The position numbers and the translations under genes were made by a program. A DNA stretch of 64,000 nucleotides, from positions 4,803 to 68,802 of the forward strand of contig VBOG01000028.1 of assembly GCA_005877815.1 (NCBI GenBank), written 5' to 3'. The notes under the pieces were generated by a model. It searched no databases, was not told the origin of the DNA, and was given only the letters and a program-made list of their open reading frames with translations. The DNA comes from Nitrospirota bacterium. Its GTDB lineage: Bacteria; Nitrospirota; Nitrospiria; Nitrospirales; NS-4. Positions 1-64,000 of the stretch are shown one piece after another (within the stretch, counting starts at the first letter, position 1; every line of letters starts with the position of its first letter).

Positions 1-143
1 CGAGAGGATTCAGGAAAGGCGTCATCGTTCTGCGCAAGATGATCCGCCCGCTCAAGTCCATCTTGAAGAGTTCCGCCTTCAGCGGGCGCACACACCATCG
101 CGAGGGCGATCAGACAACTTAGACCGTTGATCAGGCCGCGCAT
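1..143 (-). CDS. 5' end of an exported-protein gene that runs off the left edge
   Basis: ATG at 143 on the minus strand. My translation MRGLINGLSCLIALAMVCAPAEGGTLQDGLERADHLAQNDDAFPESS stays open to base 1 and has a signal-peptide-like N-terminus. There is no clear SD. Confidence 0.3.
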   Translation of the reverse strand, partial: MRGLINGLSCLIALAMVCAPAEGGTLQDGLERADHLAQNDDAFPESS

Positions 144-162
144 TCAAGACCCGCTGGTTGAA

Positions 163-417
163 CTATGTTCTGCGATGAGGGCGTCGGTCCCGGACCTTCC
201 TTGGAGGATGATGCTGCGCATCGAGACGCAGGAGCTCTTCATGAAGGAACGCCCGCGCCGCATTGACGATCCGATCGCGCAAGGCTCGATCCACCCCCGC
301 ATCAGCCAGCACCTTCTTCTTTTCGTGAGGAGAGCCACGCGCCATCAGCACCACTCGGACGATATCGGCGCGGAGGTTCAGTTGGGTCGCAATGTGCTTG
401 GCGAGATCGCCTTTCAT
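163..417 (-). CDS. hypothetical 84-aa protein
   Basis: Its ATG overlaps the dut stop (ATGA), which suggests translational coupling. The first ~65 codons look coding, the Arg-rich tail less so. No family recognised. Confidence 0.35.
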   Translation of the reverse strand: MKGDLAKHIATQLNLRADIVRVVLMARGSPHEKKKVLADAGVDRALRDRIVNAARAFLHEELLRLDAQHHPPRKVRDRRPHRRT

Positions 418-860
418 CGCATGCCGGTGGACCCGAACCCGCCCGCGCCGCGGGTGGACGGCGGCAGCGCGTTGGTCTCTTCCAGATCGGGCGTGGCGAC
501 AGACAGAATAAACAGCTGCGCGATTCGCGCGGCTGCATCCACGATAAAATCATGACTCGACAGATTCTTCAGCTCGACTTTGATTTCTCCCCGATAGTCG
601 CGGTCAATCCAACCGGCGCCGACTTCGATATTCTTCGCCACCGACAGTCCCGACCGAGACCCGATGCGTCCCACGTGTCCCTCCGGAAGGCAGATGGCGA
701 TGCCCGTCGGGACGAGCGCATGGCCGATGTCCACGCGGCCGTCCCGGACGACCGAGGCCGGAATAATCGTCCGCTCGTTGGCAAACAGATCGAATCCCGC
801 GGCGCCCTCCGAGCCCCTGACCGGCAGTTTGGCGGTGGCTGAAAGACGGGCGACCTTCAC
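414..860 (-). CDS. dut: dUTP diphosphatase
   Basis: 148 aa with dUTPase motifs AGFDL, GRIGSRSGL, IDRDYRGE and RGAGGFGSTG. Confidence 0.9.
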   Translation of the reverse strand: MKVARLSATAKLPVRGSEGAAGFDLFANERTIIPASVVRDGRVDIGHALVPTGIAICLPEGHVGRIGSRSGLSVAKNIEVGAGWIDRDYRGEIKVELKNLSSHDFIVDAAARIAQLFILSVATPDLEETNALPPSTRGAGGFGSTGMR

Positions 861-1549
861 GGCTGCAGGCGAGGGCGTTCGAGCGTCACGACGCCCTGCC
901 TCGTTCCGACGATCACCAGATCAGCGCGCCCCACGAAGAGCCCGGTGCAGACCACTCCCGGCGTTTTCTCAAGCTCGGTTTCCAGTTCGCCAGGAGCATC
1001 AATCCTGGGGAACCACAGGTCGATGATGTAATGGCCGGCCTCGGTCACGAACAATTGCCCGTCCTTCATGCGCGGCGCGACCCGGCAGCCACACGCCGCC
1101 ACCCGTTTCATGACCGTCCGCCAGCCGAATGGGATCACTTCGACCGGCACCTGAAACGTTCCACCGAGAACGGGCACCCGCTTCGATTCATCCACGAGCA
1201 CCACGAATCGCGAGGCGGCCGAGGCGACGATCTTTTCCTTTAACAGCGCCCCTCCCCCTCCCTTGATGAGGTTGAGTTGCGGGTCCACCTGGTCAGCTCC
1301 GTCCAGCGCGATGTCGATGGTCCACTCCGCATCGTCCGGCAAGAGGGGGATTCCTGCGTCGCGGGCGAGCCCTGCCGTCTCCAACGACGTCGCCACGCCC
1401 CGGATGCGCAATCCGCCCTTGATGCGCTCGGCAAGCTTCGCCATCACATGCCGGATCGTCGACCCCGTTCCCAGTCCGACGATCTGCCCATCGCGGATAT
1501 ATTCCACGGCCGCATCCGCCGCCATTTTTTTCAGCGCGTCCTGATCCAT
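857..1549 (-). CDS. rpiA: ribose-5-phosphate isomerase A
   Basis: 230 aa with motifs GLGTGST, DGADQVD and KGGGGALLKEK. It overlaps dut by 4 nt. Confidence 0.9.
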   Translation of the reverse strand: MDQDALKKMAADAAVEYIRDGQIVGLGTGSTIRHVMAKLAERIKGGLRIRGVATSLETAGLARDAGIPLLPDDAEWTIDIALDGADQVDPQLNLIKGGGGALLKEKIVASAASRFVVLVDESKRVPVLGGTFQVPVEVIPFGWRTVMKRVAACGCRVAPRMKDGQLFVTEAGHYIIDLWFPRIDAPGELETELEKTPGVVCTGLFVGRADLVIVGTRQGVVTLERPRLQP

Positions 1550-1554
1550 CGTAT

Positions 1555-1851
1555 TTAGCGCCCGGCGAGGACCTGAATCTGCGCGGCCAGGTCGAAGTCT
1601 TTTTGTGTGATCCCTCCGGCATCGTGGGTGCTGAGATGGACGATCACCACGTTATAGATGTTGGACCACTCCGGATGGTGTCCCATCGTCTCGGCCACTA
1701 ACGCCACGCGCGTCATGAAACCGAACGCCTCGATGAAATTTTTAAACTGGAATCGCGCATGCAGCTTGCCGGCTTCAAGCTTCCAACCCGGCAGGCTCCG
1801 GAGGGCATCATGGATGTCGGCGTCGGCAAGTTTTATGGGGGCGGCCATCAC
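1555..1851 (-). CDS. phhB: 4a-hydroxytetrahydrobiopterin (pterin-4a-carbinolamine) dehydratase
   Basis: 98 aa. The GHHPEW...HLSTHD core is typical of the PCD/DCoH family. Confidence 0.85.
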   Translation of the reverse strand: MMAAPIKLADADIHDALRSLPGWKLEAGKLHARFQFKNFIEAFGFMTRVALVAETMGHHPEWSNIYNVVIVHLSTHDAGGITQKDFDLAAQIQVLAGR

Positions 1852-1921
1852 ATTCCTTCCGATCCGTAGAATGCGCGCATCCTATATATTTTCCGCAGGC
1901 CTTGCAAGACGAAGGAGTTCA

Positions 1922-3718
1922 TTGATAGTCGGAGTCGGGCATTGCTACAATGATGCACGTGCAGACCACTTCGGAGAAGACACATTGGAAATCCCTGCGG
2001 CGCTCATCAAGACCTTCAACACGGCGCTGAACGAGATGAGCGCCGATCTGTCGTTGATCGCGCTGAAGGAAGACGGTTTCGGCCTCTTTCAGGCTCACGC
2101 TTATCGCGGATTTTCTCCTCGCGAAACGCAAGCCATCCTCCGGGCGCTCTCCTATCCCGAAATCGGGCTTGATGCGCGGGCTCATGAAGAAAACGGCGCC
2201 CCGAAGGTCCGCATCCGCATGACGGCCCCCGCTCACCGTTCGCTCCTCGGCACACCGCTTCGCGTCAATCAACGCGTCTGCGGAGCGCTGGTCATTGGAC
2301 GGAAGGATGTGGCGGCCTTCAGCGAACGAGATCGGCGGCAACTGGAGGAGACGAAAGAAGAGCTGGAAACGGCCATTGCAAAAGCCGATATCCTGCCGAC
2401 TCTCCCCACCTCGGCGCCGGTCTCCGAAGGTCGACAACTCCTGCCGCACGCGGCGTTGACGGAGATGGACAACCCGGCGATTGAGTCCCTCATGGCCGAT
2501 ATTCGCAATCAAATTCCCTATGACCGGGCGCTCCTTACCCGGTACGACCCAGAGAGTCAGCTGTTGACCGGTTTTATGTCGTGCGCGCCCGGGCACATCG
2601 AATGGCGTCATGGACAGACCTATACCCTCGATGCGTCCGCCGCCGGGTGGGTGCTGAGGCATATGAAGCCCCGGCTGGATCGGGACCTGGCGTCCACCCA
2701 AGGACGATTCCTGGATTATAAGGAACTATACAAGGATAAGTTCAAAACAGCCCTGGTGCTGCCGCTCCGGAGGGGAGCGGACATCATCGGCACCATCGCA
2801 TTGTCCTCACGCACGCCGAACTTATACAACATGGATATGCAGCGCGCCGCCGCCGGACGTCTCGAACAGCTCGCCAAAATGCTTCCTTCGATGGGCCCCC
2901 CATCGGGCGTGACGCCATCCGCCGCGCCTGCCACGATCGCGGATTCGACGGATGCGTTCGAAGCGCGTGAGATCATGTTGCGCCAGGAGCGGCAAGCGGC
3001 CATCCGGGAACTGACGGCGTTTCTCGAGCAGGACATCCAGCGGACGCTGACGAAAACACGGATGGAGCTTGAGGAGACACTCACCGACACCGCGTCGGGC
3101 GAAACATTGACCGTCGGAGGCATGGAACGCATCGAGCAGGCGTGCCGTGAGCTGACCGGTATTGAGGCCATCCTCAATGAAATTCTCGATCATGCCAAAC
3201 CCCTTGAACTCCACCCCCGCGTGGTTCGCATTCCAGACGTCATCGACAGCGCTCTCGCGGTGATCGCCAATGACATCGAGCCTCGACGCATCAAAGTCAC
3301 GCGGCAGTTCCCGGAGGACCTGCCGGCGATCAGGGCGGATGAAGGCAAGCTGCAGCAAGTTTTTCTCAGCATTCTGAAAAACGCCCTTGAGGCCATGTCG
3401 CCGGAGGGACACATTCATATTGAAGCGCTTCCCCATAAGGGCGCGCGCGGCCGGCATGAAGTGGCGCTGACGATCCAGAACGACGGCGCCCCGATCCCGA
3501 CCGAACATATCGGAAAGATCTTCGAACCGGGCTTTACGACGAAGGCCGCCGGCACGGGGCTCGGGCTCTCCTCGGTGAAAAAAATCATCGAAGAACACCG
3601 GGGGCAGATTTCAATTGCCAGCGGTCCAGGTCAAGGGACCGCCGTGATCATTCGCCTGCCGGCACATGCAGCCGCCCGCCACCCCGGACGAGGACGGCGG
3701 CGCCCACGAAGACGCTAG
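1922..3718 (+). CDS. cytoplasmic GAF-domain sensor histidine-kinase-like protein (intact HATPase_c, atypical H-box)
   Basis: The C-terminal N-box ILKNALEAM, G1 NDGAPIP, F-box FEPGFTTK and G2 GTGLGLS are all present. The ORF-track start 1658 overlaps the PCD gene, so I prefer TTG 1922 (AAGGAG at 1912-1917) or ATG 2036. Confidence 0.8.
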   Translation: MIVGVGHCYNDARADHFGEDTLEIPAALIKTFNTALNEMSADLSLIALKEDGFGLFQAHAYRGFSPRETQAILRALSYPEIGLDARAHEENGAPKVRIRMTAPAHRSLLGTPLRVNQRVCGALVIGRKDVAAFSERDRRQLEETKEELETAIAKADILPTLPTSAPVSEGRQLLPHAALTEMDNPAIESLMADIRNQIPYDRALLTRYDPESQLLTGFMSCAPGHIEWRHGQTYTLDASAAGWVLRHMKPRLDRDLASTQGRFLDYKELYKDKFKTALVLPLRRGADIIGTIALSSRTPNLYNMDMQRAAAGRLEQLAKMLPSMGPPSGVTPSAAPATIADSTDAFEAREIMLRQERQAAIRELTAFLEQDIQRTLTKTRMELEETLTDTASGETLTVGGMERIEQACRELTGIEAILNEILDHAKPLELHPRVVRIPDVIDSALAVIANDIEPRRIKVTRQFPEDLPAIRADEGKLQQVFLSILKNALEAMSPEGHIHIEALPHKGARGRHEVALTIQNDGAPIPTEHIGKIFEPGFTTKAAGTGLGLSSVKKIIEEHRGQISIASGPGQGTAVIIRLPAHAAARHPGRGRRRPRRR

Positions 3719-3746
3719 GAACAGTGAAAACAGGCGCCCGAACGGC

Positions 3747-3775
3747 TTGACAGCGGTGTCTTAATGAGGTATCGT
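3747..3775 (+). promoter_or_regulatory. sigma-70-type promoter candidate (TTGACA-17-TATCGT)
   Basis: TTGACA at 3747-3752, a 17-nt spacer, then TATCGT at 3770-3775. It lies about 70 nt upstream of the 3848 start. Confidence 0.5.
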
Positions 3776-3847
3776 CTGGTCCGTTTTCGAGTCCCCAGGA
3801 ATTCAGTATTTGAAAGCATTAGATCCTCTTTCATTAGGAGGTTTCAT

Positions 3848-4186
3848 ATGAAACGTGCCATGTTTGTTTTTGCATTAGTTTCAGGTTTTTTGTTTATGTC
3901 GGCTGCTGCCTTCGCCAATCCGGCCCTGCTGAAAAAGCATGACGGCTACCCGGATGAGACGAAGAAGGCAACCACGTCGGTTGGTGACGCAGCCGGCTTG
4001 AAAGGCGCGGAGGATGCCCCCAAGGTCCTGAAGGAACAACTCAAGTCTGCCGATTACGGCGACCGTGCCGGCAATGCCTTCAGCGACGATCCTCGGCAGC
4101 GCAAGCACCCGGGCTATCCGGAAGGCGGTGTGACCGAAAGCCACATCAAGAACGCCACCAAAGTCAACGCCGCTCCGAAGAAGTAA
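3848..4186 (+). CDS. small secreted protein with two KHxGYP(D/E) motifs
   Basis: AGGAGG lies 7 nt upstream of ATG 3848. Signal peptide is MKRAMFVFALVSGFLFMSAAAFA. The repeated motifs are KKHDGYPDE and RKHPGYPEG. No family recognised. Confidence 0.6.
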   Translation: MKRAMFVFALVSGFLFMSAAAFANPALLKKHDGYPDETKKATTSVGDAAGLKGAEDAPKVLKEQLKSADYGDRAGNAFSDDPRQRKHPGYPEGGVTESHIKNATKVNAAPKK

Positions 4187-4207
4187 ACGCAGCGGCGAGT
4201 GATCAAA

Positions 4208-4245
4208 GGGGGGAAGGTCCGATAGGGCCTTCCCCCCTTTTTTTT
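4208..4245 (+). terminator. rho-independent terminator
   Basis: 13-bp GC-rich stem GGGGGGAAGGTCC / GGGCCTTCCCCCC with loop GATA, followed by T8. Confidence 0.8.
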
Positions 4246-4276
4246 GACGGCATCGACCACGGGAGCAGGCCGCCGC

Positions 4277-5506
4277 ATGGGTCTCATTCTTCGCGCCTTC
4301 ACGACATGGCGGATGGCCGTCATCCTGTTACTGGGATTTTCTTCCGGGATCCCGCTCGCACTGACAGGCACAACGCTCCAGGCCTGGATGAAATCGGAAG
4401 GCGCCGATCTCACGGTCATCGGACTGTTCTCGCTGGTGGGGCTGCCGTACGTTTTGAAGTTCCTCTGGGCGCCGTTGATGGATCGCTATATCCCGCCGTT
4501 TCTGGGACGCCGGCTCGGATGGATTCTGCTCTCGCAGGTGGCGCTGGTCGTCGCCATTATCGCAATGGCTTTCACCAGCCCTGTGGCACTGCCGGTCGCC
4601 GCGGCCGTCATCGCCGTCTTGATCTCGTTTTTCAGCGCGAGCCAGGACATCGTCGTGGACGCCTATCGGACGGACCTGGCGGAAACAGATGAGGTCGGTC
4701 CCGCCGCCTCGCTGTATATCGCGGGATATCGGATCGCGTTGTTGGTGTCGGGAGCGTTGGCGCTGATCCTCGCCGATCACCTGCCGTGGCGCACCGTGTA
4801 TCTCTTGATGGCGGCGACGATGACCATCGGCATCCTCGCCACATTGTTCGCGCCCGAACCGAAAACGCCCGGCACCCCTCCGCAAAGCATCGCTGAAGCC
4901 GTGATGCTGCCGTTCATGGAATATTTCCACCGGAAAGGCGCGCTGGAAATCCTGGCCTTCATCGTCCTGTACAAGATTGATGTCGTGATTGCGATGGCGA
5001 TGACAACTCCATTCCTGCTGGAGATCGGCTTCAGTAAAACGGATATCGGCGCCGTCACAAAGGGCTTTGGGTTGATCGCCACTCTGCTTGGCACGCTCAC
5101 GGGCGGCGCACTGATGGTCAGGCTCGGGATGAAGCGCTCGCTGTGGGTCTTCGGCTTGAGTCAGGGGATTTCCGGTCTCTCGTTCACGGCGCTGGCGCAT
5201 GTCGGCCATCACTATCCCATGTTGGTCGCGGCCATCGCCGCCGAAAATTTCTGTAGCGGCATGGGCACCGCGGCGTTCACCGCCTTTCTCATGACGCTCT
5301 GCGACAAACGGTTCTCCGCCACCCAATACGCGCTGCTCACCAGCATGATGGGGCTCAGCCGGGTGGTCGGCGGCGCGCCGACCGGCTATCTCGCCAAAGC
5401 GGTGGGCTGGGAACTCTATTTCTTCATCAGCGTTCTGGCCATGATCCCCGGCCTATTGTTGCTCAGCCGCTATTCCAAATGGTCGCTCCCCGAGCCAGTC
5501 AAATAG
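4277..5506 (+). CDS. ampG: AmpG-family muropeptide/MFS permease
   Basis: Multi-pass membrane protein. The N-terminus LLGFSSGIPLALTGTTLQAWM...LKFLWAPLMDRY is typical of AmpG. ATG 4277 is preferred over the alternative start at 4244, which lies in the terminator T-tract. Confidence 0.8.
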   Translation: MGLILRAFTTWRMAVILLLGFSSGIPLALTGTTLQAWMKSEGADLTVIGLFSLVGLPYVLKFLWAPLMDRYIPPFLGRRLGWILLSQVALVVAIIAMAFTSPVALPVAAAVIAVLISFFSASQDIVVDAYRTDLAETDEVGPAASLYIAGYRIALLVSGALALILADHLPWRTVYLLMAATMTIGILATLFAPEPKTPGTPPQSIAEAVMLPFMEYFHRKGALEILAFIVLYKIDVVIAMAMTTPFLLEIGFSKTDIGAVTKGFGLIATLLGTLTGGALMVRLGMKRSLWVFGLSQGISGLSFTALAHVGHHYPMLVAAIAAENFCSGMGTAAFTAFLMTLCDKRFSATQYALLTSMMGLSRVVGGAPTGYLAKAVGWELYFFISVLAMIPGLLLLSRYSKWSLPEPVK

Positions 5507-5638
5507 CGCATCGTTCAAACGCGGGGGAAAACAGACCGCAGTTACACGAAAGAGTTTCCTGTCCTCAGGGATGAGAAGATGCGACGCGAGGTGAATCCAG
5601 CGAGTCGTGTTATACTCATGCGAACCACGGAGGTCACT

Positions 5639-5842
5639 ATGGCGCGTTTTACGATTACCGAAGTCAGCGAAGGCAATGGCCAACCCCACCCCACCTTTAC
5701 TCACAGCGCCACATACCCCGTGTTGAAAGTCCTCTGGCAGGGGGTCGGCAACTTGCCGGGATTTCTCGTCGCCGACGATCAAGGCCGCTTTCATTTGATC
5801 AGGATGGATCACTGCCGGCTGGGCAAGATCGAAGCTCCGTAA
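5639..5842 (+). CDS. hypothetical 67-aa protein
   Basis: GGAGG lies 5 nt upstream of ATG 5639. This is the first gene of a tight three-gene string. No family recognised. Confidence 0.4.
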   Translation: MARFTITEVSEGNGQPHPTFTHSATYPVLKVLWQGVGNLPGFLVADDQGRFHLIRMDHCRLGKIEAP

Positions 5843-5846
5843 TCCA

Positions 5847-6353
5847 ATGCCACAACTGCCCCCCGAAGAAGCGGGCCAAGAACTGTCCGATTTGGCCTTC
5901 GGCATCGTCGAACAGCATTGGCTGGAACAACACATCGGCAAGGTCATCGATCTCAAGACCCTTGAGAACCAGGACGCAGCCGAGTGGGAATTGACGTACC
6001 TCATTCTCTTCGCCATCACGCACGGCTGCGGGAGCTTCTCCACCCTGGACCCGCACCGGACCACCGCCATCCTGAAGTCCTTCCATTCGGTTCTCCTGCG
6101 TTCCATCGCCGACCAGGCCGGCCAGGAAATCGCGGAGGTGCATCAGAAAAACCTGCCGCCGCGGTACCGCCTGTACGGAGAGGCGGTCGCGGGGGAGGAG
6201 CAGAAGAGTTCCTATAAATTGCTTGGGGAAGCGGCCGCGATTCAGATCCTCGGCAAACCCCTTGAAGATCCTCAGACGGCCGATAATTTTCGCGAAACGA
6301 TCAAAGTGATTTTTACCGAGGTTCGAGAAGCGGCGATCAAAACAATGGGTTGA
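5847..6353 (+). CDS. hypothetical 168-aa protein
   Basis: Starts 4 nt after the previous stop. Predicted soluble and helical. No family recognised. Confidence 0.5.
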   Translation: MPQLPPEEAGQELSDLAFGIVEQHWLEQHIGKVIDLKTLENQDAAEWELTYLILFAITHGCGSFSTLDPHRTTAILKSFHSVLLRSIADQAGQEIAEVHQKNLPPRYRLYGEAVAGEEQKSSYKLLGEAAAIQILGKPLEDPQTADNFRETIKVIFTEVREAAIKTMG

Positions 6354-6847
6354 CATTCCGTCGCCCGCCCACCGATCATGACTTCTTCCAGTTTTTTGGT
6401 AAAGACGAGAAAGGACAGGCCATGCATTTTGACATCGGCGGGAACCAGTATCGGAACGCCTCCAACTCGATCGAGATCGACGGGATGGGGCACTTGTTGT
6501 TCGAGCACAACCGGCGCTACAACGACATGACGCTCAGGGGCATGCTCTTCGACCGAAACGGAAATCTCGTGGCTCGGATCTCGGAGAGCAGTCTGGCGTT
6601 GAACCTGCAGGGCGAATTCGACATCGACGTGGAAGCCTCGGTCGTACGCGTCGTCAGGCGCGAGAGCCGCGACATTTTGCTTGAAATCAAATTTCTCGAC
6701 AAGGAACACGTGCAGATCCACAAGGCGAAGCTCTACACCGGCAAAGGCCATCTCCTGGAGATCACGCCGACCTCATGGACGCTGGGGCACGACTCGCACA
6801 GCGGCGAGATCAAAGACTGTGTCGGCGAACCCGTGAGGCTATCGTGA
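6350..6847 (+). CDS. hypothetical 165-aa protein (or 141 aa from ATG 6422)
   Basis: TTG 6350 overlaps the upstream stop (TTGA). The sequence looks beta-rich. No family recognised. Confidence 0.5.
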   Translation: MTFRRPPTDHDFFQFFGKDEKGQAMHFDIGGNQYRNASNSIEIDGMGHLLFEHNRRYNDMTLRGMLFDRNGNLVARISESSLALNLQGEFDIDVEASVVRVVRRESRDILLEIKFLDKEHVQIHKAKLYTGKGHLLEITPTSWTLGHDSHSGEIKDCVGEPVRLS

Positions 6848-6849
6848 CC

Positions 6850-7674
6850 CTATTGAGCAGATTGCGCGCAGCGGAAGCCGATAAAGGCGTTGCGCGTGTC
6901 CGGCGGGACTTTCGTCGTACGGCTCGCCGAGAGCAGGTAGACCGGCATATCGGACCATGACCCTCCGCGAGTCATCTTGTACTGCCCGCGCGCCGGCCCG
7001 GGAGGATTTCGCGGAGGGCTGTCGGCATAGTACGAGCCGTCATACCAGTCCTGCACCCACTCGGCCACATTGCCAGCAAGATTGAAAGCACCGTACGGGC
7101 CCTGTCCCGTCGGATAGCTTTCCACCGACTTCAGCAAATCATACGAGAACCGCGTCATCTGCCCGAACAAGGCGAGCGACGGCTGCGGCCGTGTGTCGCC
7201 CCATGGAAATTTCTGTTCATTGCTATCCCGCGCGGCTTTTTCCCACTCAGCCTCCGTCGGCAATCGGCGCCCCGAGATTCGGCAATATGCATCGGCATCG
7301 CTCCAACTCACTCCGATGACCGGGCGATCGGCATGCTCGGGAAATTTGACGACATCCCAATTGACCGGCTTCTCCCAGCCCGTGGCGCCTAAGAACTTCG
7401 CGTAGCGGGCCGTCGTCACTTCGTATTTATCAATGTAAAAGGCATTGAGAAAGACCTGGTGGCGAGGCTGTTCATCGTCCAGCCCCTCGCCCTCCGGCAA
7501 CCCCATCCAAAAATCCCCCGCGGGCACAAGCACCATCGGGGCACCGTCCTTCCCTGTGATTTCTTTTGGGAGTGCGGGGCCGTCGGCGCCAAGACCGTCG
7601 GGGACCCGCACCGAGAGCAGCAAGAATCCGAGAATAACGAGTAGCGGCATCACCATTCGCCAACAGAAAGCCAA
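6850..7674 (-). CDS. secreted formylglycine-generating-enzyme (SUMF1/FGE-sulfatase) domain protein
   Basis: Signal peptide plus the family-typical segments RHQVFLNAFYIDKYEVT, GVSWSDADAYC, RLPTEAEWEKAAR, NVAEWVQDWY, RGGSW and GFRCA. Confidence 0.8.
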   Translation of the reverse strand: MAFCWRMVMPLLVILGFLLLSVRVPDGLGADGPALPKEITGKDGAPMVLVPAGDFWMGLPEGEGLDDEQPRHQVFLNAFYIDKYEVTTARYAKFLGATGWEKPVNWDVVKFPEHADRPVIGVSWSDADAYCRISGRRLPTEAEWEKAARDSNEQKFPWGDTRPQPSLALFGQMTRFSYDLLKSVESYPTGQGPYGAFNLAGNVAEWVQDWYDGSYYADSPPRNPPGPARGQYKMTRGGSWSDMPVYLLSASRTTKVPPDTRNAFIGFRCAQSAQ

Positions 7675-7693
7675 AGTCTAGCATACCGGTCCC

Positions 7694-7723
7694 TTGACTT
7701 CATTCTCGCTCCCTCCCTATAGT
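7694..7723 (+). promoter_or_regulatory. sigma-70-type promoter candidate (TTGACT-18-TATAGT)
   Basis: TTGACT at 7694-7699 and TATAGT at 7718-7723, about 40 nt upstream of ATG 7762. Confidence 0.4.
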
Positions 7724-7761
7724 GCCTTCACCTGCGCATGCGTTTCTGATATTCATCGTCG

Positions 7762-9738
7762 ATGATCTTCCGACTCCGTCCAGCACCCTCCACACGCCAT
7801 TCGCCCGCGATCGCATTCTGCGCGCTCTTGCTGATATGCGCAGGCGCGATCAACGCGTCGGCAGTGCCCGCTCCGCCCAAGATGGAGGACCAGGGCCGGG
7901 CTCAGAAAGCGCAGATTGATCTCGCGAAACGGCTGCTGGATGCGGGCGACCGCGAGGGATCGATTCAAACACTTCAAAAGCTGATTTCCGATTCCCCTGA
8001 AGGGTCGCATGTCCCTGAAGCGTACAGCCTGCTCGGTCGGCTCTTGACTGAAATGGGAAATACCGAAGAGGCGGCCGGCTATTACCGGCTCCTGCTGGAA
8101 GAATACCCGGCGTCGGAATTCGCGCCGGCCGCCCGTGTGGCGTTGGGTTTGGCTCTCTTGAGAGCGGGCCAGGTGGATGCCGCCCTTCCGTTACTCCAGG
8201 AAGCCAAGGGCCAAACGCCGGATGCCGCGTCCAGGCTGGCGGTCCTCGCCGGACTGGAGGAGGCCTATCTCGCCAAGGGTGATCATGCAAAAGCCATCGA
8301 AGCTGCCGCCGAAGCACGTGCCCTCTCTTCTGAAGAAAATGGACAACGGATCGAGGACCGCATCCGACAGATGTTGAGAAAGGCTGGCGAGCCGGACCTC
8401 CGCCGGATCGCCGAGCGCTATCTTCACGATTTCCCGGGCGATGCGGCACTGCTCCGCTTGCTGGAGCTGCATGTCGCGGCGGGCGATGACTTTAAGGTCA
8501 CACGGGACACGCGGCAGTTCCTGCAACGCTTTCCAAAACATCCGCTGGCCGGCATCGCCACGGATGCGTTGATCGCCCAGCGCAAGAAACTGAAAGGGAA
8601 GGATGTCATCATTGGTGCGTTGCTTCCCTTCACCGGCTCGCTGCAGTCCTACAGCCAGGACGTGCTCAACGGCGCCAGGGTCGCGCTGGACGAGGCCTTG
8701 GAAACATCGTCTCGCTTCTCGCTCGGCCTGGTCACCAAGGACACCGAAGGCGACGACAAGATGCTCGCGATCGAACTCGACGACTTGCTGGAGGGCTACC
8801 GGCCTGTCGCCGTCATCGGTCCTCTGTTGACGCGCAATGTCAAAGCAATCGCGCCTGCCGCCGACCTGCACCAGGTGCCGTTCCTGACCCCCACCGCCAC
8901 CCTGTCCGAGGTGCAGCGGCTCAGCCCGTACCTCTTCAACACCGGCGTGAACAATCGCGCCTTGGTCAGGGATCTCGCGGCCTACGCCATCGACGCGCTG
9001 GGTTGCAAGCGCGTGACGATCCTGGCGCCACAGGACGCCTATGGCGCGGAAATGGCGCAGACATTTACCGAAGAGATGCGCAGGCTGGGCGCGGAGATCA
9101 TCGTCTCGGAAACCTATGCCCTGGACGTGACCGATTTCGGACAGCCGATTAAGCGGATCAAAGACGTCGACCTCAAGCGATACGGCAAACTCGAGACCTC
9201 CCCCACCGTGATGAAGAAAGGCAAACCGGTGAAAATGTACGTGCCCGGTTTCGACGCGATTTTTTTGCCGGGCGACGCCGCCAAGGTGGGGCTGATTGCG
9301 GGCCAGTTGCAATTCCATGGAATGAAAGTGGTCCTGCTGGGCACCAACGGCATGAACTCCCCGGACCTGATCCGCATTGGCTCTCGCGCCGTCGAGGGCG
9401 CAGTCTTTGCCGATAGCTTTTTCGTGGACAGCCCCGAACCGGCCGTGCGAAACTTCGTCGAGCGCTACGTGAGGCGATTCAAGGAACCGCCGTCCCCGTT
9501 CGCCGCGCAAGCGTATGAGGCGATGCAACTGGCCCTGAGTGCTGTGCGCGGCGGCGCCCTGACCGGCAGGGCCGTGCGCGACCGTATTGCCAGTACCAGG
9601 AACGTCCCGGGTCTCGCAGGCCCGGTCAGCATGAACCCGACGGGCTATCTCGAGCGGCGGTACAGCATCATACAAGTCAAGGGCGGCAAGTTCGTGCCCG
9701 CTCCACCCGCCGCGTTCATCGGCCCGCAACTACCATGA
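7762..9738 (+). CDS. exported TPR-repeat / type-1 periplasmic-binding-fold protein (LpoA- or LivK-like architecture)
   Basis: 658 aa with a signal peptide, N-terminal TPR-like helices and a C-terminal PBP1 fold (IGALLPFTGSLQSYSQDVLNGARVAL ... IFLPGDAAKVGLIAGQLQFHG). Confidence 0.7.
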   Translation: MIFRLRPAPSTRHSPAIAFCALLLICAGAINASAVPAPPKMEDQGRAQKAQIDLAKRLLDAGDREGSIQTLQKLISDSPEGSHVPEAYSLLGRLLTEMGNTEEAAGYYRLLLEEYPASEFAPAARVALGLALLRAGQVDAALPLLQEAKGQTPDAASRLAVLAGLEEAYLAKGDHAKAIEAAAEARALSSEENGQRIEDRIRQMLRKAGEPDLRRIAERYLHDFPGDAALLRLLELHVAAGDDFKVTRDTRQFLQRFPKHPLAGIATDALIAQRKKLKGKDVIIGALLPFTGSLQSYSQDVLNGARVALDEALETSSRFSLGLVTKDTEGDDKMLAIELDDLLEGYRPVAVIGPLLTRNVKAIAPAADLHQVPFLTPTATLSEVQRLSPYLFNTGVNNRALVRDLAAYAIDALGCKRVTILAPQDAYGAEMAQTFTEEMRRLGAEIIVSETYALDVTDFGQPIKRIKDVDLKRYGKLETSPTVMKKGKPVKMYVPGFDAIFLPGDAAKVGLIAGQLQFHGMKVVLLGTNGMNSPDLIRIGSRAVEGAVFADSFFVDSPEPAVRNFVERYVRRFKEPPSPFAAQAYEAMQLALSAVRGGALTGRAVRDRIASTRNVPGLAGPVSMNPTGYLERRYSIIQVKGGKFVPAPPAAFIGPQLP

Positions 9739-9760
9739 TGGCTGTGATGGAAACGATCTG

Positions 9761-10741
9761 ATGTCCACACGCGTATTGAGCGGTATGCAGCCGAGCGGTC
9801 GGATGCACCTCGGCAATCTGCTCGGGGCGCTCGAGAACTTCAAGCGGCTGCAGGCCGAGTACGAATGCTTTTACTTCATCGCGGACTGGCACGCGCTGTC
9901 CACCAATTACGAGGACACATCCCACATCCGTGAATGGGTGCGTGACATGCTGATGGACTGGCTGGCCAGCGGCATTGACCCGGCGCGTGCGACGCTGTTC
10001 GTACAATCGCGGGTGCCGGAACATGCCGTGCTGCACCTCCTGCTGTCCATGATCACCCCGGTGCCGTGGCTAGAGCGGAATCCGACCTATAAGGAGAAGC
10101 AGGAAAACATCGACGGCCGGGACCTTTCAAGTTACGGATTCCTCGGCTACCCGATCCTCCAGGCCGCCGACATTTTGCTCTATAAGGGCAATCTCGTGCC
10201 GGTCGGGGTCGACCAACTTCCTCATCTCGAGTTGACCCGTGAGATCACCCGGCGATTCAACAGTCTCTATAAGCCCATCTTCCCGGAGCCGCAGGCTTTG
10301 CTGACTGCGATCCCCAAGGTCCCCGGCACGGACGGCCGCAAGATGAGCAAGAGCTACAACAATACGATCAACCTCTCTGATACTGAAGCGCAGGTCCGCG
10401 CCAAGCTGAAGACCATGGTGACGGACCCGGCTCGCGTCCGGCGGACGGACAAGGGCAATCCGGACGTCTGCCCGGTCTTTACCATCCACAAATCCGTCTC
10501 TGCGCCGGCGGTGATTGAACAGGTGAACAAGGAATGCCGGACCGCAGCCATCGGGTGCATTGACTGCAAAAAACTTTCAGCCGATGCGATCGTCGCCAAG
10601 CTAACGCCGATCTGGGAAAAGCGACGCGAACTGGAGCGCATGCCGAAGCGGGTGGACAAAGTGATCGCGGAGGGCACCACACGAGCCGGTTCGGTCGCCC
10701 GTCAAACGATCGCCGAAGTGAGCGAGGTCATGCATATCTAA
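9761..10741 (+). CDS. trpS: tryptophan--tRNA ligase
   Basis: 326 aa with the class I motifs GRMHLGN (HIGH-like) and KMSKS. Confidence 0.95.
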   Translation: MSTRVLSGMQPSGRMHLGNLLGALENFKRLQAEYECFYFIADWHALSTNYEDTSHIREWVRDMLMDWLASGIDPARATLFVQSRVPEHAVLHLLLSMITPVPWLERNPTYKEKQENIDGRDLSSYGFLGYPILQAADILLYKGNLVPVGVDQLPHLELTREITRRFNSLYKPIFPEPQALLTAIPKVPGTDGRKMSKSYNNTINLSDTEAQVRAKLKTMVTDPARVRRTDKGNPDVCPVFTIHKSVSAPAVIEQVNKECRTAAIGCIDCKKLSADAIVAKLTPIWEKRRELERMPKRVDKVIAEGTTRAGSVARQTIAEVSEVMHI

Positions 10742-10799
10742 CCCTCGCGTTTCGAGCCTCCCGGCTCAACGCGCGCTGTGAATTGAACGCTTAAGGTGA

Positions 10800-11891
<1,092 letters not shown>

Positions 11892-11903
11892 GCCGCCGTC
11901 CAT

Positions 11904-11933
11904 ATGAACCTCAACAAAATGAACCTCAACAAA
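11904..11933 (+). repeat. perfect 15-bp tandem duplication spanning the pgk start codon
   Basis: ATGAACCTCAACAAA occurs twice in a row (11904-11918 and 11919-11933), giving MNLNK-MNLNK. Confidence 0.95.
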
Positions 11934-13115
11934 GTCAGCATCGAGGACCTGAACCTCCAAGGGAAGCGGGTCATCATACGGGCGGATTTCAACGTCCCCC
12001 TCGATGAAACCGGCCACATTACGGACGATACCCGCATCCGCGGGACGCTCCCCACGATCAACTATGCGGTGGACGAGGGCGCGCGCGTCATTCTGTGCTC
12101 GCACCTCGACCGGCCGGAAGGGCGCGACCCGCGCCTGAGCCTCGCCCCTGTCGCCCGCCGTCTGCAACGCCTTCTCGGCAAGGAAGTCGGCTTCGCCGAG
12201 GACTGTATCGGACCCCAGACCGAGAAGCTCGTCAGCAAGATGAAGCCGGGGGATGTGCTGCTGCTTGAGAACTTGCGGTACCATGCCGGCGAGGAGCAGA
12301 ACGACGAGCAGTTCGCGAAGGCGCTCGCGTCTCTCGCCGATGTCTATGTCAACGACGCGTTCGGGGCGGCGCATCGCAACCACGCCTCCATTACCGGCAT
12401 CACGAAGTTTCTGCCGGACGCCGGCGCCGGCTTTCTCATGCGGAAGGAAATCGAGTACCTGGAGGGCGCCGTTGCGAACCCCATGCGCCCCTTTGTCGCC
12501 ATTTTGGGCGGCGCCAAAGTGTCCGGGAAGATCGGGGTCATCGAGAACCTGGGGAAAAAGGTCGACAAGGTCATCATCGGCGGCGGCATGGCGTTCACCT
12601 ATCTCAAAGCGCAGGGCTATGAAGTGGGCAATTCGGTCGTCGAAGAACGCATGCTCAAGTTCGCCAAGGAGATTCAGGAGCATGCGATCAGCCGGGACGT
12701 GAAATTCTACCTTCCCGTGGACTGCGTCGTCGCAGCCAGCCTCAACCCCGGCGCCGAGAGCAAGATCGTCACGTCGCAGGAGATCCCGAAAGGCTGGTAT
12801 GCGCTGGACATCGGTCCCGCTTCCGTCAAGCTCTTCACCGAGGCCCTCGGCAATGCCAAGACGATCCTCTGGAACGGCCCGATGGGCGTGTTCGAAAAGG
12901 ACGCCTATTCACGAGGTACACTGGCGGTTGCGCACGCCGTCGCGGACGCCTACGCCTTGACCATCGTCGGTGGAGCGGATACAGCGCTGGCGGTGCACCG
13001 GGCCGGCGTCTCGGAAAGCATGTCCTTCATATCCACGGGCGGCGGCGCGGCCCTGGAGCTGCTCGAAGGCAAGGAACTGCCGGGCATCGCCGCTCTTCCC
13101 GATCGGCGCGCCTAA
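11904..13115 (+). CDS. pgk: phosphoglycerate kinase
   Basis: 403 aa with GKRVIIRADFNVP and the rest PGK-like throughout. The start may be the second ATG at 11919. Confidence 0.95.
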   Translation: MNLNKMNLNKVSIEDLNLQGKRVIIRADFNVPLDETGHITDDTRIRGTLPTINYAVDEGARVILCSHLDRPEGRDPRLSLAPVARRLQRLLGKEVGFAEDCIGPQTEKLVSKMKPGDVLLLENLRYHAGEEQNDEQFAKALASLADVYVNDAFGAAHRNHASITGITKFLPDAGAGFLMRKEIEYLEGAVANPMRPFVAILGGAKVSGKIGVIENLGKKVDKVIIGGGMAFTYLKAQGYEVGNSVVEERMLKFAKEIQEHAISRDVKFYLPVDCVVAASLNPGAESKIVTSQEIPKGWYALDIGPASVKLFTEALGNAKTILWNGPMGVFEKDAYSRGTLAVAHAVADAYALTIVGGADTALAVHRAGVSESMSFISTGGGAALELLEGKELPGIAALPDRRA

Positions 13116-13147
13116 CCCTTGCGCGGCACCTAACCCTGGCTCACATC

Positions 13148-13930
13148 ATGCGACGGCATCGGCTGATCGTCGGGAACTGGAAAATGCACAAGACGATCCC
13201 GGAGGCCGTGGACTTCTTGGGTCAGCTCACCGAACTGCTTACGCGCGGCGAGTATGAGCCCTCCACGGGCGTCAAGGTCGTCATCGCGCCACCCTTCACC
13301 GCACTGTCTGCGGTGGCCGCGGCACTAGGGACTCTTCCCTTCCTGCTCGGCGCGCAAGACCTTCATTGGGAAGACCAGGGCGCGTTTACCGGCGAGATTT
13401 CCGGAGGGATGCTGGCCGACATCGGCTGCCGCTATGTCATCGTGGGCCATTCGGAACGGCGGCGGTACTTCGGGGACACCGATGGGATCGTGCAGAAGAA
13501 GGCCGCAGCGGCGCTCCGCCATGGATTGCATCCGATCGTATGCATCGGGGAATCGCTGGACCAGCGGCTGAGCGGGCAGACCGAGCACCTTCTTTCGACG
13601 CAACTCACCGAATCCTTGGCCGCGGTGTCGAAGGAACAGGCCCAGGATGTGGTGATCGCCTATGAGCCTGTCTGGGCCATTGGATCGGGGCATCCGGCAA
13701 CGCCGGAGCAGGCGCATGACGCCCACCGACACATCAGAACTCTGTTGATCGCGCTCTGGGGGGAAGACGCCGGAGAGCGGGTGCCGATCCTCTACGGCGG
13801 AAGCGTCGTGCCGGAGAACACTCGGAACCTGCTCGTGACTCCGTACATTGACGGCGCACTCGTGGGCGGCGCTTGCCTGAATCCCGTTCTCTTTGCTAAG
13901 ATACTCGCCGTTGCCGGATCGTTGAATTAG
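13148..13930 (+). CDS. tpiA: triose-phosphate isomerase
   Basis: 260 aa with GNWKMH, VIVGHSERR and AYEPVWAIG. Confidence 0.95.
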   Translation: MRRHRLIVGNWKMHKTIPEAVDFLGQLTELLTRGEYEPSTGVKVVIAPPFTALSAVAAALGTLPFLLGAQDLHWEDQGAFTGEISGGMLADIGCRYVIVGHSERRRYFGDTDGIVQKKAAAALRHGLHPIVCIGESLDQRLSGQTEHLLSTQLTESLAAVSKEQAQDVVIAYEPVWAIGSGHPATPEQAHDAHRHIRTLLIALWGEDAGERVPILYGGSVVPENTRNLLVTPYIDGALVGGACLNPVLFAKILAVAGSLN

Positions 13931-13941
13931 GAATCTCGCCC

Positions 13942-14301
13942 GTGTACACCGCATTGATCGTGCTTCATATTCTGGTGGCCTTCATCATGGTCGGGGTCAT
14001 CCTGCTGCAATCCGGGAAGGGCGCCGAGATCGGAGCCGCCTTCGGAGGCTCGAGCCAGACCGTCTTCGGGTCCCGCGGCGCAGGCACGTTTTTGAGCAAG
14101 ATGACCGCGGTAGCCGCCACGATCTTCATGTTGACGTCCCTCTCCCTGGCGATCATGTCCAAACGGGTGAATTACTCCTCGACCATCGGGCTCGACACGC
14201 CCGCCCCCACTGCGACGACTCCTCCAACTCCCGCGGAACCCGCCAAGGACCACGACACGCATGACGCGAACCCCGCATCTCCCGCACCAACCAAGCCGTA
14301 G
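13942..14301 (+). CDS. secG: preprotein translocase subunit SecG
   Basis: GTG start. The LLQSGKGAEIGAAFGG motif, two TM helices and the conserved tpiA-secG order support the call. Confidence 0.85.
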   Translation: MYTALIVLHILVAFIMVGVILLQSGKGAEIGAAFGGSSQTVFGSRGAGTFLSKMTAVAATIFMLTSLSLAIMSKRVNYSSTIGLDTPAPTATTPPTPAEPAKDHDTHDANPASPAPTKP

Positions 14302-14391
14302 CTCCGCCGGTCCTACTGCAGATCAGGAAAAATGCCAGTGAGCCCGAAGTATAAACGTGGGCGTAGAAGACGAGGGGGGTTTGGGCGAGGG

Positions 14392-14625
14392 TTAGCGTTC
14401 AGCTCGCGGCCGGATAAATCCCTGCATGATACATTCCTTCAAAAGCTGGGCGGTATTGGAAACCCGAAGCTTCTTCATAATGTTCGCCCGATGAGCTTCA
14501 ACGGTCTTCCGGCTGATCTTGAGCTGAGTGCCAACCTCGCGACTTTTCAAGCCGTTCCAGATCAGATGGATGATCTCTTGCTCCCGGTCTGTTAACCATA
14601 ATTTGCGTCGTTCGGCGATCGCCAT
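14392..14625 (-). CDS. stand-alone LuxR/GerE-type HTH transcriptional regulator (77 aa)
   Basis: LTDREQEIIHLIWNGLKSREVGTQLKISRKTVEAHRANIMKKL is a GerE HTH domain with no receiver or sensor domain. GGAGG lies 5 nt upstream of the ATG. Confidence 0.75.
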   Translation of the reverse strand: MAIAERRKLWLTDREQEIIHLIWNGLKSREVGTQLKISRKTVEAHRANIMKKLRVSNTAQLLKECIMQGFIRPRAER

Positions 14626-14670
14626 AATGCCTCCTCAGTTTTCAAGAACACGCCTTCACCGAACAATATT

Positions 14671-14686
14671 GGCAATTAGGATGCCA
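14671..14686 (-). promoter_or_regulatory. sigma-54 (-24/-12) promoter candidate TGGCAT-N5-TTGCC
   Basis: The minus strand reads TGGCATCCTAATTGCC. GG and GC are spaced exactly as in the consensus TGGCAC-N5-TTGCW. It lies about 45 nt upstream of the LuxR-type ATG. Confidence 0.5.
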
Positions 14687-14753
14687 AGGGCTAAGTCGCT
14701 GATATCGTTTTGTTCCCTCCCCATTGCACCATGCTCAATGTAAAATTTTCTGG

Positions 14754-14774
14754 CAGTTGTTCGTTGAACAATTG
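14754..14774. promoter_or_regulatory. 21-bp inverted repeat, candidate upstream activator site
   Basis: CAGTTGTTC-GTT-GAACAATTG has 8 of 9 arm positions matching. It lies 68-88 bp upstream of the -24 element on the minus strand. Confidence 0.3.
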
Positions 14775-15029
14775 ATGCTCTAAGTAATCTCACCTGCGTG
14801 AGCGGCGGTTCCCTAAGACTTTATAAAATTTCAGCCTTCTCGTCCAAGGCCAACCACTAACAGAAAATTTCACTAATATGTTCAACCTGAAGGTTTTCGG
14901 CACTAAGAGAAGAATCAAAAAGTTAGAAAAACAGTCACCCTACGGACGGGGGAAAGAAGGAACATCAGTAAACAGTAAGTGTAGACACGGATGAATTTCG
15001 ATGAATGGCGACGAACAAATCGGCGGAGA

Positions 15030-15944
15030 CTACAACGGCGAAATCCAGGAAGCGTGCTGATGGTCTTTGCCCCGGACAATGTCGAAAAACGCAGCCTGCA
15101 GGTCCTTGGTGATCGGTCCTGGTTTTCCTGAGCCGACCTGGCGGTCGTCCACTTCCCGAATCGGAGTCAGCTCAGCCGCCGTGCCGGTCATGAAGACTTC
15201 TTCCGCGATATAGAGTTCATCCCGGGTGAAGCGCTCCTCCACGACGGCAATTCCCCGTTCGCGGGCCAGCTCCATCATGGAGTTGCGCGTGATGCCTTCA
15301 AGGATTGAGGTCAACGGCGTGGTTTTCAGGACTCCACGGCGCACCATGAAGATGTTCTCCCCTGTTCCTTCGGACACGTATCCCTCGGGGTCGAGCAAGA
15401 TTGCCTCGTCATAGCCGCACGCTTTGACCTCACGCTTCGCCATGATGGAGTTGACATAATAGCCGGAGACCTTGGCGCGCGTCATACTCACATTGACGTG
15501 ATGCCGCGTGAAAGACGAGATCCTGGCCCGGATACCGTTCTTGAGTCCGTCTTCTCCAAGGTAGGCGCCCCACGGCCACGCGGCGATGGCAACACGAATG
15601 GGGTTGTCCGGGGTGTACAGGCCCATGTCGCCGTCGCCGACAAACACGATTGGCCGGATGTAGCACTCTTCAAGTTTGTTCGAGCGAACCGTCTCGCAGA
15701 TCGCGTCGGCGATTTGTTTTTTCGAAAAAGGGATTTTCATGAGCATGATGTGAGCCGACGAGAACAACCGATCCACATGCTCGTCCAGCCGAAAGATAGC
15801 GGACCCCCGCTCGCCCTTGTAGCACCGGATCCCTTCGAACGCGGCCAACCCGTAGTGAAGGCTGTGCGTCATCACATGGATCTGCGCATCCTTCCAGGGA
15901 ACCAGCCTGCCGTCCAACCAGATTTTTTCCGATTGCTTAATCAC
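15030..15944 (-). CDS. ilvE: branched-chain-amino-acid aminotransferase
   Basis: 304 aa of the class IV aminotransferase family (GLAAFEGIRCY, EGTGENIF, GITR). Confidence 0.9.
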   Translation of the reverse strand: MIKQSEKIWLDGRLVPWKDAQIHVMTHSLHYGLAAFEGIRCYKGERGSAIFRLDEHVDRLFSSAHIMLMKIPFSKKQIADAICETVRSNKLEECYIRPIVFVGDGDMGLYTPDNPIRVAIAAWPWGAYLGEDGLKNGIRARISSFTRHHVNVSMTRAKVSGYYVNSIMAKREVKACGYDEAILLDPEGYVSEGTGENIFMVRRGVLKTTPLTSILEGITRNSMMELARERGIAVVEERFTRDELYIAEEVFMTGTAAELTPIREVDDRQVGSGKPGPITKDLQAAFFDIVRGKDHQHASWISPL

Positions 15945-16010
15945 GGGGCATCCTGCCTTTTCGCGATAATATCAGTGGGTTCGGGAGGTGTCAACGCAGT
16001 GTGAGACGCC

Positions 16011-16039
16011 TTGCATACAATCCGTCGAGTCCGTACACT
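16011..16039 (+). promoter_or_regulatory. sigma-70-type promoter candidate (TTGCAT-17-TACACT)
   Basis: TTGCAT at 16011-16016 and TACACT at 16034-16039, upstream of ATG 16082. Confidence 0.35.
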
Positions 16040-16081
16040 TGGTTTTCGACATCATCGATGACCGGAGAATGGAGGCGTCTC

Positions 16082-16318
16082 ATGGCGACACACAAGAAGG
16101 CAGCCCGGAAGCCGGGCAAGGTGCGGGCCGCTAAAAAACCTGCTGGACATTCGAGGAAATCCGGCGGCACTGCAGAATTGAAGGAACTTAGGACTCGAGT
16201 GGCCGCCCTTGAACATATGCTCGTCAAGAAGGAGATCTGCGATCACGATGAGTTGATACGCACCCGCGACACCGCTGGCATGCCGCGCGGCGGCTTCTCC
16301 TGGAACGATCAGGAATAA
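16082..16318 (+). CDS. hypothetical 78-aa protein with Lys/Ala/Pro-rich basic N-terminal tail
   Basis: GGAGG lies upstream of ATG 16082. Sequence begins MATHKKAARKPGKVRAAKKPAGHSRK, followed by a short coiled-coil-like segment. Confidence 0.4.
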   Translation: MATHKKAARKPGKVRAAKKPAGHSRKSGGTAELKELRTRVAALEHMLVKKEICDHDELIRTRDTAGMPRGGFSWNDQE

Positions 16319-16340
16319 ACGACCAGAGGACACAGACACC

Positions 16341-16508
16341 ATGGAAGACGCGAACAAGATCATCGCAAATTTTATGAAAGCCAGCACCGCTCTTGAAACC
16401 TATCTCCATAAAGGCGGTGCGCTGACTGCGCTTCAAGAGCAAAGCGTGAACACGACCATCATCTCCCTCCGAACGCTGTTCGACTTATGGAAAATGCATC
16501 CGACCTGA
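16341..16508 (+). CDS. possible 55-aa small protein (below the ORF-track cutoff)
   Basis: My own translation gives MEDANKIIANFMKASTALETYLHKGGALTALQEQSVNTTIISLRTLFDLWKMHPT*. It fills the gap before rplU. No family recognised. Confidence 0.25.
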   Translation: MEDANKIIANFMKASTALETYLHKGGALTALQEQSVNTTIISLRTLFDLWKMHPT

Positions 16509-16601
16509 CCCGCGCCCGGATACCGGCATGTGATTGACTTCCAGCCAAGGGCTGTGTTAAAAATCTCACTCCCCATACATTTGAAGACGGAGATCAGGGC
16601 G

Positions 16602-16919
16602 ATGTACGCGATTGTCGAAACAGGCGGAAAACAGTATCGGGCCGCGCAAGGCGATATCCTTGAAGTCGAGAAGCTCGACGGTGAAGTCGGCAGCACGATT
16701 ACGCTGAACAAGGTCTTGATGATCTCGGGCGAGGGCGTGGAGCCGAAGATCGGCAGTCCCGCGATCGCCAATGCTACCGTCACCGGCGAAGTGCTCGAGC
16801 AAGGGCGCCACAAGACGGTTATTGTGTTTAAGAAGAAGCGCAGGAAGAACTACCGCCGGACCAAGGGGCACCGGCAGTCGTTTACAAAACTGAAAATCAC
16901 AGGCATCTCAGGAGTCTAG
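16602..16919 (+). CDS. rplU: 50S ribosomal protein L21
   Basis: [13 protein letters not shown]... is a typical L21 N-terminus. The upstream 24 codons of the track ORF are rejected. Confidence 0.95.
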
Positions 16920-16921
16920 TC

Positions 16922-17209
16922 ATGGCGCACAAAAAAGGCCAAGGATCGATTCGGAACGGCCGGGACAGCAATCCCCAGTACCTCGGCGTCAAAGCCTACG
17001 GCGGCGAGCACGTCACGGGCGGCAGTATCATCGTCCGCCAGCGTGGCACGAAGATTCACCCCGGATTCAACGTCGGCCGAGGCAAGGACGATACATTGTT
17101 CGCGAAGATCACGGGGATCGTGAAGTTCGAAGGCCCGAAGGACCGCCGCCGCGCCAGCATAATTCCGACGCCCGCCGAAGCAGACACCGCTGCTGCCGCG
17201 ACAAAGTAA
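16922..17209 (+). CDS. rpmA: 50S ribosomal protein L27
   Basis: [24 protein letters not shown]... is a typical L27. Confidence 0.95.
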
Positions 17210-17232
17210 CTTCAGTTTCAATGTGTGAACGA

Positions 17233-17260
17233 AAAGCCGGCCTAAGCCGGCTTTCTTGTT
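17233..17260 (+). terminator. rho-independent terminator after rpmA
   Basis: Perfect 9-bp stem AAAGCCGGC / GCCGGCTTT with loop CTAA, followed by a T-rich tail (CTTGTT). Confidence 0.7.
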
Positions 17261-17304
17261 CTCGCGAAGGCACCTCACCAAGACTTCAAAGGAGGGCGAC
17301 GATC

Positions 17305-17937
17305 GTGCCGCAACGCACAGCACTCAGCATGGGCATTGTCCTGGCCCTTACTCTGGCCTCAACATCCTGCAGCACACCAGAACGGAGGAACGCCATGGCA
17401 GATCTCAAGGAACGGCCTTCAACGGAGCTCGCCGCCACGTTCGACGCGCATGTGAAGCATGAATTTGTGGACCAGGATGTTGACGCTACGATGCGGACGA
17501 TGGTCGCTGAGCCCTACCTGCTCCATCTCCCGACCTTGACGGGCGGCGTCGGCGCGGCGGCAGTGCGGCGCTTCTACTCGCGCTATTTCATCGGGAAATG
17601 GCCGGCAGACACCAAGGTCGTGCCCGTCTCGCGCACGGTGGGACGCGACCAGGTCGTGGACGAGCTGATCGTGAGCTTCACGCACGACGTCCCGCTCGAG
17701 TTCGCGCTTCCCGGTATCAAGCCGACCGGCAAGCATGTGGAGCTTCCTCATGTCGTGGTGATGAAGTTCGAGAACGGCAAGATCGCCCACGAGCACATTT
17801 ATTGGGACCAGGCGTCGCTTCTCGTGCAGGTCGGTCTCCTCGACCCCAAGATGCTTCCAGCCGTCGGGGTGGAGCAGGCACGAACCCTGCTCGATAAGTC
17901 GCAGCCCTTGAACACCCTGATGAAAACGGAACATTGA
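17305..17937 (+). CDS. NTF2/SnoaL-like fold protein, possibly exported
   Basis: AGGAGG lies 7 nt upstream of GTG 17305, followed by a hydrophobic N-terminus (MGIVLALTLASTSC). The family call is by general resemblance only. Confidence 0.55.
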   Translation: MPQRTALSMGIVLALTLASTSCSTPERRNAMADLKERPSTELAATFDAHVKHEFVDQDVDATMRTMVAEPYLLHLPTLTGGVGAAAVRRFYSRYFIGKWPADTKVVPVSRTVGRDQVVDELIVSFTHDVPLEFALPGIKPTGKHVELPHVVVMKFENGKIAHEHIYWDQASLLVQVGLLDPKMLPAVGVEQARTLLDKSQPLNTLMKTEH

Positions 17938-17982
17938 AACGCGAAGAAGTCCTGGAAGATTCATGTCTTGGCCTTCGGCTCA

Positions 17983-18012
17983 TTGCTACTCCAACCGCCT
18001 GACATTTATACT
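17983..18012 (+). promoter_or_regulatory. sigma-70-type promoter candidate (TTGCTA-18-TATACT) for obg operon
   Basis: TTGCTA at 17983-17988 and TATACT at 18007-18012. Confidence 0.4.
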
Positions 18013-18050
18013 GTCTGCTTGGTAAGTAGCAAAATACAAGGTGCAAAATC

Positions 18051-19097
18051 GTGTTCGTGGACCAGGTCAAAATATTCGTGAAAGCCGGAGGCGGCGGGAA
18101 CGGCGTGCGGAGTTTTCGCCGCGAAAAGCATGTGCCCTACGGCGGGCCGGATGGCGGCGACGGCGGCAACGGCGGCGACGTGATCCTCAAAGCCTCGACG
18201 CGCCTGTCCACCCTGCTCGACCTGCAGTTCCAGCAGCACTATATCGCCAAGCCCGGCGGCAACGGCGCGGGCTCGAATTGCCATGGGCGGAATGCGTCGC
18301 CGGTCGTCATCCAGGTGCCGGTCGGCACAGTGGCCAAGGACACCGATACGGACGACCTCATCGCCGATCTCACCGAGGACGGCCAGGAGGCGATCGTCGC
18401 GCATGCGGGCCACGGCGGCCGCGGGAACGCGCGATTCGCCACATCTGTCAATCACGTCCCGACGAAATGCGAACCGGGCACACCGGGCGTAGAGCGCTGG
18501 CTCATGCTGGAACTCAAGCTGCTGGCGGATGTCGGGCTGGTTGGATTCCCGAATGCCGGCAAGTCCACCTTGATCAGCGTCATCTCGGCGGCACGCCCCA
18601 AAATCGCCGACTATCCATTTACGACGCTGGAGCCGAACCTTGGGGTGGTCGCCGTGGATCTCGACCATCACTTTGTGGTGGCCGATATTCCGGGACTGAT
18701 CGAAGGGGCGCATGAAGGACGCGGGCTCGGCTTTCAATTCCTCCGGCATCTGGAGCGCACCTCGTACCTCCTGCACTTGATTGACATCTCCGAAGGTGCG
18801 GCCGAAGAACCCGTGAAGGCGTTGAAGACCTTGCGCGGCGAGTTGGAACAGTACAATCCGGTGCTCGCCGAGAAACCGTACGCGGTCGCAGCCACCAAGC
18901 TTGACGCCGCCGGCGAGCGTGGTGAAGCGTGGAAGAACCTCGAGGCCTACTGCCGCAAGCAGAGGCTCAACGTGTTCCCGATTTCCGCGGTGGCTCGGGA
19001 AGGCCTGCAGCCGTTGATCCGCCATCTTGGCGAGCAGGTCAAGAAGATGAAGGAAGCCGCACGGCATGAGCGCGAACATGCGGAGGCCGCCGAATAA
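18051..19097 (+). CDS. obg: GTPase Obg/CgtA
   Basis: GTG start. Glycine-rich Obg fold GGGGNGVRSFRREK..GGPDGGDGGNGGDV plus G-motifs GFPNAGKST and DIPG. Confidence 0.95.
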   Translation: MFVDQVKIFVKAGGGGNGVRSFRREKHVPYGGPDGGDGGNGGDVILKASTRLSTLLDLQFQQHYIAKPGGNGAGSNCHGRNASPVVIQVPVGTVAKDTDTDDLIADLTEDGQEAIVAHAGHGGRGNARFATSVNHVPTKCEPGTPGVERWLMLELKLLADVGLVGFPNAGKSTLISVISAARPKIADYPFTTLEPNLGVVAVDLDHHFVVADIPGLIEGAHEGRGLGFQFLRHLERTSYLLHLIDISEGAAEEPVKALKTLRGELEQYNPVLAEKPYAVAATKLDAAGERGEAWKNLEAYCRKQRLNVFPISAVAREGLQPLIRHLGEQVKKMKEAARHEREHAEAAE

Positions 19098-20218
19098 TGC
19101 GGCATCGGATTCTCAAAGAAGCGCGCCGCGTCGTGCTGAAAGTCGGCAGCAGCCTAGTTGCCTCCAAGGGGCTCGGTCTGCACACGGAGCGGCTCGAGCG
19201 CTTGGCGGCGGAGCTGGCCGAATTGAAAACGCAGAACAGGGACATCCTGATGGTGTCTTCGGGGGCGATCATCTCCGGCATCGAAAAGCTCGGCCTCAAG
19301 GAATATCCCAAGAGCCTGCCGATCAAGCAGGCCGCGGCCGCCGTGGGCCAAAGCCGGCTGATGTGGGCATATGAAAAAGCGTTCGAGAAGGAAGGCGTGA
19401 AGGTCGCGCAGGTGCTGCTGACGCGCGAGGACCTGACAAACCGCGCGCGGTTTCTCAACTCGCGGCACACGCTGACGGCCCTGCTGGGATTCGGCGTCGT
19501 GCCGATCATCAATGAGAATGACACGGTCGCCGTGGAAGAGATCCGCTTCGGCGATAATGACAGCCTCGCCGGGATGGTCGCGCATCTCGTGGATGCGGAT
19601 CTGCTCGTGATCCTCTCGGATGTCGAAGGCCTGTACACCGAGGACCCGCGCAAGAATCCGAAGGCGACGCTCATCTCTGTGGTTGCCGAGGTGACCGACG
19701 AGATCGAGCGACGGGCCGGCGGGACCGCCAGCTTCGAGGGCACCGGCGGCATGCGGACGAAAGTGATGGCGGCGAAAACGGCGGCGAGCTATGGCGTCGC
19801 CACTGTGATCCTGAGCGGCGAGCGTACCGGTCAGTTGACGGCGTTGTTCGACGGCAAGGATGTCGGCACATTGTTCCTGCCGAAGGACCAGCAGCTCACG
19901 AGCCGCAAACACTGGATCGCCTACACGGTGAAGGCCAAAGGCCGGATCGCCTTGGATGCCGGCGCGGTGGACGCGCTCACGCGGCGCGGCAAGAGCCTGC
20001 TGCCTTCCGGCATTACAGCGGTGGACGGCGAATTCGAAGCCGGCGACAGTGTCGCCTGCACGGACGGTCAAGGGCGCGAGATCGCAAAGGGACTCGTAAA
20101 CTATTCGTCGGCGGCGATCTCAAAGATCAAGGGGCTCAAGAGCGCAGACATTCAGCAGACCCTGGGGTATAAGGATTACGACGAGGTGATCCATCGCGAC
20201 AATCTCGTGATCTTGTAG
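19097..20218 (+). CDS. proB: glutamate 5-kinase
   Basis: 373 aa with an amino-acid kinase domain and a PUA domain. It abuts obg. Confidence 0.95.
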   Translation: MRHRILKEARRVVLKVGSSLVASKGLGLHTERLERLAAELAELKTQNRDILMVSSGAIISGIEKLGLKEYPKSLPIKQAAAAVGQSRLMWAYEKAFEKEGVKVAQVLLTREDLTNRARFLNSRHTLTALLGFGVVPIINENDTVAVEEIRFGDNDSLAGMVAHLVDADLLVILSDVEGLYTEDPRKNPKATLISVVAEVTDEIERRAGGTASFEGTGGMRTKVMAAKTAASYGVATVILSGERTGQLTALFDGKDVGTLFLPKDQQLTSRKHWIAYTVKAKGRIALDAGAVDALTRRGKSLLPSGITAVDGEFEAGDSVACTDGQGREIAKGLVNYSSAAISKIKGLKSADIQQTLGYKDYDEVIHRDNLVIL

Positions 20219-20220
20219 CC

Positions 20221-21471
20221 ATGAATCTCACCGACTACGTCATCCAGAAGGCAAGCGAGGCGAAAACGGCCGCGCGCAAACTCGCCACCGTGCCGACGGC
20301 GGTAAAAAACGCGGCATTGTCGGCGATGGCCGATGCGCTCGAGCAGCGCGAAGCTGAACTGCTGGAAGCCAACACGCAAGATCTCGCCGCCGCCGACCGG
20401 CTCAGCGCCGCCGCCAAAGACCGGCTGACGCTGACTGCCAAGGGCATTCAAGAAATGGCGGCCGGGCTTCGCGACGTGGCCGCCCTTCCCGACCCGGTCG
20501 GCGAAGTCATCAAGAGCTGGAAACGCCCGAACGGCATGGAAGTCAAAAAGGTGCGCGTGCCGATCGGCGTCATCGGCATCATCTATGAATCACGCCCGAA
20601 TGTGACCGCCGACGCCGCCTCACTGTGCCTGAAATCCGGAAATGCGGTGGTCCTCCGCGGCGGCTCCGAGGCCATCCAGTCGAACGCCGCCATCGTCCGC
20701 GTGTTGATAGAGGCCGGCGAGAAAGCCGGCATACCCGCGGGCGCCATCACATTCATTGACAATCCCGACCGCCGCGTTTCTTCGCTGCTGCTCAAGCAGG
20801 ACCCGCTCATCGATGTGATCATTCCCCGAGGGGGCGAGGGCTTGATGCGCTTCGTCGCGAGCGAGTCCACCATTCCCGTCATCAAACACGATAAGGGTGT
20901 CTGCCACACCTATGTGGATGCGGATGCGGACTTGGCGATGGCGGCGGAGATCTGTTTCAACGCAAAGGTCCAGCGGCCGGGCACCTGCAACGCCATGGAG
21001 ACATTGCTGGTGCATGAGAAGATCGCTGCCTCGTTCCTGCCGCCCCTGCTCGCACGCTATGGCAAGGCGGGGGTGGAAATCCGCGGTTGCCCGAAGACCG
21101 CCGCGCTTGCGCCGGGCGTCTCGCCTGCCGCCGAATCGGATTGGGGGACGGAATTTTTGGACCTGATCCTTGCCGTGAAGGTGGTGGCAAACCTTGATGA
21201 GGCGCTCGACCACATCGCCCGGTACGGCTCGCAACACTCCGAGGCGATCATCACGAAGAACGAGGCGCACGCCGCGCAGTTCCTCCAGGACGTAGACGCC
21301 GCCGCGGTCTTTGTGAATGCGTCTACGCGACTCCACGACGGGTACCAGTTCGGGCTCGGCACCGAAATCGGCATCAGCACCTCCCGCATCCACGCGCGCG
21401 GCGCCATGGGTTTGGAGGAACTGACCAGCACGAAGTATATCGTGCTGGGCACCGGACAGCTCCGGGAATGA
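20221..21471 (+). CDS. proA: glutamate-5-semialdehyde dehydrogenase
   Basis: 416 aa of the aldehyde dehydrogenase family, in the conserved proB-proA order. Confidence 0.95.
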   Translation: MNLTDYVIQKASEAKTAARKLATVPTAVKNAALSAMADALEQREAELLEANTQDLAAADRLSAAAKDRLTLTAKGIQEMAAGLRDVAALPDPVGEVIKSWKRPNGMEVKKVRVPIGVIGIIYESRPNVTADAASLCLKSGNAVVLRGGSEAIQSNAAIVRVLIEAGEKAGIPAGAITFIDNPDRRVSSLLLKQDPLIDVIIPRGGEGLMRFVASESTIPVIKHDKGVCHTYVDADADLAMAAEICFNAKVQRPGTCNAMETLLVHEKIAASFLPPLLARYGKAGVEIRGCPKTAALAPGVSPAAESDWGTEFLDLILAVKVVANLDEALDHIARYGSQHSEAIITKNEAHAAQFLQDVDAAAVFVNASTRLHDGYQFGLGTEIGISTSRIHARGAMGLEELTSTKYIVLGTGQLRE

Positions 21472-22136
21472 AGGTCGGCTTCTATGGCGGCGCCTTCAAT
21501 CCCATCCATCGTTGCCATCTTGTGGTTGCCGAAACCGTGCAGAGCCGGATCGGCCTCGATACGGTCTTGTTTATCCCTACCGGCGACCCTCCGCACAAAC
21601 CGCCCGATGAATTCATCCCCGCCGCCCAACGCCTCGAGATGGTGCGGCTCGCAATCGCCGGCCATCCGTCGTTCGAGCTGTGCGACATCGAGACGCGACG
21701 AAGGAGCAAATCATACTCGATCGAGACGGTCCGCCAACTTCGCCGGAGCTATCCCGCCGGAACATCTCTGATCTTTATTATCGGGCTCGATGCCTTTCTG
21801 GATCTCCCGAGCTGGAAAGATCCCGAGGCGCTGCTCGCCGAATGCGACTTTGCGGTGGTCTCGCGACCCACCCATCGGTTCGCCTCCATCGCGTCGCTTT
21901 CCTTCCTCCATTCTGAGGACCTTCCGCTTTTACAACAGCTAGATGGACGGCAAAGAGACACAGAAAGTTTCCGGTTGCGCACCGGACGCACGCTCTGGGC
22001 GCTGTCCATTCCGCCTTGCGAGGTATCGTCACAAGACGTGCGAAAGCGGCTTAAGCATAAGGAAAGTATAGAAAATCTCTTGCCTCCATCAGTTGAATCT
22101 TATATAGTAAAAAATCATATTCTCGGAGGACGGTAA
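21468..22136 (+). CDS. nadD: nicotinate-nucleotide adenylyltransferase
   Basis: GGAFNPIHRCHL motif. It overlaps proA by 4 nt. Confidence 0.9.
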   Translation: MKVGFYGGAFNPIHRCHLVVAETVQSRIGLDTVLFIPTGDPPHKPPDEFIPAAQRLEMVRLAIAGHPSFELCDIETRRRSKSYSIETVRQLRRSYPAGTSLIFIIGLDAFLDLPSWKDPEALLAECDFAVVSRPTHRFASIASLSFLHSEDLPLLQQLDGRQRDTESFRLRTGRTLWALSIPPCEVSSQDVRKRLKHKESIENLLPPSVESYIVKNHILGGR

Positions 22137-22141
22137 CTATC

Positions 22142-22561
22142 ATTCGTGAGGCGCGGGCAAAGGCGCGACGAGCCGCTCTGGCGGCTAGTGAAAAGAAAGC
22201 TTCCGACGTTGTCATCTTGGACGTGTCGCAGGTCTCTTGGATGAACGATTGCCTTGTGATGTGCACGGCTGAATCCGAACGGCAGGTGTTGGCCGTAAAG
22301 GATAGCGTGGAGAAGGCGATGGACGAAAAAGGCTATCACCTGCTCGGACTCGAAGGGGTACAGGTCGGCTCCTGGATTCTGATGGATTATGACGATGTGG
22401 TGGTGCATGTCTTCAAGACCGGCGTGCGGGAAGCGTATGGCTTGGACCGGCTGTGGAGCGACGCGAAGCGCGTGCTGCTCTCTCGCGCTCAATCCGCCGA
22501 GTCCGCCGCGCCCACACGGCCGCGTGTCACGAAGGAGCATTCACTCAAGCAGCGGGGATAG
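22142..22561 (+). CDS. rsfS: ribosome silencing factor RsfS (Iojap), probable non-canonical AUU/AUC start
   Basis: The conserved segment KKASDVVILDVSQVSWMNDCLVMCTA begins upstream of the first canonical start (TTG 22217). GGAGGA lies at 22125-22130, with in-frame ATC at 22139 and ATT at 22142. Confidence 0.75.
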   Translation: MREARAKARRAALAASEKKASDVVILDVSQVSWMNDCLVMCTAESERQVLAVKDSVEKAMDEKGYHLLGLEGVQVGSWILMDYDDVVVHVFKTGVREAYGLDRLWSDAKRVLLSRAQSAESAAPTRPRVTKEHSLKQRG

Positions 22562-22564
22562 ACG

Positions 22565-23947
22565 ATGAAGTTCTTCTTCTGGTTGCTCACCGTCATTGTC
22601 GCCATCCTTGCGGGCATCTACTTCAGCGGGTTGAACCCCGATCCCATCAAGCTGCGGCTGTCACGCAATTACACGACCGAAATCATCCCGATCCATCTCC
22701 TGCTCGTGTGCATCGGCGCCGGCGCCATCGCCGTGCTCATGCTGCTGGGCGTACGCGAGGTCCGCGGAATCATTCTGAACTGGCGCAGCACCCGTCGGCG
22801 AAAGCGCGAGGAAAAGGTGCACGGCTACTATGTGGACGGCGCCCTGGCGTCACTGTCCCGCCGCACCGGGGAAGCCATCTCACTGCTCCAGAAGGTGCTG
22901 GCCCTCGAGCCGAACCATACCCGCGCGCTCATGTCGCTGGGGAATATCTTCCGCCGGGAGAAGCATTACACGGAGGCGATCCGGCTCCACCGCAAAGCCC
23001 GGCAATTGGAAGAAGGCAACCTCGAGGTCCTGCTGACGCTGGCGCGGGACTTGGAAGAGGCGAAACGGTTCGAGGAGGCGCTCCAGACGCTGGAGGAGGT
23101 CCTCCGCGTCGACGGCACGAATCCGACCGCCCTCTACCGCATCCGGGACATTCACATGCGCACCGAGAAATGGGCGGCCGCCCACGCGGTGCAGGAGAAG
23201 TTGCTGAAAGCCGGCCTGCCGGATCGTGAGCTGAGAATGGAGATTCAGAGGATGGCCGGCCTGAAATACGAGATCGGCCGCGAATACATGGAACGCGGGG
23301 AACGCGAGCATGCGCGGCGCTATTTCAAGGACGCGATCAAATTGGAGAAGACGTTCCTGCCGGCGAGAGTCGGATTTGGAGAGACACTGATCGGCGAAGG
23401 CAAGCTCCGCGAGGCCGCGGAGATGTGGGAGAAGTCATATCTCAAGACCGGCAATTCGATCTTTCTGTACCGTCTGGAAAACCTCTACCTCGAGATCGGC
23501 GAACCGGGCGAGATGATCCGCATCTACCAGCAGGCGCTGACCCGTCAGAGCCACGACGCACAGTTGAAGATGGCGCTGGGGAAGCTGTATTATCGGCTCG
23601 AGATGGTGGACGACGCCTTCGAATTGCTGTCGACTCTCGACAGCGTGCATGACCCGACCGGAGACGTCAGCAAGATCATGGCGAGTCTGTACATCCGGAA
23701 AGGGAACACGGAGGCGGCCCTCATGGAGGTCCTCGGCGACTCGCGGCCCGGTTTGCCGTTGCTGAATTGTGCAGCCTGCGATTATCACACCAGGGAGTGG
23801 AGCGGTCGTTGCCCGGCGTGCGGGCGTTGGAATACATTGGCGGTCATGGCTCCGCGGGCGGCCGGAGACCATTCACCGACAAAGGGCTCCGATCTGTCTC
23901 CGACCTCTTCGTACCCGGGTGTGCCCGCACCCTTCGAAATCGTCTAG
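22565..23947 (+). CDS. lapB: LapB/YciM-like TPR protein with C-terminal rubredoxin-type zinc ribbon
   Basis: N-terminal TM helix, TPR repeats and a C-terminal CAACDYHTREWSGRCPACGRWNT motif. Confidence 0.8.
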   Translation: MKFFFWLLTVIVAILAGIYFSGLNPDPIKLRLSRNYTTEIIPIHLLLVCIGAGAIAVLMLLGVREVRGIILNWRSTRRRKREEKVHGYYVDGALASLSRRTGEAISLLQKVLALEPNHTRALMSLGNIFRREKHYTEAIRLHRKARQLEEGNLEVLLTLARDLEEAKRFEEALQTLEEVLRVDGTNPTALYRIRDIHMRTEKWAAAHAVQEKLLKAGLPDRELRMEIQRMAGLKYEIGREYMERGEREHARRYFKDAIKLEKTFLPARVGFGETLIGEGKLREAAEMWEKSYLKTGNSIFLYRLENLYLEIGEPGEMIRIYQQALTRQSHDAQLKMALGKLYYRLEMVDDAFELLSTLDSVHDPTGDVSKIMASLYIRKGNTEAALMEVLGDSRPGLPLLNCAACDYHTREWSGRCPACGRWNTLAVMAPRAAGDHSPTKGSDLSPTSSYPGVPAPFEIV

Positions 23948-23982
23948 CGGTTCCATCACTCTCGGTTCAGGATCAGCCCAAC

Positions 23983-25548
23983 GTGGATTCTCAAACGCTT
24001 TCCAAGACCCGGACCAAACCGGTTGCGCTCATCATTCTTGATGGCTGGGGGGTCAACAACAACCCCAAAGCCAATGCGCTGGCGCTCGCCAAGCTTCCCT
24101 ACTACACATCGCTGCTGAAGGACCACGCACACTGCCTGTTGTCGGCATCCGGGGAGGATACGGGCCTGCCCGACAATCAGATGGGCAATTCCGAGGTCGG
24201 GCACATGAACCTCGGAGCGGGCCGTATTGTCTATCAGGACCTGACCCGGATCAATCGTGCCATTCGCGATGGCTCATTCGCCGCCAACCCCGTGCTGAAA
24301 GATGTTATCCGGAAGACCCAGACCACGGGCGGACGACTGCATCTGCTCGGCTTGCTGTCGGACGGCGGCGTCCACAGCCACATTGCGCATCTCGAAGCCA
24401 TTCTCGAAATGGTCAAGACGGAACAACGCCCGCCGGTCTTCGTTCACGCATTTCTCGATGGACGGGACACGCCGCCGCAGAGCGGCCTGGGGTACGTCAA
24501 GGCCGTCGAGGCGCGCATGCGCGCTCTTGGCGTGGGCACGTTCGCGACAATCATGGGCCGCTACTACGCGATGGACCGTGACAAGCGTTGGGATCGGGTC
24601 GCGAAAGCCTACGCCGCCATAGTGGACGGCGTCGGAGAACACCGGCGCTCCGCAGAAGAGGCCGTGATGAAAAGCTACGAGGCGAAGGTCACGGACGAAT
24701 TCGTCCTACCGGCCGTCATTGTAGGACAGTACAGCAACCCAGTGGGGACCATCGAGGACGGCGACGGTGTCATTTTTTACAATTTCCGGGCGGACCGCGC
24801 CAGGGAACTCACTCGCGCCTTCACGGACGTGCAGTTCGATGCATTCGAGCGGAAATCCGTGCCGAAGCTGGCCGCCTTCGCCAGCATGACGTGTTACGAT
24901 GACACCTTCTCACATCCGGTAGCCTTTGCGCCGATGCGCCTCACGCGCATTCTTCCGGAGCTCATCAGCGAGCTGGGGCTGAAACAGCTTCGTATCGCCG
25001 AGACGGAGAAATACGCTCATGTCACCTATTTCTTCAACGGCGGTGAGGAGCGCGAATATCCCGGCGAGGATCGGGTGCTGATCCCGTCCCCGCGGGACGT
25101 GGCCACCTACGACTTGAAGCCGCAAATGTCAGCAGCGGAAGTCGCCGATGAGGCCGCGCGCCGGATCGAATCCGGCCGGTACTCGTTGATCGTGCTGAAC
25201 TTCGCAAACCCGGACATGGTCGGACACACCGGCATTTTACCGGCGGCGATCAAGGCCGCCGAGGTCATTGACGACTGCCTGAAGAAGGTGGTCACCGCGG
25301 TCCGGCGCATCGGCGGCGCGGTCGTGTTGACGGCCGACCACGGCAATCTGGAGCAGATGGTGGACTACGAGACCGGCGAGCCGCATACGGCCCATACGTT
25401 GAACCCTGTGCCGTGCATCATCGTGGACGATCGGCCGCATGCGCTCCGGACGTCAGGCGTCCTCGCAGACATTGCCCCCACGATTCTCAGCCTCATGGGA
25501 CTTCCCAAGCCGCCGGAAATGACCGGCGTCTCTTTGATCAAGGAGTAA
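23983..25548 (+). CDS. gpmI: 2,3-bisphosphoglycerate-independent phosphoglycerate mutase
   Basis: PVALIILDGWG and NSEVGHMNLGAGR motifs. GTG 23983 is chosen because the track start 23767 overlaps lapB. Confidence 0.9.
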   Translation: MDSQTLSKTRTKPVALIILDGWGVNNNPKANALALAKLPYYTSLLKDHAHCLLSASGEDTGLPDNQMGNSEVGHMNLGAGRIVYQDLTRINRAIRDGSFAANPVLKDVIRKTQTTGGRLHLLGLLSDGGVHSHIAHLEAILEMVKTEQRPPVFVHAFLDGRDTPPQSGLGYVKAVEARMRALGVGTFATIMGRYYAMDRDKRWDRVAKAYAAIVDGVGEHRRSAEEAVMKSYEAKVTDEFVLPAVIVGQYSNPVGTIEDGDGVIFYNFRADRARELTRAFTDVQFDAFERKSVPKLAAFASMTCYDDTFSHPVAFAPMRLTRILPELISELGLKQLRIAETEKYAHVTYFFNGGEEREYPGEDRVLIPSPRDVATYDLKPQMSAAEVADEAARRIESGRYSLIVLNFANPDMVGHTGILPAAIKAAEVIDDCLKKVVTAVRRIGGAVVLTADHGNLEQMVDYETGEPHTAHTLNPVPCIIVDDRPHALRTSGVLADIAPTILSLMGLPKPPEMTGVSLIKE

Positions 25549-25555
25549 CGCCAGC

Positions 25556-26545
25556 ATGAACTACCGGACACTCAGTGAAAAATCGATCGCGGGCGAAGCG
25601 CTCTCCCGTCCCGAAGCTCGCGCGGTGCTGGCCACTCCCGACGAAGCGCTTCTCGCATTGCTGGATGCCGCATTTCAAGTGCGACGGAAGTTCTTCGGAC
25701 GCAAGGTCCGGTTGCAGATGCTGCAAAACGCCAAGAGCGGCGCCTGCCAGGAAGATTGCGGCTACTGCTCCCAATCGGCGGTCTCCACGGCCGACATTTC
25801 TCAGTACGGGCTCCTGTCAAAAACCGAAATGGTCGCGGGCGCGAAGCAGGCCGCGGCATCCAAGGCCGTGCGCTACTGCATCGTGATCAGCGGGCGGGCA
25901 CCCCTCGAACGCGAGATTACCGCCATCAGCGAGGCAGTGCGTGACATTAAGCACGACGTGCCCGTCCAGGTGTGCTGCTCGCTGGGGCTCTTGACGGAAG
26001 AACACGCCGCCCGACTGAAGCAAGCCGGCGTGGATCGCATCAACCACAACCTGAACAGCTCAGAACGCTTTCATCCTGACATCGTCAGCACGCATACCTA
26101 TGAGGACCGGCTCTCCACGATCCGGAACGCGCGGGCCGTCGGCCTTGAAATCTGTTCGGGCGGCATCGCGGGCATGGGGGAAACGGATGAGGACGTGATC
26201 GACCTGGCATTTGCGTTGCGCGACGTACGGCCGGATTCGATCCCGATGAATTTTCTTCATCCGGTCGACGGCACGCCGATGCAGGGCCGGAAACATCTGA
26301 CGCCGCACAAATGCCTGAAGATCCTTTGCCTGTTCCGGTTCCTTCACCCAAAAACAGAACTGCGTGTCGCCGGCGGCCGCGAGTTCAACCTGCGCTCGAT
26401 GCAGGCTCTGGCGCTCTACCCTGCCGACTCGCTCTTCGTCGGCGGATACCTCACCACGCCGGGGATGCCGGCGGCGGAAGCCTGGAAGATGATCGAAGAC
26501 CTGGGCTTCGAGGTGGATGCCATCGGCGCGCCGGTCACAACTTAA
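25556..26545 (+). CDS. bioB: biotin synthase
   Basis: Radical SAM motif CQEDCGYCSQ in a BioB-like protein of 329 aa. Confidence 0.9.
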   Translation: MNYRTLSEKSIAGEALSRPEARAVLATPDEALLALLDAAFQVRRKFFGRKVRLQMLQNAKSGACQEDCGYCSQSAVSTADISQYGLLSKTEMVAGAKQAAASKAVRYCIVISGRAPLEREITAISEAVRDIKHDVPVQVCCSLGLLTEEHAARLKQAGVDRINHNLNSSERFHPDIVSTHTYEDRLSTIRNARAVGLEICSGGIAGMGETDEDVIDLAFALRDVRPDSIPMNFLHPVDGTPMQGRKHLTPHKCLKILCLFRFLHPKTELRVAGGREFNLRSMQALALYPADSLFVGGYLTTPGMPAAEAWKMIEDLGFEVDAIGAPVTT

Positions 26546-26580
26546 CCTTACGCGAGGCATGCCGTCGAGTCACCGAGGGT

Positions 26581-26725
26581 ACCCGTTGCTCTTTGCGCGG
26601 GTCCTGTCGGCGCATCACCCGAACGTGCTCAGGCCCTTTCGCCTTCGAGGCCCCGCAGATCAGGCTGTAGTGCCCTCCGCTCCGCTCGGGTCCCATGCGG
26701 CGCCACCCGCACGATTGCAACGGGT
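26581..26725 (+). repeat. 145-nt long-hairpin repeat, copy 1 (full core)
   Basis: Aligns without gaps to the reverse complement of 61758-61902, with 24 mismatches in 145 nt by my hand count. Terminal inverted repeats are ACCCGTTGC and GCAACGGGT. Confidence 0.85.
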
Positions 26726-26744
26726 CGTGTCGTTACGCTATCGC

Positions 26745-26824
26745 GGCCGTCGAAGATCCGGCTCCACGACCCTGCGCTCCGCCCGGGTCCCACTCGACGT
26801 CACCCGCGCCATTTCAACATCTGC
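26745..26824 (+). repeat. degenerate partial direct copy of the right half of the hairpin repeat
   Basis: GCCGTCGAAG...CGCTCCGCCCGGGTCCCA...CACCCGCGCCATTTCAAC parallels 26642-26725. Confidence 0.55.
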
Positions 26825-26859
26825 TGAGAGTCTGCGGCGCGCACAATGTCCAATCATTT

Positions 26860-27010
26860 GGGAACGGGTGGCGCGTAGCTGGGCTCATTGCACCCAACCA
26901 CCCCTCGCCGGCCAAGACTGGCTTTTGTCCCGTGGCCATCGCCCGCCGCCGCATTCGCGAAGCGGCCTGGGATAGCACGGCGGGATGCTGAGCTGACAGG
27001 ACCCGTTCCC
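26860..27010 (+). repeat. 151-bp segment sharing both termini with the 61677-61931 element
   Basis: The left end GGGAACGGGTGGCGCGTAGC is identical over 20 nt to 61677-61696. The right end GCTGAGCTGACAGGACCCGTTCCC is nearly identical to 61909-61931. The ends are inverted repeats (GGGAACGGGT / ACCCGTTCCC). The interior is unrelated. Confidence 0.7.
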
Positions 27011-27031
27011 AGGATGATGCGAAAACTTGAT

Positions 27032-27829
27032 TTAAGGAGCGGCGGCGCCTTTTTTAAGAGAGGGCGCAAGCAGCGCGCGGAATGCCTCGGAATCCTTCCT
27101 CTCCACGTCCGGCAACGCGTCGGCCTCGCGGTACACCCGTTCAGGGTCTGCGGCAATCGTCTCACACAGGCGGTGAACGGCGAGCACGGCGCTGGTCAAT
27201 CGGTTATTGACGGCGCGCTGCAGGATCGGCCGCAGGACCTGCACCAACATCGCCACATAGGGGTTCTCGAGCTTCGAGTAGATGATGATCCGCGTCTCCA
27301 CCAGCTCCCGCCCGTCAGGCGCCGCTTTCGGATGGTAGTTCAGCATGACGACGGCAGCGCCCGCAATCATCGGGAAAAGAGACGACCGCTGACTTCCCTT
27401 GATGTGATACACCCGCCTCTGTCCGTCCTGATATAGCACCGTGACCAGCCCTTCGCCTCCCTGTCCATCGTCTCCCTGGTAGGCGTCTGCGCCGACCTGG
27501 CTGATGCGTGTCGCCGCGAGTGAGAGCTGCCTGACCAATGTGGCCGTCAAGACCGGATGGTCGAGCAGAAAGTCATAGATGCTCTTCGGAATCGGCACGC
27601 TAGCCGGCGGATCGATGCGGTGCGTGGTATAGCCATTGACGACGGCCGCCATGCGGCAGACCGCTTCAGGCGCCATCTTGTCGACGGGAAACAGGACATC
27701 CGGCTGTTCGACCCGGATGGGGCAGGGAACGTCGGCAGCGGCCAGGTCGAACACGCAGACGACGACCGCCACGCCCAGCACATAGGCGATCCCCTTCGAT
27801 CCCGGCGGTGACGTCGTGGCGATCTTCAC
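27032..27829 (-). CDS. hypothetical exported or membrane-anchored protein (265 aa)
   Basis: GTG 27829 lies 11 nt after the yjbQ stop, and the hydrophobic N-terminus is GIAYVLGVAVVVCVF. The track start 28066 overlaps yjbQ. No family recognised. Confidence 0.5.
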   Translation of the reverse strand: MKIATTSPPGSKGIAYVLGVAVVVCVFDLAAADVPCPIRVEQPDVLFPVDKMAPEAVCRMAAVVNGYTTHRIDPPASVPIPKSIYDFLLDHPVLTATLVRQLSLAATRISQVGADAYQGDDGQGGEGLVTVLYQDGQRRVYHIKGSQRSSLFPMIAGAAVVMLNYHPKAAPDGRELVETRIIIYSKLENPYVAMLVQVLRPILQRAVNNRLTSAVLAVHRLCETIAADPERVYREADALPDVERKDSEAFRALLAPSLKKGAAAP

Positions 27830-27840
27830 TCGATGTCGAG

Positions 27841-28263
27841 CTAATCGCCGATCATCTGGATGATGAGCTCGCGCTTGCGGGCGCACGTATCGAAATCCAC
27901 GACCACGACCTGCTGCCAGGTGCCGAGCAGCAGCGCGCCATCCGCAAAAGGGATCGTGACAGAAGGGCCTTGGAGGTGTCCCCGAAGATGGCTGTGGCCG
28001 TTGGTCTCGCCGGCATTGCGCGTATTGTGCTGCCATTGAGGATCCGGCGGCACGAGCCGATCCCACATCACCTTCGTATCGGCGCGGATCCCCGGTTCAT
28101 CCTCGATGATCATCACACTGGCAGTGGTGTGCCGAATGAAAATGGTAACGATGCCCGCATGCAGGCGAGCGCCGCCGACCATCTCCTGGACACGCTTCGT
28201 GATATTTTCGATCTGCGTGTCGCCTTTCATATCGAGCTGCAACCGCGCGGTTTTGACGCTCAT
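27841..28263 (-). CDS. yjbQ: YjbQ/UPF0047 family protein (secondary thiamine-phosphate synthase family)
   Basis: 140 aa with the family-typical segments GIVTIFIRHTTASV, NGHSHLR and LLLGTWQ. Confidence 0.8.
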   Translation of the reverse strand: MSVKTARLQLDMKGDTQIENITKRVQEMVGGARLHAGIVTIFIRHTTASVMIIEDEPGIRADTKVMWDRLVPPDPQWQHNTRNAGETNGHSHLRGHLQGPSVTIPFADGALLLGTWQQVVVVDFDTCARKRELIIQMIGD

Positions 28264-28284
28264 GACGCCCTCATATGTGCCACA

Positions 28285-29154
28285 TCAACGTGCCGCATTC
28301 CGGAGATACCGGATCTCCGCCCTGGACAAGGACCGGCCTCGCGCTTGTTCGAGAAGACGATCGAACGCGCCTTCAGCCACCAATTCGCGGACGGCGCGCA
28401 CGACCTCGTCACTCAAAATGCCTTCCAGGCGTAATTTTTCCAGATAGCCGAATGCATCGGAGAACACCTCCTTGCTGCGGGTATAGTAGTCGCGCCCACG
28501 GGTCCGATTGCTATAGGCTTCGAACTGCTCGCAGGCGACCAACACCTCGGCCAATTCTTGCACCCACGCAGGCGAACCCTGTAGTTTCTCAGGATAGTAG
28601 TAATACAACATCACCCGCTCCATCCACGAGGCCCACCTCACGCCCATGCGAGCAAGTTTCGGTTTCACCGACCGAAGGACCCGCGAGAGACGACGGGCGT
28701 ACCCCAGACGCATTTCAACTTGTTCGTGTGTCCACCGATCGAACGGCACCCCGAGTGTGGCGAGTTCGGGACCGTGCCACGCCAAAAAGGCCTCGGTTTC
28801 TCGCCCGTATGTCGTCTGGGGATGCACGGCCCGCCATTCCCGCGGCCGGGTCGGTATGCCTTGCGTCCGGGCCCATGACCAGATCTTGCCGAAGAGCTTC
28901 TGATCGAGCCCCGCTCGTCCGAGATCGTGCAGCAGGCATGCGATCTGATAGGTCTTCACGCGCTCGTGCGGATGTCCGAGCCGCAGAGCCACCGCCGCGC
29001 ACATTTTTGCCGTGCGAACGGCATGCGGCCGATCGTAGCCGCGGATGATTCTGCCGGGTTTTCGAGGGTCCGGACAATCATATAAACGCATCAGCCCCGA
29101 CGCGAGCGCGCGCGGAACGATCAACGGAGCGCGATCGGATGTTCGCTTCATCAC
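28285..29154 (-). CDS. HD-domain protein (putative metal-dependent phosphohydrolase), long unknown C-terminal region
   Basis: H...HD signature (HAVRTAKMCAAVALRLGH...ACLLHDLGR). The remaining ~200 aa are not recognised. Confidence 0.6.
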   Translation of the reverse strand: MMKRTSDRAPLIVPRALASGLMRLYDCPDPRKPGRIIRGYDRPHAVRTAKMCAAVALRLGHPHERVKTYQIACLLHDLGRAGLDQKLFGKIWSWARTQGIPTRPREWRAVHPQTTYGRETEAFLAWHGPELATLGVPFDRWTHEQVEMRLGYARRLSRVLRSVKPKLARMGVRWASWMERVMLYYYYPEKLQGSPAWVQELAEVLVACEQFEAYSNRTRGRDYYTRSKEVFSDAFGYLEKLRLEGILSDEVVRAVRELVAEGAFDRLLEQARGRSLSRAEIRYLRNAAR

Positions 29155-29168
29155 GAGATTTTACACCA

Positions 29169-29816
29169 TCATTTATTGCGCACGTAATAGAGTTCCAAGG
29201 CGTCGCGGTAGCCCGCGACGCGCCCCTCTTCCCAGGCGTGCTCCAGCCGGCGCTTGAGACGTTCCACATCATGGTCACGCTTAGAATCGGCGGCATTCTG
29301 TCTGAGCAGGTTGAAGAGCGCAACGTGGATGATCTTGCTTCGACGAACTTCCATGTCTTCGCTGATCCAGGAGGCAAATGCGTCAGGGGCATGGTCCATC
29401 ACGATCTGGGGCTTCCAGGCGTCATACCCGAGTTTTTCCTTGATGATCTTTCGGACCGTCTCAATCTCTTCTCGTAGTTTCTTGATATCGTTCAGCAAGT
29501 ACCCGCGAATGTCGTCGTGCCCGGCCTCATAGAGCTTCTCGAGCATCTGGGCGACATAGATCTCCGGGTTGACAGGCTTCTCCTTGAACCCATACGTACC
29601 GTGTGACCCGAACCGCAGCCGGTCATATTCTTCCTTCGCCCCCGCATCGCCGACGACTCCATACGCTTCGCTGGCTTCCTTGAAACGGGCCTCCGCCTTC
29701 TTGTCCCCCGGGTGATGATCCGGGTGATTCTCCTTGGCGAGCTTCCGGAAGGCGGCCTTGATTGCCGCCGCCGTTGCGTCCTTCTCGACCTCGAGAACCT
29801 TGTAATAATCCTTCAT
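29169..29816 (-). CDS. J-domain (DnaJ-like) protein with unknown C-terminal domain
   Basis: [10 protein letters not shown]...[17 protein letters not shown] contains the HPD motif. It has no Gly/Phe or zinc-finger region. The track start 29987 lies inside the repeat and is rejected. Confidence 0.8.
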
Positions 29817-29854
29817 GGCGAGGGCGACTATAACATATCTCGATCGGAACGAGA

Positions 29855-29968
29855 GCGGGTGGCGCCGCATGGGACCGGGCGGAGCGGAAGAGCCTACAGC
29901 CGAGTGGACGGGGCTGCGACGGCGATTCGACCCGTCGCACGTCCGGGTCATGCGCCGACAGGACCCGC
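29855..29968 (-). repeat. hairpin repeat, copy 3 (truncated core, about 114 nt)
   Basis: GCGGGTGGCGCCGCATGGGACC...GACAGGACCCGC matches 61774-61887 on the same strand and the reverse complement of copy 1. It lacks the outermost ACCCGTTGC arms. Confidence 0.75.
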
Positions 29969-29975
29969 TCTGGCA

Positions 29976-30005
29976 TTGCGAAATCAACTCCTAAGCTTGT
30001 ACGAT
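29976..30005 (+). promoter_or_regulatory. sigma-70-type promoter candidate (TTGCGA-18-TACGAT) placed for a leaderless transcript
   Basis: The -10 element ends 6 nt before ATG 30012, and there is no SD in between. Confidence 0.3.
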
Positions 30006-30011
30006 GACCTC

Positions 30012-32063
30012 ATGAGTGAATATACGAATCGGCTGGTGCACGAAACCAGCCCCTACCTCCAACAGCACGCGCACAACCCGGTGGACTGGTATCCCTGGGG
30101 CGAGGAAGCGCTGTCACGGGCAAAGGCGGCAAACAAACCAATCCTGTTGTCCATCGGTTACTCCGCGTGCCATTGGTGCCATGTCATGGAGCGGGAATCG
30201 TTCGAGAATACGGACATCGCCAAGGTCATGAACGACCACTTCATCAACATCAAAGTGGATCGTGAAGAGCGCCCGGATCTTGACGACATCTATCAAAAAT
30301 CGGCGCAGGCGTTCATGCGCCGCGGCGGTGGATGGCCGCTGACGGTGTTTTTGACGCCGGCGCAGGAGCCGTTCTGGGGAGGCACCTACTTTCCCCCTGT
30401 GCCGCGTCATGGCTTGCCTGGCTTTACGGAGGTGTTGCTTGGAGTGGCCGACGCCTATCACAAGGAACAGGGGCAAGTGCAGGAGAACATCCAGCGGGTG
30501 AAAGCGGGACTGCGGCAGATCAGCTCCCCACGGCCTTCCGACGTCCCGCTGGCGATGGACCTTCTAGACGATGCGGTCCGGGACCTCAGCTCATTTTACG
30601 AGCCGGTCAACGGCGGGTTCGGAGATGCGCCGAAGTTCCCCACTTGTCCGCCGTTCCAGGTCCTGCTGCGCCAGTACCATCGCACCAAGGACCAGAAGAC
30701 CCTCGACATGGTCCTTCACTCGTTGTGGAAGATGGCGTCGGGCGGCATGTACGACCATATCGGCGGAGGTTTTCACCGGTACTCCACCGACAGCCAGTGG
30801 CTGGTCCCCCACTTTGAAAAGATGCTGTACGACAACGCGCAGCTCGTGCGCTTATATCTCGATGGCTGGCGGCTTTCTCGCGAGCTACGATTCAAACACG
30901 TCGTTGAGGAAACGGTGGAATACGTGCGACGCGAGATGATCCATCCCGATGGCGGCATCTATACCGCGCAGGACGCCGACAGCGAAGGGCACGAAGGCAA
31001 GCACTTCGTCTGGGACCCGTGGGAGGTCAAGGCAATTCTCGGCCAGAAAATTGGCGACGTCTTCTGCCGGGTCTACGACATCACCGAGCAGGGAAATTTC
31101 GAAGGCAAGAACATCCCCAATCTGATCCGCAGTAACGGGCGCATCGAAGCCGATGACCTTCCGGATGCCGGGCAGGCGATGGCTGCGGCGAGGCGCAAGC
31201 TGCTGGAAACACGGGAACGCCGGATCAAGCCGCTGCGGGATGACAAGATTCTGACAGGCTGGAACGGCCTGATGGTCTCCGGGCTCCTGGACGCATACCA
31301 GACATTCGGCGAGGCGGATTACCTGGCGATCGCCGAAAAAGCACTGGCCTTCCTGCTTGGGCGTGCGTATCGAAACGGGCGATTGTTCCGGACGGTGACG
31401 GAAGGACGAGGCCGCCTGAACGGCTACCTTGACGATTACGCATTTTTGTCGGCGGCCCTCCTCGACGCCTTCGAAACCACCTCGCGCCCGGCCTATCTTG
31501 AACGAGCCCGCGAGCTGACGGCCGTCATGCTGGAGCAGTTTTGGGATCCGCAGGACGGCGGTTGCTTCTTCACGGGAAAAGACCATGAGCCCCTGTTGCA
31601 GCGCATGAAGACGTGTGAAGATTCCGCAATTCCAAACGGCAATGCGGTGGCCGCCATGAATTTTCTCCGGCTCTTCTCATACACGGGCGAACAAATTTAC
31701 GCGGACCGCGCGGAGCAGACGTTTCGCCTGTTCAGAACGCAGATGGACCAAAATCCATTCGGAACCTCGTCATTACTATGCGCCCTCGATTTCTATCTCT
31801 CAAAGCCGAAGGAACTGGTCCTGGTCGGCTCGCGCCAAAAGCCGGACATGAAAGAACTGCTGGCGAAGATCCACGGACGCTACCTGCCGAACAAGACCCT
31901 CATCGTTGCGCAGGAGGACAACGACGCCGCGTTGATTCCCGTGGCGCGCGGCAAAATCGCGCTCGGGGGCAAAGCCACAGCCTATGTCTGCCACAACTTC
32001 ACCTGCTCGCAGCCAGTCACGAAGTGGTCTGATCTGGAAACATTGCTTGAGGCAATCACCTAA
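30012..32063 (+). CDS. thioredoxin-domain protein of the DUF255/YyaL type (N-terminal Trx-like domain plus alpha/alpha-toroid domain)
   Basis: [29 protein letters not shown]...[14 protein letters not shown] is the characteristic N-terminus. 683 aa. Confidence 0.85.
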
Positions 32064-32155
32064 GGCTTTCATTGACTCCGTCTGCCCTCTAGTATATCTT
32101 TCACGACGATGAACGCTTTATCACACATCTCTGATCCACGGGCGCTCAACCGAGG

Positions 32156-33991
32156 TTGGAGCTCAGTCCTGCCATCGTGAACTTCGCCGTCCCGACGCTC
32201 TTCGCGCTGGGGCTGTTCGGCTCGCTTCTGTATCTCATCCGCCGCGATCTCAAAAAGCGTGACGCGGCGGACGGCGCGCTTCGAAAAAGCGCGCAGCGGT
32301 TTCTCGTCCAACAGTCGGCGCTGATCGGCCTCACGCGAAGCAATACGGTCCAGGCCTCGGATCCGGCCACCATCTTACGCCAGATCACCGAAACGGCTGC
32401 GAGTACACTGAGGGTGGAGCGCGTCAGCATCTGGCGGTATTCCGAAAGCCGCCAGAAAATCTTTTGCGTGGACCTGTACGAACTGAATGCGAATCGCCAT
32501 TCTGCCGGCATGGAGCTACACGCCGCGAACTATCCCTCCTATTTTCAGGCGCTGTCTACGAGCGAGATCATCGCCGCCGCCGACGCTCGTCATGATCCGC
32601 GGACACGCGAATTCTCCAAGGATTATCTCCAGCCTCTTGGCATCACCTCCATGATGGATGTGCCGACGTTTCTGTTCGGAAAGCTCGACGGCGTACTCTG
32701 CCATGAACACGTGGGCCCGCTGCGGACATGGCTCGATGACGAGCGGATGTTCGCCATCGCTCTGTCGAACCTGATTTCACTGGCCTATGAGCAAGGGGAA
32801 CGAAAACGCGGCGAGGAAGCGCTGCGACGGAGTGAGCAGCAGTTGCGCCAGGCTCAAAAAATGGAAGTCGTGGGAAAGCTTGCGGGCGGCATCGCGCATG
32901 ACTTCAACAATCTGCTGACCGTCATCACGGGATATTCGGAGATCTTGCTGTCGAATATGAGCGAAGCCGATCCGATTCGCCGGGAACTGAATGCCATCAA
33001 GCAGGCCGGTGAAAAGGCCGGCGCACTGACCCGACAGCTTCTGGCGTTCAGCCGGCGTCAGATGCTGCAGCCGAAAGTGATCGACCTGAATGCCGTCGTG
33101 GACAATCTGGGACAAATGCTCAGACGTCTCGTCGGAGAGGATATCGATCTCGTCGCCGTCCTTGATAAGAAGCTGTGGCGGTTGAAGGCCGATCCCGGAC
33201 AGATCGAGCAGGTCTTGATGAACCTCGTCGTCAATGCCCGCGACGCCATGCCGAAAGGGGGCAAGCTCACCATCGAGACGGCGAATGTGGAACTGGACGA
33301 AAACTACGCGCGCCAGCATGTCACGGTCAAGAGCGGGCAGTACGTCATGCTGGCCGTCAGCGACACGGGCTGCGGCATGGACGCCGAGACGCAAAGCCAT
33401 CTTTTCGAACCGTTCTTCACCACCAAGGAACACGGCAAAGGCACCGGCCTTGGACTGTCCACTGTATACGGCATCATCAAACAGAGCGGCGGGACTGTCT
33501 GGGTGTACAGTGAACCCGGCCAGGGGGCGACGTTCAAGATCTACCTGCCACGCTTGGAAGAAGACGGCGAGATGATTGAATCCAGCGCCATCCTGACTCC
33601 GAAGCGTCGTGGATCCGAGACGGTCTTGCTGGTGGAGGATGAGGAGATCGTCCGCACCCTGGTCCGCACGATTCTCACGGACAATAGCTACATCGTGCTA
33701 GAGGCCCAGAACGGGCGGGAAGCGATACGGATTTGCGAGGAGTTTACGGGTCAGATTCACATTCTGATGACCGACATCGTCATGCCGGAGATGAGCGGGA
33801 GGGAACTCGCCGAACGGCTCGCGATTTCCCGACCTCATGTAAAGGTCCTGTATACGTCGGGATATACCGATGACGCCGTCGTGCGTCATGGCGTGCTCGC
33901 CGCCGACACCGCCTTCCTTCAAAAGCCGTTCACGCCGGACGTCCTGCTGAACAAGATGCGTGAAGTGCTGGAAGCCCCCCAGAGACTGTAG
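32156..33991 (+). CDS. hybrid sensor histidine kinase/response regulator (TM-GAF-HisKA-HATPase-REC)
   Basis: H-box GGIAHDFNNLLTVI, N-box NLVVNARDAM, DTGCGM, GTGLGLS, and a C-terminal receiver VLLVEDEE...LMTDIVMPEMSG. The exact start (TTG 32156 or GTG 32177) is uncertain. Confidence 0.85.
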   Translation: MELSPAIVNFAVPTLFALGLFGSLLYLIRRDLKKRDAADGALRKSAQRFLVQQSALIGLTRSNTVQASDPATILRQITETAASTLRVERVSIWRYSESRQKIFCVDLYELNANRHSAGMELHAANYPSYFQALSTSEIIAAADARHDPRTREFSKDYLQPLGITSMMDVPTFLFGKLDGVLCHEHVGPLRTWLDDERMFAIALSNLISLAYEQGERKRGEEALRRSEQQLRQAQKMEVVGKLAGGIAHDFNNLLTVITGYSEILLSNMSEADPIRRELNAIKQAGEKAGALTRQLLAFSRRQMLQPKVIDLNAVVDNLGQMLRRLVGEDIDLVAVLDKKLWRLKADPGQIEQVLMNLVVNARDAMPKGGKLTIETANVELDENYARQHVTVKSGQYVMLAVSDTGCGMDAETQSHLFEPFFTTKEHGKGTGLGLSTVYGIIKQSGGTVWVYSEPGQGATFKIYLPRLEEDGEMIESSAILTPKRRGSETVLLVEDEEIVRTLVRTILTDNSYIVLEAQNGREAIRICEEFTGQIHILMTDIVMPEMSGRELAERLAISRPHVKVLYTSGYTDDAVVRHGVLAADTAFLQKPFTPDVLLNKMREVLEAPQRL

Positions 33992-34004
33992 TTCCGAAAA
34001 CGCG

Positions 34005-34664
34005 CTAGGCCGACCCATTGCCGCCGTGCCGGGCGAGCAGCGTCATGATGGTCGGCGAATGGCTCGTTTGCGGCGCTTCGTCCTGAATACGCTGGTAGAT
34101 GATCCTCAGGCGATGCGCGTCATTCTTCAGACGGCTCGAGCGATTGACGATCTTCGGAATCGTCTTTTTCTTTGTCGCCGTCTTTCCCGCATCCTGCGCG
34201 ATTTCGAGAAAGCGCACCACTTCTTCCCACGCGATATACCCCGTCTTGCGGCTGTCGGTCCGCTCCGAGTGCTTGAAGAACGGAGCGACATTCCAGACAA
34301 TCTGCTGCAAAGGGCTCAGCCGGCCACGCGAGCGGGAGAGACTCAGCACCTGTTTCGACCGCGAGGAGAGACGCTCGGCCACAAAGTTTTGCAGGACGCG
34401 GCAGGTGTTCCGGGAAAGCAAAAACTGCTGGCACATTAATTTTAACCGCTTGAGCCGTCTCTGGTTGATCTCATACGCCGCATCGGCGATAGAGGACTTG
34501 GTGGTCGGCGGTATTAGGGTCGCCTGTGGAGGGCTCCCCGCGGCCAGTTCCCGTAACTGGGCCATCCGTTTTTCTGCGGGCAACCGGTCCATGGCTCTGA
34601 GAATCTTCTCAAGTTCCATGAACACATTTTCCCGGCGCGTCTCTTCAGTTTGTTTGGCCAGCAT
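34005..34664 (-). CDS. hypothetical 219-aa protein, last gene of the arg/lys/dap string
   Basis: ATG 34664 lies 41 nt after the dapB stop. The track start 34766 overlaps dapB. No family recognised. Confidence 0.45.
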   Translation of the reverse strand: MLAKQTEETRRENVFMELEKILRAMDRLPAEKRMAQLRELAAGSPPQATLIPPTTKSSIADAAYEINQRRLKRLKLMCQQFLLSRNTCRVLQNFVAERLSSRSKQVLSLSRSRGRLSPLQQIVWNVAPFFKHSERTDSRKTGYIAWEEVVRFLEIAQDAGKTATKKKTIPKIVNRSSRLKNDAHRLRIIYQRIQDEAPQTSHSPTIMTLLARHGGNGSA

Positions 34665-34705
34665 CGCATGCTCCTTAAAAGAGGAATGTATCCCCCCATG
34701 AATAA

Positions 34706-35548
34706 TTATTTCAGCCCTAGCACATCTTGCATGTCGTACAGCCCTGGAGACTGCTTCACCACCCACGCGGCGGCGCGCAGCGCGCCGCGCGCGAAGGTAT
34801 CGCGGCTGGTCGCGCGGTGCGTGACTTCAATGCGTTCTCCCATCCCGCCGAACAGAACCGTATGGTCGCCGACAATGTCGCCGGCGCGAATGACCTGCAT
34901 CCCGATTTCTCCCTGTTTCCGCTCGCCGACGATCCCCTTGCGCCCGTAGGTCGCCACCGAGTCGAAGTCCTTTCCGGTGGCTTCCGCCAGCACCTTGGCG
35001 AGCTTCAGCGCCGTGCCGCTCGGCGCGTCTTTCTTCAGCCGGTGATGGGCCTCGGTGACTTCGATATCGTAATCATCTTTGAAGGTCCGGGCCATCTCCG
35101 CGACAACTTTGAGGAGCACATTGACGCCGACACTCATGTTCGGAGAAAAGACGCACGGAACGCTCCGGGCGATGGTGACCAGTTCGGCAAGTTGCGGCGT
35201 GGAGAGGCCGGTGGTGCCGATGACCATTGCCTTGCGATGCAGGGCCATGGCGTGCAGGTTCGCCAGCACCGCCTCCGGAGCGGTGAAATCTATGAGCACA
35301 TCGGCCGCACCCGCGATGGCGGTCACATCATCGCTCAGCGAGATTCCGAGCCTCGCGCAGCCTGCCAGTTCTCCGACGTCCTGCCCAATAGCGTCATGCC
35401 CCTTCCTCTCGACGGCGCCTGTCAGCTGAAACGTTTTCGATTCATCGATGAGGCTGATCAGACGCGCGCCCATGCGGCCGGCAGCTCCGGCCACAATGAC
35501 CTTGATCGCTTTAGACTCTTTATTTTGATGCCGTGCCACCAACGCCAT
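34706..35548 (-). CDS. dapB: 4-hydroxy-tetrahydrodipicolinate reductase
   Basis: N-terminal IKVIVAGAAGRMG, then EAHHRLKKDAPSGTA. Confidence 0.9.
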   Translation of the reverse strand: MALVARHQNKESKAIKVIVAGAAGRMGARLISLIDESKTFQLTGAVERKGHDAIGQDVGELAGCARLGISLSDDVTAIAGAADVLIDFTAPEAVLANLHAMALHRKAMVIGTTGLSTPQLAELVTIARSVPCVFSPNMSVGVNVLLKVVAEMARTFKDDYDIEVTEAHHRLKKDAPSGTALKLAKVLAEATGKDFDSVATYGRKGIVGERKQGEIGMQVIRAGDIVGDHTVLFGGMGERIEVTHRATSRDTFARGALRAAAWVVKQSPGLYDMQDVLGLK

Positions 35549-35631
35549 CCACCTCTTCGCATCAATACCAACGCCCTGCACAACTCTCCTGCTTTGTCGC
35601 TGTTACAGATCGAAGTGAGAGGCGAGGTCGC

Positions 35632-36507
35632 CTAAATCAGCTTCAAATCCTTCATGGTCTGGGTGAGCTTGTCCAGATTCTCATTCGACATCGCACACAG
35701 CGGCAACCGAAGCTCCGGCGCGCACTTTCCCATTAAGGCCACGGCGTGCTTCACCGGAATGGGATTGGTCTCCAAAAACAGCGCGTTGAAGAGCGGGTAC
35801 AGTTTGTAATGCAACGCCCGCGCCTTGGCCGTGTTGTCCGCCTCCCAGGCATGCACCATGGCCGACATGTCGGCCGGCGCCACGTTTGCGGTGACCGTGA
35901 TGACCCCCTTCGCGCCGACCGCCAGCATCGGCAGGGTGAGCGCGTCGTCTCCCGACAAGACGGTAAAGTCCTCATCGCATAAGCGGACGATGTCGCACAC
36001 CTGCTGGAGAGACCCGGCGCCCTCCTTGATGCCGACGATGTTCCGGATCTTCGCGAGTCGCGCCACCGTCTGAGGCATGACATTCACGGACGTGCGGCCG
36101 GGAATGTTATACAGGATCTGTGGAAGATCGACCGCCTCGGCAATCGCCTTGTGGTGCTGATAGAGGCCCTCCTGGGTCGGTTTGTTGTAATACGGAGAAA
36201 TCAGCAGCGCCGCGTCGGCGCCCGCTTTTTGTGCATGCCGCGTCAGGGCAATCGCTTCTTCCGTGGAATTCGAGCCGGTGCCGGCGATGACCGGGATGCG
36301 CCGTTTGACGGTTTGTACCGTGAACTCGATGACCCGACTATGCTCCTCATAGGTCAGCGTGGCCGACTCGCCGCTGGTGCCGCACGGGACGATCCCATCC
36401 GTCCCATTCGCAATCTGCCACTCAATCAGGTCGCGGAGCGCAGGCTCGTCTACTTTACCGTTCCGAAACGGCGTGATGACCGCGACAATGGACCCTCTGA
36501 ATCTCAT
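35632..36507 (-). CDS. dapA: 4-hydroxy-tetrahydrodipicolinate synthase
   Basis: 291 aa with GTTGES-like GTSGESATL and YNIPGRT, typical of DapA. Confidence 0.95.
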   Translation of the reverse strand: MRFRGSIVAVITPFRNGKVDEPALRDLIEWQIANGTDGIVPCGTSGESATLTYEEHSRVIEFTVQTVKRRIPVIAGTGSNSTEEAIALTRHAQKAGADAALLISPYYNKPTQEGLYQHHKAIAEAVDLPQILYNIPGRTSVNVMPQTVARLAKIRNIVGIKEGAGSLQQVCDIVRLCDEDFTVLSGDDALTLPMLAVGAKGVITVTANVAPADMSAMVHAWEADNTAKARALHYKLYPLFNALFLETNPIPVKHAVALMGKCAPELRLPLCAMSNENLDKLTQTMKDLKLI

Positions 36508-37397
36508 CGTAACGAATACTCCCAGGCTTCCGGCCTCATCAGCCCCTCATAGACTGCGCGGGCTTCTCCGGTCAACGTCAGGTTTGTGAAACTGTCCTTC
36601 TTTCGCTCAAAGGTCACCGTGAGCGGCATGCGGCTCAGCGGAATGACCGTCACCGGCGATTCGACCTTGTGGACCAATGCGGCAAGGAGCGCAGCGGCCA
36701 GCGATCCGCTCCCGCAGGCCAAGGTTTCATCCTCGACGCCCCGTTCATAGGTCCGCACTTCAATGGTGTTGCGATCAATGACCTGCGCAAAGTTCACGTT
36801 GGTACCGGCCGGCTTGAACAATTCGTGGTAGCGCGTGGGGCGGCCGATGCCGATGACTTCTGCCGTCCCCGTATTCGGCACGAAATACACGAGATGCGGT
36901 ACCCCCGTATGAATGACGTGTCCCTCCAAGACCATGCCATGCTCGCCGACCGTGGGTGCCGCCCCGGGAACATCCGTTTTTCGCCTCATCGTACTGGCGA
37001 TCGGAACCCGCAGATGCAGCCCGATCGCAGTGGGGTCCGGCACCCGGACCGTGACCTGTTCCTGGTTGACTTCGGCCTCCATCACCCCGGACGATCCCTC
37101 GAAGCGCATGGACTTCGGCGCAATGCGCTTCAGCAGCGCAAAGCGCGCGGCGCACCGCGCTCCGTTGCCGCAAAAGCTCGCCTCGCCGCCGTCGTTGTTG
37201 TAGAAGCGCCAGCGGAAATCATACTTTCGCGACTTTTCGATGAAGATGATGCCGTCGGCGCCGACCGAAAGATGGCGGCGGCAGACGGCGCTGACGAACG
37301 TCATCATCCTTTTCGAGTCCACCACACGCTCGCGGTTGTCTACGACGATGAAGTCGTTGCCGGCCCCGGAGAATTTCATGAAGGCGATCTTTTTCAT
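36504..37397 (-). CDS. dapF: diaminopimelate epimerase
   Basis: N-terminal FMKFSGAGNDFIVVD, with both catalytic-Cys regions SFCGNGARC and LACGSGS. Confidence 0.9.
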   Translation of the reverse strand: MKKIAFMKFSGAGNDFIVVDNRERVVDSKRMMTFVSAVCRRHLSVGADGIIFIEKSRKYDFRWRFYNNDGGEASFCGNGARCAARFALLKRIAPKSMRFEGSSGVMEAEVNQEQVTVRVPDPTAIGLHLRVPIASTMRRKTDVPGAAPTVGEHGMVLEGHVIHTGVPHLVYFVPNTGTAEVIGIGRPTRYHELFKPAGTNVNFAQVIDRNTIEVRTYERGVEDETLACGSGSLAAALLAALVHKVESPVTVIPLSRMPLTVTFERKKDSFTNLTLTGEARAVYEGLMRPEAWEYSLR

Positions 37398-37401
37398 CGT
37401 C

Positions 37402-38667
37402 TCACTCAAGAAATGCCGGAATCGTTTCCCCGCGCACGAGATCGTCGTAGTTCTCGCGGGCCCGGACCACATGGAACTCCTTCTCACTGACCAGGACTTC
37501 CGGGACGCGGGGCCGTGAATTATAGTTGGAAGCCATGCTGAAACCATAGGCCCCGGCGCTCATGACAGCGAGCAACTCGCCTGGATCCACCAACGGCATC
37601 ATCCGGTCCTTGGCCAGAAAATCGCCCGATTCACAGATCGGGCCTACGACATCCGCCAGGACGTGCTTTCTGAATTTGTCCCGCATCTCCCGCACCGGCT
37701 TGATCTCATGATACGCCCCATAGAGGGACGGCCTGATCAGGTCGTTCATGGCGGCATCCACGATGATGAAGGTCTTGTCGGGATTGGCCTTGTGATAGAG
37801 CACCTTGGTCATTAACACCCCCGCATTGCCGACGATGGAGCGTCCAGGCTCAAATAGCAGGGTACATTTCAGATCTTTGACCAGCGGGGCGAGGGCCTGA
37901 GACAGGTCCTCTGGTTGCGGAGGCGTCTCGTCCTGATAGGTGATGCCAAGGCCGCCACCCACATTGAGATAGCGGATTTCGACCCTGATCTCCTTGAGCT
38001 GTTCGATCAATTCGAGCATTTTCCGCAGGGCTTCCACGTATGGACTCAGCTGTGTCAATTGGGAGCCGATGTGTTTGTGGACGCCCACAATCTCGATATG
38101 ACGCAGCGTGGACGCGAGCTTGAACTCTTCGAGCGCGCGCTCAGCGCTGATGCCGAACTTGCTCTTCTTGAGACCCGTCGAGATGTAGGGATGGGTCTTC
38201 GGATCAATGTCCGGGTTGATGCGCAGCGCCACGCGGGCTTTCGTTTTGAGGTCACCAGCGACACGATCGATCGCGCGAAGCTCCGCCGACGACTCCACGT
38301 TGAACATGAGGATTCCGGTCTGCAGCGCGTAGCGAATCTCATCATCCGTCTTGCCGACTCCCGCAAACACGATCCGTTGCGGTTCGATGCCGGCCTTCAG
38401 CGCTCGGTACAGTTCCCCGCCAGAGACGATGTCGCCGCCGGCGCCTTCCTTGGCCAGGACCCGCAGAATGGCGAGATTGGAGTTCGCCTTGATTGCATAG
38501 GCCATGATATGGGGGACATCTTTGAACGCCGAGTCGAAGGCTCGGTACTGCCGAATGACACGGGCGCGGCTGTACACATAGCAGGGCGTACCGACCGCTT
38601 CGGCGATCTTCCGAAACGGCACGTCCTCGCAGTAGAATTCGCCGTCCTGGTAGCGGAAATCAGGCAT
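37402..38667 (-). CDS. lysA: diaminopimelate decarboxylase
   Basis: Alanine-racemase-fold PLP decarboxylase (YAIKAN, GGGLGI, CESGD). ATG 38667 overlaps the upstream gene's stop by 8 nt. Confidence 0.9.
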   Translation of the reverse strand: MPDFRYQDGEFYCEDVPFRKIAEAVGTPCYVYSRARVIRQYRAFDSAFKDVPHIMAYAIKANSNLAILRVLAKEGAGGDIVSGGELYRALKAGIEPQRIVFAGVGKTDDEIRYALQTGILMFNVESSAELRAIDRVAGDLKTKARVALRINPDIDPKTHPYISTGLKKSKFGISAERALEEFKLASTLRHIEIVGVHKHIGSQLTQLSPYVEALRKMLELIEQLKEIRVEIRYLNVGGGLGITYQDETPPQPEDLSQALAPLVKDLKCTLLFEPGRSIVGNAGVLMTKVLYHKANPDKTFIIVDAAMNDLIRPSLYGAYHEIKPVREMRDKFRKHVLADVVGPICESGDFLAKDRMMPLVDPGELLAVMSAGAYGFSMASNYNSRPRVPEVLVSEKEFHVVRARENYDDLVRGETIPAFLE

Positions 38668-40531
38668 TCTGCAGTTCCTCTTCCACAAGGTCCGCGTGAA
38701 AGTTCTGCCCGCTCAAGGTATTGCCGAACGTTTCGCTCAGTTTCTGATACCGCACGCGCACCGACGGCGCCGCCTTCTTAAAGAACTCCCCGTCAAGCAA
38801 CGTATGCAGCGCCTGCGGGGTCGCATGGCGCAGGTGCTCGAAGTTCAGGATGATGTCCACTTTGGCTTGGTTCGCAGCAGCGGCAATACGGGTCTTCAGC
38901 TCCGCGGCATTCAAGTGATCGAGCGCGCCTTCAAGCTCGACCATGAGCGCCGTGAGCTTCTCGTGCTTGCGCGTCTTAATGCTGAGGAACTGGTCCACCT
39001 GTCCGGACATCTTCTTGAGCGTCAGGAGTGCGTTCGGAACCGGGTTTTCCATCCGGACCGACGGCAGCTTGGCCTGCAGCGTTTTAATCACCGAGGCGAC
39101 TGGAGTCAGCTCGCCTTTCGGACAGGCCCGGCGGATCACCCGCCGAAACTCCCAATTCATCACGAACCGTGGCACCAACCGCTGGCTGGTATGGGCCAGC
39201 CGCCGGTAAATGTTCGGCAAGGAATAGAAGTGATGCTGCGCCCAGTAGAACCCGTTCTGAAGCTGATCGGCCGTCATGCGGGTCGGCGTGAACGTGACGT
39301 GTTTCCCGTCGTAATGGGACCAGTCGCGGTCGAAAATCCGCCCCCCCGCTTCGTACCGGGCGTGCAGCGGAGTGCCGGGAAGCGGCGTCAGCACGTTGAA
39401 GTAGGCAAGCTCGCAGTGATTGCGAATGAGGAACTCGACCGTCCGCTCGAACACCGATTCGTCGTCGTTGTCGAATCCGAACACGATGCCGGGATTCACC
39501 ATGATCCCATATTTGTGAAACATCTGGATCTCTTCTTCGAACTTCTTCACCTTGTTGAAGGGCTTGTGCGTTTCGCCGAGGCTTTCCTCGAAAATGGACT
39601 CCATGCCGACGAAGACCGACACGCAGCCGCTCTCGGCCGCCAACTTGACCATCTCCTCGTCGTCGCCCAGGAACAACGTGCTCTGGCAGCCCCACTTGAT
39701 GTTGAGCGGCTTGAGCGCGGCCCAGAGTTCACGGCAGTAGGCGCGATTGCTGTTGTGCAGGTCATCCACGAATGCGAAGATCCCGCCATCCTCCACACCA
39801 AACCTGATTTTGGCCGCAATCTTGACCGCTTCAAGCATCGAACCGCGCCCGATCCGCCCCACCAGTTCGTCGCAGACGAAACCTTTGACGCGTTTGATCT
39901 CGGCTATCACCTCTGAAACCGGGCGACGCCGCGTGCTTTTGCCGTTGAAGGGAGAGACGCTGCAGAACTCGCAATCGAAGTGGCACCCGCGGGTCGTGAA
40001 GGTACATTCGCGGGTCATATACGCGTCGTTGGCCAACAAGTCCACCCTCGGGTTCTTGAAATTCTCAAGCGACGGGAAACTCTCCATCTTGTAATGACGC
40101 TGCATCTGGCCCTTTTCAAAGTCTGCGATCACCCGAGGCCAGGAGTCTTCAGCTTCCCCCGTCACGATCGCATCCGCGTGCTGCAACGCCTCGTCAGCGC
40201 AGTACGTCGGATGCACGCCGCCCAGGACAACCTTCACGCCACGCTTGCGAAATTCCGCGGCCAGCTCATAGGCCCGCGGGGCGTAACAGATCATGATCGA
40301 AATACCGACAAGATCGGCGGGATAATCCAGATCGATGTCTCGGACCGCCTCGTCCTGGATTTCGATGTCCCAGTTTTCCGGGGTGTACGCGGCAATCACC
40401 GGAAGACTCAGCTTGGGGAACCAGATCGCTTTCCGCTCGCTCGAGCTCAGATGATACGGGTTGTTCCGCGGATAGGGATCCAGCAGCAATAATTTTCTTC
40501 GCTTCTGCTGCGAGAGTCGCACAAGCTGCAT
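38660..40531 (-). CDS. B12-binding-domain radical SAM enzyme with STAS-like C-terminal tail
   Basis: 623 aa. N-terminal cobalamin-binding-like Rossmann domain, CxxxCxxC motif CHFDCEFC at 39962-39985, and a C-terminal 113 aa (38663-39001) that resemble an anti-sigma-antagonist/STAS pattern. Confidence 0.85.
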   Translation of the reverse strand: MQLVRLSQQKRRKLLLLDPYPRNNPYHLSSSERKAIWFPKLSLPVIAAYTPENWDIEIQDEAVRDIDLDYPADLVGISIMICYAPRAYELAAEFRKRGVKVVLGGVHPTYCADEALQHADAIVTGEAEDSWPRVIADFEKGQMQRHYKMESFPSLENFKNPRVDLLANDAYMTRECTFTTRGCHFDCEFCSVSPFNGKSTRRRPVSEVIAEIKRVKGFVCDELVGRIGRGSMLEAVKIAAKIRFGVEDGGIFAFVDDLHNSNRAYCRELWAALKPLNIKWGCQSTLFLGDDEEMVKLAAESGCVSVFVGMESIFEESLGETHKPFNKVKKFEEEIQMFHKYGIMVNPGIVFGFDNDDESVFERTVEFLIRNHCELAYFNVLTPLPGTPLHARYEAGGRIFDRDWSHYDGKHVTFTPTRMTADQLQNGFYWAQHHFYSLPNIYRRLAHTSQRLVPRFVMNWEFRRVIRRACPKGELTPVASVIKTLQAKLPSVRMENPVPNALLTLKKMSGQVDQFLSIKTRKHEKLTALMVELEGALDHLNAAELKTRIAAAANQAKVDIILNFEHLRHATPQALHTLLDGEFFKKAAPSVRVRYQKLSETFGNTLSGQNFHADLVEEELQNA

Positions 40532-40593
40532 GTCGTCACCTCACCCTGTCATTAGAAATGCGGTTCACTGTGTACGCATCCGGCGTCGAACGC

Positions 40594-40746
40594 TCATTTT
40601 TTATCCGACTGCGCGGGCGCATTTTCGGGAGGCACCGGATTTCCTTTCTTTCCGCAACCCAGAGGACCGACGAGAAAGATTCCCACCGTAAGACATCCGA
40701 CCAGTGCTGTCATCATCAAGCGATCGCCCTTCAGATGTCTGTTCAT
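40594..40746 (-). CDS. 50-aa LptM/YifL-like micro-lipoprotein (not in ORF track)
   Basis: My translation gives [50 protein letters not shown]. The ATG overlaps the argH stop (ATGA). The CG-KKG-P pattern after the Cys and the position upstream of lysA/dapF fit the family. The lipobox is imperfect. Confidence 0.45.
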   Translation of the reverse strand: MNRHLKGDRLMMTALVGCLTVGIFLVGPLGCGKKGNPVPPENAPAQSDKK

Positions 40747-42146
40747 GCTTCGGCCCGCAATTCTCTTTCCAATACCTTGAGTCGCGCCACAACGCGCGTT
40801 CGCGCAGTCCCTCCAATTTGGGATTTTCGCTCGAGCGCGCCTTCCACCGTCAACATATCCAGCGCATCCTTTTCAAAAGCCTTGGAGAACGTGCGTAATT
40901 CCTCCAGCGTGATGCCCATCAGGTCTTCGCCTTGATCCAATCGTGCGCGCACGAGCCGTCCCACGATCGCGTGGGCCGTACGGAAGGCGACGCCTTTCAA
41001 CACTAGATAATCGGCCAGTTCTGTGGCCAGCATGAATCCCGACGCCGCGGCTCGGGCTAGCTCCTCTCGGCGAACGGTCATCTCAGCCACGATCACTGCA
41101 AGCAGTTCCAGGGAGTCAGATGCCGTATCAATCGCGTCGAAAAGCGGCTCCTTATCTTCCTGCAAATCGCGATTGTAACTCAAGGGCAACCCCTTGAGAA
41201 GAGTGAGCACGGCCATCAAATGACCGTAGACGCGCCCCGTCTTTCCCCTGATCAACTCAGGGACGTCGGGATTCTTCTTCTGCGGCATCATACTGCTGCC
41301 GGTACAGACCGAATCCGGAAGGTCCACGAAACCGAACTCCTGGGACGACCACAGGACCAGTTCCTCGGCAAACCGCGAGGCGTGCATCATGACCAGCGAC
41401 AACGCCGATAGTGTCTCCACGACGAAATCGCGGTCGGACACCGTATCGAGACTATTGGCGCTGACCATCGGGAAGTTCAGTAAGCGCGCCGTATATTCGC
41501 GGTCTACGGGATAGTTCGTGCCTGCCAAAGCCCCTGCGCCAAGCGGCAGGACATTGATGCGTCGCAGCGCGTCACGGAGCCGTCCTTTGTCGCGCTCGGC
41601 CATCTCGACATACGCGAGCAGGTGGTGCGCAAAAAGGACCGGCTGGGCCCGCTGCAGATGCGTATACCCTGGCATCACCGTTCCGGCTTCGCGGCGGGCC
41701 AGGCTGACGAGGCTCAGTTCCCACTGCCGCAGAAGCCCAAGCAGTTCGACGACCGCTTCGCGCAGGTACAACCTGAGATCGAGAACGACCTGATCGTTGC
41801 GGCTCCGCCCGGTGTGCAGCTTCCCGCCGACCTCTCCGACCAGTTCTGTTAAGCGCGCTTCAATTGCCATGTGAATGTCTTCATATTCTGGCCGGAACTT
41901 GAATCGTCCGCCACGGATTTCCGCCTCCACCTGCTGAAGCCCTGTGATCAGCTTCGAGGTCTCTTTCGCGCTCAAGACGCCGGCGCGCTGGAGTGCCCGG
42001 CAATGGGCCATACTACCGGCGATGTCATGCCGATACAGCCGGCGGTCGATCGCGACCGAAGAGGTAAAGGCCTCCACGCGGGGATCCGTCCCGGCCTTAA
42101 AGCGGCCGGCCCATGGCTTTTTGGGAACGATCTTGCGCACCGTCAT
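40743..42146 (-). CDS. argH: argininosuccinate lyase
   Basis: 467 aa of the fumarate-lyase family, with signature [12 protein letters not shown]. Confidence 0.95.
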
Positions 42147-43375
42147 CCCCGCCCTATGCCCTTGGTCTTCGTGCGGGCCGCCCTGATCGCCAGGCGCAGT
42201 CCATTGAGACGGATAAAGCCTTCCGCGTCCTTCTGCCGATAGACGTCATCCTCCTCGAAGGTCGCCATATCGAGACGGTACAGCGACCGCGGCGACCGGC
42301 GGCCGACAACACTGCAGGAGCCCTTGTAGAGCTTGAGGCGCGCCGTACCGGTGACGTCCCGTTGCGCCTCGTCCATCGCAGCCTGAAGCATTTCGCGCTC
42401 CGGGGCGTTCCAATATCCGTAGTAAATCATCTCGGCGTACCGCGGGATGAGAGACTCGCGCAGGTGCAGAACCTCCCGGTCGAGCGTGAGCGATTCCACC
42501 GCCCGGTGCGCGACATGCAGTATCGTCCCGCCGGGCGTCTCGTACACCCCGCGTGATTTCATGCCCACATAGCGATTTTCGACCAGATCCACCCGTCCCA
42601 CTCCGTGGGCTCCGCCCACATCATTGAGATGCGACAGCAAGGCAGCCGGCGACAACAGCTTGCCGTTGACCGCTACTGGATCGCCCTGTTCGTAATCAAT
42701 TTCGAGGTAGACAGGTTTTGCCGGAGCCTTGTCGGGGGAGACGGTCATTTGAAAAATTTCCTCCGGCGCCTCCTCCCATGGGTCCTCCAGAATGCCCCCC
42801 TCATAGCTCACATGGAAGTGATTGCGGTCCGTGCTGTAAGGCTTGTCCTTCGTCGCCGTCACGGGGATGCCATGGCGCTTGGCATATTCGATGAGATCGC
42901 GCCGGGAACGAAAGGTCCATTCCCGCCACGGGGCAATGATCTTGATCGAAGGATTCAGGGCCAGATACGTCAACTCGAACCGCATCTGATCGTTGCCCTT
43001 GCCCGTGGCTCCGTGTGCGACGGCGTCGGTCCCTTCCCGTTCGGCGATTTCAATCTGGCGACGGGCGATCAGCGGCCGAGCGATGGAAGTGCCGAGCAGA
43101 TACGTACCTTCGTAGACGACATTGGCGCGAAGCATCGGGAAAATATAGTCGCGGACGAAGGTTTCGCGAAGGTCCTCGATGTACACCTTACTGGCGCCCA
43201 TTTTCATCGCCTTGGCCTTCACGGCCCTCATGTCCTCACCTTGACCGAGGTCGGCACAGAACGCGATCACCTGGTAGCCGAGGGTCTCGCGCATCCACTT
43301 TAGGATGACGGAGGTGTCGAGGCCGCCGGAATACGCCAGCACAACTTTTTTGACGGGAGCGTCTCCGTGGGACAT
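42143..43375 (-). CDS. argG: argininosuccinate synthase
   Basis: 410 aa with AYSGGLDTS and GATGKGNDQ. Confidence 0.95.
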
Positions 43376-43379
43376 GGGG

Positions 43380-44315
43380 TCAGCGATCCTTCAGAAGCCG
43401 GATAAGAATGGCCTTCTGCACATGCAGCCGATTTTCAGCCTGATCGAGGATCACGGAGTGAGGGCCATCCAGGACAGCGGTCGTGATTTCCTGCCCACGA
43501 TGGGCCGGCAAGCAATGCATGACGATGGCATCGGGTTTGGCGGAGGCCAATAGCCGCTCATTCAACTGATAGGGATTCAACACCTTGACTCGTCGTGCCT
43601 GTTCTTTCTCCTGCCCCATGCTGGTCCAGACATCTGTATACAAGACGTCGGCACCTTTTACCGCCACAAACGGGTCGCGGAGAATCTCAATCGCGGCGCC
43701 GGTCCGATGCGCGCGTTCACGCGCCCAGTCCACAATTGAGGCATCCGGTTCATAGCCCGAGGGACAGGCGACGCTGATGGCCATCCCCATGATCGCCGCG
43801 CCCTCGAGAAGCGAATTCGCCACGTTGTTGCCGTCCCCCACGTAGGCGATCTTGACGCCTTTCAGCCACCGCTTTTTCTCACGCACCGTGAACAGATCCG
43901 CCAGGACCTGACAGGGATGGTGAAGATCGGTCAGTCCATTAATCACAGGGATCGTCGCGTTTCGGGCCCATTCTTCAACGGTATGATGCTCGTAGGAGCG
44001 TATGACCAATCCGTCGAGGTAGCGGGACAGCACCTTCGCCGTATCCGAAATGCTTTCCCCGCGGCGCATTTGAATGTCGCTGACTGAAAGAAACAACGAT
44101 TGACCGCCGAGTTGGTTCATCCCCGTTTCGAACGACACACGGGTACGCGTCGATGGCTTTTCGAAGAACAGACCAAGCGTTTTCCCGCTCAGTCTCTGCG
44201 TCGGGAGGGCGCGCCGGCGCATGGCCTTCAACTGGGCCGCTTCCCGAAAGATCGACTGCATCACCTCGCGCGAAAGATCGTGGACCGTCAATAGATGGGT
44301 CTGGTGCGGGGTCAT
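43380..44315 (-). CDS. argF: ornithine carbamoyltransferase
   Basis: 311 aa with the [13 protein letters not shown] and DVWTSMG motifs. Confidence 0.95.
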
Positions 44316-45508
44316 CGGCTCGCCTGAATCACGTCACCGAGCGTAGCGACGACCCGATCTATCTCAGACTGGCTCACGATAAGCGGGGGGACAAAACGCA
44401 GGACACGATCACTTGTCGCATTCGCCAGCACACCGCGCTTACGAAGACCCTCCACCAATTCCCGTGCATCGCAGGAAACCTCGATGCCGATCAACAGTCC
44501 CATCCCGCGAATCTCCTTGATGGTCGGACATCCGCCTTGAAGATCTTCAAGCGATTTTCGGAAGTGCTCACCCATCCGGGCGCAGTGTCCAAGGATATCC
44601 TGGTCCTCCAGGATGACCTCCAGCACCGCCACTGCCGCCGCGCAGGCTAACGGGTTGCCTCCGAACGTGGATGCATGGCTGCCCGGCACAAATACTTTCG
44701 CCACAGCATCGGTAGCAAGACAGGCGCCGATCGCGACCCCGCCGCCCAATCCTTTGGCTAGCGTCATGACGTCGGGCGCGAGGCCGAAGTGCTCATAGGC
44801 GAAGAGCCGGCCCGTACGGCCAATGCCGGTCTGGACTTCATCGAACATGAGCAGCGCGCCGCGTTCCGAACAAATGTCCCGACAGGCCTTGAGATAACCC
44901 TGCGTCGCAACCCATACCCCGCCCTCACCTTGGACGGGTTCTAGAAGCACCGCCGCTGTTTTCGTCGTCACGGCCTGACTGAGTGCCTCCACATCATTGA
45001 ACGGAACGTACCGGAACCCCTCCGGCAATGGTTCATACCCTTTTTGCACCTTGTCCTGACCGGTCGCCGTCAGCGTGGCAAGCGTCCGGCCGTGAAAAGA
45101 ATTCACCATGGAGACAATTTCAAACCGTCCCGCTCCATCACGCTCATGCGCCCAACGACGCGCGAGCTTGATCGCCGCCTCGTTAGCTTCGGCGCCGCTA
45201 TTGCAAAAGAACACTTTGTCGGCAAACGAATGGTCAACGAGCACACGAGCCAGGCTTATTTGTGGCTCTGTGTAGAACAAATTCGACGCATGCAACAAGC
45301 TCTGCGCCTGCTTCTGGATCGCGAGAGTCACTTTGGGATGGCAATGCCCAAGCGCGTTAACAGCGATACCCGCGAGAAAATCGAGGTATTCCCGGCCTTC
45401 CATGTCATAGACGCGAGTGCCGTGCCCACGGGAAATTCCGACAGGGTACCGGGTATAGGTGTTCATCAAGTACTGGCGGGCGCCTTGTACCAGTTCTTCG
45501 GTCAGCAT
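44312..45508 (-). CDS. argD: acetylornithine aminotransferase
   Basis: 398-aa class III aminotransferase (FDEVQTGIGRTG, LAKGLGGG). First gene of the arg string. Confidence 0.9.
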   Translation of the reverse strand: MLTEELVQGARQYLMNTYTRYPVGISRGHGTRVYDMEGREYLDFLAGIAVNALGHCHPKVTLAIQKQAQSLLHASNLFYTEPQISLARVLVDHSFADKVFFCNSGAEANEAAIKLARRWAHERDGAGRFEIVSMVNSFHGRTLATLTATGQDKVQKGYEPLPEGFRYVPFNDVEALSQAVTTKTAAVLLEPVQGEGGVWVATQGYLKACRDICSERGALLMFDEVQTGIGRTGRLFAYEHFGLAPDVMTLAKGLGGGVAIGACLATDAVAKVFVPGSHASTFGGNPLACAAAVAVLEVILEDQDILGHCARMGEHFRKSLEDLQGGCPTIKEIRGMGLLIGIEVSCDARELVEGLRKRGVLANATSDRVLRFVPPLIVSQSEIDRVVATLGDVIQASR

Positions 45509-45603
45509 GGTTGTGCCTGGAGTTAAGGTCTAGAGGTTAGCATAAAAACCGTCCCCAACGCAACATAAGACCAAGAAAAATAAAGCCTTTGACCCGTCAC
45601 GTC

Positions 45604-45644
45604 GAAAATGAAAGGGGCTCACGGCCATACAGTCGTGAGCCCCT
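45604..45644 (-). terminator. rho-independent terminator after grxD
   Basis: 11-bp stem AGGGGCTCACG / CGTGAGCCCCT (45613-45644), followed on the minus strand by TTTCATTTTC. Confidence 0.6.
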
Positions 45645-45671
45645 GAAATCGTTTGTGAGAGACGATTACGG

Positions 45672-45995
45672 CTACTTGAATGCTTCCTTGAGCAGGGGCT
45701 CAATCTCTCCCTTTTTCTCCATCGGATCAAGGATGTCCGTATCGCCATAGAACTTTCCATTGATGAACACCTTCGGTAACGTGGGCCAGTTGGTCATTTT
45801 GGTCAGGGCTTCTCGTTTGGCCGGGTTCGGAAGGGCGTCGATCAATTCATAGGGATAGCCATATTTGTCGAAGAACTGCATCGTTTCCCTGGTGAATCCG
45901 CACATAGGCGCTGCTTTGGTCCCCTTACCATAAATTAAAATTTTATGGGTTTTAATTTCTCGCTCGATCTCCTCAATGATCGGATCTGCCGCCAT
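45672..45995 (-). CDS. grxD: monothiol glutaredoxin (Grx4 family)
   Basis: 107 aa with CGFT active site, WPTLPKVFINGKFYGDTDI. Confidence 0.85.
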   Translation of the reverse strand: MAADPIIEEIEREIKTHKILIYGKGTKAAPMCGFTRETMQFFDKYGYPYELIDALPNPAKREALTKMTNWPTLPKVFINGKFYGDTDILDPMEKKGEIEPLLKEAFK

Positions 45996-46011
45996 GACAA
46001 CCTCCCTCTAG

Positions 46012-46251
46012 CTATACGCCGTCTGTTGTTTCTGCTTTGATTTCAAGCGCGTGAATGCGGCCGTCTTTCATTGGTTCGGCCAACGCGCTATAGACGAGTC
46101 GGTGCCGGTCAAGCAGGTTTTTCCCTTTGAATGCGTCCGACACCACTCGAATGTTGAAGTGGTCCATTGTCCCTGTCCGGTCCGTGACCGAGACCGACGC
46201 GTCAGGCATAGCCTGTTGGATATATTTTGTGAGCGTTTCCGTGGTGATCAT
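46012..46251 (-). CDS. BolA family protein
   Basis: 79 aa with HFNIRVVSDAFKGK...HRLVY. The bolA-grx pairing is conserved. Confidence 0.8.
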   Translation of the reverse strand: MITTETLTKYIQQAMPDASVSVTDRTGTMDHFNIRVVSDAFKGKNLLDRHRLVYSALAEPMKDGRIHALEIKAETTDGV

Positions 46252-46319
46252 GGAATCTCAGTTTAAGAGAAGTATCCCCTCGGCCCCGATATCAAGCGGC
46301 CAGCACCGCTCGCAAGCTT

Positions 46320-46395
46320 TGGTGGAGGGTAGGGGATTTGAACCCCCGACCCCGACGTTGCGAACGTCGTGCTCTCCCAGCTGAGCTAACCCCCC
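46320..46395 (-). tRNA. tRNA-Ala (anticodon CGC), CCA encoded
   Basis: Cloverleaf folded by hand: acceptor GGGGGGT/ACCCTCC with G3:U70, D-arm GCTC/GAGC, anticodon stem CGACG/CGTCG with loop TTCGCAA, and T-arm GGGGG-TTCAAAT-CCCCT. Confidence 0.9.
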
Positions 46396-46457
46396 ATCCC
46401 CGCCGATTTCGAATATGGAGTATACAACAGTCGTAGAGACGGCACCAAGAGCGTCGT

Positions 46458-47066
46458 TTAACGAATTCGTACGCGTCGTCCCTCGACCAGGAGACGGTTT
46501 TCCGCATACAATTGAATAGCCTCCGGATAGAGCCGGTGCTCTTCCAGGAGGATGCGGGCAGATAAGGATTCTTCCGTATCGTCCTCATATACAGGCACAG
46601 TCGCTTGGCGAATGATCGGCCCCGCGTCCACTCCCTCCGTGACGAAGTGCACGGTGCAGCCGGCCATTTTCACCCCCCACTCAAGGGCCTGGCGCTGCGC
46701 CGCCAACCCAGGAAATGAGGGGAGCAAGGAAGGATGAATATTCATCATCCGATTAGAATAGGCGTCAAGGAGTATCGGCGTTACGATCTTCATGTAACCG
46801 GCTAACACAACCAGTTCCACATCATGCTTTCGCAAGCACTCCAAGATGGCGCCATCGTAAGCTTCCCGGCCGGAGGTGGCTTTGGGATCGAGAAATATCG
46901 CCGGCGTGCCACAGCGCCTGGCTCTTTCGAGGGCTGGCGCGTCAGCTTTATTGCTGATGACTACTGCCAGAACGGCATTGAGCCGCCTCTGGTCAATCGC
47001 ATCAATGATGGCTTGAAGATTGGACCCTCGTCCTGAGGCCAGGACGCCGAGCCGGAGATTAGACAT
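46458..47066 (-). CDS. purN: phosphoribosylglycinamide formyltransferase
   Basis: N-terminal [19 protein letters not shown], then [12 protein letters not shown] 47066 overlaps the purM end by 8 nt. Confidence 0.9.
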
Positions 47067-48117
47067 ACCGGACAGCGCGTTCACCCTTTTCAATCTCGCC
47101 GATTCTGTAGGCCGTATCCCCTGAGTCATGCGCAAGCCGGATGACATCGGAGGCGGCTTGCGGGGGAACAATGAGGACTAAGCCAATGCCAAGGTTAAAC
47201 ACACGAGCCATTTCCTCCGGCTCGACTTTTCCCCGCCCCTGGATGAGGTCGAAGATTGCCGGCCGTGGCCATGCGGCCCTGGTAATGGTCGCCGAGCAGC
47301 CCTCTGGAAGAACACGAGGCACATTCTCCGTCAAGCCGCCGCCCGTGATATGGGCCATGCCATGAATTTCAAAAGATCGCACAAGGGCAAGAATCGTTCT
47401 AACATAAATCCTTGTCGGCTGGAGTAGGACATCTCCCAGCGCGTCACCCAGCCCCTGGGGCTGCTCATCGAGGGCCATCCCGCCTTCGTCCAGCAATACG
47501 CGGCGGGCAAGCGAGTACCCATTGCTGTGCAATCCACTGGATGCAAGGCCGATGACAATATCGCCGTGCTCCACGCGGCTACCATCGATCATGCGATCCC
47601 GTTCAACGACCCCGACCGCGAAGCCGGCCAGGTCATATTCTCCTGCGGCATAGAACCCCGGCATCTCGGCAGTCTCCCCCCCGATGAGTGCGCAGCCCGC
47701 CTGGCGACAGCCGTCGGCAATGCCGGAAATGATGGTCTCCGCTTGACCGACCACCAATTTTCCGACCGCCAGGTAGTCCAAAAAAAACAATGGCTCGGCT
47801 CCGCACACAGCCACATCGTTCGCACACATGGCAACAAGGTCGATTCCCACGGTTCCATGTCGTCCGGTGAGAAAGGCAATTTTTAGCTTTGTGCCGACAC
47901 CGTCGGTTCCCGACACTAAAACCGGATCACGATAGGCTTTGGAATCAAAGCGGAACAATCCCCCGAAGCCTCCGATATCAGTGAGGACTTCACGCCGGAA
48001 GGTCGAGCGGACGATAGGTCGAATCCGCCGGACCACCTCATTGCCGGCTTCGATATCAACCCCTGATTTTTTATAATCCATCGAATCAATGACACTCTTT
48101 GGCGAATCGGACGGCAT
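47059..48117 (-). CDS. purM: phosphoribosylformylglycinamidine cyclo-ligase
   Basis: [19 protein letters not shown] and other PurM-typical segments. The start could also be ATG 48081. Confidence 0.9.
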
Positions 48118-48340
48118 CTTATCGGAAGAGTCCGGAACAGGTCAAACGCGGGAATTGAGTACCATGCTTCATGGATTTCCACCCAAGATGAGAAGTTCCC
48201 TGCCACCTTTTCTTCTCTGCTACCAACTTACGACATCGCTAAGAATATTCAACACATGGAAGAGTACTGCGATGTCTTAGGGAATATCTGTACTTCCAGG
48301 GTCTGTTTCTAGTCGAATGAAAAATCTAAGTATTTGTATA

Positions 48341-48356
48341 TGGCATCTGCCTTGCT
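48341..48356 (+). promoter_or_regulatory. sigma-54 (-24/-12) promoter candidate TGGCAT-N5-TTGCT
   Basis: TGGCATCTGCCTTGCT has GG and GC at the consensus spacing. It lies 53 nt upstream of ATG 48409. Confidence 0.5.
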
Positions 48357-48408
48357 CACTTTTACCATCGTCACCAGCGTTTTCTACACACAATATGGAG
48401 GGCAGGCA

Positions 48409-48627
48409 ATGTTAATGGAAAAACAGGAAGAGCTGAAGAATCAACTCTTGACCGTGAAAGAGGTCGCCACCTACCTGGTCGTGACCGAAAGGACCGTTTA
48501 TCGGTTAGTGAAGGACCGCCGCTTTCCTGCATTCAAGGTCGGAGGACAGTGGCGTTTCAAAGTTGATCTGATCGAGGCATGGATGCGCAGGGATCGGTCG
48601 TTCGAGTACGAAGAGGCCAATGCCTAA
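48409..48627 (+). CDS. excisionase-family (MerR-superfamily) helix-turn-helix DNA-binding protein, 72 aa
   Basis: LLTVKEVATYLVVTERTVYRLVKDRRFPAFKVGGQWRFKVDLIEAWM is the typical HTH_17 pattern. GGAGGG lies 6 nt upstream of the ATG. Confidence 0.7.
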   Translation: MLMEKQEELKNQLLTVKEVATYLVVTERTVYRLVKDRRFPAFKVGGQWRFKVDLIEAWMRRDRSFEYEEANA

Positions 48628-48628
48628 A

Positions 48629-49960
48629 TTAGACACGGCCGGTCAACTCGACAAGTGTTTCGACGTGCATGGTTTGCGGGAACATGTCGAACCCTTGAAT
48701 CCGACTTACGTGGTATCCGGCCGTTCGCATTCCCCGGACATCTCGGGCCACCGTCGGCGGATCGCATGAGAGATAGAGGATCCACCGCGGCCGTAAGCGG
48801 AGAAGCTCCGCCAGACCTTCTTTACTAAGACCGCTTCGCGGTGGATCGAGTACGATTACATCGTACTCTTCTGGTTTGCTGATTCGCATGATCGCTTCCG
48901 CAGAGTCCGAGCGAAATCGGCAATTCCTAATGCGGTTGAGTTTGGCCGTCTCGCGCGCATTCGTCAGCGCCGTGCGGTGCCCCTCGACCAGAGTGACCAG
49001 GGCTCCTTCCCGAGCAATCGGCAGTCCGAAATTGCCGACTCCCGCGTAGAGCTCCAGAACACGAAGGGGCTCAGAACCGCGCATCGCCGTTACCCAATCC
49101 ATGACCGTCCGGACCAACGTCTCGTTCAGTTTAAAATTTGCCTGCGTAAAAGAGCGCTCGCCGAACAAGAATGTCACTCCGGCCACGGCCTCGGCCAGAG
49201 TCAAATTCCCATCCGTCCATCGGCGTGAATGCTCCCCTCGCCCGACGATCAAGCTTTGCCCTTTGAGGTTTGGGATATTGCTCCGAACAGCCGCGAACCA
49301 CGCCTCGGCTTGACGGCGAGTGGCGTGTTCTCCCAGGTATTGGACCACGAGTTCACCAGACGTAAAGGACATGCCAAGGCGAACTTCACGCAAGTTACTC
49401 GCAATAGCGCCTCCCACCGCCAATAGATCGTTAATGGCGCGCACGGCATCATTCAGTGCCGGTGGGAGCAGGAGGCACGTCTCGATGCGTACAGGCCGAT
49501 GACTTTTTTCTTCGTAATAAGCCAACTCTGGCGGCTGACCGGCCACCGCAGCCACCGCGAATCTCGCACGATTTCGATAACCAAAGACCTCGGGAGAAGG
49601 CACGAGTGGCGGCACGATGAGGTCCGTGAGCCCCCCGACCCTCGCCAAGGTCTCTGCAAGAACGTTCCGTTTGAGCGTCAGCTGCGCTGCCGCAGTCGCA
49701 TGCTGGAGCTGGCACCCTCCGCACTGTCCATATACAGGGCAGGGCGCTTCGACACGATCGGAAGAAGGTGAAACGACATCCAGCAACCGTCCTTCGGCAA
49801 AGCCTTTGCGTTGGCGTTCAAGATGAACGCTCACTGACTCCCCTGGGAGCACACCGGGAACAAAGACCGCTAATGATCCATCATGCGCGAGGCCCGCACC
49901 GCCATGGATGAGTTTCTCAATCTGGACGAGTACGGTTTTGTCGGCTACCGGGGCAGGCAT
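48629..49960 (-). CDS. rlmD: TRAM-domain 23S rRNA (uracil-C5)-methyltransferase (RlmD/RumA family)
   Basis: 443 aa with Fe-S Cys cluster CPVYGQCGGCQLQH, SAM-binding LELYAGVGNFG, and VLDPPRSG. Confidence 0.85.
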   Translation of the reverse strand: MPAPVADKTVLVQIEKLIHGGAGLAHDGSLAVFVPGVLPGESVSVHLERQRKGFAEGRLLDVVSPSSDRVEAPCPVYGQCGGCQLQHATAAAQLTLKRNVLAETLARVGGLTDLIVPPLVPSPEVFGYRNRARFAVAAVAGQPPELAYYEEKSHRPVRIETCLLLPPALNDAVRAINDLLAVGGAIASNLREVRLGMSFTSGELVVQYLGEHATRRQAEAWFAAVRSNIPNLKGQSLIVGRGEHSRRWTDGNLTLAEAVAGVTFLFGERSFTQANFKLNETLVRTVMDWVTAMRGSEPLRVLELYAGVGNFGLPIAREGALVTLVEGHRTALTNARETAKLNRIRNCRFRSDSAEAIMRISKPEEYDVIVLDPPRSGLSKEGLAELLRLRPRWILYLSCDPPTVARDVRGMRTAGYHVSRIQGFDMFPQTMHVETLVELTGRV

Positions 49961-50032
49961 GGCAAGAGCAGTGTAACATGAACATAGCCGTCAGGACCCC
50001 TGAGCGGAAATCCGAAAAGGGCGCAATGGGTG

Positions 50033-51403
50033 TTAGCTTTCCGGGCGGACTTCGATACCGAGCAATTTAATCTTTCGGTGCAGGTGGCTACGCTCGATCT
50101 TCAGGTCATCGGCCGTCTTGGAAACGTTCCACGCCCGCTCCCTCAATTTGCGTCCGATGTATTCACGCTCAAAGGCCGCACGCGCCTCACGAAGAGAGGC
50201 GTAATCGAATGCGGAAGGCACCTGCGGGACATGGAACACGACCTGGCGGACAAGCGGTTCCACGTCGGCAGCCTCGATGTCCGGCCCGCGCGCCATGATC
50301 ATCACCCGCTCCACGAGATTCCGCAGCTCCCGCACATTGCCCGGCCAATCGTGCCTCGACAGGACATCGAGAGCCTCCTGCGTAATCGCACGCGGGCGCA
50401 GTCCCTGCTCCTCCACGTTCACCTGAATGAAATGCCGCACGAGCGCGGGAATATCCTCGCGACGATCACGAAGCGCCGGCACGTCAAGCGGGAGGACAGC
50501 CAGCCTGAAATAAAGATCCTCCCGGAAGGCACCTTTACGGATCTCATCGACCAGGGTCTTGTTCGAGGCGGCAATCACCCGGACATCGACTTTGATCAAC
50601 TTGGTGCCCCCAAGACGCTGAAAACGCTGTTCCTGCAGGACCCGGAGCACCTTCGCCTGGGTTGCGACACTCATGTCCCCCACTTCGTCCAAGAAGAGTG
50701 TGCCGCCATCGGCCAGTTCGAACTGTCCGCGGCGGGTACTGGTGGCCCCTGTGAAGGCCCCTCGTTCGTGGCCGAACAGTTCGCTTTCGATCAATGTTTC
50801 GGGAATGGCTGCGCAGTTGACTTCGATGAAAGGGCGATCGGCGCGAGGACTTTGAAGATGGATGGCGCGGGCGACGAGTTCTTTCCCCGTTCCATTTTCG
50901 CCGGAGATCAACACGCGGCTGGGCGCTGGACCTGCGGTCGCAATCTGGCGGCGCAGCTCGACCATGACCACGCTGTCTCCCACCATCTTGACTCGTCGGG
51001 TCGTCTGTTCTTTGAGCGCCTGATTCTCCTGTTCAAGCTTCAACTCATGCAGCGCATGGTGAACGAGCAGGGTGACTTTTTCGAGTGACAGGGGCTTCTC
51101 GATGTAATCGTACGCACCCATCTTGATCGCTTTGACGGCCGATTCGATCGACCCATGGCCCGACATCATCACGACGAGCAGGCGCGGGTTGATCTCCAAG
51201 GCGCGCCGTAGCGTTTCGATACCGTCGAGTTCAGGCATCCAAATGTCGAGAAGGACGAGGTCCGGCGGATCGGATTTGAGAAGTTTCAACGCGTCCTGGC
51301 CGCTTTTGGCGACCGCGATATCGTACCCCTCATCTTCCAGGATGCCGGTGAGGGCATTCAGGATGGCCGGTTCGTCGTCAACGAGCAGAATCCGCGTGTT
51401 CAT
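50033..51403 (-). CDS. sigma-54-dependent response regulator (NtrC/NtrX-type bEBP)
   Basis: Receiver ILLVDDEPAI...LLDIWMPELDG, AAA+ domain with GENGTGKE and an intact ESELFGHERGAFTGA loop, and a C-terminal Fis-type HTH. Start set at MNTRILLVDD. Confidence 0.9.
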   Translation of the reverse strand: MNTRILLVDDEPAILNALTGILEDEGYDIAVAKSGQDALKLLKSDPPDLVLLDIWMPELDGIETLRRALEINPRLLVVMMSGHGSIESAVKAIKMGAYDYIEKPLSLEKVTLLVHHALHELKLEQENQALKEQTTRRVKMVGDSVVMVELRRQIATAGPAPSRVLISGENGTGKELVARAIHLQSPRADRPFIEVNCAAIPETLIESELFGHERGAFTGATSTRRGQFELADGGTLFLDEVGDMSVATQAKVLRVLQEQRFQRLGGTKLIKVDVRVIAASNKTLVDEIRKGAFREDLYFRLAVLPLDVPALRDRREDIPALVRHFIQVNVEEQGLRPRAITQEALDVLSRHDWPGNVRELRNLVERVMIMARGPDIEAADVEPLVRQVVFHVPQVPSAFDYASLREARAAFEREYIGRKLRERAWNVSKTADDLKIERSHLHRKIKLLGIEVRPES

Positions 51404-51416
51404 CGGCTCGGATCCA

Positions 51417-53645
51417 TCATGCCGGCAACTCGATGGTGAAAATCGCGCCCTCGGGGGGGTGGTTCGCAGCTCGGATACGGCCGTCATGGTCGGAGATGAT
51501 GCGATGCACAATCGCCAGCCCGAGGCCCGTGCCCGTCTTCTTCTTCGAAAAATAGGGCAGGAAAAGATTGTCCTGGTCACCGGGTTGGATCCCGACGCCT
51601 TCATCGGCGATCTCGATGATGACCTTTCGATCCCGGGCTTCATGTCGGGTCGTGACCCAAAGCCGCCCGCTTCCATTCATGGCCTGGATAGCATTGTCGA
51701 ACACATTGACGAAGACACGCTTGAGCTGCTCGCGGTCGATCATGATCGCGGGCACCTGTTCATCCAACTGCGTGACGAATTGAATGTCGCGATGTGCGCT
51801 CTTATACAAGAGGATCACGTCCCGCAAGACCGGATGCAAGGATTGCCGTTCCATCACGCAGGCGGGCATACGTGCGAAGTTTGAGAACTCGTCCACCATA
51901 CGCTTCAGGCTGTTGACTTCGTTCACGATCGTCAGGGTGGATTGGTCGAAAATGTCATTGAAGTCGGCGGCTTTCTCGAAAAACTTCTTCCGCAGACGCT
52001 GCGCGGAGAGTTGAATCGGCGTGAGGGGATTCTTGATTTCGTGCGCGATGCGCTGCGCGACCTCCTGCCAGGCCGCGGCCTTTTGGGCTTTGATCAATGC
52101 CGAGAGGTCTTCGAACACGATCACGACGCCAAGGTCCCGCCCCTGCTCGTTCCGCAGTCTCGAGGCGTTCAGACCCAGCACCAGCAGGCTTCCTCGCAGT
52201 TCCGCCTGCCCTTCCCATGCCACCGTTTCGCGCGTCCCGGCGCGCAGTCGTTCGACAAGGTCCGTGAACATCTCCAACCCCAGCGGCTTGAACACGTCGC
52301 TCAGCGAGACGCCGCGGATGTCCTCAGCCTTCAGACTCAGGATCCGTTCGGCGGAGCGATTGACCGTCGTCAGGCGGCTTTCCGAATCCACCGAAATGAC
52401 GCCGCTGCCGATATTGTCGAGCACCGTCTCGATGTAGGCCCGGCGACGCTCCAGTTCAAGGTTGGAGTTCTGCAGGGAAAGGTTGACATGCTCCAACTGC
52501 GCTTTGCTGACTTGCAGGTCCTGAGTCATGCGATTGAACGATTCGACCAGAACCCCGATTTCATCGTTCGCTCTCGCGGTAATCCGAAAACTGAGATCGC
52601 CGGCGGCGACCGCCTTGGTACCTTCCGCAAGCTTCTTGATCGGTACGGTGATGCCCTTGGCGATCTGAAACCCAAACCAGGTGCCGGAGAGGATGATGAC
52701 CAGCGCGATGCCGATGACCAGGGCAATGTACTGTGCTTTGATCGGATTCTTGTAGGATTTGGCCTCTTTGAAGTTTCTGTAGGTTTTCAGCACACGATCC
52801 ATCTTCGCCACGAGGGCTTCCGACAAATACGTGTCCACCACCACCACGCCCGCCGCTTCGCCGGGCGCTTTGACCGATGGAATCGTCACTGCTGAGCGGA
52901 TCAGATCGCCGTTCTCCGTGAATTGGAAGGAGTTGATCTCTCCGCTGGCCAAGGCCTTTTCGACGATGCGATTTTCAGGATCGTACAGGATGTTCAACGG
53001 GATTCGGCGATCCACGGAGCGGGTCAGCAGCTCCTGACTGGCGGAATATACTTCGACGCCTCCCACCCCATACTCCATGCGCTTACGTTGCATAGTCAGG
53101 ACCAGCGTCTCTTGGTGCTCGGTCGCCAGCAACCCATCGGCATAGATTTCCCGACTGATGGCACGCGCGGAGTTCAACGCCACCGTTTCGTGCCCTCGAC
53201 GGTGAGCCAGCGCGACATCTTCCGAATCCTTGAGCGCGTGTTCCACTTCCTGGCCGAACCAGTTATCGATGCTTTTCGAAAGCAGACCGCCGGCAAGACC
53301 AACCAGCAGCACAGAAGGGATCAGCGTGAAGCCGACGAAGGCGGCGATCAATTTATTGCGGAAGCCGGATCCCAGCAGCCGCTGCCGGCGCTCGAAATAG
53401 GCCTTGACCAGGTTGCGTGACAGAAGAAGCAGCAACACCACGAGAAGGATGATGTCGACGTTTAGGAGCGCCAGGACCAGGATATTACTGGGGACGAACG
53501 GAGTCGGTTGCGTCTGGTCGGAGAAGTAGACGGTCAGAATGACCATGGGGAGGAGGAAAGACAGGACAATCAAAACCGGACGCAGGTAATGACTCGGACG
53601 CTCGGCGTCCGGCTTGGCATGGGTGACCATTGGGCCGTGCTTCAC
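51417..53645 (-). CDS. membrane sensor histidine kinase (NtrY-like: TM-HAMP-PAS-HisKA-HATPase)
   Basis: H-box RIAHEIKNPLTPI, N-box NVFDNAIQAM, DEGVGI and GTGLGLAIV. The start is either GTG 53645 or ATG 53630. Confidence 0.85.
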   Translation of the reverse strand: MKHGPMVTHAKPDAERPSHYLRPVLIVLSFLLPMVILTVYFSDQTQPTPFVPSNILVLALLNVDIILLVVLLLLLSRNLVKAYFERRQRLLGSGFRNKLIAAFVGFTLIPSVLLVGLAGGLLSKSIDNWFGQEVEHALKDSEDVALAHRRGHETVALNSARAISREIYADGLLATEHQETLVLTMQRKRMEYGVGGVEVYSASQELLTRSVDRRIPLNILYDPENRIVEKALASGEINSFQFTENGDLIRSAVTIPSVKAPGEAAGVVVVDTYLSEALVAKMDRVLKTYRNFKEAKSYKNPIKAQYIALVIGIALVIILSGTWFGFQIAKGITVPIKKLAEGTKAVAAGDLSFRITARANDEIGVLVESFNRMTQDLQVSKAQLEHVNLSLQNSNLELERRRAYIETVLDNIGSGVISVDSESRLTTVNRSAERILSLKAEDIRGVSLSDVFKPLGLEMFTDLVERLRAGTRETVAWEGQAELRGSLLVLGLNASRLRNEQGRDLGVVIVFEDLSALIKAQKAAAWQEVAQRIAHEIKNPLTPIQLSAQRLRKKFFEKAADFNDIFDQSTLTIVNEVNSLKRMVDEFSNFARMPACVMERQSLHPVLRDVILLYKSAHRDIQFVTQLDEQVPAIMIDREQLKRVFVNVFDNAIQAMNGSGRLWVTTRHEARDRKVIIEIADEGVGIQPGDQDNLFLPYFSKKKTGTGLGLAIVHRIISDHDGRIRAANHPPEGAIFTIELPA

Positions 53646-53651
53646 AGGCGC

Positions 53652-53680
53652 ATTCTAACCGGGGCACCTGCCGACGTCAA
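53652..53680 (-). promoter_or_regulatory. sigma-70-type promoter candidate (TTGACG-17-TAGAAT)
   Basis: On the minus strand, TTGACG at 53680-53675 and TAGAAT at 53657-53652. The -10 element ends 6 nt before GTG 53645. Confidence 0.4.
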
Positions 53681-53752
53681 TGAAATCGACGTCGATGAGA
53701 CATCGTAACTTAAGTATAAAAACGTAGAGAAAAAAGAATTGGGGGACGCGGC

Positions 53753-54142
53753 TCAGGGCTTCGAAGCCTTCTCGACATATTTGATCCGGAGGGTATAGAG
53801 CATTTCTTCGAGAATCGTTTCTTCGTCTTTGTTGAGGTTGCCTTTGGTTTTGCCTTCCAACATCGTGAGGATGTCGATGATCTCCTGCGCGTGGCCGAGG
53901 TTAGGAGCGGTCGCGGAGGCGCCCGCATTCGGATTCTCGCCTAACAGCATGAGCGCAGAGGTCCCCAGCGAGTAGACGAAGGTCAGAAAATTCATGGGCG
54001 GAACTGCCTTCCCGTGCGGGTCTGGTGCCGTCTCACTTTTAAGAGTGGATGCCGGCTCCGCCGATTCGGTTGGTTTGGTTTCGGACTCCGCCCCTCGGCC
54101 GCGCCGGTCTCGAATGACAAAGCCTCGTTCCTCTTCCGCCAT
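53753..54142 (-). CDS. DUF1844-family protein
   Basis: MAEEERGFVIRDRR..., then MNFLTFVYSLGTSALMLLG and IDILTMLEGKTKGNL..EE...L..LRIKYV, matching my recollection of DUF1844. Confidence 0.7.
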   Translation of the reverse strand: MAEEERGFVIRDRRGRGAESETKPTESAEPASTLKSETAPDPHGKAVPPMNFLTFVYSLGTSALMLLGENPNAGASATAPNLGHAQEIIDILTMLEGKTKGNLNKDEETILEEMLYTLRIKYVEKASKP

Positions 54143-54260
54143 GGTCACCTCCTGTGGGACGCATAAAAATACCATAGCGCCGGAATGGTACTCAAGCCGC
54201 CTCAGGGCCCTCCCAAATCAGTCCTTGTTCTCTTATAATAGCGAATTTGGAGGGGCGACG

Positions 54261-55085
54261 ATGTCGGCACAGTTCGACGAAGTTGTGAAGATCATGGCGA
54301 CCCTTCGGGACGAAGGCGGATGCCCCTGGGACCGCAAACAGACGCCCCAGTCGTTAGCCCCCTATCTCATCGAAGAGGCCTATGAGGTCCTGGAGACCAT
54401 TGACGCACAAGACGATTCCAAGCTGAAGGAAGAATTGGGCGATGTCCTTTTGCAGGTTCTTTTCCATGCGCAGATCGGCCGGGAGCGCCAAACCTTCACC
54501 ATCGAGGATGTCTTACGAACCTTGGCCGACAAGCTGGTCCGGCGCCATCCGCACGTCTTTGGAGAGACGACGGTCAAGGATGCCGCGGAGGTGGTGCACC
54601 GCTGGGAGGAAATCAAGCGACAGGAAAAGGCGGACAATGGGGATGAAGAATCGGCCCTAGACGGAGTGCCGAAAGCTCTCCCCGCGCTTCTGAGAGCCTA
54701 TCAGCTCCAGGTGCGGGCGGCACGAGTTGGATTCGATTGGCGGCAGGACGAAAGCGGCTATGCGCAAGTCGTGGCAAAAGTGCAGGAGGAATTGCGGGAG
54801 CTGGACGCGGCGCGCAGCGGCGCCGCGCGTCAGGCCGGCGATGCCGGACGGCAACGGCTCGAGGAGGAAGTCGGGGACGTTCTTTTTTCACTCGTCAATC
54901 TGGCCCGAACATTGAAGATCAATCCCGAAGAGGCGTTGCGCAAGGCGGACAATCGGTTTGCCGCGCGGTTTCAGCATATGGAGCGAATGGCCAAGACCGA
55001 TGGCCGCACCCTCGCTGAAATGACCCTCCCAGAAAAGGACCTCCTTTGGGAACAAGCCAAGGCGGCCGAGCGCGAAGGATTGTGA
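54261..55085 (+). CDS. mazG: nucleoside triphosphate pyrophosphohydrolase MazG
   Basis: Tandem MazG domains (GGCPWDRKQT, EEAYEVLETI, EELGDVLLQV, EEVGDVLFSLVNLAR). Confidence 0.9.
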   Translation: MSAQFDEVVKIMATLRDEGGCPWDRKQTPQSLAPYLIEEAYEVLETIDAQDDSKLKEELGDVLLQVLFHAQIGRERQTFTIEDVLRTLADKLVRRHPHVFGETTVKDAAEVVHRWEEIKRQEKADNGDEESALDGVPKALPALLRAYQLQVRAARVGFDWRQDESGYAQVVAKVQEELRELDAARSGAARQAGDAGRQRLEEEVGDVLFSLVNLARTLKINPEEALRKADNRFAARFQHMERMAKTDGRTLAEMTLPEKDLLWEQAKAAEREGL

Positions 55086-55087
55086 TC

Positions 55088-55753
55088 ATGGCGGATGATC
55101 AGGCACAAGGTGGTCCTGCATCGTATCGGGCTCCCGGAGGTCCGGCGCCGGATGAGCCTACCCGGGGGCACCCCGTCAAAGCCATGTTGGGAGGCATTCT
55201 TGTTCTGTGGCTGTTCCTGTGGATCATCATTCCGAATCCCAAGGATCAGCCGATAGATCCGACCACAGGTGCGACGAAAACGACGCCGGGCATGACGACC
55301 GGCACCCCGAATGTCCCGCACGTCACCTCGCGTACGGTCGCAGAACTCCAGGACTTCAATGTCGTTGCGGTCCTCGTACCGCCGGACACGACGGACGAGC
55401 AGGTAGGGCATCTGCTGAGCCGCCTCAAAACGGCCCGCATCGACGGTACGTTGGGGCAGTATATTCCGGCGACCAGCAGGGGCAACAAGCTCGGCCCTCA
55501 TGCCATTGCCGACATTTATGTATTTTCTGACGGCAAATGGGCCACAGCCACCGCCCTACGAGCCGTCGTCGAAGGCCGTCATAACGCCGCGGACGCAAAG
55601 ATAGGCGGCATGACGTTCGATGAAGTGGCCCCGCATGTCCGGGGACATTACATGATCAACTTGCACGAGCCCGATCACCGCGACCGCGCTTCCGTCGGCT
55701 ATGCCGACGAGGAAGCCGGCTACCACGGCCCGGGCTATCGGGAACTATTTTGA
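55088..55753 (+). CDS. hypothetical single-pass membrane protein (221 aa)
   Basis: The ATG lies 2 nt after the mazG stop. It has one TM helix (MLGGILVLWLFLWIII) and a Thr/Pro-rich linker. No family recognised. Confidence 0.5.
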   Translation: MADDQAQGGPASYRAPGGPAPDEPTRGHPVKAMLGGILVLWLFLWIIIPNPKDQPIDPTTGATKTTPGMTTGTPNVPHVTSRTVAELQDFNVVAVLVPPDTTDEQVGHLLSRLKTARIDGTLGQYIPATSRGNKLGPHAIADIYVFSDGKWATATALRAVVEGRHNAADAKIGGMTFDEVAPHVRGHYMINLHEPDHRDRASVGYADEEAGYHGPGYRELF

Positions 55754-55872
55754 CTTAAATCGGCCCTCCTCAAAAGTTACCACGCTGCCCCCCTAAAGAT
55801 TCTTCTCTTTGAAACTGAATTGTGTATCGTTAGAGGGTGTTTTTACGGGCAACCGCACCAGGAACAAGCGAT

Positions 55873-56697
55873 ATGGCAACATTTGCCAAAAAAATCGCGA
55901 CAGCCAAACACATCTTTGACAGTGATGGTTTCGGAGGCTTGGCCGCGACGCTGCGGCACAAACTGACGGAACCTATCTTGAACTATTGGGGACAGGACCA
56001 TTGGTGGGCGGGAAGGCTCGTCGAATTGACCGGCAATAGGGTCCATATTGACGGCTGTCGGTTTAGCGTCAACAGTTTCGCCATCAAGACGGAAATCAAA
56101 AGTCGCTTTCTGCTGGGAACCTACGAAGAAGCGGAACGGAATGCGATCAGGCGCTTCCTCGATCCCAGCTTGCCGGTGGTCGAGTTTGGTGCCAGCGTCG
56201 GGGTCATCGCATGTCTGACCAATCACATGCTCAAAGATCCCAGGCGACATGTCGTGGTGGAAGCCAACCCCGCGCTCTTACCTTTGCTGAAGGCGAATTG
56301 CGAGCGCAACGATTGTCGGTTCACCGTTCTACATAGCGCTGTGGCGTATGGCAGTGATGAGGTGCTCTTTTATCAGAATGAAGAAGATTATTTGGCGAGC
56401 AGCGTTCAGCTGCCCTCCCACAAACCCGTGTGCATCCCGACCATCAATTTGAAGCAGGTGCTGGATCGATTTGCATTCGAACACTGCACGCTGGTCTGCG
56501 ATATCGAGGGAGGAGAGCGGGATGTCATTTTCCGGGAAACGGCGGTCCTGCGTGATCGCGTTGCGATGATTATCGTGGAAGTCCATGAAAAAGTGCTCGG
56601 AGCCGAGGTCGTCCATGCCCTGTTTTCCACGCTCCAAGAGATTGGATTTCACGCTCTCTATGCCGAGCGTGAGACCTACGTCTTTCAAAAGGCCTGA
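55873..56697 (+). CDS. FkbM-family SAM-dependent methyltransferase
   Basis: VVEFGASVGV (SAM motif I-like) and the FkbM-like segments EANP..., LVCDIEGGE and VEVH. Confidence 0.65.
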   Translation: MATFAKKIATAKHIFDSDGFGGLAATLRHKLTEPILNYWGQDHWWAGRLVELTGNRVHIDGCRFSVNSFAIKTEIKSRFLLGTYEEAERNAIRRFLDPSLPVVEFGASVGVIACLTNHMLKDPRRHVVVEANPALLPLLKANCERNDCRFTVLHSAVAYGSDEVLFYQNEEDYLASSVQLPSHKPVCIPTINLKQVLDRFAFEHCTLVCDIEGGERDVIFRETAVLRDRVAMIIVEVHEKVLGAEVVHALFSTLQEIGFHALYAERETYVFQKA

Positions 56698-56703
56698 ACT
56701 CTC

Positions 56704-58455
56704 CTACACCTGGAACTGGGCGTCGTAGAGCGTGCGATAGATGCCGCCGCGGGCGAGCAAGACCTCGTGCGTGCCCTCTTCCACCAGACGGCCGCCGTCC
56801 ACGACGAAGATCCGGTCCACGTGGCGCAACGTGGACAGCCGATGAGCAATGATGAAGGTCGTGCGGTTGCGGGTCAGCTCTTCGAGAGCCTCCCTGATCT
56901 TCACCTCGGTCTCGGTATCGATGTTGGAGGTCGCTTCATCGAAGATGATGATCGGAGGGTCCTTCAAGAGCACCCGTGCAATCGAGATGCGCTGCTTCTG
57001 CCCGACGGAGAGCTTGACGCCCCGCTCCCCGATCCATGTGTCGTACTTCTCCGGAAGTTCGTCCACGAATTCGTGGGCGCGGGCCGCGCGCGCGACTTCC
57101 TCGATGCGGGAAGATGACGACGAGAGGTCGCCGTATGCGATATTTTCCAGCACGGTTCCATTGAAGAGAAACGGCTCTTGCTGGACGAGCCCGATCTGCT
57201 CTCGAACGTAGGCCAGCGGCAGGTCACGGAGATCGTAACCGTCCAGCAGGATGGCCCCCTCCGTGACGTCGTAGAAGCGCATCACGAGTTTGATCAGCGT
57301 GCTCTTGCCGGCGCCTGATGGTCCCACCAGTGCCACCCGCTCCCCCGCCTTCACCTCAAAATTGACGTCCTTGAGCACAGGAATATCCGGCCGGTAATGA
57401 AAGGACACGTGGCGCGCGGCGACGTCGCCCCGTAGTCTGCCGGCGGGACGGACGACTCCGGGCCGATCCGTCACTTCCGGTGGAGTGTCCAGAACTTCGA
57501 AGACACGCTCTCCGGCCGCCAAGGCGTGCTGGAGCATATGGTTCACTGAATGGATCTGATTGATCGGCACATAGAACAGCGCCAGATAGCTCAGAAAGGC
57601 GACCAGTTCGCCCACGGTCAGCGCCCCCTTCATGACCTCGCCGGTTCCATACCAGAGGATGATCACGCTGCCGAGACTGCCGACGAAGATCATGCTGGGG
57701 GAATACATGGACCACAGCGTCATCACGCGGAGGTTGCTGTCGGAATAGGCGCGGCTGCGCTCGTTAAACCGTTGTTGCTCGTGCGTCTCCCGGTTGAAGC
57801 CCATGATTTCGCGAATCCCAGACAGCGCATCCTGAAGATAGGCGTTCAGTTCGGCGGTGCTCTCGCGGACGCCGCGGTAGAAGCCGTGGACCTTGCCGGT
57901 GAAATAGGACGCGGAGTAGACGAGCACCGGAATCGGCAGCAAGGACAGGACCGCGAGCTTCCAATTGAGGGAGAACAGGATGATCGAGATGCCGATCAGC
58001 GTCAGCGACGACATGAGCAGCGATTCCAGACCGTCGATGAAGATGCGTTCCACGTGCTCCACATCGTTATTGATGCGGCTCATGATCTCGCCGGTGGAAC
58101 GATTTTCGTAGTAACTGACGGACAGGCGCTGGAGGGCGGCATAGACTTCCGATCGCAGGTCATAGACCACCTGCTGCTCCAGCGTGTTGTTGAAGCGGAT
58201 GCGGAGCGACGCCGCGACATTTTTCCCGGCGTGCGCCAGCAGCAGCGCGCCGATGATCAGCGGCAGGAGAGCGGGGCGATGGTCTCCGATCACATCATCA
58301 ATGATGATCTTGACCAGCCAGGGAGGAAGGAGTTCCACGGCGGCGGCGACCGCCGCAGCGCCGAACGTGAGCGCGGCGAGCCGCCAGTACGGCCGGATGT
58401 ACCTGAGAACGCGAAGCAGGGATTTCAGATGACTTCCACCGAGTCGGTCCGCCAA
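56704..58455 (-). CDS. ABC exporter, fused permease/ATPase (MsbA-like)
   Basis: Six-TM domain plus Walker A GPSGAGKST, signature LSVGQKQR and Walker B IIIFDEATS. Confidence 0.9.
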   Translation of the reverse strand: MADRLGGSHLKSLLRVLRYIRPYWRLAALTFGAAAVAAAVELLPPWLVKIIIDDVIGDHRPALLPLIIGALLLAHAGKNVAASLRIRFNNTLEQQVVYDLRSEVYAALQRLSVSYYENRSTGEIMSRINNDVEHVERIFIDGLESLLMSSLTLIGISIILFSLNWKLAVLSLLPIPVLVYSASYFTGKVHGFYRGVRESTAELNAYLQDALSGIREIMGFNRETHEQQRFNERSRAYSDSNLRVMTLWSMYSPSMIFVGSLGSVIILWYGTGEVMKGALTVGELVAFLSYLALFYVPINQIHSVNHMLQHALAAGERVFEVLDTPPEVTDRPGVVRPAGRLRGDVAARHVSFHYRPDIPVLKDVNFEVKAGERVALVGPSGAGKSTLIKLVMRFYDVTEGAILLDGYDLRDLPLAYVREQIGLVQQEPFLFNGTVLENIAYGDLSSSSSRIEEVARAARAHEFVDELPEKYDTWIGERGVKLSVGQKQRISIARVLLKDPPIIIFDEATSNIDTETEVKIREALEELTRNRTTFIIAHRLSTLRHVDRIFVVDGGRLVEEGTHEVLLARGGIYRTLYDAQFQV

Positions 58456-58958
58456 TACTGGTCGAACTCTTCGATTTGGGTGAGGGTGGACAAATCTGTC
58501 ATCCGATCCAGGAAGAGCTTCCCTTGGAGGTGATCGATCTCATGTTGAACGCAGATGGCGTAGAGGCCGGAGGCGTCAAGTTCCACGGGTTTGCCGTCTC
58601 GATCCAGAAATTTCACGCGCACTCCCACCGCGCGTTTGACCTTCCCGCGCAGGCCGTCCACGCTCAGACACCCCTCCCATCCTTCCGCCGTCACGGGAGA
58701 CAACCCGACAATCGTCGGGTTGATCATGATGGTCTGGGGAAACCCATGCTCCTCACCCTTGCACTCCATCACTAACACCTGCTCGGAATGAGAGACCTGA
58801 GGCGCGGCGAGACCGATGCCATCGGCCGCCACCATCGTCTCAAGCATGTCGTCCAGGAATTGCTGGAAGGCTCGCGTGCCGATCGTGTCGGGTGGCACGG
58901 ATTCGGCAATCTGCCGAAGAACCGGGGCACCTAATTTGACGATTTTCAGGACGGCCAT
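58425..58958 (-). CDS. def: peptide deformylase
   Basis: GIGLAAPQ, EGCLSV and QHEIDHL motifs. Confidence 0.9.
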   Translation of the reverse strand: MAVLKIVKLGAPVLRQIAESVPPDTIGTRAFQQFLDDMLETMVAADGIGLAAPQVSHSEQVLVMECKGEEHGFPQTIMINPTIVGLSPVTAEGWEGCLSVDGLRGKVKRAVGVRVKFLDRDGKPVELDASGLYAICVQHEIDHLQGKLFLDRMTDLSTLTQIEEFDQYWRTDSVEVI

Positions 58959-59038
58959 TTCGACGCGTCTACAATCCTCTTGGGTGTAGAACTATGGTAA
59001 CACGGGGACTTCAATGACGACAAGGGCCGGCGCGATTC

Positions 59039-59800
59039 CTACTTGTCGGCCCCGCCGCCTTGAATCGCAGGTTGGTCCGGGACCGGTGGCATGGGAAAGC
59101 CTCCAGGCGGCATGTTGGGTTCGGGGGGGCGGCTGACGCGATCGGGAGCGAATTGGTAACTCTCCCGAACCCCGCTCCACCACTGCGCCCACTCCTTCGA
59201 CCATGCGACGCGTTCCTCCTTGGTCGATTGAACGAAATCCTGCCGCTCCACCAGCCGCCCGGTGAATCCCCACAGCGTGCGAAGGGCGCCGTCAGCCACG
59301 CTCTTGGAGTCATCCGCCAACAGGCCAATCAAGAGATCAATGACCGCCTTGTCCTTGACGTTGCGCGCTTCATACGCCACCGCATTGCGAATCGCCTCAT
59401 TCGGATCACGCGCCATCGCCTGCAGCGCCGGCACGGCATTCACGGGATCCAGCCGGATCGCGGTTCGAAGCGCTTTCTCCCGTACGGCGGGAATTTCCTC
59501 AATGTTCGAGGCGAGGGCGTTGAGGAACGGCACCGCCGACTTGTCCTTGGTCAAGTACAGCGATTCGATGGCATTCATGCGCACGCGCCGGCTTGGATGT
59601 TTCAGGGCCTCCGCCAGAACCGGCACGGCCGGCGGTCCCATATGCACAAACTCGCTGATCGCCCAAAATTCCTGCTTGCCTTCCAAGAGGGGGATCAGCG
59701 CTTCGGCGCGTTTGGTCTCCTCCTCGGTGAGTGCGAAAGAGGTCTCGCCTCCCCCCATCATCAGGCCCAGACCGAGTACGACCACAGCTAATCGCAGCAT
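59039..59800 (-). CDS. exported HEAT/PBS-lyase-like repeat protein with Pro-rich C-terminus
   Basis: Signal peptide MLRLAVVVLGLGLMMG and repeated ...AVPVLAEALKHPSRRVRMNAIESL.../...AVPALQAMARDPNEAIRNAVAYE... units. Confidence 0.6.
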   Translation of the reverse strand: MLRLAVVVLGLGLMMGGGETSFALTEEETKRAEALIPLLEGKQEFWAISEFVHMGPPAVPVLAEALKHPSRRVRMNAIESLYLTKDKSAVPFLNALASNIEEIPAVREKALRTAIRLDPVNAVPALQAMARDPNEAIRNAVAYEARNVKDKAVIDLLIGLLADDSKSVADGALRTLWGFTGRLVERQDFVQSTKEERVAWSKEWAQWWSGVRESYQFAPDRVSRPPEPNMPPGGFPMPPVPDQPAIQGGGADK

Positions 59801-59810
59801 TGAGACCCCG

Positions 59811-60530
59811 CTATTTTTTGATGATCGTGGATTCCGTGCCGCCCAGCGGCGTGCTGCCCGTGCCGCCGTCCATGGAACTGTAGCGGACGTCATCGAAATG
59901 AGTCGCGGCCGGCCCGCGCGCCCACAACCCCACCTTGCCCTGTTTGTAGCGTCCGAACTCCCACGCGCCTTCGTGAGCCGCGATGATCTGCCGGTTATCG
60001 AAAAGCGCCTCCATTTCCGAGCCGCGGATCGTCAGGCGCAAAGAATGCCACTTGCCGGTTTCCATGGACTCCACGCTCAGGTCTCCAAGCGTCTTCGCTT
60101 CTCCGTTGACGACTTTATCGATGCGGACGAGCTTTTCCTGAGGGCTGAGCCACACCACGTAGTAATTGCGCTCGTCGTCCGCGCGGAACACGACGCCGCC
60201 GCCCTGGCCGTCTCCTCCGGCCGCCGCCTTGATGCGCACCGTCAGGTCCAGATTCATCGCTTCGACGCCATCGAGAAAGATCACCTGGGACGCGGAACTG
60301 GTCTTGCCGGAAGGGATTCGATCGAGTACGTTCGGACGAGAGACCGCCTTGGCATCCGAGGCGACTTCCCACCGTCCCGCCTCACCGTCCGTCTTGCCGA
60401 TGACGAACCCGGTCGGCGGATTTCCCGGCGCATCTTTGTCGAAGGACCATTCCAGAATTGTGAAATCGGCCCATGCCGGACTTCCGCAAACCAGCGCCAC
60501 CAACGCAACTATACATATTCGTCGTAACAC
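59811..60530 (-). CDS. secreted concanavalin/LamG-like jelly-roll protein (DUF1080-like)
   Basis: Signal peptide ending AWA, then a beta-rich domain (GGVVFRADDERNYYVVWL..., GKVGLWARG...HFDDVRY). The family call is by resemblance only. Confidence 0.5.
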   Translation of the reverse strand: MLRRICIVALVALVCGSPAWADFTILEWSFDKDAPGNPPTGFVIGKTDGEAGRWEVASDAKAVSRPNVLDRIPSGKTSSASQVIFLDGVEAMNLDLTVRIKAAAGGDGQGGGVVFRADDERNYYVVWLSPQEKLVRIDKVVNGEAKTLGDLSVESMETGKWHSLRLTIRGSEMEALFDNRQIIAAHEGAWEFGRYKQGKVGLWARGPAATHFDDVRYSSMDGGTGSTPLGGTESTIIKK

Positions 60531-60601
60531 CGATGTCTCCTATAGATTCTGTATGCGGAAGCCTCAGTATACCGTAGCGCGTTTCAGCAAATCGAGAGAG
60601 G

Positions 60602-61660
60602 TTATTTGACTTTGAGCTCGGTCCAGGCCCGATCGTAGGCTTTAATGGTCTCGCCCACATCCTTGATCCACTCCAGCCTGGCGACGGTGTCCTGAGACGG
60701 ATAGATGGCGGGGTTCTGGGCAATCTCTTTCGGCAGCAACACACGCGCCGCCTCATTGGCACTGGCATATTTCACTTTGGTCGTGATCTGGGCCGCCATC
60801 TGCGGCTCGAGGAGAAAGTTCACGAATGCCATGGCTTCATGCTTGTGAGCCGAGGTCTTCAGGATGCAGAGATTATCCTGCCAGATGGTGCCGCCCTCCT
60901 GGGGAATCACATATTTGATGGACGGTTTCTCGGCCGCCGCGCGCACGATCGTCCCGCTCCACCCATGCGCGAGCGCCACCTCGCCAGAGATCAGGAGCTG
61001 ATCGTAATTCTCGCTGGTATACGCTTTGACTAGCGGTTTTTGCGCCATCAGACGCACCTTGGCCGCCTCAAGCTTCACCAGATCCACGGTATTCAGCGAC
61101 TCGCCCGCCGAGCGAAGCGCCATGCTAAAGACTTCGCGCTCGTCATTCAGGAGACTAATCTTGCCCTTGTACCGTTCGTCCCAGAGCGCCTGCCAGCTTT
61201 GCGGCGGTGACGACACCATCTCTGCATTGTACCCGATGCCCGTCGTGCCCCAGAGATACGGAATCGAATAGGTATTCTGCGGATCGTAGTAGAGGCCTTT
61301 GAGATGCGCGTACACCTGCGCAAGGTTCGGGACCTTCGACCGATCCAGTTCGGCCAGCAACCCCTGCTTGATCATGATGGAGACCATGTAATCGGACGGC
61401 ACGACCACGTCGTAGCCTGAAGCGCCTCCCTGCAGCTTCGCGAGCAATTCCTCATTCGACCCGAACGTATCCGTCATGACATGGATGCCGAACCGCCGCT
61501 CGAACTCCTTGACGACTGTCTCCTCCGTATAGTCCGACCACGTAAACAGATGAAGCGTGACCTTCTTGGCATTGCCGTTATCCGACGATGGCGAACAGGC
61601 GGCAAGAATTAGCAGGAATGCAAAGGCGATGACGAGAACTGGCGAGCAGAGGAGGACCTT
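60602..61660 (-). CDS. potD: spermidine/putrescine ABC transporter substrate-binding lipoprotein (PotD/PotF-like), start codon unresolved
   Basis: PotD-like throughout. The lipoprotein signal ...KVLLCSPVLVIAFAFLLILAAC is present, but no in-frame ATG, GTG or TTG lies immediately upstream of or within it. The upper boundary is nominal. Confidence 0.75.
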   Translation of the reverse strand, partial: KVLLCSPVLVIAFAFLLILAACSPSSDNGNAKKVTLHLFTWSDYTEETVVKEFERRFGIHVMTDTFGSNEELLAKLQGGASGYDVVVPSDYMVSIMIKQGLLAELDRSKVPNLAQVYAHLKGLYYDPQNTYSIPYLWGTTGIGYNAEMVSSPPQSWQALWDERYKGKISLLNDEREVFSMALRSAGESLNTVDLVKLEAAKVRLMAQKPLVKAYTSENYDQLLISGEVALAHGWSGTIVRAAAEKPSIKYVIPQEGGTIWQDNLCILKTSAHKHEAMAFVNFLLEPQMAAQITTKVKYASANEAARVLLPKEIAQNPAIYPSQDTVARLEWIKDVGETIKAYDRAWTELKVK

Positions 61661-61676
61661 TTCTTGCGGGTGAGTC

Positions 61677-61931
61677 GGGAACGGGTGGCGCGTAGCGGGC
61701 GCCCTGAGCCCGGCGTGAGTAAGTCCGCGCGAGGCTTTGCGACGAACGACCGGATTGACCCGTTGCAGTCGCGCGGGTGGTGCCGCATGGGACCCAGGCG
61801 GAGCGGAGTAGCGTACAGCCGAGTCTGCGGGGCTTCGACGGCGAAACGCCGCGAGCACGTCTGGGTGATGCGGCGACACGACCCGCGCAAAGAGCAATGG
61901 GTTCCCCGGCTGAGCGACAGGACCCGTTCCC
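61677..61931 (-). repeat. hairpin repeat, copy 2 (145-nt core 61758-61902 nested in a 255-bp unit with GGGAACGGGT/ACCCGTTCCC termini)
   Basis: The core is about 83% identical to the reverse complement of 26581-26725. The outer termini are shared with 26860-27010. It occupies the potC-potD spacer. Confidence 0.85.
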
Positions 61932-61971
61932 GTGTGCGCCGACAGGCCCTGCTCCTTGATTGCAGCTTGAT

Positions 61972-62736
61972 TCATTTCCTCTGCACCCACGTCGCCACCG
62001 CCACCAGCCCCATCGAGATCACCACCAGCACCGCCGATAACGCATTCACCTCCGGCGTCACCGCCGTCTTCAGCATGCCATACACCTTGATCGGCAAAGT
62101 GGTCGAACCGACCCCGGCCAGAAAGAAGCTGATGATGAAGTCGTCCAGCGACAGCGTGAACGCCATGAGCAGCGCGCCGATGATGCCGGGCATGAGCAGC
62201 GGCAGCGTGACCCGTCGGAATGCGGTCCACGGCGTCGCGCCCAGGTCCAACGCGGCCTCTTCAAGCTGCGGGTCCAGCTTTCGCAGGCGCGCACGCACGA
62301 TCAGCGCCACGACCGGAAAGTTAAACATCGTGTGGGCAATGATGATCGTCACCAGCGAAAGCTTGACGCCGATCATGACGAAGAACAGCAGCATCGCCAC
62401 GCCCATCATGATCTCGGGGATAATGATCGGCAGCAGCAGCACGCCTTCACATGCATGAAGACCAGGGAATGCCTGGCGCTCCAAGGCCACGGCCGTCAGC
62501 ACGCCGAGCATGCCGGCGAGAATCGTCGACACCACGGCGACGATGAGGCTGTTCCAGGTTGACGATAACAACGCCTCATGGGTGAACAGCTTCGCATACC
62601 ACTGGAGCGAGAACCCCTGCCAGCGCGCGGAAAACTTTGACGCGTTGAATGAGAACACGATGAGGATCGCGATCGGGAGGTACAGGAACAGCAGGTCCGT
62701 GATGCTTGCCGCGACGATCCAATGACGGGTTTTCAT
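61972..62736 (-). CDS. potC: spermidine/putrescine ABC transporter permease PotC
   Basis: Six-TM permease with an EAA-loop-like LEEAALDLGATPWTAFRRVTLP. ATG 62736 is preferred (10 nt after the potB stop). Confidence 0.85.
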   Translation of the reverse strand: MKTRHWIVAASITDLLFLYLPIAILIVFSFNASKFSARWQGFSLQWYAKLFTHEALLSSTWNSLIVAVVSTILAGMLGVLTAVALERQAFPGLHACEGVLLLPIIIPEIMMGVAMLLFFVMIGVKLSLVTIIIAHTMFNFPVVALIVRARLRKLDPQLEEAALDLGATPWTAFRRVTLPLLMPGIIGALLMAFTLSLDDFIISFFLAGVGSTTLPIKVYGMLKTAVTPEVNALSAVLVVISMGLVAVATWVQRK

Positions 62737-62746
62737 GGTGTCTGGT

Positions 62747-63616
62747 TTACGCGAGATTTTTGGGGCCGCCTGCACGCAGATATGACATCACGGCCAGCAG
62801 CACGCCGACCATCAGGATGAAGGAGAGCGCCGACCCGAAGGGCCAGTCGCGGACCACCAGGTACTGATGTTGGATCAGATTCCCGATCATGAGCGTTCTC
62901 GCCCCCCCCAGGAGATCCGGAGTGACATACGCCCCGAGCGATGGAATGAAGACCAGGAGACAGCCCGCGATGATGCCCGGCTTGCTCAAAGGCAGAATGA
63001 TGCGCGTGAAAATTCTGACCGGGCTCGCGTAGAGATCCCACGCCGCCTCGATCAATGCAGGGTCGAGACGCTCGAGGGCCGCATACAGCGGCAAGACCAT
63101 GAACGGCAGATAGCCATAGACCAGCCCGAGCAGGACCGCACCGTCGGTGTAGAGCAGGTTCAGCGGTTGGTCAATGAGACCGGCGGAGATCAGCGCCGTA
63201 TTCAGCAACCCTTCGGTCCGCAGAATGAACATCCAGGCGTAGGTCCGCACCAGAAAGTTCGTCCAGAAGGGGATGATGACCAGCAGCAGCAGCGCGCCCT
63301 GCCAGCGTTTCGGGGCGCCCGCAATCGCATAGGCGAGCGGAAACCCGATCACAAGACAGATGGCGGAGCTGGCGACGGCGATCCAGAGCGACCGCCAGAA
63401 AATGCGCAGGTAGAGCGGATCGAGGATGCTCGTATAGTTCGAGACGGTCAGCGTCCATTCAATGCCGCCGTAGGTGCCGCGGGACGCGAAGCTGACGGCG
63501 AGGACCACGAGGAGCGGCATCAGGAAGAAGACCAGAAGGGCAGCGGCGGGCGGGACGATCAGCCAGGGAACGGTCAGTCGGCCTCGCGCGTTGAGAACGG
63601 AGTCAGCGGTCTTCAC
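62747..63616 (-). CDS. potB: spermidine/putrescine ABC transporter permease PotB
   Basis: Permease with EAA loop IEAAWDLYASPVRIFTRIILP. It overlaps potA by 4 nt. Confidence 0.85.
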   Translation of the reverse strand: MKTADSVLNARGRLTVPWLIVPPAAALLVFFLMPLLVVLAVSFASRGTYGGIEWTLTVSNYTSILDPLYLRIFWRSLWIAVASSAICLVIGFPLAYAIAGAPKRWQGALLLLVIIPFWTNFLVRTYAWMFILRTEGLLNTALISAGLIDQPLNLLYTDGAVLLGLVYGYLPFMVLPLYAALERLDPALIEAAWDLYASPVRIFTRIILPLSKPGIIAGCLLVFIPSLGAYVTPDLLGGARTLMIGNLIQHQYLVVRDWPFGSALSFILMVGVLLAVMSYLRAGGPKNLA

Positions 63617-64000
63617 TCCGTCAGGACCACGGCGTCCGCCGGGGACCAGGTCAGGGAGGCGGGTTCGCCGGCGCTAAACCGTTTGCCGGGACTCTCGCTG
63701 TTCTGCACCGCCGCTTTCCACACCTGGTTGTTCGGCAAGGTCAGCAGATAATGCGTGTCGCTTCCCGAATAGATCGCCTTGGCCACGCGCACGATCAGAT
63801 GGTTGCGACGATCGTTGGGATCCTCATGGCCGGTGTCATGGGCAAGCCGCAAACGTTCCGGCCTGATCGTCATCACGACGGATCGTCCGACGTCCAAGCC
63901 GGGAGGAGCGATCGACCGGACGACGCCGATTCCGTCCACCGCGATCGAGACGGTCTCACCGTACAATTCCTGGACTCGCCCGGACAGGCTGTTTGAGACG
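63613..64000 (-). CDS. potA: 3' part of ABC transporter ATPase PotA (gene continues beyond the right edge)
   Basis: The frame is open to base 64000 (...VSNSLSGRVQELYGETVSIAVDG...). It has a C-terminal TOBE-like regulatory tail and follows the potA-potB-potC-potD order. Confidence 0.75.
   Translation of the reverse strand, partial: VSNSLSGRVQELYGETVSIAVDGIGVVRSIAPPGLDVGRSVVMTIRPERLRLAHDTGHEDPNDRRNHLIVRVAKAIYSGSDTHYLLTLPNNQVWKAAVQNSESPGKRFSAGEPASLTWSPADAVVLTE

Follow-up and report, generated by a model that had tools for sequence, protein, structure and literature searches.

A hairpin repeat lies in frame between the potD start codon and the PotD signal peptide in Nitrospirales

Introduction

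In Escherichia coli, REP/BIME sequences such as those between malE and malF lie in untranslated gaps, where they shield the upstream message from 3' exonucleases. Bacterial MITEs (Correia/NEMIS, ERIC, RUP, Nezha and others) are small, non-coding, structured and dispersed, carry terminal inverted repeats, and are occasionally fused in frame to host ORFs. REPINs are doublets of REP sequences that form hairpins and are mobilised by RAYT transposases (Bertels & Rainey 2011, PMC3116915), and Rickettsia palindromic elements (RPEs) are inserted in frame in protein-coding genes (reviewed in PMC10969869).

Here we describe a family of hairpin repeats in Nitrospirales, one copy of which lies in the pot operon of a 64,000-nucleotide stretch of a Nitrospirota genome (hereafter, the window). 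Like the REP/BIME sequences, it is a dispersed palindromic repeat between two cistrons of an ABC-transporter operon, but the ancestral junction here appears to have been gapless (an ATGA overlap) and the repeat would be translated; the likeness in placement to malE-malF that was drawn in the initial annotation of this DNA therefore breaks down, as there is no untranslated intercistronic gap. With the MITEs it shares small size, structure, dispersal and terminal inverted repeats, although we saw no target-site duplications (38 copies) and, in the loci collected, no parental insertion sequence with matching ends.

The resemblance to REPINs (PMC3116915) covers a unit of about 100 nt with two inverted, conserved arms of ~35 nt around a variable spacer, folding as a hairpin; many copies (45 in 207 kb), nearly all of them extragenic, in both orientations, with clusters and nests; and orthologous positions that are kept across species, fixed within species and free of target-site duplication. 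However, no RAYT flanked by units was found in ~560 kb, and strict membership cannot be claimed without one. The sequence is also unrelated to described REPs, the unit is at the upper end of the size range, units are conspicuously nested in one another at a specific hairpin loop, and one copy lies in a coding region. As with the RPEs, a palindrome of 100-150 nt lies in an ORF, in frame and stop-free (10 of 10 alleles), in a host gene that is conserved and apparently functional, and is inherited across species. It differs from them in belonging to another phylum with no apparent sequence relationship, in being one coding insertion among ~40 sites, in lying in a leader that would be cleaved off, so that fit to a folded protein is not needed, and in being read in different frames by different lineages, so that there is no conserved peptide.

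Results

The initial annotation had described a 255-nt unit at 61677-61931 of the window, with ends GGGAACGGGT and ACCCGTTCCC, and this we recovered from the sequence; its termini are perfect inverted repeats of 10 nt each. That the unit carries a copy of a dispersed repeat was borne out by a repeat search of the window, in which 61757-61913 aligned with 26570-26726 in inverted orientation (157 nt, 82%) and a third, partial match to this core appeared at 29937-29968, and by a covariance model (R1, built from 21 units), which confirmed the inner unit. The position in the pot operon, after the potC stop and ahead of the PotD signal peptide, and the identity of the flanking genes were likewise as described. 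So was the stable hairpin: compared with dinucleotide shuffles of the 255-nt unit, both strands fold far below the shuffled energies, at -139.7 kcal/mol for the + strand (z -4.7) and -124.7 kcal/mol for the - strand (z -3.9), with 0 of 200 shuffles equalling either value.

The whole stack, 61666-61952, is a three-level nest of which the 255-nt unit is the middle layer (Table 1). The inner unit has its family orientation on the + strand and is thus antisense to the pot mRNA. The outermost unit has as its ortholog a single unit at the same place in loci L026 and L056, and its remnant at 61666..61676 is followed on the mRNA strand by AAGAAAA, a junction that is identical in L026, L027 and L038. 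The stem context of the inner unit (gacccgttgcaRtcgN / unit / Kcaaagagcaacgggt) recurs around the second copy in the window and in L004, L011, L017 and L019.

Table 1. Features of the pot junction and the other repeat copies in the window
Feature	Coordinates	Strand	Details
Second composite copy	26570..26870	-	inner unit 26597-26710, degenerate outer unit 26720-26807
Third copy, single 114-nt unit	29855..29968	+	R1 match
Mature PotD, stop included	60602..61594	-	Pfam SBP_bac_1/8/11/6, source names
PotD signal-peptide region	61595..61665	-	QEKVLLCSPVLVIAFAFLLILAAC; lipobox Cys codon 61597..61595
Outermost unit, 5'-end remnant	61666..61676	+	GCGGGTGAGTC; mRNA strand reads ..CACCCGC
255-nt unit, 85 codons	61677..61931	+	degenerate outer unit; inner unit in its internal hairpin loop
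5' half of stem flanking inner unit	61758..61767	+	ACCCGTTGCA
Inner canonical hairpin unit, 114 nt	61773..61886	+	R1: 128.5 bits, E 2.6e-26; member of alignment A2
3' half of stem flanking inner unit	61894..61902	+	GCAATGGGT
Outermost unit, 3'-end remnant	61932..61952	+	GTGTGCGCCGACAGGCCCTGC; family 3' end GTGATGCGGCGACAGGACCCGC, compared by consensus
potD start and codons 2-8 (NQAAIKE)	61953..61975	-	ATG 61975..61973 overlaps potC stop as ATGA
potC-like permease (BPD_transp_1)	61972..62775	-	stop TGA at 61974..61972

The basic unit of the family is 114 nt long and reads GCGGGTGGCGCCGCATGGGACCC.GGCGGAGCGGA, then ~45 variable nt, then GAGCACGTC.GGGTGATGCGGCGACAGGACCCGC. It forms a long imperfect hairpin whose two ends, ~35 nt each, are mutually inverted and nearly invariant around the variable middle: the arms GCGGGT-GGCGCCGCATGGGACCC and the reverse complement of GGGTGATGCGGCGACAGGACCCGC are inverted copies, and the unit ends GCGGGT...ACCCGC belong to terminal inverted repeats that extend to ~24 nt. 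The RNAalifold consensus is a single hairpin of 31 pairs with compensatory double changes at 8 of them. Within this hairpin 94.6% of cells are paired, compared with 33-42% when the partners are slid, and the covariation score of 0.159 (0.073 in shuffles) was reached by 0 of 500 shuffles. The modal unit length of 114 nt is divisible by three and corresponds to 38 codons.

R1 matched 45 copies in 207 kb comprising the window and genome loci, all intergenic except at the potD site, and four units at three sites in the window, even with filters off. An exact-pattern scan, counting one genome per species, returned 24 loci. Of these, 23 lie in soil and groundwater metagenome-assembled genomes labelled Nitrospirales, Nitrospirae or Nitrospiria, and the exception, a Desulfomonile contig (L012), is probably mis-binned, as judged from a flank that matches a Nitrospiria locus. 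By hand-checking, we placed the second window copy where bioB and a minus-strand gene converge at their 3' ends, and the third in a 195-nt gap, most of which it fills, between divergent genes for a DnaJ-domain and a thioredoxin-domain protein; elsewhere, copies lie upstream of thiD in the sense (L003, L009) or antisense (L004) orientation. All four gene-orientation classes are represented without strong bias, a statement for which alone we use our automatic tally, since it relied on a crude ORF caller that mislabels at least the third window copy. Units often sit in the loop of a small stem, ACCCGTTGCA...GCAACGGGT, that is itself inside another unit; nested copies in one loop context occur at six or more loci, and the 255-nt unit and the second window copy are both such composites.

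The two other window copies were present in all 16 contigs of the same species that we examined; with no presence/absence polymorphism within the species, both sites are fixed, with nothing to suggest recent movement. Across 38 copies, the flanks contain no target-site duplication (a frequent GA...TC merely lengthens the stem). A motif scan of ~560 kb of related sequence found no RAYT-like (Y..NP/HxH) ORF or transposase, and no transposase adjoins any unit in the loci collected, where ten genes bracketed by units proved to be housekeeping genes in a Pfam scan. Searched against Rfam, the whole window gave only tRNA at the gathering score, and 61600-62000 gave only a 13-bit chance match to a snoRNA at E<=10. 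We found no match to the repeat in plasmid, phage and IMG/VR viral collections, and no specific description of a REP or MITE from Nitrospira in the literature. A protein search with the 43-aa peptide derived from the unit returned three tiny ORFs only, E-values being too harsh at that length. We considered an integron attC site, a group II intron domain and a ribozyme, and dropped all three for lack of their defining motifs or an Rfam match.

Taken together, the inverted conserved ends, variable middle, extragenic dispersal, nesting and long orthologous persistence are best fitted by a non-autonomous element of the REPIN/MITE type that appears to be specific to Nitrospirales. As no transposase, target-site duplication or within-species polymorphism was seen, it is the distribution of the copies that suggests mobility, presumably conferred in trans by a transposase. 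The units might instead be genes or motifs for a structured non-coding RNA made from their sense strand (here the + strand, antisense to pot), that is, a multi-copy small RNA or a protein-binding RNA and not selfish DNA. The strong covariation would suit such an RNA, as would near-invariant unpaired nucleotides in the first 35 nt, an excess of G-U pairs over A-C mismatches in the sense strand (38 to 9) and the better folding of the + strand. We nevertheless give this reading little credence: the G-U excess comes mostly from a single inherited position (column pair 26/91), and transposition through single-stranded DNA would give an equal strand asymmetry. Moreover, copies are nested in loops, truncated and random relative to genes, one copy lies within an ORF, and no promoter-like site was found in 61300-62300.

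We then turn to the operon that carries the potD copy. In relatives, the gene order is potA-potB-potC-potD followed by a DUF1080-like gene, a HEAT-repeat gene, def and an ABC exporter, and the window has the same order. The potC orthologues carry PF00528 (BPD_transp_1), and their C-terminal 120 residues are 88-100% identical in close relatives; PotD is a spermidine/putrescine-binding lipoprotein by Pfam and source names, with a signal peptide that ends LILAAC in the window. The potD ATG is closely preceded by AGAGGA. Read along the mRNA strand, potD begins with this ATG and seven codons and continues through 61952..61932, 61931..61677 (with the inner unit at 61886..61773), 61676..61666 and AAGAAAA to the signal peptide. 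The 126 codons ahead of the lipobox Cys are uninterrupted, and the reading gives, for example, the leader peptide AFRRRSPADSAVR. The repeat thus does not fill a potC-potD spacer, as had been supposed, and is not in an untranslated gap; it lies within the potD ORF, after codon 8 and ahead of the signal peptide. The arrangement in an independent assembly (L034) is identical to that of the window.

We gathered orthologous junctions through PotD homologues and a metagenome scan, which found 285 potC-potD junctions. At empty sites (L029/L030/L066 and L054), potC ends and potD starts in a shared ATGA and the signal peptide follows immediately (e.g., MSRILCAIVLLALLAAC), the lipobox Cys lying 41-44 nt beyond the potC stop; from these relatives, the ancestral state appears to have lacked a spacer. 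The filled sites comprise ten distinct alleles, including that of the window, with inserts of ~100 to 330 nt that contain one to three nested units ahead of the hydrophobic core of the signal peptide. Here, the distance from the potC stop to the Cys is 152 nt in L049, 164 nt in L056, 167 nt in L039 and L047, 173 nt in L052, 182 nt in both L026 and L060, 194 nt in L041 (= L078), 218 nt in L038, 314 nt in L027 and 374 nt in the window (= L034). The repeat follows the potD ATG in nine of these alleles and the potC stop in L060, and all 25 model hits at pot loci are on the minus strand, antisense to pot. L056, with exactly 114 nt between the ATG and AAG-AAA (M / KKVFATAIVF...), looks like the primary event. 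In a tree of PotD, filled alleles are found throughout the clade, including its deepest branch (the window), and the empty sites are nested beside the filled L052, a topology by which the filled state is ancestral within the clade and the empty sites are secondary losses. More distant relatives, with PotC 60-70% identical, have no unit at the junction.

Despite their range of lengths, the distances from potC stop to Cys in the filled alleles are all congruent to 2 modulo 3, and none of the ten has a stop in the PotD frame across the repeat. Nine alleles have, at the potC stop, an ATG that shares the PotD frame (as ATGA in eight and as TAATG in L052); L060 has no ATG there and carries a different palindrome ahead of its unit. 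The unit itself is read in different frames in different alleles, as AFRRRSPAGSPVGPSAPPGSHAAPPARKF in L026, QTCSLRLRPVATGATGSPASRCAPP in L041 and ITLTCSCPSPSQPRRLGCRPFRSARVP in L056, which implies compensating indels, and one such indel lies in the first codons of the signal peptide (AAGAAAATTCCTC in L026 versus AAGAAAATCCTC in L027).

How much weight this phase can bear depends on the null. Among 36 intergenic copies, the length is divisible by three in 22 (61%) and not in 14, and one antisense frame lacks stops in each of the 36. With the empirical 61% as the null, the frame phase has p ~0.02, and with one-third it has p ~1e-4, in both cases treating eight alleles as independent although they share ancestry; the one-third null is arguably the right one, because the units at the potD site are 88-125 nt long and their flanks vary too. 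We rejected an open frame per se as evidence of selection, as GC-rich units are often stop-free in two frames, and rest the argument on frame phase across length variants, the absence of other starts and the conservation of PotD. The argument from frame conservation is of moderate strength, weakened as it is by the shared ancestry, by the divisibility of 114 by three, and by the 61% and the open antisense frame of intergenic copies. The absence of other starts together with the strong conservation of PotD is a stronger argument than the frame statistics.

A usable canonical start downstream of the repeat is absent in eight alleles. No canonical in-frame start other than the upstream ATG leaves a stretch of more than 10 residues ahead of the Cys in L026, L027, L038, L039, L041, L047 or L056, and in the window every such start lies at least 87 residues upstream of it, with no in-frame ATG, GTG or TTG in the signal-peptide region (61595..61665). 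L049, L060 and P0017 have available a GTG inside the unit end, which annotators have chosen (MAPYRRHPLALL...). A near-cognate start, such as an ATC 11-16 codons before the Cys, is possible. The 457-aa ATG-to-stop precursor of the window was not on record in an exact look-up, and gene callers must therefore have picked another start.

The lack of a canonical start beside the signal peptide could also mean that the insertion cut potD from its start and left carriers with a dying or unexported pseudogene, and gene callers do often truncate the protein (P0022, P0037, P0039). In addition, an allele from the same species, L033, has a replaced junction: its PotC and PotD are 100% identical to those of the window, and it matches the window to the end of the composite, after which 1154 nt (an ORF and hicB-hicA) and a different, GTG-started signal peptide replace window positions 61609-61681. 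This replacement could be a sign that the window allele is suboptimal. Against loss of function, however, mature PotD is full length and has a dN/dS of 0.07-0.24 among filled alleles with dS up to 1.7 (~0.1 at dS 0.4-1.7 between element-bearing lineages), indicating strong purifying selection; the lipobox and hydrophobic core are conserved; and all 9 alleles that keep the upstream ATG have an unbroken frame from it, the PotD frame being open through the repeat in all ten. A pseudogene is thus very improbable. Of the three roles initially proposed for the repeat, a disruptive insertion nonetheless comes closest, but with mature PotD under purifying selection in element-bearing lineages, the insertion is evidently not disruptive.

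The other two proposed roles, an intra-operon attenuator and an element of RNA processing or stability, were not supported: no terminator-like site was found, the repeat is in an ORF, the family has no orientation preference, and the hairpin at this site has decayed in many lineages. In its general form, this proposal would have a hairpin in the mRNA, as an attenuator, RNase barrier or processing site, set the ratio of PotC to PotD, and it has the E. coli REP precedent and a predicted pot-sense RNA of great stability (-124.7 kcal/mol for 255 nt, -161.8 kcal/mol for 351 nt) in its favor. In the window allele, moreover, a pairing is predicted between the AGAGGA region (GCAGAGGA, 61984..61977) and UCCUCUGC (61653..61646), which lies immediately beyond the repeat. 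However, this 8-nt complement has a chance expectation of ~1% and is not conserved in other alleles, and ribosomes must melt a hairpin that lies inside a translated ORF. The interval 61300-62300 has no terminator-like site, and the family, unbiased in orientation, is also seen in promoter regions and where two genes converge. Many lineages have a degenerate hairpin at the potD site (R1 scores of 36-81 bits, versus 105-138 bits for well-kept intergenic copies) but have kept the frame. We therefore think a regulatory hairpin unlikely, although a hairpin effect on potD translation rate or mRNA decay is conceivable.

Discussion

We consider it likely that the repeat is an old REPIN/MITE-like insertion at codon 2 of potD, translated into an N-terminal extension that is cleaved away at the lipobox. 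In this model, one unit would have entered potD long ago, right after a start codon whose overlap with the potC stop would serve translational coupling, and in the lineage of the window that unit would later have gained the 255-nt composite insert. With an insert that keeps the frame and has no stop on the mRNA strand, translation could run from the original ATG (61975) through the repeat, giving a precursor with a leader of 126 residues in place of ~16. The Arg/Pro/Ala-rich extension would stay in the cytoplasm, its membrane-proximal part being positively charged, which fits the positive-inside rule, while the hydrophobic segment would insert in the membrane. Lgt and LspA would then process the precursor at the conserved lipobox Cys, so that the whole leader is removed and the mature lipoprotein is unchanged. 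An unchanged product would explain why the insertion has persisted, and with the leader discarded, selection would act on frame and openness alone. Translation and export of the extended PotD are, in this account, predictions from sequence.

The modal length of 38 codons and the antisense frame open in 36 of 36 intergenic copies raise the thought of a "translation-compatible" selfish element that has been co-opted, its long, Arg-rich structured leader throttling or timing both synthesis and export of PotD relative to the permease, in which case the in-frame hairpin would be kept as a functional regulator within the ORF and not as tolerated junk; alternatively, the family could move by an undescribed, loop-targeting mobility that leaves no target duplication. 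We see only a slim prospect for ideas of this kind.

On our preferred reading, of an insertion tolerated by staying in frame and by removal with the signal peptide, as appears to be the case, survival in potD is explained by the position of the repeat in the discarded part of a lipoprotein precursor. The potD locus would then be an instance, outside Rickettsia, of a palindromic repeat that is long-lived (dS above 1) inside coding sequence, and it suggests that lipoprotein export tolerates leaders of 50-126 residues. The family itself is an undescribed, REPIN-like one in an environmentally important phylum.

There is also a practical consequence for annotation. In the soil and groundwater Nitrospirales clade, gene callers have mis-started or truncated potD, for example in calls of 333-338 aa that start inside the signal peptide and in calls of 385-398 aa with odd N-termini. 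Knowing the repeat corrects these annotations and accounts for a class of spurious small ORFs.

A leader of 57-126 residues before a lipoprotein signal peptide is unusual. The potC-potD junction has also received other insertions, with hicBA or other cassettes present there in many relatives.

Within-species variation at the potC-potD junction

The remnant of the repeat that follows potC is separated from potD, in many relatives, by a hicB-hicA toxin-antitoxin cassette. One of these cassettes, on the related contig L033, corresponds to the junction at 61609-61681 of the window and carries an additional ORF along with hicB-hicA. As PotC and PotD of L033 are both 100% identical to those of the window, the two contigs represent the same species, and the potC-potD junction is therefore polymorphic within that species. 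In the cassette-bearing relatives, potD starts at a GTG or ATG adjoining the hicA stop, and the signal peptide is unrelated.

Two other palindromes are found at the junction outside the window. A second palindromic repeat family, CCCCTCTCCCC(T)GG(A/C)GGGAGAGG...GGGTGAGGGGGA, is present both here and at other intergenic sites in the genomes that carry it. A third palindrome, GTAGGGGCACGGCGCGCCGTGCCCCTAC, occupies the junction in further relatives. Neither has a copy in the window.

Features at the junction and elsewhere (L-numbers, related loci or contigs)
Feature	Locus	Position	Remarks
Junction cassette with hicB-hicA	L031	2037-2481	
Junction cassette with hicB-hicA	L032	490-934	
Junction cassette with hicB-hicA	L025	1-350	
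Junction cassette with hicB-hicA	L033	1335-2488	
Second palindromic family	L042, L055, L060, L094		directly 3' of potC stop
Second palindromic family	L007, L010, L014, L020		
Third palindrome	L043, L051, L062, L063, L086, L090		after potC stop
Third palindrome	L028	215-245	
8-nt inverted repeat arms	window	61977-61984; 61646-61653	GCAGAGGA / TCCTCTGC
Unit upstream of thiD	L003	2964-3077	
Unit upstream of thiD	L009	1684-1817	
Unit upstream of thiD	L004	5615-5727	
Spurious N-terminal extensions	window	29712-30011; 60602-62230	
59-aa ORF on unit DNA	L121	1023-1202	
tRNA gene	window	46323-46395	minus strand; Rfam, 63.4 bits

Repeats at the start of potD

In one sub-lineage (L049 and L060; proteins P0017 and P0021), the annotated potD start is a GTG within the unit end, and the signal peptide (MAPYRRHPLALL...) draws its charged n-region from the unit's final codons, such that the repeat adds coding sequence to the functional leader. 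The third palindrome, read as ..VGARRAVPL.. within the annotated N-termini of P0009, P0019, P0035 and P0043, looks like another repeat translated into a PotD leader.

A perfect 8-nt inverted repeat, seen in the window allele alone, flanks the entire stack of repeats. According to the predicted mRNA fold, it brings the Shine-Dalgarno-like AGAGGA that precedes the potD ATG into pairing with CCUCCU-like sequence among the signal-peptide codons.

Units also affect annotation. Mechanical ORF calling in the window ran long spurious N-terminal extensions through them (ORFs of 783 and 542 aa), and one database assembly has an ORF called on unit DNA. The tRNA gene is the sole Rfam match at gathering score in the window.

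Recurrent intergenic sites of the unit

Immediately upstream of thiD, the unit occupies the intergenic region in three different species, in two of the three sense to thiD and in the other antisense, which suggests that the insertions were independent or that the region is a favoured target. It also occupies the eno-gatB gap in two genomes (L001 and L010). The site in L011 and L012 is likewise occupied in two genomes. L012 (JACRDG010000013.1) is labelled as a Desulfomonile tiedjei MAG; because it shares the repeat with the Nitrospiria contig L011, as well as a flanking gene end that is nearly identical, it is probably mis-binned.
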